Shown: in pieces, positions 1 through 26,800 of the stretch | Numbering within the stretch: the stretch's first letter is position 1 | Layout of the letters: the number at the start of each line of letters is the position of its first letter | Position numbers and translations under genes: made by a program | Notes under the pieces: model-generated | Databases searched by the model: none | What the model saw: only the letters and a program-made list of their open reading frames with translations | What the model was told of the DNA's origin: nothing | Assembly (NCBI RefSeq): GCF_000227275.1 | Contig: NZ_JH164965.1 | Coordinates: 1 to 26,800 of the forward strand | Direction: 5' to 3' | Length of the DNA: 26,800 nucleotides | Source: Neisseria sp. GT4A_CT1 | GTDB lineage: Bacteria > Pseudomonadota > Gammaproteobacteria > Burkholderiales > Neisseriaceae

Positions 1-368
1 GAGCGGGTGTTGCGCCTCAGTGTTGGTACGGTTTGGTCTTTGTCCTTTTCGGTCTGTTTTTGGCTGAGGGCTTTTAACTCCTTTAGGTAGGCGACCTTTG
101 CGCGCATATAGCACAACTCTTCGATAAGCTCTGCCTGTGTTTTTTCGTGGTCGGGTTTATCTGCGATGAAGGGGTTTTTGCGGTGTTGGGGCATGGTTTT
201 GGATTGGGGATGTTCGAGTGCGCCGATACCGCCTTCTTGATAGGCGCGTATCCATCGTCTCAGGTGGGTTCGGGAAATGCCGTAGTGGTCTGCGGTACGT
301 TGTTGGCTGCGTATATGCAGGTAGTGGAGTACGGCTTGGTATTTGAAGTGTAATGTATATTTGCTCAT
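1..368 (-). CDS. IS3-family transposase OrfA (helix-turn-helix), N-terminal 122 codons; partial, runs off the window
   Basis: My own translation from ATG 368 gives MSKYTLHFKYQAVLHYLHIRSQQRTADHYGISRTHLRRWIRAYQEGGIGALEHPQSKTMPQHRKNPFIADKPDHEKTQAELIEELCYMRAKVAYLKELKALSQKQTEKDKDQTVPTLRRNTR with no stop. The HTH segment HYGISRTHLRRW and the leucine-rich tail match the IS3/IS150 OrfA layout. It is absent from the ORF track because it is open at the edge; the track's 157..381 ORF is a different frame. Confidence 0.75.
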   Translation of the reverse strand, partial: MSKYTLHFKYQAVLHYLHIRSQQRTADHYGISRTHLRRWIRAYQEGGIGALEHPQSKTMPQHRKNPFIADKPDHEKTQAELIEELCYMRAKVAYLKELKALSQKQTEKDKDQTVPTLRRNTR

Positions 369-424
369 AAAAAAACTGCACCTTGTGAGTTGGAGGGGAT
401 GTCCAACTTTTGGGGTGCAGTTCA
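1..424 (-). mobile_element. Terminal ~424 bp of an IS3-family (IS150-group-like) insertion sequence; the rest lies beyond the left window edge
   Basis: Read on the minus strand from 424, the sequence starts TGAACTGCACCCCAAAAGTTGGACA. This is a TG-initiated terminal inverted repeat of the kind I recall for IS150-type IS3 elements. It lies 56 nt upstream of the OrfA ATG at 368. An internal palindrome ACTGCACC (375-382) / GGTGCAGT (414-421) is present. Confidence 0.7.
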
Positions 425-427
425 CGT

Positions 428-439
428 TTCAGACGACCT
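428..439 (-). repeat. DNA uptake sequence, AG-mucDUS dialect (TTCAGACGACCT = reverse complement of AGGTCGTCTGAA)
   Basis: Exact 12-mer immediately outside the IS end. Other exact single copies are at 12414-12425 and 19069-19080 (intergenic) and at 12903-12914, 14183-14194 and 26568-26579 (inside genes). Confidence 0.9.
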
Positions 440-527
440 TATATATTTCGCTTCCGTTAAGGGAGCGTAAAACACATTTAGAACCCCTTGACAAATTCGA
501 TTAACCGACATTTGAGAGGGGTCTAAA

Positions 528-1460
528 ATGTTTTTACAGCAACAGATTGAGTTTCAGCAGCAAGCGGACGCGAAGCGTGCCGCGCTTCCTTGTCTAAATA
601 GTAACAACTGCATTGACGTAAAAAATACCAATGTAATCAAGGAAAAGCAAAAACCCGCAAACATAGAAAAATACCTGCCGAACACAGCAAAACCCGAATT
701 CAACGAATTTTCCACTTCACACAAGAAATCCGCCGCCGCCCTAGAGATGAATGTACGCCAGTTCATCGAAGTCTTCGGAATTGAAAAGGTCGGATTCCTT
801 ACCCTCACATTTGCCGACGACGTACAAGACGTCAAAGAGGCAAGCCGCCGCTTTCACAGCCTGCGCACAAACTTTCTTAAAAAGCATTTCGAACACTATG
901 TCTGTGTATACGAGCGCATGAAAAGCGGTCGTATTCACTTCCATCTTATCGTCAACACCCGCGAAGACATCCGCCGCGGTCTGAATTTCCAACAAATTCA
1001 AGCTCGTAACTATACAAGTGCAAATAAAAATCTGCGTCAGCTTTGGCAAGTCCTCCGTGAAAACATGGAAAAGTACGGATTCGGACGATCCGAACTGCTG
1101 CCCGTCAAAACCAACAGCAAAGGACTTGCCCGCTACGTCGGCAAATACATCGCCAAACACATTGATAGCCGTCTGCCTGAAGACAAAGGCTACCGCCTTA
1201 TTCGTACAACCATAGACAAAAAACAGTTGTGGAAGATAGCGAACAGCAATTTTTCGTTTGTATCCGCAGGTTCGCGCCAGTGGCGCGAGAAGCTGCAAAA
1301 GTGGGTTATCTGCATTGAACCCCTTTTACAGGCGCATGCCGAGCTTTTCTACGAAAGAAAGCCTAAAAAGATTACAGAGGACAATTACAACGCCGTCCTA
1401 TCAGCCCTTTTAAGCCCGAAATGGGCGTTTTATAACCGAGAAACCATCATCAATATGTAG
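528..1460 (+). CDS. Phage rolling-circle replication initiator (HUH endonuclease superfamily)
   Basis: ATG with RBS GAGAGGGG upstream. Rep motifs are FLTLTF (motif 1), RIHFHLIV (HUH, motif 2) and ARYVGKYIAKH (catalytic Tyr, motif 3). It is the first gene of the inovirus module. Confidence 0.8.
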   Translation: MFLQQQIEFQQQADAKRAALPCLNSNNCIDVKNTNVIKEKQKPANIEKYLPNTAKPEFNEFSTSHKKSAAALEMNVRQFIEVFGIEKVGFLTLTFADDVQDVKEASRRFHSLRTNFLKKHFEHYVCVYERMKSGRIHFHLIVNTREDIRRGLNFQQIQARNYTSANKNLRQLWQVLRENMEKYGFGRSELLPVKTNSKGLARYVGKYIAKHIDSRLPEDKGYRLIRTTIDKKQLWKIANSNFSFVSAGSRQWREKLQKWVICIEPLLQAHAELFYERKPKKITEDNYNAVLSALLSPKWAFYNRETIINM

Positions 1461-1483
1461 CGAAACCCGTAACCGTTGATTTT

Positions 1484-1578
1484 GGTTCGGGGGCGGGATG
1501 GGCGCGAAACCGCACTTGCGAAGCAAGGCGAACGGCGCAAGCCGTGTGTGAGCGCCCCTCCCGTCCCGCCCCCGAACC
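1484..1578. other. About 95-nt GC-rich branched palindrome between Rep and ssb genes; candidate phage replication origin element
   Basis: The outer stem GGTTCGGGGGCGGGA (1484-1498) pairs with TCCCGCCCCCGAACC (1564-1578). Inside are two small hairpins, CTTGC-gaa-GCAAG (1515-1527) and CGGC-gcaa-GCCG (1533-1544). AACCGTTGA direct repeats flank it at 1471-1479 and 1575-1583. Confidence 0.45.
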
Positions 1579-1621
1579 GTTGAATACCAGCAACCCCGAC
1601 CTTAAAGAAAGGAAAAACATC

Positions 1622-1891
1622 ATGTCTCAAGAAACCGAACGCAAACAAGGTATTTTCGTCATTGCCGCATTTGACCGCATGTTCACACGCGAACGCAAAA
1701 ACCAAGACGGCACATTCAGCAAAACCCACTATGTCGGTCTGATTATCCGTTCAGACACAGAAACCCGCCTTTGCGAAGTTCGCACAAAACATCCCGAAAA
1801 GTACGAGCAGTACAAACCGCAGCAAATCGTCTCCATGCAAGTGTTTCCCCGTGCATTTAAAGACAAAATCTACTATTCGGACGAAGCATAA
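1622..1891 (+). CDS. Small phage protein, probable ssDNA-binding protein (gene V analogue), 89 aa
   Basis: The track ORF 1544..1891 begins at an alternative start inside the GC-rich palindrome. An internal ATG at 1622 has RBS AAAGGAAAAAC. Its size and its position directly after Rep are as in filamentous phages. Function is assigned by position and size only. Confidence 0.5.
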   Translation: MSQETERKQGIFVIAAFDRMFTRERKNQDGTFSKTHYVGLIIRSDTETRLCEVRTKHPEKYEQYKPQQIVSMQVFPRAFKDKIYYSDEA

Positions 1892-1982
1892 ACCAGTTTC
1901 AGGGGTTCGGCGGTGTCCCCTGAATTGACCCCGAAACACCGCCACAACTACTTTTTATCAACATTTCGTAAAGGAAAACAAA

Positions 1983-2204
1983 ATGAACCTGAAACAAAAA
2001 CTGCAATACGCCGTCGCCGGTGCTTCCGTTGCCATCATGTCTTTGCCTGCAATGGCAGAAGACATCGCATTGGTAACAGCCGCCAAAGCTGAATTGGCAA
2101 GCGCGAAAGACGGCGTTTCGTCTATTGGCGCGGTTGTGATCGGTGTTGCTGCTGCAATGGTCGTTGTTGGTCTGATTATCAAAGCAGTACGCAAAGGCGG
2201 TTAA
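1983..2204 (+). CDS. Major coat protein (pVIII-like), 73 aa
   Basis: It has a signal peptide ending PAMA-ED, an amphipathic Ala-rich segment, a hydrophobic helix IGAVVIGVAAAMVVVGLII and a basic tail KAVRKGG, which is the classical inovirus coat layout. RBS AAAGGAAAAC lies upstream. Confidence 0.8.
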   Translation: MNLKQKLQYAVAGASVAIMSLPAMAEDIALVTAAKAELASAKDGVSSIGAVVIGVAAAMVVVGLIIKAVRKGG

Positions 2205-2209
2205 TAGCA

Positions 2210-2515
2210 ATGGGTTATCAAGTCGGCCGTGTCTGCCATTTCACACACGAAGCAGCGACAAACGACGTGATGACCCATGTAGTGCCGACAATAGACAAAG
2301 ACGGGGTGCTGCATCACCCCGTTTTTAACGGCTCTACATGGCAGTATAACGAACAGCAAGTCAAACTGACCTTTCCCGATTGCGACCCGATGGAATATCA
2401 GAAGTTGGGCAAAGAGATAGGTCTGATGTGCGTTTCAATCGTCGCCACGGTATTTGTCGTCAACCTAATCTACAAATTCATATTATCCACGAGAGAAAAG
2501 AGTAATGAAGAATGA
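2210..2515 (+). CDS. Phage hypothetical protein with C-terminal TM helix, 101 aa
   Basis: The ORF sits between the coat and adsorption genes and overlaps the next gene by 11 nt. It has a C-terminal hydrophobic segment LMCVSIVATVFVVNLIYKFIL. I recognised no other motif. Confidence 0.55.
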   Translation: MGYQVGRVCHFTHEAATNDVMTHVVPTIDKDGVLHHPVFNGSTWQYNEQQVKLTFPDCDPMEYQKLGKEIGLMCVSIVATVFVVNLIYKFILSTREKSNEE

Positions 2516-4337
2516 TACCCGAAGCAATGTTCATCATCGGCATACTGCCTTATGCCTTGCTCTGTCTGCTGCTTTATTCGCTGCTCCTGTAAGTGCAGAA
2601 GTAGGACTGCCCCCGCCGGCACAACATCAGGGGGCGGGCTTTCCGTCTGAGCAAGCCTTGAGACAAAAAGGCTACGACCCGAAAACGGGCGTATGGAGCG
2701 TGCAAAGTCAAAACAACGGCAGACCGACCGTAACCAAGTCGGGCGATTCAATTAAAGGTAGTCAGTCGAAAACCATAACCGCAACGGGCAATTATGGAGA
2801 AAAAGCAACGATTCGGACGACACAGACGCAAAGTGTAAATATTCCAAAAGTAGAAAAGATTGCTGGTGGCACGCTAGCAGGTTTAACTGCCGCAGGTGGT
2901 GCGATTGGTTCAGATTTTGCTGCAAGAGCTTATAAACAAGCTCAGAATGGTGACTGGAGTGGCGCAGCTAGAGAAGGATTTGGAGCAGTTTTGGAAGGGT
3001 TGTCTAAACTTGATTTTACGGGTTTTGGTAGTGGAGTAAATCAGTTTTTTGATAAAACAGGTATAAGACCTAACTCTTCGTCAGGGCAACTCGCACAAGC
3101 AGCACAACAGGCAGCAACTGCCCAAGCCCAAGCCGAACAAAGCGGTCAATTAGGCGAAGCAATCGCCGCAGCAGCCGCTAAAAAGGCAGCCGAAGGCGCA
3201 GCCAAAGCAGCAAAGCAGGCGGAAGGATGGACGACATCAGGAAAAATGCTTGCCGAAGCCTCAAAGAACAAAGACGGTAGCTATTCGCAGCTTTATTTAA
3301 GACGTGTCGATATTGGTTCAGGTTCTAATGTTAGACCAAGACCTAATATAGAAGGCTATGCTTGGGTAATAGATAGATACAATGGTTCTTATAATTGGGG
3401 ATATTGTCAGGGTGGGGCTTGTAAAGGGTGGTATAAAGGCAGTCTCCCTGAAGGTTATGACAAAGTTGCAGGATACGTCTATACACCAATCACAAACGAC
3501 GCCCAGCTACAAGATGCTCGAGCAAAAGTAACCTCTCAAACGCCTGCGGAGCAGCAAAAAATCATTAAAGAAATGACGCTCAATCAAAAGGACATCAAAG
3601 ACATATTAGAGCGTATGTTGAATAACCAACAGACCAATCATGCCGAACTGATGAATCAGTTGTCCAAAATTGGCGATTCCGTTGAAAAATCGACGGTTTC
3701 AAATGAATTTACCCCGATGACCGCCGATTCAGCACCCTACACCCCGCAGGGCAGCAATACACCTCAACAAACACGATTCATGATAAATAGAGACGGTTCG
3801 ATTACGACAACCATTATTCCGCGTCCTGATCTGAAACCAAATTCCACGCTTGCACCGACACGCAGCGAAATCATACCGACACCGAATAAAGGACAGAACA
3901 CACCGACAACACCCAATAGTCCGAATACGCCTATAACGCCCGACAGTCCGAATGCACCGACGACGCCGAACAGTCCGAATACGCCGAATCAGCCGAACAG
4001 TCCGACAGGGCAGCAAAATCAAAATCAAGAGAATCAGCAGCAGAATTTTTGTCAGCAAAACCCGAATGCTGCGCAATGTATGCCGGGTGGCGATGCGAGC
4101 TATGAAGACATCGTCTTGCCTGAAAACACAATAGATTTAGATTTTAGACCTGAAAACGTCTTCCAAACCGAAGGCGTTTGCCCGCAACCGAAAAGCGTGG
4201 ATTTAGGCGCATTTGGGCAGGTCGAATTCAGCTATCAGCCGCTTTGCGACTTTGCCGCAAAATTGCGACCCGTCCTAATCATGATGACCATTCTAACCTG
4301 TGCATGGTTCGTCTATGGCGCATTGGAGGAGCTATGA
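2505..4337 (+). CDS. pIII-like adsorption / minor coat protein (TspB-like position in Nf/MDA phages), 610 aa
   Basis: It has a signal-like N-terminus ending in VSA-EV, an Ala/Gln-rich linker, a proline-rich TPNSPN repeat linker, a Cys-containing C-terminal domain and a terminal membrane anchor VLIMMTILTCAWFVYGAL. It is the largest gene and follows the coat gene, as for gene III. Confidence 0.65.
   Translation: MKNDTRSNVHHRHTALCLALSAALFAAPVSAEVGLPPPAQHQGAGFPSEQALRQKGYDPKTGVWSVQSQNNGRPTVTKSGDSIKGSQSKTITATGNYGEKATIRTTQTQSVNIPKVEKIAGGTLAGLTAAGGAIGSDFAARAYKQAQNGDWSGAAREGFGAVLEGLSKLDFTGFGSGVNQFFDKTGIRPNSSSGQLAQAAQQAATAQAQAEQSGQLGEAIAAAAAKKAAEGAAKAAKQAEGWTTSGKMLAEASKNKDGSYSQLYLRRVDIGSGSNVRPRPNIEGYAWVIDRYNGSYNWGYCQGGACKGWYKGSLPEGYDKVAGYVYTPITNDAQLQDARAKVTSQTPAEQQKIIKEMTLNQKDIKDILERMLNNQQTNHAELMNQLSKIGDSVEKSTVSNEFTPMTADSAPYTPQGSNTPQQTRFMINRDGSITTTIIPRPDLKPNSTLAPTRSEIIPTPNKGQNTPTTPNSPNTPITPDSPNAPTTPNSPNTPNQPNSPTGQQNQNQENQQQNFCQQNPNAAQCMPGGDASYEDIVLPENTIDLDFRPENVFQTEGVCPQPKSVDLGAFGQVEFSYQPLCDFAAKLRPVLIMMTILTCAWFVYGALEEL
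3899..4015 (+). repeat. Imperfect in-frame tandem repeats (about 27 nt units) encoding (T/A)PxTP(N/D)SPN
   Basis: The peptide reads TPTTPNSPNTPITPDSPNAPTTPNSPNTPNQPNSPT. The DNA has recurring CAGTCCGAAT and ACGCCGAA blocks. Confidence 0.7.
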
Positions 4338-4618
4338 ACTGGGGCAGTTTGATAACAGCAGTATTAATGTCTGTGGCGGGCAGAATATTGACCGCCATAG
4401 GGCTTTCTTTCGTAACAGTGGCGGGATTTCGCCAGTTGCAATCCTATTTCATCCAGCAGGTTCAAAGCCATATTGGCGGTTTCCCTGAAGACGCTCTGCA
4501 AATCGTCTACATCATGGGTTTCGGCGTCATGCTGAATTGGATATTCGGCGCATTCACATTTATAGCAACGATAAAGGGCTTTAAGAAACTGTCCACTATC
4601 GTCAAAAGCGAGGGATAA
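4334..4618 (+). CDS. pVI-like minor coat / membrane protein, 94 aa
   Basis: The ATG at 4334 overlaps the upstream stop (ATGA) and is preceded by RBS GGAGGA (4325-4330). The protein has three hydrophobic helices. The track's 4178 start is an upstream extension overlapping the pIII-like gene. Confidence 0.6.
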   Translation: MNWGSLITAVLMSVAGRILTAIGLSFVTVAGFRQLQSYFIQQVQSHIGGFPEDALQIVYIMGFGVMLNWIFGAFTFIATIKGFKKLSTIVKSEG

Positions 4619-4621
4619 AAA

Positions 4622-5803
4622 ATGCTTTACCTATATACAGGCGTTCCCGGTGCGGGAAAAACATTGTATGCGGTTTCAAACCTTGTCAAACGCAAAGACT
4701 TTAAAGACCGTCCCATCTTCGTGGACGGAATCAAAGACCTAGACCACGACAAAATAAACTACTTCGATATACCAGAAGGCGAAAGCATTCAGACATGGTC
4801 GAAGTGGGCGCCGCCGGGCGCGATTATCGTTGTTGACGAATGCCAACGCATATTCCGCCCACGTCCAAGCGGCTCGAAAGTACCCGACTACGTCGCCGAA
4901 CTCGAAACACACCGACACCGTGGTCTTGATTTCATCCTGATAACCCAACATCCCCGCCTGATAGACGTCCATTTGCGCGGACTGATAGAACATCACACGC
5001 ATTTAGGGAAGACCAATCTAGGGCTTCGTCGTAAGATGGAATGGACGACAGGCGGCGCAAAAGACCCTGAAAGCAGGGCAAACATCAGGGAAGCCCTAAT
5101 CAGCGTGTACAGGCTTGATAAAAGCGTGTATGGGTTGTACAAGTCCGCCGAAGTACACACCAAAATCAGGACGAAAAAAAGCAAACTTTTAATGCTGTTC
5201 CCGCTCGCCCTATGCCTCGTCGGTTATGGCGTTTGGTCGTTTACTGGATTTTGGGGCAAGTTCTCGGGCGAAGAAGAACGAGCGAAGACGGCACAGGCAC
5301 ACGTTGCCGCGCCAGCGGCAAGCCCCGAAGCGCAGGCGGCAGCCGCTCCCGCGGCGGACGACGGCGCAGCGGGGCGGTACGCAGCCGCAAAAGTGCAAAC
5401 GCCGTCAGAACCGCCAAAGCCCCATCTGACTGAAGAAGACTATCAGCCCCGTATCGCCGAACGTCCCGAAACCGCCCCGATATACGACGGCATGAACAAA
5501 GCCGTCAAAGTCATGCCGTGGCCTGCCGCCTGTATCAAAGCAGAGAACCGCTGCACCTGCTATACCGACCAAGGCACGAAGATTAAAGACATCGGCAAAC
5601 AAACCTGCTTGAACTACGTCAAAGACGGATTACCATTTAACCCCTACAAAACGCAGACGGCAGAAGCCGCAAAACCGTTGCAGACCGCATACACGCCTGA
5701 CGCACCGCAGGTCTTGACAATGGGCGGTGCCAGCCCGCAAAATTTGATGTATGACGGATACAACGATAAAGCCCTGACGAATGTGGGCGGAAAGGTAAAT
5801 TGA
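4622..5803 (+). CDS. Zot-like / pI-type phage assembly NTPase
   Basis: It has an N-terminal Walker A GVPGAGKT, a Walker B-like IIVVDECQ, a central TM helix LLMLFPLALCLVGYGVWSF and an Ala/Pro-rich periplasmic C-terminal domain. RBS GAGGGA lies upstream. Confidence 0.85.
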   Translation: MLYLYTGVPGAGKTLYAVSNLVKRKDFKDRPIFVDGIKDLDHDKINYFDIPEGESIQTWSKWAPPGAIIVVDECQRIFRPRPSGSKVPDYVAELETHRHRGLDFILITQHPRLIDVHLRGLIEHHTHLGKTNLGLRRKMEWTTGGAKDPESRANIREALISVYRLDKSVYGLYKSAEVHTKIRTKKSKLLMLFPLALCLVGYGVWSFTGFWGKFSGEEERAKTAQAHVAAPAASPEAQAAAAPAADDGAAGRYAAAKVQTPSEPPKPHLTEEDYQPRIAERPETAPIYDGMNKAVKVMPWPAACIKAENRCTCYTDQGTKIKDIGKQTCLNYVKDGLPFNPYKTQTAEAAKPLQTAYTPDAPQVLTMGGASPQNLMYDGYNDKALTNVGGKVN

Positions 5804-5961
5804 TGAATGCGGGATTGGCGTTTTTTTTAGGGATATGGGCGGCAACGACTTATGAGCGCAAAGGCTGGCGCGGATTTTTAAAATATTTTGTTCTACCGAT
5901 GTTTTTAGTATCATTGATAGGCGCAGCAGCAACCGTATATTTAGCCCAATCGCACACCTAG
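5803..5961 (+). CDS. Untracked small phage membrane protein, 52 aa
   Basis: My own translation is MNAGLAFFLGIWAATTYERKGWRGFLKYFVLPMFLVSLIGAAATVYLAQSHT. The ATG overlaps the zot stop (TGATG), and the protein has two hydrophobic segments. It falls below the track's length cutoff. Confidence 0.45.
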   Translation: MNAGLAFFLGIWAATTYERKGWRGFLKYFVLPMFLVSLIGAAATVYLAQSHT

Positions 5962-5968
5962 CCACAAG

Positions 5969-6043
5969 TCAAGGGGAGGGCGTCCAGAAAGATTTGTAAA
6001 GACGGCTTTATCGTCTTTATAAATCTTTTTGGATACCCCTTGA
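5969..6043 (+). other. 75-nt imperfect hairpin; candidate phage packaging signal or terminator of the morphogenesis operon
   Basis: TCAAGGGG..TCCAGAAAGATTTGTAAAGACG (loop gcttta) CGTCTTTATAAATCTTTTTGGA..CCCCTTGA. About 30 bp pair, with two mismatches and one bulge. Confidence 0.4.
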
Positions 6044-6322
6044 CGCTAACCCACCCAAAGACGCTACCCGCAAGGGGTGGGGTGTGTTTTTTACCCCACC
6101 CCCTGCCACGTGGCGAACGTCGCCGAAGGCAAAAAGAGTCCCAAGCCCTGAGCGGGAAACCCTCCCTTTCAGGGGTTCGGATTCATGACCCGAACCGCAG
6201 CCCGCGACTTCCGAAGCACGACCAAAGCCACAGCTTGGGAAAAAGATAGAAGCGCGGGCTTTCGTACATACTCAGTTTGAACACTATACAAGGCTGCGAG
6301 CCTGAATAAATAAGGCAAAACA
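6044..6322 (+). ncRNA. Candidate structured non-coding RNA (bridge/guide-RNA-like) upstream of the IS110-family recombinase
   Basis: Hairpins are GGGGTGGGGT (6074-6083)/ACCCCACCCC (6093-6102), GGCGA-acg-TCGCC (6111-6123), GGTTCGG (6174-6180)/CCGAACC (6190-6196) and GGCT-gcg-AGCC (6292-6302). Long-range complements are AGCCCGCG (6199-6206)/CGCGGGCT (6253-6260) and CCCAAGC (6140-6146)/GCTTGGG (6233-6239). There is no credible ORF. Whether it is transcribed is unknown. Confidence 0.25.
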
Positions 6323-7270
6323 ATGTACTACCTAGGGATAGACGTATCAAAGAAAACCATAGACTGCTGTCTGATTTCAGACAGCATTTTTTATGAACGG
6401 AGGTTTGACAACACAGAGGACGGATTCAGACGTTTGGACGACTGGATACAGGAGTACACCGCAGAAGCGGTGCATTGCTGTTGTGAAGCGACAGGAATCT
6501 ACCATGAAGCCATAGCCGCCCACTTAAGACAGAAAAACATTGTAAGCATAGTCAATCCAAGCAAGATAAAAGGCTTCAGAGAAGCCGAACAGACACGAAC
6601 TAAGACCGACCGACAGGACGCGAGGCTGATAGCCGAATACTGCCGACGAATGCAGCCACAAGCATGGCAGCCGCCGACAGAAGAGCAAGAATTCCTCCAA
6701 GCCATCACAGACTATATAGCCCGCCTTAAGCAGCAGAGAGCCGCAGAGCAGACCAAACACCAAACCGCACCCGATACTATCCGCCATCACATACAGACCA
6801 CCATAGACCATCTGAACAGGCTTATAGCAACCGTACAAAACGAACTCAAAGACTTCTACCGCCAAAACCCCGCTTACAACGAAAAAAAGAACCGCCTAAA
6901 AACCATAGACGGTATAGGAGAATCCGCCGCTTCCGCCCTGCTCGCCAAACTCACACGCTACGACTTTGCCAATCAAAACCAATTTGCCGCATACCTCGGT
7001 TTAGATCCAAAAATCAAAGATTCGGGAACAAGCGTCAAAGGAAAGCCCAGAATATCCAAACAGGGGCAAAAGAACGCCCGCAAAGCCCTGTATATGCCCG
7101 CACTTGTAGCCTACCGTATGAACGCATTTCCAGCCTTTACAGCCCGTCTCAAAGCGAGGGGGAAGCCCCCGAAGCTGATAATAGTCGCCATCATGCGCAA
7201 AATGGCGGTTATTGCCTACCAACTGTATAAAACAGGTAAAGATTACGACCGTTCCCGATACCGAAATTAG
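6323..7270 (+). CDS. IS110-family (Piv/MooV, DEDD) transposase / recombinase; probable phage integrase
   Basis: The N-terminus YYLGIDVSKK is the DEDD RuvC-like opening. The C-terminal module IDGIGESAASALLAKL....YLGLDPKIKDSGTSVKGKPRISKQGQKNARKALYMPALVA matches the IS110 transposase_20 pattern. RBS TAAGG lies upstream. It occupies the same terminal position as pivNM/irg in Nf prophages. Confidence 0.85.
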   Translation: MYYLGIDVSKKTIDCCLISDSIFYERRFDNTEDGFRRLDDWIQEYTAEAVHCCCEATGIYHEAIAAHLRQKNIVSIVNPSKIKGFREAEQTRTKTDRQDARLIAEYCRRMQPQAWQPPTEEQEFLQAITDYIARLKQQRAAEQTKHQTAPDTIRHHIQTTIDHLNRLIATVQNELKDFYRQNPAYNEKKNRLKTIDGIGESAASALLAKLTRYDFANQNQFAAYLGLDPKIKDSGTSVKGKPRISKQGQKNARKALYMPALVAYRMNAFPAFTARLKARGKPPKLIIVAIMRKMAVIAYQLYKTGKDYDRSRYRN

Positions 7271-7287
7271 ACAGCGGCATGAAAAAA

Positions 7288-7307
7288 CGCCCCGAAAAAT
7301 CGGGGCG
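7288..7307. terminator. GC hairpin CGCCCCG-aaaaat-CGGGGCG just after the recombinase gene
   Basis: A 7-bp GC stem. The A-run precedes it on the plus strand, so the U-tract exists only for minus-strand transcripts. It may insulate the prophage from leftward read-through. Confidence 0.4.
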
Positions 7308-7517
7308 CAGACCTTGTGTATCTTTAAGATATGTAAATGTTGTTGACGGTGGAATACACTATCTTTTTCATAAGTCGGCTTTCCTTAAATTTTTAAGGGG
7401 TGAAAAATAGGCATTTTCTATTTCAAATTATTATCAATTTTCAAAACGACAATATCGTTTTTTAAAAAATGAATTCGCTTTTACTTCATATCCTTAACAG
7501 AATTAATCCAAGAAGGC

Positions 7518-7546
7518 TTGACCTAATGATTTAATATGGCTATGGT
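7518..7546 (+). promoter_or_regulatory. Candidate sigma70 promoter for cah
   Basis: TTGACC (7518-7523), a 17-nt spacer, then TATGGT (7541-7546), about 75 nt upstream of the ATG at 7622 in an AT-rich spacer. Confidence 0.3.
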
Positions 7547-7621
7547 TAAATAAAAAATAACAATAATCTACATACGCACCGCAATGTTTTTTCCCCTCCT
7601 CCTCACAGAAAGGATATTGCA

Positions 7622-8380
7622 ATGCCCTGCTTGACCCGTACGTTGCCTCGTCTGACTGTTTTCCTGCTGTCCACCTTCGCAGCATTCTCCGCCGCCGCAC
7701 ACGGAAACCACACCCATTGGGGTTACACCGGACACGACTCCCCCGAAAGCTGGGGCAATCTGTCTGAAGAGTTCCGTTTGTGTTCCACAGGCAAAAACCA
7801 ATCCCCCGTCAACATCACCGAAACCGTCTCCGGCAAACTGCCTGCCATCAAAGTCAATTACAAACCGAGCACGGTTAACGTGGAAAACAACGGCCATACC
7901 ATCCAGGTCAACTACCCCGAAGGCGGCAACACCCTGACCGTGAACGGCCGCACCTACACCCTGAAACAATTCCATTTCCACGTCCCCAGTGAAAACCAAA
8001 TCAAAGGCCGCACCTTCCCGATGGAAGCCCACTTCGTCCACCTAGACGAAAACAAACAGCCTTTGGTATTGGCAGTATTGTACGAAGCCGGCAAAACCAA
8101 CGACCGCCTCGCGCCTATATGGAACGTGATGCCGATGAAAGAAGGAAAGGTAAACCTCGACAAAGCCTTCGACGCCGGCACCCTGCTGCCGAAACGGCTG
8201 AATTACTACCGCTTTGCCGGTTCGCTGACCACACCACCATGCAGCGAAGGCGTATCGTGGCTGGTATTGAAAACCTACGATCACATCGATCAGGCGCAGG
8301 CAGAAAAATTCACCCGCGCCATCGGCTCGCACAACAGCCGCCCCGTCCAGCCGCTTAACGCGCGCGTTGTCATTGAATAA
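7622..8380 (+). CDS. cah: Periplasmic alpha-class carbonic anhydrase
   Basis: It has a signal peptide. HGNHTHWGYTGHDSPESWGNL and SPVNI are present. The zinc ligands lie in QFHFHVPSEN...MEAHFVH, and SLTTPPCSEGVSWLV is also present. As far as I recall it closely resembles the N. gonorrhoeae enzyme. Confidence 0.9.
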   Translation: MPCLTRTLPRLTVFLLSTFAAFSAAAHGNHTHWGYTGHDSPESWGNLSEEFRLCSTGKNQSPVNITETVSGKLPAIKVNYKPSTVNVENNGHTIQVNYPEGGNTLTVNGRTYTLKQFHFHVPSENQIKGRTFPMEAHFVHLDENKQPLVLAVLYEAGKTNDRLAPIWNVMPMKEGKVNLDKAFDAGTLLPKRLNYYRFAGSLTTPPCSEGVSWLVLKTYDHIDQAQAEKFTRAIGSHNSRPVQPLNARVVIE

Positions 8381-8398
8381 ACGGTAAAGCCGTAAATG

Positions 8399-8443
8399 AA
8401 AAGGTCGTCTGAAAACCAAATTTAGGTTTCAGACGACCTTTTT
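8399..8443. terminator. Inverted DUS pair forming a bidirectional terminator between convergent genes
   Basis: AAAAGGTCGTCTGAAAACC ... GGTTTCAGACGACCTTTTT. Exact DUS copies are at 8402-8413 and 8428-8439. Confidence 0.75.
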
Positions 8444-8511
8444 ACATGATGGTCTAAGGTTTCAGAACACCGAGTCCGGCGTATATCCGAAGGAAGAATC
8501 GCAATGCAGCA

Positions 8512-8727
8512 TCAATCATCAGGATGAAACCTTGCTGCTTCGCGTTCTTTCATAGCAGTTTCCTTATCCTTCAATTTTGCCCCCAAACCCAAGCGTTTTT
8601 CATATTCCGATTGCGGCGTGCCGTCCTCCTGCATACCAAATGCGCTGGCATTTACCCAAAGCGCAAGGACGGCAACTACGAAAGCAAAAAATCCTACGAT
8701 ATACCAAAACATTTCTTTTCCTATCAT
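8512..8727 (-). CDS. Small membrane protein, hypothetical (71 aa, or 66 aa from ATG 8712)
   Basis: It has one TM helix FWYIVGFFAFVVAVLALWV followed by a charged tail. The second ATG (8712) has the better RBS (AGGAAAAG). Confidence 0.45.
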   Translation of the reverse strand: MIGKEMFWYIVGFFAFVVAVLALWVNASAFGMQEDGTPQSEYEKRLGLGAKLKDKETAMKEREAARFHPDD

Positions 8728-8925
8728 GGGTCAACAAACGGGAAGAAGACAGATTTCCCGTTTGACCGGCAGCTTGCTGCGGTTTGTGAAGGCAAAAATG
8801 TATCACAAATCCGGTCCGGTATAAATTGCCGATTTGCCCTGCGATACTTCGTGCAAACCTTATCTCAATCTAATGCTTTTACCAATCAGACGGTTATACA
8901 AACAAAAGCCGGTCTTTCCGCTCAA

Positions 8926-8964
8926 AGGTCGTCTGAAAACCCATATCTGCATTTCAGACGACCT
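8926..8964. terminator. Inverted DUS pair hairpin downstream of the MFS transporter gene
   Basis: AGGTCGTCTGAAA (8926-8938) pairs with TTTCAGACGACCT (8952-8964). Confidence 0.6.
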
Positions 8965-8983
8965 AACGTCGGCATTTGAAATC

Positions 8984-10525
8984 CTAACGGAACAAATCCA
9001 ATGCCTTGACGAACACCATCACCACGCCGTAAGCCAGCGGGACGCCGACCAACGTCCAACGCCACCAAACCGAAAAACCGCCTGCCGCAACTTTTTCCTG
9101 CAGCAAGTAGGCATCAGAAACGGCGGTTTCATCATCGGGATTGCCGCTGTGTGCCGCTGTTTTGATGTCGGTTTCATGGTGTTTTTCATGAACCGATCTG
9201 ACGGCAAGGTTGCACAGCAATCCGACAATCAACAATCCCGCCATGATGTACATGGTAACGCCGTATGCCTGCGCAGCGGGAACACCGCTGTCGATTTGGC
9301 TTTGGCGGATGTAGTTCACCAAAACCGGACCGATCACGGCAGCAGTTGACCACGCCAGCAAAATACGTCCGTGAATCGCGCCGACCTGATAAGTACCGAA
9401 CAAGTCTTTCAAATAAGCCGGAATCGCGGCAAAACCGCCGCCATACATGGAAATGATGACGCAGAATCCAATAATAAACAAAGCCTTGTTTCCACTTTCG
9501 CCAATGGACGGAACGGCAAAATACAGCAGCGAACCGAGTACGAAAAAGATGGTGTAGGTATTTTTACGTCCGAGTTTGTCGGAAACGCTGGACCATAAAA
9601 ACCGCCCGCCCATATTGAACAGGCTCAAAAGGCTGACGAAACCTGCCGCCGCCCCAGCGCCGATTGCCGCTTGTTTGCCGACCGACGCCTCTGAAAACAG
9701 CTCCTGAATCATGACCGAAGCCTGCCCCAAAACGCCGATACCAGCAGTCACGTTCAGGCACAACACCCAAAACAACAGCCAAAATTGCGGCGTTTTCATC
9801 GCTTGGGAAACATTGACATGATTGCTGCTGACCAGCTTGTTTTTCACTTTCGGCGCGACATAGCCTTCAGGTTTCCAACCCTCCGCCGGCACGCGGATGG
9901 TGAATGCGCCGAACATCATCAACACAAGGTAAAACAGCCCCAGAACGACAAAAGTCGGTGCGACGCCGACCGACACGTCGTCTGAAAACGCATTCATCAA
10001 CGATACGGACAACGGCGAGGCAAGCATCGCACCGCCACCGAACCCCATAATCGCCAAACCCGTCGCCATGCCCGGCTTGTCCGGAAACCACTTCATCAAA
10101 GTGGACACCGGGCCGATATAGCCCAGTCCCAAGCCGATGCCGCCGATCACGCCGTTGCCCAAATACAGAAGAAACAGATTATGCGTAGTGACGCCGAGTG
10201 CCGACACAAAAAATCCCAAGCTAAAACAGCACGCTGCGACAAACATCGCCTTGCGCGGTCCGACACGCTCCATCCAAGTGCCGAACAAAGCAGCAGACGC
10301 GCCCAACATAGCCAGCGCGATACTGAAAATCCAGCCCACAGTCGTCAGCTTCCAATCTCCGGCAGCCGATTCGGTAATGCCGATAAGCTTGGTCAGCGGC
10401 GCGTTAAACACGGAATACGCATAAATCTGCCCGATGGCAAGATGCACCGCCAAAGCGGCAGGCGGCACCAGCCAACGGTTGAAACCCGGCTTGGCAATCG
10501 TCGCCTCACGGTCTAAAAATTTCAT
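8984..10525 (-). CDS. OFA-family (oxalate/formate antiporter-like) MFS transporter, 513 aa, with a C-terminal extra-TM extension
   Basis: The ATG at 10525 has RBS AAGAGG; the track start at 10603 is an unlikely upstream extension. It has about 12 TM helices with MFS-like loops (MERVGPRKA, SDKLGRKNT). The N-terminus KPGFNRWLVPPAALAVHLAIGQIYAYSVFN is typical of OFA members as far as I recall. Confidence 0.75.
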   Translation of the reverse strand: MKFLDREATIAKPGFNRWLVPPAALAVHLAIGQIYAYSVFNAPLTKLIGITESAAGDWKLTTVGWIFSIALAMLGASAALFGTWMERVGPRKAMFVAACCFSLGFFVSALGVTTHNLFLLYLGNGVIGGIGLGLGYIGPVSTLMKWFPDKPGMATGLAIMGFGGGAMLASPLSVSLMNAFSDDVSVGVAPTFVVLGLFYLVLMMFGAFTIRVPAEGWKPEGYVAPKVKNKLVSSNHVNVSQAMKTPQFWLLFWVLCLNVTAGIGVLGQASVMIQELFSEASVGKQAAIGAGAAAGFVSLLSLFNMGGRFLWSSVSDKLGRKNTYTIFFVLGSLLYFAVPSIGESGNKALFIIGFCVIISMYGGGFAAIPAYLKDLFGTYQVGAIHGRILLAWSTAAVIGPVLVNYIRQSQIDSGVPAAQAYGVTMYIMAGLLIVGLLCNLAVRSVHEKHHETDIKTAAHSGNPDDETAVSDAYLLQEKVAAGGFSVWWRWTLVGVPLAYGVVMVFVKALDLFR

Positions 10526-10718
10526 AAAAGCCTCTTGATGTCGAATGAAAAACAGCGTTCTCCGCGAGGAAAACGCCTTAAATTGTTGACAATATTGTAC
10601 CACGCTTCCGCATGGGCTTTACTCCGCTTAACATGAGTTTTTTGAGTAAGAAAGAGAAAAATCATTCATAAATGACGATATTTGAAGATGGTTTGATAAT
10701 ATCCGTATCTCAGATAAA

Positions 10719-10750
10719 AGGTCGTCTGAAAATTGGTTTTCAGACGACCT
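10719..10750. terminator. Inverted DUS pair hairpin bounding the AT-rich islet
   Basis: AGGTCGTCTGAAAA-ttgg-TTTTCAGACGACCT, a perfect 14-bp stem. Confidence 0.65.
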
Positions 10751-10807
10751 AAAGAGTTTGAAAATGTATTCAAGCCTTATTACTTCTCAATATATTTTTC
10801 TATATCT

Positions 10808-11128
10808 CTACATTGTTCTTGCGTGCAGGAAACTGAAAAAAAGCACTTTTCCACTTGTGGTACTTTGTGCAGAAAAGATGCTCTTTTCGTAATGAAATTT
10901 TATTTTATCCAATGGAATCAGCCCCTTTCCATTTTCTTTTCCGCAAAGCAGTTTATATTGCAGATTGGTTTTGCTTATATCGATATTTCCGCACACTTTT
11001 GTAGTATTGTTTTTAGATATGGATATTTTTAACCATTCATATTGCGAGTCGTAATAATAGTTTGAAATATAAGGCAAACTAGATGATGATACTGCTAGAG
11101 ATATAACATAGTTAAAAAAAGTTTCCAT
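10808..11128 (-). CDS. Hypothetical small protein, 106 aa, signal-like N-terminus; AT-rich islet gene
   Basis: An ATG-started ORF in strongly AT-rich DNA. It has a hydrophobic N-terminus FFNYVISLAVSSSS and two Cys. The RBS is weak, and I recognised no family. Confidence 0.35.
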   Translation of the reverse strand: METFFNYVISLAVSSSSLPYISNYYYDSQYEWLKISISKNNTTKVCGNIDISKTNLQYKLLCGKENGKGLIPLDKIKFHYEKSIFSAQSTTSGKVLFFSFLHARTM

Positions 11129-11188
11129 AACTTACTCACTGTTTGTTTTTTTTTAATTTCAAGTAGAGGGCGATTTTGGAGTATAGCC

Positions 11189-11638
11189 TTATATTCCCTC
11201 TTCCCATGAAATAGAAAATTTAGAAATTTTTACCCCATTCAAATCAAATGAAAAGACGATAGAAACGCCACCTTCGGTTTTTATTTCACACTCATGTTCC
11301 CACTCGTCTCTAGATACAAACTGCCATCCAATATCAGTAAGAAACAAATATTTTATCAATTTCTCAATAGTTAATTTTCTATTAATTTTATATTGCTTTG
11401 CAATGGTAACGCCTTTAAAACAAGGGTCTATTGACAATGAATAAACGATATCATCCGTAATACCAACTTCCAATCCTTTCCAAAAAACGGAAAAACCACC
11501 TTCTACGTTACCTTCGTCGTATAACCATTTAGTCAGCTTTTTAAACCGTTTATGTTTGTGAAAGTCACTATACGACATACCAACAAATAAACCTTTAAAT
11601 CTACCCGTTTTTAAGAAAGATGTTATATCCATCATCAT
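11189..11638 (-). CDS. Hypothetical protein, 149 aa; possible orphan immunity-type protein; AT-rich islet gene
   Basis: A clean ORF with ATGATGATG start and AAGG upstream, giving a small, acidic, cytoplasmic-looking protein. Sampled lines are about 17-35% G+C, against more than 50% in the flanks. The function is a guess. Confidence 0.45.
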   Translation of the reverse strand: MMMDITSFLKTGRFKGLFVGMSYSDFHKHKRFKKLTKWLYDEGNVEGGFSVFWKGLEVGITDDIVYSLSIDPCFKGVTIAKQYKINRKLTIEKLIKYLFLTDIGWQFVSRDEWEHECEIKTEGGVSIVFSFDLNGVKISKFSISWEEGI

Positions 11639-11708
11639 GACCTTATGACCTCATTACGGTCTATAACTTGAAATATCAATTCCCCATGTACTACCGACCT
11701 TTTACTGT

Positions 11709-12389
11709 TCACCAAATTTTATTGCTGGATTTCAAATATCGGTTGTCGTCAAAAGTATTAATCCATTGCGGTCTGAGTGCGATAAAAATGGCGGTAGTGA
11801 TGCCACTGAGAAAAGCTTCCGCCCAGGCGATCAGGATGAAAATAGGAAAGGCGGTGGTCCAAAGTACGGGGGTTGGGAAGGCATGGCTGATATCCAAAAC
11901 GCTGACCAGTACCAGTCCGGTTAGCATCATGCCTACGGCGGACGCAATGAAGCCGTTGACAAAAATGAAGATAAAAATATTCGCGGGAAGACGGTTGACC
12001 AAGCGGCAAGAGAGCTGATTAACAATGAGCGGCGGTAAGAGCAAGGCGAGGGCGTTGACGGGATAGGCGTATCCGTCGCCGCCGTTGAACAATAAAAGAT
12101 AAGGAAGAAGCAAAACCGAACCCAGCCATAATGCAGCGGGTGCGCCAATCATCAGGGCAACCAAATTCATGGCAAGCAGGTGGTAGCTCATTTGCGCGAG
12201 CTGCCCTTCGTCAGTCATTGCATTCAGGCACCATGCGGTCGTCAGTATCAGGGCGGAGAGGATGGAGGCGGAATGGTGCTTCTGCATGGATTGCCATGCC
12301 GGACGCGCGCAAGCGAGAAGCAGAATGGACAACAGCAGCCAAGCGGCGATTAAAATCGAACTGGAAAACCATGCGGCTTGAAAATTCAT
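11709..12389 (-). CDS. Integral membrane protein (about 6 TM helices), function not assignable from sequence alone
   Basis: A 226-aa hydrophobic ORF with normal Neisseria composition. There is no obvious RBS at the ATG at 12389. Confidence 0.6.
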   Translation of the reverse strand: MNFQAAWFSSSILIAAWLLLSILLLACARPAWQSMQKHHSASILSALILTTAWCLNAMTDEGQLAQMSYHLLAMNLVALMIGAPAALWLGSVLLLPYLLLFNGGDGYAYPVNALALLLPPLIVNQLSCRLVNRLPANIFIFIFVNGFIASAVGMMLTGLVLVSVLDISHAFPTPVLWTTAFPIFILIAWAEAFLSGITTAIFIALRPQWINTFDDNRYLKSSNKIW

Positions 12390-12527
12390 ACGAAACCAGA
12401 CCGAGGGTAAATATTCAGACGACCTGCATTATACCCCGCAGACGAAATTCGCTGCGGACTTGTTTTGTTTAGTGCTGAAACACGCTAAAATAACGACCTT
12501 TGCCGTTTATTTCAAGGGAAACAGCGA

Positions 12528-15500
12528 ATGTTTTGGACAGTGCTGATTATCATTTTATTGTGTGCCATTTGCGGCGTATTTTGGCTGCACAGAAAACAAG
12601 AACGTGAATGGCAGCACGAATTGGCGCGCTTAGAGCGCGGCATGCAAGAGGGCAAATATATTCCTAACGGTCAGGATGCTGATTCTCCACATCAATTTTC
12701 AGAAGATGCCAAAGCGGCATACGGAAAAACCATCGCACGCCTGCGCCTGATGGCGGCGCGTTACACTCCGCAGCAGGAGCAATTATCCGAGCAACCGGCA
12801 AACACTGAAAACGAAGAATCTGAAACCGGTATGGAAGACATAGCGGATTTCTTCGAAAGCCAAGAAGCAAAACACGAATATCATCAAGATGCCGATATTG
12901 AAAGGTCGTCTGAAAATCCGTCGGCAGAACAAGTCCCCCAAGCCGAGCCGCCTCAACAACACGCAGCCGAAAGGAAAGATACGCCGTATATCGTTCCTTT
13001 TGTCGAAACCGAAGAGCCTGAATATATTCCCCGTATCGTTAAAGACGAAGGCTTTGAAGAAATCACTTTGGAAGAGGCAACCCGTTCGCTCAATGAAGCG
13101 GCGTTACAGGAATGGGAAGAGCAGCAGACCGTCAGCCATCCTGCAGGCGACCGGAATAACGATGACGGGGAAATCCAACCCATCCGCGCATCGGTAACAC
13201 CGATGAAAGGTTTGCAGATTATCGATTTCAACGATCCCGTACTGCGCCGGACCCGCGAGCGCGTCATGGCGGGCGTCAATGGCATCCAAATCCCCAAAGC
13301 CAGTGCTCCGCATATCGAAACCGTGCAAACCGCATTGCGCACAGCCGAGCGCGAAGCCATTTTGCCTGTCGTTGACAATCTGGATAGCCGTGCAGAGATT
13401 GATGTGACGGATATTCGGAACACATTGGCTCGAAGTACGGCAGCACGCCAGCGCCTTGCCGCCGCTGTTGCGCCTGTGCGCGATTTCCAGCCGCAAATCA
13501 TTCAAAACGACGAAATTTTGGCAAACCTGATTCCTGCAAGCCGCCGACGGACGGTTCGCCATGCTGAAGCGGCGGCGGAAAAACTGGCGCGCAAGCAGCA
13601 ATCTGCTGCCGCGCAGGTGAAATTGTCGGAAGAAGCCGATCAGCGGCCTGAGCAAACGGTTGAGCGTTCCGTCACACGCAAACCGCTGTTCCCGCCTAAA
13701 ACGCTTCGCACCGAACCTGTCGCTCCGTCAAAAGAAAAAGCAGTCTATATTTCAAGACAGCCCGCACCTACCGCAACCGTAGTCGAGCCGCCCGAAGTAC
13801 CGACCGTTACTCCGACGCCAATCGATATCCCGACGCCGCCAAGCTTTACGCCGCCAGCTGTTGCACCTGAAATCGTCGATCCTCCGGTAGCGCGCCCCGC
13901 TTGGGAAATCCCTGCTTTCCATTCTGAAGTCAATGCGCATGTCAGCGATAATCCTGTCCGCTCGATTCATGATTACTTAATCAGTGAATCCGAAACGGAG
14001 GATGAAGTCGCAGGCGGAAATGTACAGAGAAATGCTGAAACCGAATCCGCCCATACGGAAGATACGGAAATTTCTGCCTTTGAACATCATCAGCCGATAC
14101 ATCATGCCGATCTTGCGACGGGTTATGCCGCCGATGATGCTGATGCAGATTCAGAAGAAGAGACCGGGGCGTTTTACAAGTTTTCAGACGACCTGAAGTA
14201 CCCATTACCAACCACAGACTTGCTCCTTCCGCCCCAATTCGACCCGGCTGCCACGCAGACCGAAGAAGAATTGTTAAACAACAGCATCACTATCGAGGAA
14301 AAGCTGGCGGAATTTAAGGTTAAAGTCAAAGTCGTGGATTCCTATTCCGGTCCGGTGATTACGCGTTACGAAATCGAACCTGATGTCGGCGTGCGCGGCA
14401 ATTCGGTCATAAACCTTGAAAAAGACCTCGCCCGCTCGCTCGGTGTTGCCTCTATCCGCGTCGTCGAAACCATACCCGGCAAAACCTGCATGGGCTTGGA
14501 GCTGCCGAACCCGAAACGCCAAATGATACGCCTGAGCGAAATCTTCAATTCGCCCGCGTTTGCCGAATCCAAATCCAAGCTGACGCTCGCGCTCGGTCAG
14601 GACATTACCGGTCAGCCCGTCGTTACCGACTTGGGCAAAGCACCGCATTTGCTGGTTGCCGGTACGACCGGTTCGGGCAAATCGGTCGGCGTTAACGCCA
14701 TGATCCTGTCCATGCTTTTCAAGGCGACGCCTGAAGACGTGCGCATGATTATGATTGACCCGAAAATGCTGGAATTGAGCATTTACGAAGGCATTCCGCA
14801 CCTGCTCGCGCCTGTCGTTACCGATATGAAGCTGGCGGCCAATGCGCTCAACTGGTGCGTCAACGAAATGGAAAAACGCTATCGTTTGATGAGCCATGTG
14901 GGCGTTCGCAACCTTGCGGGCTTCAATCAAAAAATCATGGAAGCTGCCGCACAAGGCATGAAAATTGCCAACCCGTTCAGCCTGACGCCCGACGATCCCG
15001 AACCTTTGGAAAAACTGCCGTTTATCGTAGTCGTGGTTGACGAGTTCGCCGATTTGATGATGACCGCAGGCAAGAAAATCGAAGAACTGATTGCCCGCCT
15101 TGCCCAAAAAGCCCGCGCAGCAGGCATCCATTTAATCCTTGCCACGCAACGCCCCAGCGTCGATGTCATCACAGGTCTGATTAAAGCCAACATCCCGACA
15201 CGCATCGCTTTCCAAGTGTCCAGCAAAATCGACAGCCGTACGATTCTTGACCAAATGGGCGCGGAAAACCTGCTCGGACAAGGCGATATGCTGTTCCTGC
15301 CGCCCGGTACAGGCTATCCGCAACGTGTTCACGGCGCATTCGCTTCAGACGACGAAGTACACCGCGTAGTCGAATATCTGAAACAATTCGGCGAGCCCGA
15401 TTACATCGACGATATTCTGATGAGCGGCACAACCGACGATCTGCCGGGCATCAGCCGCAGCAGCGACAGCGAAGTCGATCCGATGTATGACGAAGCAGTC

Positions 15501-15677
15501 TCTGTCGTTCTGAAAACGCGCAAAGCCAGCATTTCCGGCATCCAGCGTCAATTACGCATCGGCTACAACCGCGCCGCCCGCCTGATTGACCAAATGGAAG
15601 CAGACGGTATCGTTTCGCCTGCTGAAACCAACGGCAACCGTACCGTTTTGGCGCAAAGCAGCGAACATTTGGACTAA
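12528..15677 (+). CDS. ftsK: DNA translocase FtsK
   Basis: It has Walker A GTTGSGKS, Walker [12 protein letters not shown], and a gamma winged-helix [23 protein letters not shown]. There is a single N-terminal TM helix and a long acidic/Pro-rich linker. RBS AGGGA lies upstream. Confidence 0.92.
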
Positions 15678-15762
15678 AGCCACACCAAAGTAGGAGAAAA
15701 GCCGATTGCCGTTGCAGTTTCCCCTGATTTTGGTACAATACCGCCATTCATTCTTACACAGA

Positions 15763-15800
15763 CAAGCCGCCGAGATTTAGGCGGCTTGTATTTTTATTTT
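15763..15800 (+). terminator. Rho-independent terminator of ftsK
   Basis: CAAGCCGCC-gagattta-GGCGGCTTG followed by TATTTTTATTTT. Confidence 0.8.
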
Positions 15801-15875
15801 CATTTTGCGGATTATATTTACCGCATTTTTTACTAGGCAAAAGCAGTCCAAACGCTTTTGCGGAGATGACAAACC

Positions 15876-16352
15876 ATGCAAAAAATTCCATTGACCGTAC
15901 GCGGCGCAGAATTGCTCAAACAAGAATTGCAACGCCTCAAAAGCGTCGCCCGTCCCGAAATCATCGAAGCCATCGCCGAAGCCCGTTCGCACGGTGACTT
16001 GTCCGAAAACGCAGAATACGAAGCCGCCAAAGAAAAACAAGGCTTTATCGAAGGACGAATTTCCGAGTTGGAACACAAATTGTCCATGGCGCACATCATC
16101 AATCCCGCTGAAATCCACGCAGAAGGCAAAATCGTCTTCGGCACGACCGTAACGCTGGAAGATTTGGAAACCGAAGAACACGTTACCTATCAAATCGTCG
16201 GGGAAGACGAAGCAGACATCAAAGAAGGCAAAATCTACGTCGGCTCCCCCATTGCCCGCGCCCTAATCGGCAAAGAGGAAGGCGATGTCGCCGAAGTACA
16301 AGCCCCCGGCGGCGTACGCGAATACGACATTATTTCGGTTCAATATATCTGA
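15876..16352 (+). CDS. greA: Transcription elongation factor GreA
   Basis: 158 aa. The sequence [62 protein letters not shown] is the canonical GreA coiled-coil with the acidic tip. RBS GGAGA lies upstream. Confidence 0.95.
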
Positions 16353-16386
16353 TTGCCACGAATTGCCTTGATATAAAGAGAACAGA

Positions 16387-16425
16387 GGTCGTCTGAAAAC
16401 CAAGAAAAATGGTTTTCAGACGACC
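16387..16425. terminator. Inverted DUS pair terminator after greA
   Basis: GGTCGTCTGAAAACC (16387-16401) pairs with GGTTTTCAGACGACC (16411-16425). Confidence 0.75.
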
Positions 16426-16468
16426 CTTCTTACAGTATTCTCCTTGAACTAAGCCATACAAGCAAAAA

Positions 16469-16494
16469 CAGCCGATACTTTCCCGTATCGGCTG
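16469..16494 (-). terminator. Hairpin terminator downstream of glgP
   Basis: CAGCCGATAC-tttccc-GTATCGGCTG, a 10-bp stem followed by a T-run on the minus strand. Confidence 0.7.
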
Positions 16495-16517
16495 TTTCGT
16501 TTACTGCTTCATTCATA

Positions 16518-19004
16518 TCAAACTAATTGGTGTTTAGGCAGCTCTTTCAAAGTCAGCGGCTTGATGTACCAAATATCGCGGCAGTAGTCGGCGATGGATC
16601 GGTCGGACGAGAAGAAGCCCATATTGGCGATGTTGATCAATGCGGATTTTCGCCATGCGGCAACATTGCGGTAGTGTTCGTCCGCTTTGTATTGCGTGTC
16701 GATGTAGCTGCGGAAATCCGCCATCAGTTGATAGAAATCGCCGTAAGGTTGCAGGACGTCATTGTAGCGGTTCGGCTCTTCGGGGGAGAATGTGCCGCTG
16801 CTGATTTGGTTGACGACGCGGCGCAGGTCATGATCGCGTTCGATGTAGCCTAGCGGGTCGTAACCGTTGCGGCGAAGTTCTTCCACCTGCTCGACGGTGT
16901 TGCCGAAGATAAAGCAGTTGTCCGCGCCGACTTTTTCCAGAATTTCAACGTTCGCGCCGTCCAGCGTACCCATACAGAGCGCACCGTTGAGGGCGAATTT
17001 CATGTTGCTGGTACCCGATGCCTCTGTGCCTGCCAATGAGATTTGTTCGTGCAAATCGGCGGCGGGGATGATGATTTGGGCGAGGCTGACGCTGTAATTC
17101 GGGATATAGACGACTTTAATCAGGTCGCGGATGCGTTCGTCGTTGTTGATGGTTTTCGCTACGTCGTTAATCAGGCGGATGATTTTTTTCGCCATGTAGT
17201 AGGCGGATGCGGCTTTACCGGCAAAGATGAAGACGCGCGGCTGCCAGTCGAAATCCGGGTTTTCCAGGATTTTGTTGTAGCGGTCGACGATGTGCATCAC
17301 GTTCAACGCCTGGCGCTTGTATTCGTGGATGCGTTTGATTTGGATGTCAAACAGCGCGTCCGTGTTAACCTTGATGCCCAATTCGGTTTCGATGTATTTG
17401 GCGAGGCGTTCTTTGGCGGCTTTTTTCACTGCGCCGAATTCTGCCTGCACGCTTGCATCGTCAACTTTTTCGTTGAGCTTGGTCAGATTGTCCAAATGCA
17501 GGCGCCAGTCTTGTTCGCCCAAGTGTTTGTCGAGGAAACGGGTCAATTCGGGGTTGGCGATGTTGATCCAGCGGCGCGGGGTTACGCCGTTGGTTACGTT
17601 GGTAAAGCGTTCGGGGAACACTTTGGCAAAGTCGGCGAAGATGGAAGTGATCATCAGGTCGGAGTGGATTTTCGCCACGCCGTTGACTTTGTGCGAACCG
17701 ATGACTGCCAGCCATGCCATGCGGACACGGCGGCCGTTGTTCTCATCGATGATGGACACGCGGCGGACGAAGTCGTCGTCGAAGTTGCCGATGGCGCGCA
17801 GGGCGTTCAGGAAGTAGGCGTTGATTTCAAAGATGATGTCCAAATGGCGCGGCAGCAGGCGGCCCATCAAATCGACCGGCCAAGTTTCCAAGGCTTCGCT
17901 CATCAGGGTGTGGTTGGTGTAAGAGAAAATTTTGCAGCACATATTCCATGCTTCGGTCCACACGATGCCTTCTTCGTCAATCAGGATGCGCATCAGCTCG
18001 GGAATCGCCAGCACGGGGTGGGTATCGTTCAGGTGAATGGCGACTTTGTCGGCAAGGTTTTTGATGCTGGGGAAACGGCATTTGTGGCGCGCCACGATGT
18101 CTTGTACGGATGCGGAAACCAGGAAATATTCCTGTTTCAGGCGCAGTTCGCGGCCGCTGTCGGTGGAGTCGTTCGGATAGAGGACGCGCGAGATGTTTTC
18201 ATCGCTGTTTTGCGCGCGGACGGCGGAAGCGTAATCGCCGCGGTTGAAATCTGCCAAGTCGAAGCGGCTACCGGCGTGAGCCGTCCACAGGCGCAACGGA
18301 TTGGCGACGTCGCCGCCGTAGCCGGGGATGATTTCATCGTATGCCATCGCGGAAATTTCTTCGCTCGGATGCCATTCTTTTTTGTCACCCATATTGATGA
18401 CCTGTCCGCCGAAGCTGACGGCGTATTGTTTGTTCGGGCGGCCGATTTGCCATGCCAAATCTTGGTCGAGCCACAAATCGGGTTTTTCGACCTGCTGGCC
18501 GTCCACGATTTCTTGTTTGAACATACCGTATTGATAGCGGATGCCGTAGCCCATGGCGGGAATGCGCAAGGTGGCGAGCGAGTCGAGGAAGCAGGCGGCC
18601 AGGCGGCCCAAACCGCCGTTGCCCAAGCCGGGGTCTTGTTCTTGTTCGCAGATGTCGGCGAACTCTTTACCCAGTTGTTTGAACGCCTCTTCAAATTCGG
18701 CATACACGCCTTCGTTAATCAAAGCGTTGACGAAGGCGCGTCCCAACAGGAATTCCATGGAAAGGTAGTAAACCATGCGTTTGCCGTTGTCGATGTGGGC
18801 GCGGCGTGTTTGCAGGAAGTCTTCGGCAATCAGGTCGCGCGCGGCGAGCATGGCGGCGTTGAGCCATTGGTGTTCGGTCGCCTCTTTCGGATCGACGCCC
18901 AAAATGAAAATCAATTTATAGACGATGGACTTGCGGATGGTTTCGGCATCCGGTTTCGGCATGACATAATCAAAACCTGAAATGGGTTGTTTTTTCTTAG
19001 CCAT
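16518..19004 (-). CDS. glgP: Glycogen/maltodextrin phosphorylase
   Basis: 828 aa. The PLP-lysine motif [15 protein letters not shown] and the segments [16 protein letters not shown] and RIHEYKRQ are present. RBS GAGAAAGG lies upstream. Confidence 0.93.
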
Positions 19005-19207
19005 GATAGCCTTTCTCTGTTGGGGATAGGATGATGAAGCGGGGGAATTTGTATCTTTTGGCAGTCTGAGGTCGTCTGAAAAGCCGTATGCCTTTATGTT
19101 CCGTTAAGCAAGTCAATCAGGTAAATTTATTACTCATCTTCAGCATTATAACTGAGGCAGTGTAAATAATAGGGTTTCTTTTAAAAACATCCTATTAATG
19201 ACATATG

Positions 19208-21207
19208 TCATATATTCGGCGATGTATTTTTACGCTGCAAAATCCAAATACCCATATGTTCGACTGTCAGCTTGCCGTCTGCATTGTAATTAAACTTCTC
19301 GGATGGTACGCAAGAAATCTGCCAACTTCCTTGAGGCAGGTTAAATATTTGTTGACTACGCTTGGCATTGATCAACAGCAGCCATTCATCGTCCAAAACA
19401 ATCTGCATGGCTTTTGCGCCGCGGTTGTGCCAACAAAGCTCGCTCATCGGTTCGCCTTGGATATTGAGCCAGCGGACGCGCTCTTGTTTCCACCAGACAT
19501 CATCGCCCAATAATTTGATTTCTTGACGCAGGCGGATTAAATCGCGCGTATAGCCTTGCAACGCTTCGTCCGCCTGCTGCCAATCCAGCCAAGTAATCGG
19601 GTTGTCCTGACAATAGCTGTTGTTGTTGCCCTGTTGGCTGTTGCCGAACTCGTCGCCCGCCAGCAGCATGGGCGTGCCGTTGGCAAGGAACAGCGAGGCA
19701 AGCAAGGCTTTGACGGTGTAGGAGCGGTCTTCCAAAATCGCCGCATCTTGGGTTTCGCCCTCGATGCCGTGGTTGTAGCTGATGTTTTCGTTATGTCCGT
19801 CGCGGTTGTCTTCGCCGTTGGCATGGTTGTGTTTTTCGTTGTAGCTGACCAAATCGCGCAGCGTAAAACCATCGTGTGCGGTGATGAAATTGATGCTGGC
19901 GGAAGGATGACGGCCGCTGTGGTTGAAAATATCAGACGACCCCGCCAGACGTTCGGCAAACGCACCCAAATTGCCGCTTTCCCACACCCAAAACGCGCGC
20001 ATATCGTCGCGGAAACGTCCGTTCCACTCGGCAAAAGGCTGCGGGAAATTGCCCAAGTGATAGCCGCCTTCGCCGATGTCCCACGCTTCGACAATCAGTT
20101 TGCAGCGTGCCAACACGGGGTCTTGGTACACCACCTGAAAAAAACGTCCGTAAGCCTGAAAATCGGGTTCCCGCCCCAATACCGTTCCCAAGTCGAAACG
20201 GAAACCGTCCACATGAAACGTTTCCGCCCAATAGCGCAGGCTGTCCGCCGCCCAGCGGGTTACGTCGCGGCGGACGATGTTCAACGTATTGCCGCAGCCC
20301 GACCAGTTTTCATAGCTGCCGTCGGGCTTCAGCCAATACCACAAAGCATTGTCTATGCCGCGCTGGCAAAGCATCGGGCCTTTTTCATCCTGCTCGGCGG
20401 TATGGTTGTACACGACATCCAATATCACTTCCAAGCCCGCCTGGTGCAAGGCTTTGACCGCCTGCTTCAACTCTTCCGCCGCGCGTTCGGCATCGGCGGC
20501 ATAAGACGGCTCGACGGCAAAATGGGAATAGGTGTTGTAGCCCCAATAATTGCTCAAGCCCATTTTTTGCAGGTGGTATTCGTCCAAATGCTGGTGTACC
20601 GGCAGCAGCTCAACGGCGGTAACGCCCAAAGTTTTCAAATAATCAATCACGCGCGGATCGGTCAGGGCGTGATACGTTCCCGGTGTTCCAAATCGGGAAA
20701 CTGCTTGGTAAACCCTTTCACATGGGCTTCATACACTACCGTCCTGCCCCACGGATGGTTCGGACGGCGCTCGTCGCCCCAATCGAAATCATCGTCGCCC
20801 ACCACCACGCTTTTGGGTGCCACCGCCGCATTGTTCCGTCCGTCTTCCGGACGAAACCACGCCATTTCCTCATCATCCCGATAACTCGGTTTGCCGTCGA
20901 TTTTTTTGGAATACGGGTCAATCAACAATTTGTTTGGATTGAAACACGAGCCGCCCGGCGCATCAGCGCGTCCGTAAACACGAAAACCATACTGCTGCCC
21001 TGCCCCGACCTCCGGCACAAAGCCGTAAAAAACCGACCCGCGCCGCGAAGGCATTTCCAAACGGGTTTCCTTTCCCTTGTCAAAGAGGCACAGCTCGACT
21101 TTTTCGGCATGGATGGAAAACAGCGCAAAATTCGCCCCTTCCTCAGTCAGCGACACGCCCATCGGATAAGGCGCACCTTCTTCAATGCGCCATGTTTTGG
21201 TTTTCAT
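19208..21207 (-). pseudogene. glgX: Glycogen debranching enzyme GlgX, interrupted by a 1-nt frameshift near 20679-20681
   Basis: The N-terminal ORF 21207..20662 ends ..YEAHVKGFTKQFPDLEHRERITP*. The adjacent frame continues GTYHALTDPRVIDYLKTLGVTAVELLPVHQH into ORF 20650..19208, which carries GFRFDL, VEAWDIG and FITAHDGF. One extra G in the minus-strand GGG run restores FPDLEHRGTYHALTDPRV. Confidence 0.8.
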
Positions 21208-21291
21208 TTTGTTTGTCCTGATTTGATGGAAACGCGTCGGGCTGCGCTTCCGGATAGTTGTTCTTTTTATAGTGGTGATGCTTGAAGGGAA

Positions 21292-21334
21292 AGAGGTCGT
21301 CTGAAAAGCAAAATCCCGTTTTCAGACGACCTCT
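21292..21334. terminator. Inverted DUS pair terminator between the HlyD-family gene and glgX
   Basis: AGAGGTCGTCTGAAAA (21292-21307) pairs with TTTTCAGACGACCTCT (21319-21334). Confidence 0.7.
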
Positions 21335-21385
21335 TTTAGCCATAAACCTTTGTTTTAACTTGAGGCCGTCCGAATTTGAGCGCTA

Positions 21386-22441
21386 TTAATTCGGCAACCT
21401 CACCGCCAACTCGGCAGGCCAAGCCGCCTTAGCGTCGGTTTTTACAAAACCATTGCCCGTCAGCCCGCCTTTCAGCAGACGGTTGTATTTCACCGCCGTT
21501 TCGCGCGGCACTTGCAATTTCACTTTAAACATCAGTTTCGCGCGTTCATCAACCGTTTCCACCGACTTGGGCGTAAATTGCGCGTCCGTCGCGATAAATT
21601 TGATTTTGGCGGGGAACACCGCATCAATGCCGTCCAAACGGATACGCGCCTCATCATTGACTTTCAGACGACTTATGCTGTCGGTCGGCAGAAAAATATT
21701 CATCGAAACATCGGCAGGATCAAGCAGGCTGACCACTTTCGAACCCGCCGCGACCACGTTGCCCGCTTCCGCAATGGTGTATTCCACCCTGCCCGCTATC
21801 GGCGCTCGGATATTCATATCATCGTTGGCGGATGTGGCCGATTTGACTGCCGCCCTCGCCTGTTCGACACCGGCGCGCGCTTCCGCTTGCGCGGCGGCAC
21901 TTTGCGCTACCGTCGCCTGCGCTTCGTCCCGTGCCGCTTCGGCTGCTTTGACTGCTGCAACAGCGCGCTCATAATCTGCCTGACGCTTGGTGACTTCCGA
22001 TTGCGACACCAGCTGGTCGGCAAGCAATTTACGCGCATTGTCCAGCTCCATTTTCGCCACTCGCAGCTGCTGCCTGTTCGCGTCCACATTCGCCTGCGCG
22101 CGCGCAACCGTCTGTTTCATCTGCGCTTCGGCAGCTTTGGCGCGACCGACCGCCTCTTCTTGCCGCAATTCCGCCGCCCGCGCTTCTTCCAAACGGCTGT
22201 TGCTGGTTTCAGACGACAGTTCCGCCAGAATATCGCCCTCTTTCACATCTGCGCCCTCTTCCACCAATACCGCCTTCACCCGCCCCGGATACAGGCTGGC
22301 GACATCGATGCGGTTCAGCTCCAACCGCCCGTTGGATTGCGCAATCCATCCAGGCAAGGTTTCTTTTTGGTTTTGAAGGACATACCACGCACCGCCCGCA
22401 ACCAGCGCAACGGCAAGAGAAGCAATAACAGCTTTTTTCAT
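21386..22441 (-). CDS. HlyD-family periplasmic adaptor / membrane fusion protein (YbhG-like)
   Basis: It has an N-terminal anchor VIASLAVALVAGGAWYV, a lipoyl-like motif GRVKAVLVEEGADVKEGDILAEL, a long Ala-rich coiled coil and a beta-barrel C-terminus. RBS AAGGTG lies upstream. Confidence 0.8.
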   Translation of the reverse strand: MKKAVIASLAVALVAGGAWYVLQNQKETLPGWIAQSNGRLELNRIDVASLYPGRVKAVLVEEGADVKEGDILAELSSETSNSRLEEARAAELRQEEAVGRAKAAEAQMKQTVARAQANVDANRQQLRVAKMELDNARKLLADQLVSQSEVTKRQADYERAVAAVKAAEAARDEAQATVAQSAAAQAEARAGVEQARAAVKSATSANDDMNIRAPIAGRVEYTIAEAGNVVAAGSKVVSLLDPADVSMNIFLPTDSISRLKVNDEARIRLDGIDAVFPAKIKFIATDAQFTPKSVETVDERAKLMFKVKLQVPRETAVKYNRLLKGGLTGNGFVKTDAKAAWPAELAVRLPN

Positions 22442-22461
22442 GTTGCTTTACACCTTAATCA

Positions 22462-23100
22462 TCAAAACGGGCGCGCCTTAAGGCGGTATTGCGGAAACAG
22501 CGCGGCAAACGCCCAATCTATCCTTTGGTGGATGGACGAATCGGTCAGCAAATCCTCATGCCGCCCGTTCATCTCATCGGTCAGTATCCCCAACATACGG
22601 TAGCGCGTGTTCATAATCATCGGCGAGATAACCGCGCCATTAAGGAACTCAAACTGATTCAACAATTCCAATTCCGACACACCCTCCCTACCGTTGCACT
22701 TCTTGATATGCCGGATCATCCCGTAGGCAAGCATCTTATGCTGCTTTTTCAACGCTTTGGTAATCAAATCCACGCCTTCTTCGCTGTCCAGCAGCATCCT
22801 GTGTATCCACGCCAAATGTTCGCGTATCGTTACCGCCAGCCGCCAGACAATCTGATACAGCCGCTCCGTATCTTCGATATTTTGGGCAAAATCGAACGAC
22901 ACCCGCCCCAAAGCCCGATTGCTGTACTCAATCAACATCGCCTTCACAAATTCGTCTTTGTCGGCAAACATCCTGTTGAACGTTTCCAAATTCGAATTCA
23001 AATGCTCCGCGATCGCATGCTCGGACAGCCGCTTGTAGCCGCATCTGGGATAAAAATGAATGCCTGCGGAAATAAATTGCGCACTGGTTACACCGTTCAT
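22462..23100 (-). CDS. TetR/AcrR-family transcriptional regulator (divergent HTH), 212 aa
   Basis: The ATG at 23100 has RBS GAGGTG; the track start at 23148 is less likely. The N-terminal pattern [43 protein letters not shown] fits the TetR HTH layout. It sits directly upstream of the adaptor gene, as in the E. coli cecR-ybhG arrangement. Confidence 0.55.
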
Positions 23101-23262
23101 TATCTTCACCTCATCTGCCTGTATTGTTGTCATAGGACAAATATCCAAGACTCAAATGAAACAAAAATCTTCTGGAATATCAGACCGCCTTCAGACGCTA
23201 CTGTTGCAAACCAACGCCCCATCCCAAGCCGAGCCGATACAAATGCCAACCAACCGTTATTT

Positions 23263-23419
23263 TATAGTGGATTAAATTTAAATCAGGACAAGGCGACGAA
23301 GCCGCAGACAGTACAGATAGTACGGAACTGATTCACTTGGTGCTTCAGCACCTTAGAGAATCGTTCTCTTTGAGCTAAGGCGAGGCAACGCCGTACTGGT
23401 TTAAAGTTAATCCACTATA
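23263..23419 (+). mobile_element. Correia repeat-enclosed element (CREE), 157 bp
   Basis: It starts TATAGTGGATTAAATTTAAATCAGGACAAGGCGACGAAGCCGCAGACAGTAC and ends GGTTTAAAGTTAATCCACTATA, the characteristic Correia terminal inverted repeats with TA ends. Confidence 0.9.
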
Positions 23420-23708
23420 TCAAGCACGCAAAACGCCCCGACTCAATCATCCGGTCTGTTTTTTTATTTCACTATATAACAAACCGCCCTCGCCTTCAAT
23501 GCAAGCCATCTTCCAATTATCATTAAAATCCGATAGTTAAATTTGTTTTACGAGGATATGGGTCGTCTGAAAAAACGGTTTCAGACGATTTGAAGAAAGC
23601 ATCAATATAAACCAATACCCTTAAAACCCTGCATCGTTGAACTGCAAGCCTGACGGTTTGCCGCCATTCTTGCCTGAGTAACAACGGCTGAGCAAACATA
23701 AATGAAAA

Positions 23709-23865
23709 TATAGTGGACTAAATTTAAACCAGTACGGCGTTGCCTCGCCTTAGCTCAAAGAGAACGATTCTCTAAGGTGCTGAAGCACCAAGTGAATCAG
23801 TTCCGTACTATCTGTACTGTCTGCAGCTTTGTCGCCTTGTCCTAATTTAAATTTAATCCACTATA
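23709..23865 (-). mobile_element. Second Correia element, 157 bp, inverted relative to the first
   Basis: Its reverse complement differs from the 23263-23419 copy at about 5 positions by my alignment. Confidence 0.9.
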
Positions 23866-23899
23866 TCAGGACGAAACCTTATTCGTTCCCCCCAAAAAA

Positions 23900-23937
23900 T
23901 TTCAGACGACCCCTTCATCTCAAAAGGTCGTCTGAAA
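23900..23937 (-). terminator. Inverted DUS pair terminator downstream of glgB
   Basis: TTTCAGACGACC (23900-23911) pairs with GGTCGTCTGAAA (23926-23937). On the minus strand the hairpin is followed by TTTTTT. Confidence 0.75.
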
Positions 23938-23997
23938 CAGGCAAAGCGGTTGGTTTGAACCTGTCTTTCTGCGTTCAAAAACAAGTTCAGCCCAAAC

Positions 23998-26800
23998 TTA
24001 CGCTTCGCCTTCTGCCTGATCGGCTGAGTCCGTTGCACTCGGCTGGGCGGCTTTGTAGAGGTAAACCGTTGCCAGCGGCGGTACTTTGACGGCGAGCGAG
24101 TTGGGTTTGCCGTGCGACCAGATTTCTTCGGTTTGCAGGGTTTGTCCGGCGGATACGCCGCTGCCGTTGTAACCGGGGTCGTCTGAATTGAGGATTTCGC
24201 GGTATTCGCCGGCTTCGTTCACGCCGAAGCGGTAGCTGTCGTGGACGACGGGCGTGAAGTTGCTGATGACGATGACGCGGTTGCCTTCGCGGTCGCGGCG
24301 TTCGAAGACGAAGACGGAATTGTTGCCGTCGTCGGCGACCAGCCATTCGAAGCCTTCCGGCCATTGGTCGAGCTGGTAAAGCGGCGCGGTGTCTTTATAG
24401 ACGCGGTTCAAATCGCGCACGAAGTTTTGTACGCCTTTGTGCCAGCCGCTTTCTTGGTCGAGCAGGAACCAATCCAGTCCTTCGTTGTAGTTCCACTCTC
24501 TGCCTTGCGCGAACTCGTTGCCCATAAACAGGAGTTTTTTGCCGGGGAAACCGTACATGAAGCCGTAGTAGGCGCGCAGGTTGGCGAATTGCTGCCAGCA
24601 GTCGCCGGGCATCCGTCCGAGCAGCGAGCGTTTGCCGTGTACGACTTCGTCGTGCGAGAGCGGCAGGACGAAGTTTTCGCTGTATTGGTACATCATGCCG
24701 AAGGTCATTTTGTTGTGGTGGTATTTGCGGTTGATGGGGTCTTCCATCATGTAGCGCAAGGTGTCGTTCATCCAGCCCATGTTCCATTTGTAACTGAAGT
24801 TCAAGCCTTCCTGACGGGTTACGTTGGCGAACGAGGTGGATTCTTCGGCGATTTCGGTGGCGGAGGGGACAACCTCTTTCAGCATGGTGTTGGTATCGCG
24901 CAGGAAGGCGATGGCCTCGAGGTTTTCATGGCCGCCGTATTGGTTGGGTATCCATTCGCCGTCTTTGCGCGAGTAGTTGCGGTAAATCATGGAGGCGACG
25001 GCGTCCACGCGGATACCGTCGAAACCGAAACGCTCTATCCAATACAGGGCATTACCTTGCAGGAAGTTTTTGACTTCGTTTCTGCCGAAGTTGTAAATCA
25101 GGGTGTTCCAGTCTTGGTGGTAGCCTTCGCGCGGGTCGGCGTGTTCGTACAGCGCGGTGCCGTCAAACTTGGCAAGCCCGTGGTCGTCGGTCGGGAAGTG
25201 TCCGACCACCCAGTCGAGGATGACGCCGATGCCTTCGTCGTGGGCGGCTTTAATCAGGGCGCGCAATTCGTCGGGCGAACCGAAACGGCTGGTCGGCGCA
25301 TACAATCCAGTCGCCTGATAGCCCCACGAGCCGTCAAACGGGTATTCGGAAACGGGCAGGAATTCGATATGGGTGAAGCCCATGTCTTTGACGTATGTGA
25401 CCAATTCTTTGGCGAGCTGTTCGTAAGTCAGCCAGAAGTTGTTTTCAGGATTGCGTTTCCACGAACCCAAATGCACTTCATAAATGCTGATAGGTGCGTC
25501 AATGGCGTTGGCACGGGCGCGGAAGTCGGGTGTATCCACTTTTTCCGGCAAACCGCGCACGACAGACGCCGTATTCGGACGCAACTCTGCGCCGAAGGCA
25601 TACGGGTCGGTTTTTTGCCGAACATTGCCGTTGGCATCGCGGATTTCAAATTTGTAGAGGGCGTTGAGCTTGACGGCGGGGATGAAGATGTCCCAAATGC
25701 CGTTGTCGCGGTGGAAACGCATGACGTGGCGGCGACCGTCCCAGTTGTTGAATTCGCCGATGACGGACACGCGCTGCGCGTTCGGCGCCCATACGGCAAA
25801 GCTCACACCTTTCACGCCGTCCACTTCGGCAAAATGCGCGCCTAAAGTTTCATAAGGACGCAGGTGTTTGCCTTCCGCCAGCAACCAAGAATCCATGTCT
25901 TTCAGGGCGGAGCCGAAGCGGTATGGGTCTTCTTCGCGCACAGGCTCGGCATCTTCTGCATAACGGACGTTCAACGTATAATCGGGCGCACCTTCGGGCA
26001 ACACGGCAACAAAGAATCCGCGTTCATCGACTTTTTCAGACGACGTAATCACCTCGCCGCTTTCACGGTTGACAATATCCACGCCCCAAGCGTTCGGAAT
26101 CAGGGTTCGCACGACCTCGTCGCCTTCGGCAAGGCGGTGTCGTCCCAAATAGGCGAACAAATCGCTGTGGGTGGCAAGAAACAGGCTTTCGACCGTGTCG
26201 CGTTCGACTTGGTCAAGCTCGTGATAAGGCTTCATCCGGCTGTTTTTCTTCATGCGTACCTCTCCAATCATGGCAAGTTGGCCGCCCATCAGGCGGTTGT
26301 GGGGAAAATCTTCAAGCGCGACGGGCATTTTGCGCGCCCAGTTGGGATAACCCTCGGAAACGCCCGGCACATTCAGGTTGTCGCTCATGCCCAGCAGGTT
26401 TTCCAGCTGCACCGCATACAGTTTGCTGCGGCTCATGGCGGCATACCGGTGCAAGGCGGTTAACAGTGTTTCGTCGATTTCAGACGACATCTCGGCGTCG
26501 GGAGGCAGGCAGCCTGTGTGTTTCAACTTATCGAACAAATCCGCCTTGTCGTGTTCGCGCGCTTCCAAGGTCGTCTGAAAAGTTTCCGCATCGGGAATCG
26601 TACCCAAGCGGAACATCAAATCCAAATCCTTGCCCGTCCAATAGCCTGCCAAGGGCGCGACATCGTGCGTACTGACCACCGTAATCGCCTGTTCGGGATA
26701 TTCTTCGGGCCATTCAAAGCCGTGCCAGCCTTTGCTGAAATACACGACCTTATAAGAAAACACCTGATAACGGTTCAGCAAATACCGCGCTTGGTCGGGT
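23998..26800 (-). CDS. glgB: Continuous reading frame encoding the C-terminal part of 4-alpha-glucanotransferase (MalQ) fused in frame to 1,4-alpha-glucan branching enzyme (GlgB); 5' end outside the window
   Basis: The frame stays open to 26800 (..[17 protein letters not shown]). MalQ C-terminal motifs are [12 protein letters not shown] and [16 protein letters not shown]. With no stop in between, the GlgB N-terminus follows ([26 protein letters not shown]) and then the catalytic motifs [16 protein letters not shown] and LSHDEV. The internal ATG at 26253 is preceded by GGAGAGG. Confidence 0.85.

What the first reader, a model, noticed from the sequence alone, without database searches (positions are those of the whole stretch)
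5962..6322. 360-nt densely structured non-coding leader upstream of the prophage's IS110-family recombinase: candidate bridge/guide RNA for phage integration
Seen: no credible ORF lies between the last morphogenesis gene and the recombinase ATG (6323). The stretch is packed with helices. There is a 75-nt hairpin at 5969-6043. GGGGTGGGGT/ACCCCACCCC lies at 6074-6102, with a competing CCCACCC at 6051-6057. GGCGA/TCGCC lies at 6111-6123, GGTTCGG/CCGAACC at 6174-6196 and GGCT/AGCC at 6292-6302. Two long-range complements, 6199-6206/6253-6260 and 6140-6146/6233-6239, cross each other like a pseudoknot or multi-loop. GACGCTA(A)CCC direct repeats lie at 6041 and 6060. Established: IS110-family DEDD recombinases (for example IS621) are programmed by a bridge RNA encoded in the non-coding end next to the recombinase gene. 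Neisseria Nf/MDA filamentous phages depend on an IS110-type pivNM/irg transposase for site-specific insertion. Inference: this leader may encode the guide RNA that specifies the phage attachment site. To my knowledge that has not been described for filamentous phages.
Basis: partly seen in the sequence, partly recalled or inferred. Interest (0 to 1): 0.72.

Follow-up and report, generated by a model that had tools for sequence, protein, structure and literature searches.

The report
Bridge RNA guiding filamentous-phage integration
The non-coding stretch in front of this Neisseria filamentous prophage's IS110-type recombinase encodes a genuine bridge (guide) RNA whose loops spell out both the phage's own joining site and its chromosomal target, which explains how these phages, including the meningococcal disease-associated type, choose where to integrate.

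Summary
In detail: window 5962-6322 is far more structured than shuffled sequence. It consists of two separate things.

**3' half (about 6147-6322).** This is a bridge RNA homologous to the validated IS621 bridge RNA. A covariance model built from phage leaders finds the IS621 RNA full-length in E. coli. Its target-binding loop carries ACGACC and GAAAAAG. These match the insertion site ACGAC-CT-TTTTC, the 3' arm of a DNA-uptake-sequence terminator. Five uninterrupted copies of that site were found in metagenomes. Its donor-binding loop carries ACACUAU and AUAAG, which match the phage circle junction ACACTAT-CT-TAT.

**Support from relatives.** In about 100 related phage loci the stems covary. 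The guides also covary with the flanks: 47 right and 22 left junctions, 0 of 20,000 permutations each. The left guide follows the host's uptake-sequence dialect. The Nf1-type guide spells the known dRS3 target.

**5' half (5962-6139).** These are conserved phage hairpins. A recombinase-less relative that has no bridge RNA keeps them. They are probably a packaging or origin signal.

**Limits.** Expression and activity are untested. I found no paper linking bridge RNAs to filamentous phages.

The parts
427..437 (+). Left target (LT). This is the chromosomal 3' arm of an AG-mucDUS inverted-repeat terminator (TTTCAGACGAC). ACGAC at 433-437 is the part matched by the left target guide.
   Evidence: The phage/host boundary comes from the circular relative and from other insertions. 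The uninterrupted site was found in 5 metagenome contigs. The host's uptake-sequence dialect was counted.
438..439 (+). Core dinucleotide CT, left copy (attL).
   Evidence: CT is shared by attL, attR, the circle junction of L001 and the empty sites.
440..447 (+). Right donor (RD), the phage left end TATATATT. It is also the -10 half of the promoter rebuilt at the circle junction.
   Evidence: The left end is the same in all clades. A TTGACT-18-TATATT promoter-like site spans the junction in the circular relative L001.
5968..6044 (+). Long imperfect hairpin of the phage intergenic region. It is not part of the bridge RNA. It is probably a packaging signal or a single-strand origin element.
   Evidence: Folding. 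It is conserved with compensatory changes in most clades. Both non-Watson-Crick positions are G-T wobbles on the + strand only. The recombinase-less inovirus L108 has it.
6074..6131 (+). Two further conserved hairpins of the phage-core intergenic region: GGGGTGGGGT/ACCCCACCCC, and GCCACGTGGCGAACGTCGCCGAAGGC.
   Evidence: Homologues sit directly after Zot in L108, which has no recombinase and no bridge RNA.
6147..6173 (+). Extra 5' stem-loop (SL-a) in front of the bridge RNA core. It is present in some clades only.
   Evidence: MFE fold and alignment. The Nf-type clades lack it and have a -10-like element at that place instead.
6174..6196 (+). 5' stem-loop of the bridge RNA (SL-b). It aligns with the 5' stem-loop of the IS621 bridge RNA.
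   Evidence: Covariance-model alignments of the window and of IS621 and fold.
6199..6260 (+). Target-binding loop (TBL). Its parts are basal stems 6199-6206/6253-6260 and 6208-6211/6249-6252, the 5' loop side 6212-6224, the apical hairpin 6225-6236, and the 3' loop side 6237-6248.
   Evidence: 12 of 12 basal pairs and 4 of 4 apical pairs show changes on both sides, with 95.6% and 96.4% of cells paired. The MFE fold reproduces the structure.
6218..6223 (+). Left target guide (LTG), ACGACC. It equals the top strand of LT (ACGAC) plus core C, so it pairs with the bottom strand.
   Evidence: Across 22 left junctions the match is 5.36 of 6 against 4.12 +/- 0.22 when permuted, 0 of 20,000. It tracks the uptake-sequence dialect.
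6239..6245 (+). Right target guide (RTG), GAAAAAG. It is the reverse complement of core CT plus RT TTTTC.
   Evidence: Across 47 independent junctions, RT positions 1-5 match the guide in 91-100% of cases and position 6 in 30%. The mean is 5.06 against 3.07 +/- 0.17 when permuted, 0 of 20,000.
6246..6248 (+). Handshake guide of the TBL (AUA). It is complementary to the last bases of the left donor (..TAT).
   Evidence: Its position and sequence correspond to A81/U82 of IS621 in the model alignment. The mechanism is from PMC11208158. The position is invariant here, so there is no covariation evidence.
6275..6321 (+). Donor-binding loop (DBL). Its parts are the basal stem 6275-6278/6318-6321 and the apical hairpin 6291-6294/6300-6303. 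It overlaps the recombinase ribosome-binding site (AAGG, 6312-6315).
   Evidence: The helices are 88.6% and 87.8% paired, and 7 of 8 pairs show changes on both sides. It aligns with the IS621 DBL.
6281..6287 (+). Left donor guide (LDG), ACACUAU. It equals the top strand of the phage right end (LD).
   Evidence: An exact LD 7-mer plus CT lies downstream of the recombinase in 52 of 53 loci, in five covarying variants: ACACTAT, GTAGTAT, ACGGTAT, ATACTAT and AAGCTAT.
6304..6315 (+). Right donor guide (RDG), GAAUAAAUAAG. AUAAG at 6310-6314 is the reverse complement of core CT plus TAT. The extension matches 9 of 10 bases of CTTATATATT. G6315 is the handshake to the last C of LT.
   Evidence: L005 shows a perfect 9-nt match.
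6323..7270 (+). IS110-group DEDD/Ser bridge recombinase (315 aa).
   Evidence: Pfam PF01548 plus PF02371. It aligns end to end with IS621 (PDB 8wt6, E = 3.6e-59), and the catalytic D, E, D, D and SG-S motifs are kept.
7343..7364 (+). Phage right end: -35-like TTGACG (7343-7348), left donor ACACTAT (7356-7362) and core CT (7363-7364).
   Evidence: Homology to the empty-site contigs resumes at 7363.
7365..7369 (+). Right target (RT), TTTTC. This is the chromosomal T-run of the terminator.

Best explanation
**What it is.** Window 438-7364 is an Nf-like filamentous prophage of about 6.9 kb. Its integration module is an IS110-group bridge-recombination system. The + strand of about 6147/6174-6322 encodes a bridge RNA of about 150-180 nt. 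It has 5' stem-loop(s), a target-binding loop (6199-6260) and a donor-binding loop (6275-6321). It sits directly upstream of the recombinase gene.

**How it works (by analogy with IS621).** The recombinase-RNA complex holds two DNAs at once.
- The donor is the junction of the circular replicative form, ...AATACACTAT-CT-TATATATT.... It is read by ACACUAU (bottom strand of the right end) and AUAAG plus extension (top strand of the left end).
- The target is a 12-bp chromosomal site, ACGAC-CT-TTTTC. It is read by ACGACC (bottom strand) and GAAAAAG (top strand).
- Strands are exchanged at the CT core. AUA and G act as handshake bases for the incoming strands.
- The target is the 3' arm plus T-run of terminators made of inverted DNA-uptake sequences, so the host genome offers many sites.

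**What is shown.** Homology to the IS621 RNA, the conserved and covarying structure, exact boundaries with an empty site, guide complementarity, and guide-flank covariation.

**What is inferred.**
- The RNA is made and bound by the recombinase.
- Its 5' end. No convincing promoter lies directly upstream in this clade. It may be read through from the phage operon, driven by the promoter rebuilt at the circle junction (RE TTGACG, spacer, LE TATAT(A/T)T), and then processed.
- Integration splits that promoter.

**The 5' half.** 5962-6139 is a different, phage-core element, probably a packaging signal or a single-strand origin.
For: 1. **Recombinase.** PF01548 plus PF02371. It aligns over its full length with the IS621 structure 8wt6 at E = 3.6e-59, with the catalytic motifs kept.
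2. **Homology of the RNA.** Model R1, built only from phage leaders, gives one significant hit in the 26.8-kb window: 6169-6325, + strand, 146.5 bits. It finds the genuine IS621 bridge RNA in an E. coli copy at 27.3 bits, E = 1.8e-4, model positions 1-161 of 161. That hit ends at the recombinase ATG. The IS621 LTG, RTG, AGAU motif and LDG fall in the same columns.
3. **Prevalence.** The model gives 96 hits in the 100 relatives' loci searched, nearly all directly upstream of the recombinase.
4. **Structure.** 57 distinct sequences, 85.9% of cells paired against 69.2% when shuffled, and 27 of 31 pairs with double changes. The covariation score is 0.514, against 0.21 shuffled and at most 0.13 for slid partners. 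All 16 TBL pairs compensate.
5. **Boundaries.** The circular relative has the junction ACACTAT-CT-TATATATT. Independent insertions diverge exactly after CT. Five metagenome contigs carry the uninterrupted site ...TTTCAGACGAC-CT-TTTTCATAAGTCGGC....
6. **Right guide.** 47 independent junctions carry 22 distinct guides. RT positions 1-5 match in 91-100% of cases and position 6 in 30%; 0 of 20,000 permutations reach the observed score. Within the window's own clade, GGGAAAAAG goes with CTTTTTC in 3 of 3 sites. GGAAAAAAG goes with CTTTTTT in all 6 sites of that clade.
7. **Left guide.** 22 junctions, 0 of 20,000 permutations. ACGACC goes with AG-mucDUS hosts, ACGGCC with AG-DUS, GCAGCCU with simDUS and GUAGCCU with eikDUS. 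The window's host DNA has 16 mucDUS 12-mers and no AG- or AT-DUS.
8. **Known biology.** Nf1-type guides CCCGCC and CGCGCAG spell ATTCCCGC-CT-GCGCGGGAAT. This is the published dRS3 Nf1 target with its CT motif (PMC7058167).
9. **Donor.** An LD 7-mer plus CT, identical to the LDG, is found in 52 of 53 loci, in five covarying variants.
10. **Junction promoter.** It is the only + strand promoter-like site in 1.7 kb of the circular relative. This is the IS110 hallmark described in PMC11208160.
Against: - No transcript, RNA-protein binding or recombination data exist for this element.
- No Rfam family matches. Rfam may simply hold no bridge-RNA model.
- No convincing sigma-70 promoter lies directly upstream of the RNA in this clade. 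This differs from IS621, and from the Nf-type clades, which have TGnTATACT or TATAAT there.
- In the window clade the LDG has AC where the core would need CU, and the LTG covers only the C of the core.
- The left guide is short (5 nt plus C).
- There are natural exceptions. L012 has one LT mismatch. L032 and L040-46 have RT mismatches. In L095 the flank fits another clade's guide.
- The handshake positions are invariant, so they give no covariation evidence.
- The DBL is not the minimum-free-energy fold of the single sequence.
Confidence: 0.9

Rival explanations
1. The whole 360-nt stretch is the filamentous phage's intergenic region acting as single-stranded DNA. It would hold the packaging-signal hairpin and the minus- and plus-strand origins, and it would not be an RNA guide.
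For: - The region lies right after the last morphogenesis genes, where Ff phages keep their packaging signal and origins (established knowledge of Ff phages).
- 5962-6139 folds strongly as DNA: z = -7.3 on the + strand and -5.6 on the - strand.
- The 77-nt hairpin has G-T wobbles on the + strand only. It is conserved with compensation.
- Homologues of the three 5' hairpins sit after Zot in the inovirus L108, which has no recombinase.
Against: - This reading holds only for 5962-6139.
- L108 has no counterpart of 6140-6322 (model R1 gives no hit).
- That part is homologous to the IS621 bridge RNA.
- Its loop sequences covary with the chromosomal flanks and the phage ends. An origin or packaging signal would not do that.
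Confidence: 0.07
2. The 3' part is only a cis-acting 5' UTR. Its structure would control translation or stability of the recombinase mRNA, and the matches to target and donor would be incidental or relics.
For: - The DBL 3' side contains the ribosome-binding site AAGG (6312-6315), and the basal stem ends 2 nt before the ATG. Folding must therefore affect translation.
- No separate promoter or terminator defines a discrete small RNA in this clade.
Against: - A pure translational leader does not explain hypervariable loop segments that track the flanks. There are 22 different right guides, each matching its own insertion site.
- It does not explain left guides that follow uptake-sequence dialects.
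- It does not explain an LDG identical to a site up to about 250 nt beyond the stop codon in 52 of 53 loci.
- IS621 has the same overlap with its start region and is a proven trans-acting guide.
- The two roles can coexist.
Confidence: 0.02
3. The structure is chance or a by-product of composition and has no function.
For: None beyond the absence of an Rfam hit.
Against: - z = -8.8 against shuffles.
- The structure is conserved and compensated across recombinases only 40-60% identical.
- Reciprocal model hit to IS621.
Confidence: 0.01

Closest known systems
IS621 / IS110-group bridge RNA (Durrant et al. 2024, PMC11208160; Hiraizumi et al. 2024, PMC11208158)
   Same: - The recombinase fold and catalytic motifs are the same.
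- The RNA lies on the same strand immediately 5' of the recombinase gene.
- The order is 5' stem-loop, then target-binding loop, then donor-binding loop.
- The 5' loop sides equal the top strand, and the 3' loop sides complement the top strand including the core.
- The core is CT.
- The AGAU motif (core complement plus handshake) and the LDG are nearly identical (ACAGUAU against ACACUAU).
- A -35/-10 promoter is rebuilt across the RE-LE junction.
- The phage-derived model hits the IS621 RNA at E = 1.8e-4.
   Different: - The element is not a 1.3-1.5-kb insertion sequence. About 5.7 kb of inovirus genes (rep, coat, TspB-like, Zot) and the phage origin/packaging hairpins lie between the left end and the RNA.
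- The junction promoter therefore points into rep and not directly into the RNA.
- The guides are shorter: 5 nt plus part of the core on the left and 5 plus 2 on the right, against 7+2 and 4-7 in IS621.
- The LDG lacks core pairing in this clade.
- There is an extra 5' stem-loop (SL-a).
- The targets are DNA-uptake-sequence terminators or dRS3 repeats, not REP-like sites.
IS1111-group seekRNA / bridge RNA
   Same: It is an RNA-guided DEDD recombinase of the same family. The RNA has two guide-bearing loops.
   Different: In IS1111 elements the RNA lies in the right end, downstream of the recombinase, and the elements have long subterminal inverted repeats (PMC11208160). Here the RNA is upstream, and the ends have no such repeats.
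Neisseria Nf1-Nf4 / MDA filamentous prophages and their pivNM/irg 'IS110 transposase' (Kawai et al. 2005; PMC7058167)
   Same: - The gene order and the recombinase family are the same.
- The Nf1-type and meningococcal Nf-type loci in my set carry the same RNA.
- Their guides spell the published dRS3 target with its CT motif.
   Different: - Published work attributes site choice to the transposase or integrase. No paper I could search mentions a guide RNA.
- The window's phage is a commensal-Neisseria clade, with a recombinase 40-59% identical to Nf types. It targets the AG-mucDUS terminator arm instead of dRS3.
IS110 elements expanded with cargo (bioRxiv 10.64898/2026.08.14.744561; title and abstract only)
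   Same: It carries the idea that IS110 bridge systems can move much more than the recombinase and the RNA.
   Different: - That work concerns antimicrobial-resistance cargo.
- In my term searches it did not surface among papers holding 'filamentous', 'Neisseria', 'inovir' or 'prophage'.
- I could not read it.
CTXphi-type integration by host XerCD at dif
   Same: It is also a filamentous phage that integrates site-specifically without a classical tyrosine or serine phage integrase of its own.
   Different: The chemistry and the partner are entirely different: host tyrosine recombinases act on a folded ssDNA attP. Here the recombinase is phage-encoded and RNA-guided, and it acts on the double-stranded circle junction.

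Membership tests
IS110-group bridge RNA (IS621 type) | It is encoded in the non-coding DNA directly 5' of an IS110-group DEDD/Ser recombinase gene, on the same strand. | tested here: met
   The RNA lies at 6169-6322 and the CDS at 6323-7270. Pfam PF01548 plus PF02371. IS621 structure match at E = 3.6e-59.
IS110-group bridge RNA (IS621 type) | It shows sequence and structure homology to an experimentally validated bridge RNA. | tested here: met
   Model R1, built from phage leaders, hits the IS621 RNA (L101 311-491) over model positions 1-161 of 161 at 27.3 bits, E = 1.8e-4. The guide segments fall in register. E-values from this model are rough. No published model was available for the reverse test.
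IS110-group bridge RNA (IS621 type) | [quoted passage not shown] | tested here: met
   TBL helices are 95.6% and 96.4% paired with 16 of 16 pairs compensated, and DBL helices are about 88% paired. One search gives the MFE fold.
IS110-group bridge RNA (IS621 type) | In the target loop, the 5' side equals the top strand of the left target (plus core). The 3' side complements the core plus the right target. Both covary with natural insertion sites. | tested here: met
   and the empty site.
IS110-group bridge RNA (IS621 type) | In the donor loop, the 5' side equals the end of the right end (LD). The 3' side complements the core plus the start of the left end (RD). | tested here: met
   LD 7-mer plus CT is found in 52 of 53 loci, in five covarying variants. 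For RD, CTTAT is contiguous and the rest discontiguous. RD is nearly invariant, so it offers little covariation.
IS110-group bridge RNA (IS621 type) | All four guides include the core dinucleotide. | tested here: inconclusive
   RTG and RDG end in AG, which complements CT. The LTG covers only C in this clade, and CU in others. The LDG reads AC here, and CU in L001-type relatives.
IS110-group bridge RNA (IS621 type) | Handshake guides pair with the non-cognate DNA after strand exchange. | tested here: inconclusive
   AUA after the RTG fits LD ..TAT, and G after the RDG fits the last C of LT. They occupy the same columns as IS621 A81/U82 and G166. They are invariant here.
IS110-group bridge RNA (IS621 type) | A promoter is rebuilt across the RE-LE junction of the circular form. 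| tested here: met
   TTGACT-18-TATATT spans the junction in the circular relative. In the window the halves are TTGACG at 7343-7348 and TATATATT at 440-447. This is a consensus match only. It faces rep, which is 5.7 kb upstream of the RNA.
IS110-group bridge RNA (IS621 type) | The RNA is transcribed, binds the recombinase and is required for recombination. | not testable with these tools
   No expression or biochemical data are at hand.
IS110-family insertion sequence (the element as a whole) | It is a compact element of about 1.2-1.6 kb holding only non-coding ends and the recombinase. | tested here: not met
   The element is 6.9 kb and carries a complete inovirus gene set. It works like an IS110 element, but it is a phage.
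Inovirus intergenic packaging/origin hairpins (for 5962-6139) | They are long conserved hairpins on the coding (packaged) strand after the morphogenesis genes, independent of the integration module. | tested here: met
   They are present in L108, which lacks the recombinase and the RNA. Their function (packaging or origin) was not testable.
Rfam families | A match at or near the gathering score. | tested here: not met
   The best hit in 5000-8000 is 27 bits against a gathering score of 90 (PrrF, other strand). Nothing is credible in 5962-6322.

The most novel reading that the evidence does not exclude
Nf-type inoviruses are, in effect, giant IS110 elements. The whole phage genome sits between the junction promoter and the bridge RNA. 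Four consequences would follow.

1. Integration splits the promoter that drives rep and the morphogenesis operon, which gives a repressor-free lysogeny switch.
2. The phage retargets itself by a few base changes in two 5-nt guide segments. It has repeatedly tuned them to the most abundant repeat of each host: DNA-uptake-sequence dialects in commensals and dRS3 in meningococci. Phage spread would thus be coupled to the sequences that mark 'self' DNA for transformation.
3. The DNA that encodes the right donor guide is necessarily an inverted copy of the donor half-site. The recombinase can therefore flip its own gene, as seen at the core dinucleotide in L093. That would be a built-in on/off switch.
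4. The meningococcal MDA phage's site choice could be reprogrammed or blocked through its RNA.
Probability: 0.45. Interest if true: 0.85.

Novelty: new variant of a known kind. Interest (0 to 1): 0.74.

Why it matters
**A 20-year-old question.** It has been known since 2005 that Neisseria filamentous phages integrate at dRS3 repeats 'by their own transposase'. These include MDA, which is linked to invasive meningococcal disease. How the site is recognised has not been explained. The guide segments found here give a base-by-base answer that can be tested directly by rewriting 10 nucleotides.

**A natural example with cargo.** This is a bridge recombinase moving a 7-kb replicating genome instead of a minimal insertion sequence.

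**A natural reprogramming series.** 22 right guides and at least six left guides occur on one scaffold. That is useful for engineering rules such as minimal guide length and tolerated core mismatches.

**A link to natural transformation.** The phages target DNA-uptake-sequence terminators.

**Annotation.** Short 'hypothetical proteins' called over this region in deposited inovirus genomes are probably not genes.

Tried and rejected
- **Rfam.** A scan of 5000-8000 at E <= 10 found nothing credible.
- **Pseudoknot.** The proposed long-range helix 6140-6146/6233-6239 has no compensation and breaks when the TBL apical hairpin changes. Rejected.
- **First core guess.** I first read TT as the core. 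Comparison of attL, attR and the circle junction leaves CTT shared, and CT fits the IS110 rule and all guides.
- **First left-end guess.** I first suspected that the phage's left end lay further left, with the IS3-like element interrupting the phage. The empty site shows that the DUS arm is chromosomal and that the IS-like element sits in the terminator loop.
- **Parsing the guides.** Regex parsing mis-registered several clades. I replaced it with alignment-column extraction. MAFFT still mis-registers the left guide by 1 nt in Nf clades, so the LT test allowed three registers (offsets 0, 1 and 2 from the guide's 3' end), applied equally to the permutations.
- **Left-end search.** Searching with one mismatch gave spurious hits (L031@250, L056@2216, L072@2792, L073@3109). 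I removed them by hand according to position relative to rep.
- **Promoter for the RNA.** No sigma-70 promoter directly upstream of the RNA was found in this clade.
- **Literature.** Reading the 2026 preprint on expanded IS110 elements failed. Two broad literature searches gave only indirect evidence about its content.
- **Genome-collection scan.** With the single protein it returned only 8 loci. The alignment-based viral scan was what gave enough diversity.
Full report
**1. What is in the window**

Window 438-7364 is a filamentous (inovirus) prophage.
- Its genes are Rep (528-1460), a coat-B-like protein (1983-2204), a TspB-like adsorption protein (2505-4337), a DUF2523 protein, Zot (4622-5803) and a small ORF.
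- After a 360-nt non-coding stretch comes a 315-aa protein with the DEDD_Tnp_IS110 and Transposase_20 domains (6323-7270).
- That protein aligns end to end with the IS621 bridge recombinase of PDB 8wt6 (E = 3.6e-59). The catalytic D, E, D, D and Ser motifs are conserved.
- The rest of the window is ordinary Neisseria chromosome: carbonic anhydrase, an MFS transporter, FtsK and glycogen genes.
- The closest relatives are a Neisseria sp. chromosome and oral-metagenome and virome contigs.

**2. The observation**

- The 361 nt fold far better than dinucleotide shuffles: z = -8.8 on the + strand and -6.4 on the - strand.
- No Rfam family matches.

**3. Exact phage ends**

- A 68%-identical circular inovirus genome (OR148970, L001) has the junction ...GAAATACACTAT-CT-TATATATTGCC....
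- In the window and in many independent insertions of the same and related phages, homology stops exactly at this CT on both sides.
- attL is TTTCAGACGAC-CT-TATATATT (core at 438-439). attR is ACACTAT-CT-TTTTCATAAG (core at 7363-7364).
- I predicted the uninterrupted site as LT+CT+RT and searched for it. Five metagenome contigs carry ...AGGTCGTCTGAAAACCGAATTCAGGTTTCAGACGAC-CT-TTTTCATAAGTCGGC.... They are colinear with the window from 7363 onward.
- The target is therefore the 3' arm and T-run of a terminator made of two inverted DNA-uptake sequences.
- The window's host DNA holds 16 copies of the AG-mucDUS 12-mer and none of the AG- or AT-DUS dialects.

**4. The 3' half is a bridge RNA**

Published rules for IS621:
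[quoted passage not shown] - The core is included in each pairing.
- Two to three 'handshake' bases follow the right guides.

In the window:
- The stem-loop 6199-6260 has ACGACC (6218-6223) on its 5' loop side. This is LT ACGAC plus core C.
- Its 3' loop side has GAAAAAG (6239-6245), the reverse complement of CT+TTTTC. AUA follows, which complements the last bases of the phage right end.
- The stem-loop 6275-6321 has ACACUAU (6281-6287), which equals the right end.
- It also has AUAAG (6310-6314), the reverse complement of CT+TAT. The extension matches 9 of 10 bases of CTTATATATT. G follows, which complements the last C of LT.

**5. Homology to IS621**

- I built a covariance model from 57 distinct phage leaders.
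- In the whole window it gives one significant hit: 6169-6325, + strand, 146.5 bits. The next best is 13 bits.
- In an E. coli IS621 copy it hits 311-491 over the full model at 27.3 bits, E = 1.8e-4. That hit ends at the recombinase ATG.
- Its known guides (AUCGGGCCU, UGCGUAG followed by AU, and ACAGUAUC) fall in the same columns as the phage guides.

**6. Structure covariation**

- On the 57 sequences, 85.9% of cells pair (69.2% when shuffled).
- 27 of 31 pairs show changes on both sides.
- The covariation score is 0.514, against 0.21 for shuffles and at most 0.13 for slid partners.
- The 16 pairs of the target loop are 95.6-96.4% paired and all compensate.
- The model gives 96 hits in the 100 relatives' loci searched, nearly all directly upstream of the recombinase.

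**7. Guide-target covariation**

*Right guide.*
- I extracted the loop segments by alignment column.
- I located right ends by the LD 7-mer plus CT. That uses the donor loop, which is independent of the target loop.
- 47 independent guide/flank pairs carry 22 distinct right guides.
- Flank positions 1-5 match the guide in 100, 98, 94, 91 and 94% of cases. Position 6 matches in 30%, and positions 7-8 are at chance.
- The mean over positions 1-6 is 5.06, against 3.07 +/- 0.17 for permuted pairings. 0 of 20,000 permutations reach it, and the same holds with one event per guide.
- Examples are CTTTGCT, CTTTTCA, CTTCTTTC, CTATTTC, CTGCGCG and CTCGTCAT.
- Within the window's own clade, GGGAAAAAG goes with CTTTTTC in 3 of 3 sites. 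GGAAAAAAG goes with CTTTTTT in all 6 sites of that clade.

*Left guide.*
- 22 curated left junctions give 5.36 of 6 against 4.12 +/- 0.22, 0 of 20,000.
- The left guide follows the uptake-sequence dialect of the host. ACGACC goes with mucDUS, ACGGCC with AG-DUS, GCAGCCU with simDUS and GUAGCCU with eikDUS.
- In Nf1-type phages, CCCGCC and CGCGCAG spell ATTCCCGC-CT-GCGCGGGAAT. That is the published dRS3 Nf1 target 'containing the CT conserved motif' (PMC7058167).
- The meningococcal Nf-type guides give AAAC-CT-CGTCAT, which is what flanks those prophages.

*Exceptions.* L012 has one LT mismatch. L032, L040-46 and L050 have RT mismatches. In L095 the flank fits another clade's guide, possibly through recombination between prophages.

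**8. Guide-donor relation**

- The LD 7-mer plus CT, identical to the left donor guide, occurs downstream of the stop codon in 52 of 53 loci with enough sequence.
- It occurs in five covarying variants and follows a TTGAC motif.
- The left end TATATATT is nearly invariant. With that TTGAC it forms a promoter-like site across the circle junction.
- That site is the only + strand promoter-like hit in 1.7 kb of the circular relative.
- This is the IS110 junction promoter. Here it faces rep, and the RNA lies 5.7 kb downstream.

**9. The 5' half is something else**

- 5962-6139 holds a 77-nt hairpin, a G-rich hairpin and a third hairpin.
- They are conserved with compensation in most clades.
- The long hairpin's two non-Watson-Crick positions are G-T wobbles on the + strand only. 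As DNA the + strand folds better (z = -7.3 against -5.6).
- A circular inovirus without any recombinase (OR148966, L108) keeps homologues of all three hairpins right after Zot. It has no bridge RNA.
- I infer a packaging signal and/or single-strand origin, as in the Ff intergenic region. This step is inference.

**10. Mechanism and what is unproven**

- The most likely working is IS621-like bridge recombination between the double-stranded circle junction and a 12-bp chromosomal site.
- Transcription, the 5' end of the RNA, protein binding and activity are not shown.
- In this clade I found no promoter directly upstream.
- Nf-type clades have TATAAT or TGnTATACT there. That fits the remark that several meningococcal transposase genes have extended -10 promoters (PMC5449619).
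- In this clade the left donor guide lacks core pairing (AC for CU).

**11. Novelty**

- Bridge RNAs are known, and IS110 transposases in Nf phages are known.
- Durrant et al. predicted bridge RNAs in most IS110 elements.
- I found no paper that connects the two or explains dRS3 or uptake-sequence targeting by a guide RNA.
- Recent MDA phage papers hold no occurrence of 'bridge RNA'.
- A 2026 preprint on IS110 elements with resistance cargo could not be read.
- I rate this a new variant of a known kind: a bridge-recombination module serving as the integration system of a replicating phage genome.

Noticed in passing
window 1-425 (end at 413-425, GGGGTGCAGTTCA): A sequence with a TG...CA-type terminus abuts the phage's target. 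It looks to me like the end of an IS3-family element, with a minus-strand ORF at 157-381 that gave no Pfam hit. Compared with the empty sites, it sits in the loop of the uptake-sequence terminator, between the two arms. One small terminator has therefore been hit by two different mobile elements.
   Followed up: partly
window 7343-7348 plus 440-447; L001 2799-2828: A sigma-70-like promoter (TTGACG/TTGACT, 16-18 nt, TATAT(A/T)T) exists only when the phage is circular. Integration splits it. It faces the rep gene, so it could act as a lysogeny switch.
   Followed up: partly
window 8428-8444: An unoccupied, near-perfect second target lies 1 kb from the prophage: TTTCAGACGAC-CT-TTTTA. It has one mismatch to the right guide, at position 5.
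   Followed up: no
L093 9001-10228; also L089 and L091: The recombinase gene is inverted relative to the bridge RNA. The RNA gene is fused exactly at the core (…AUAGAUA-AG|ATACTACTTTAATTGAC) to the reverse complement of the right end. The DNA that encodes the right donor guide is an inverted copy of the donor half-site and appears to have served as a recombination site. This may explain the 'inverted transposase' of Ngo-phi-6-type prophages mentioned in PMC7058167.
   Followed up: partly
L012 75-100; L040 2443-2475: The left end is tandemly duplicated (CTTATATATTGCA twice; CCTTATATATTGCGTCC twice) at the prophage boundary. These may be footprints of repeated recombination at the core.
   Followed up: no
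L095, right junction: The flank CT-CCCACATC does not fit the prophage's own guide (CT-CGTCAT). It fits the guide of another clade (L088, CT-CCCAC). That suggests homologous exchange between resident prophages.
   Followed up: no
L073-L083 and L082-L100, about 10-20 nt upstream of the first bridge-RNA hairpin: Nf-type clades have TATAAT, TAAAAT or extended -10 TGCTATACT directly upstream of the RNA. The window's clade has an extra stem-loop (6147-6173) there and no recognisable promoter.
   Followed up: partly
L001 (OR148970) 1413-1529 and 1554-1661: Two annotated 'hypothetical protein' CDSs lie over the conserved hairpins and the bridge RNA. They are probably not genes.
   Followed up: no
window about 23260-23420 and 23708-23866: A pair of inverted repeat copies of about 150 nt appears as double BLAST hits from the empty-site contigs. 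Their nature is unknown.
   Followed up: no
window 6041-6047 and 6060-6066: The GACGCTA direct repeats lie between hairpins 1 and 2. The second copy (ACGCTA) is conserved in distant clades. They may be a Rep-binding or nick site of the phage origin.
   Followed up: no
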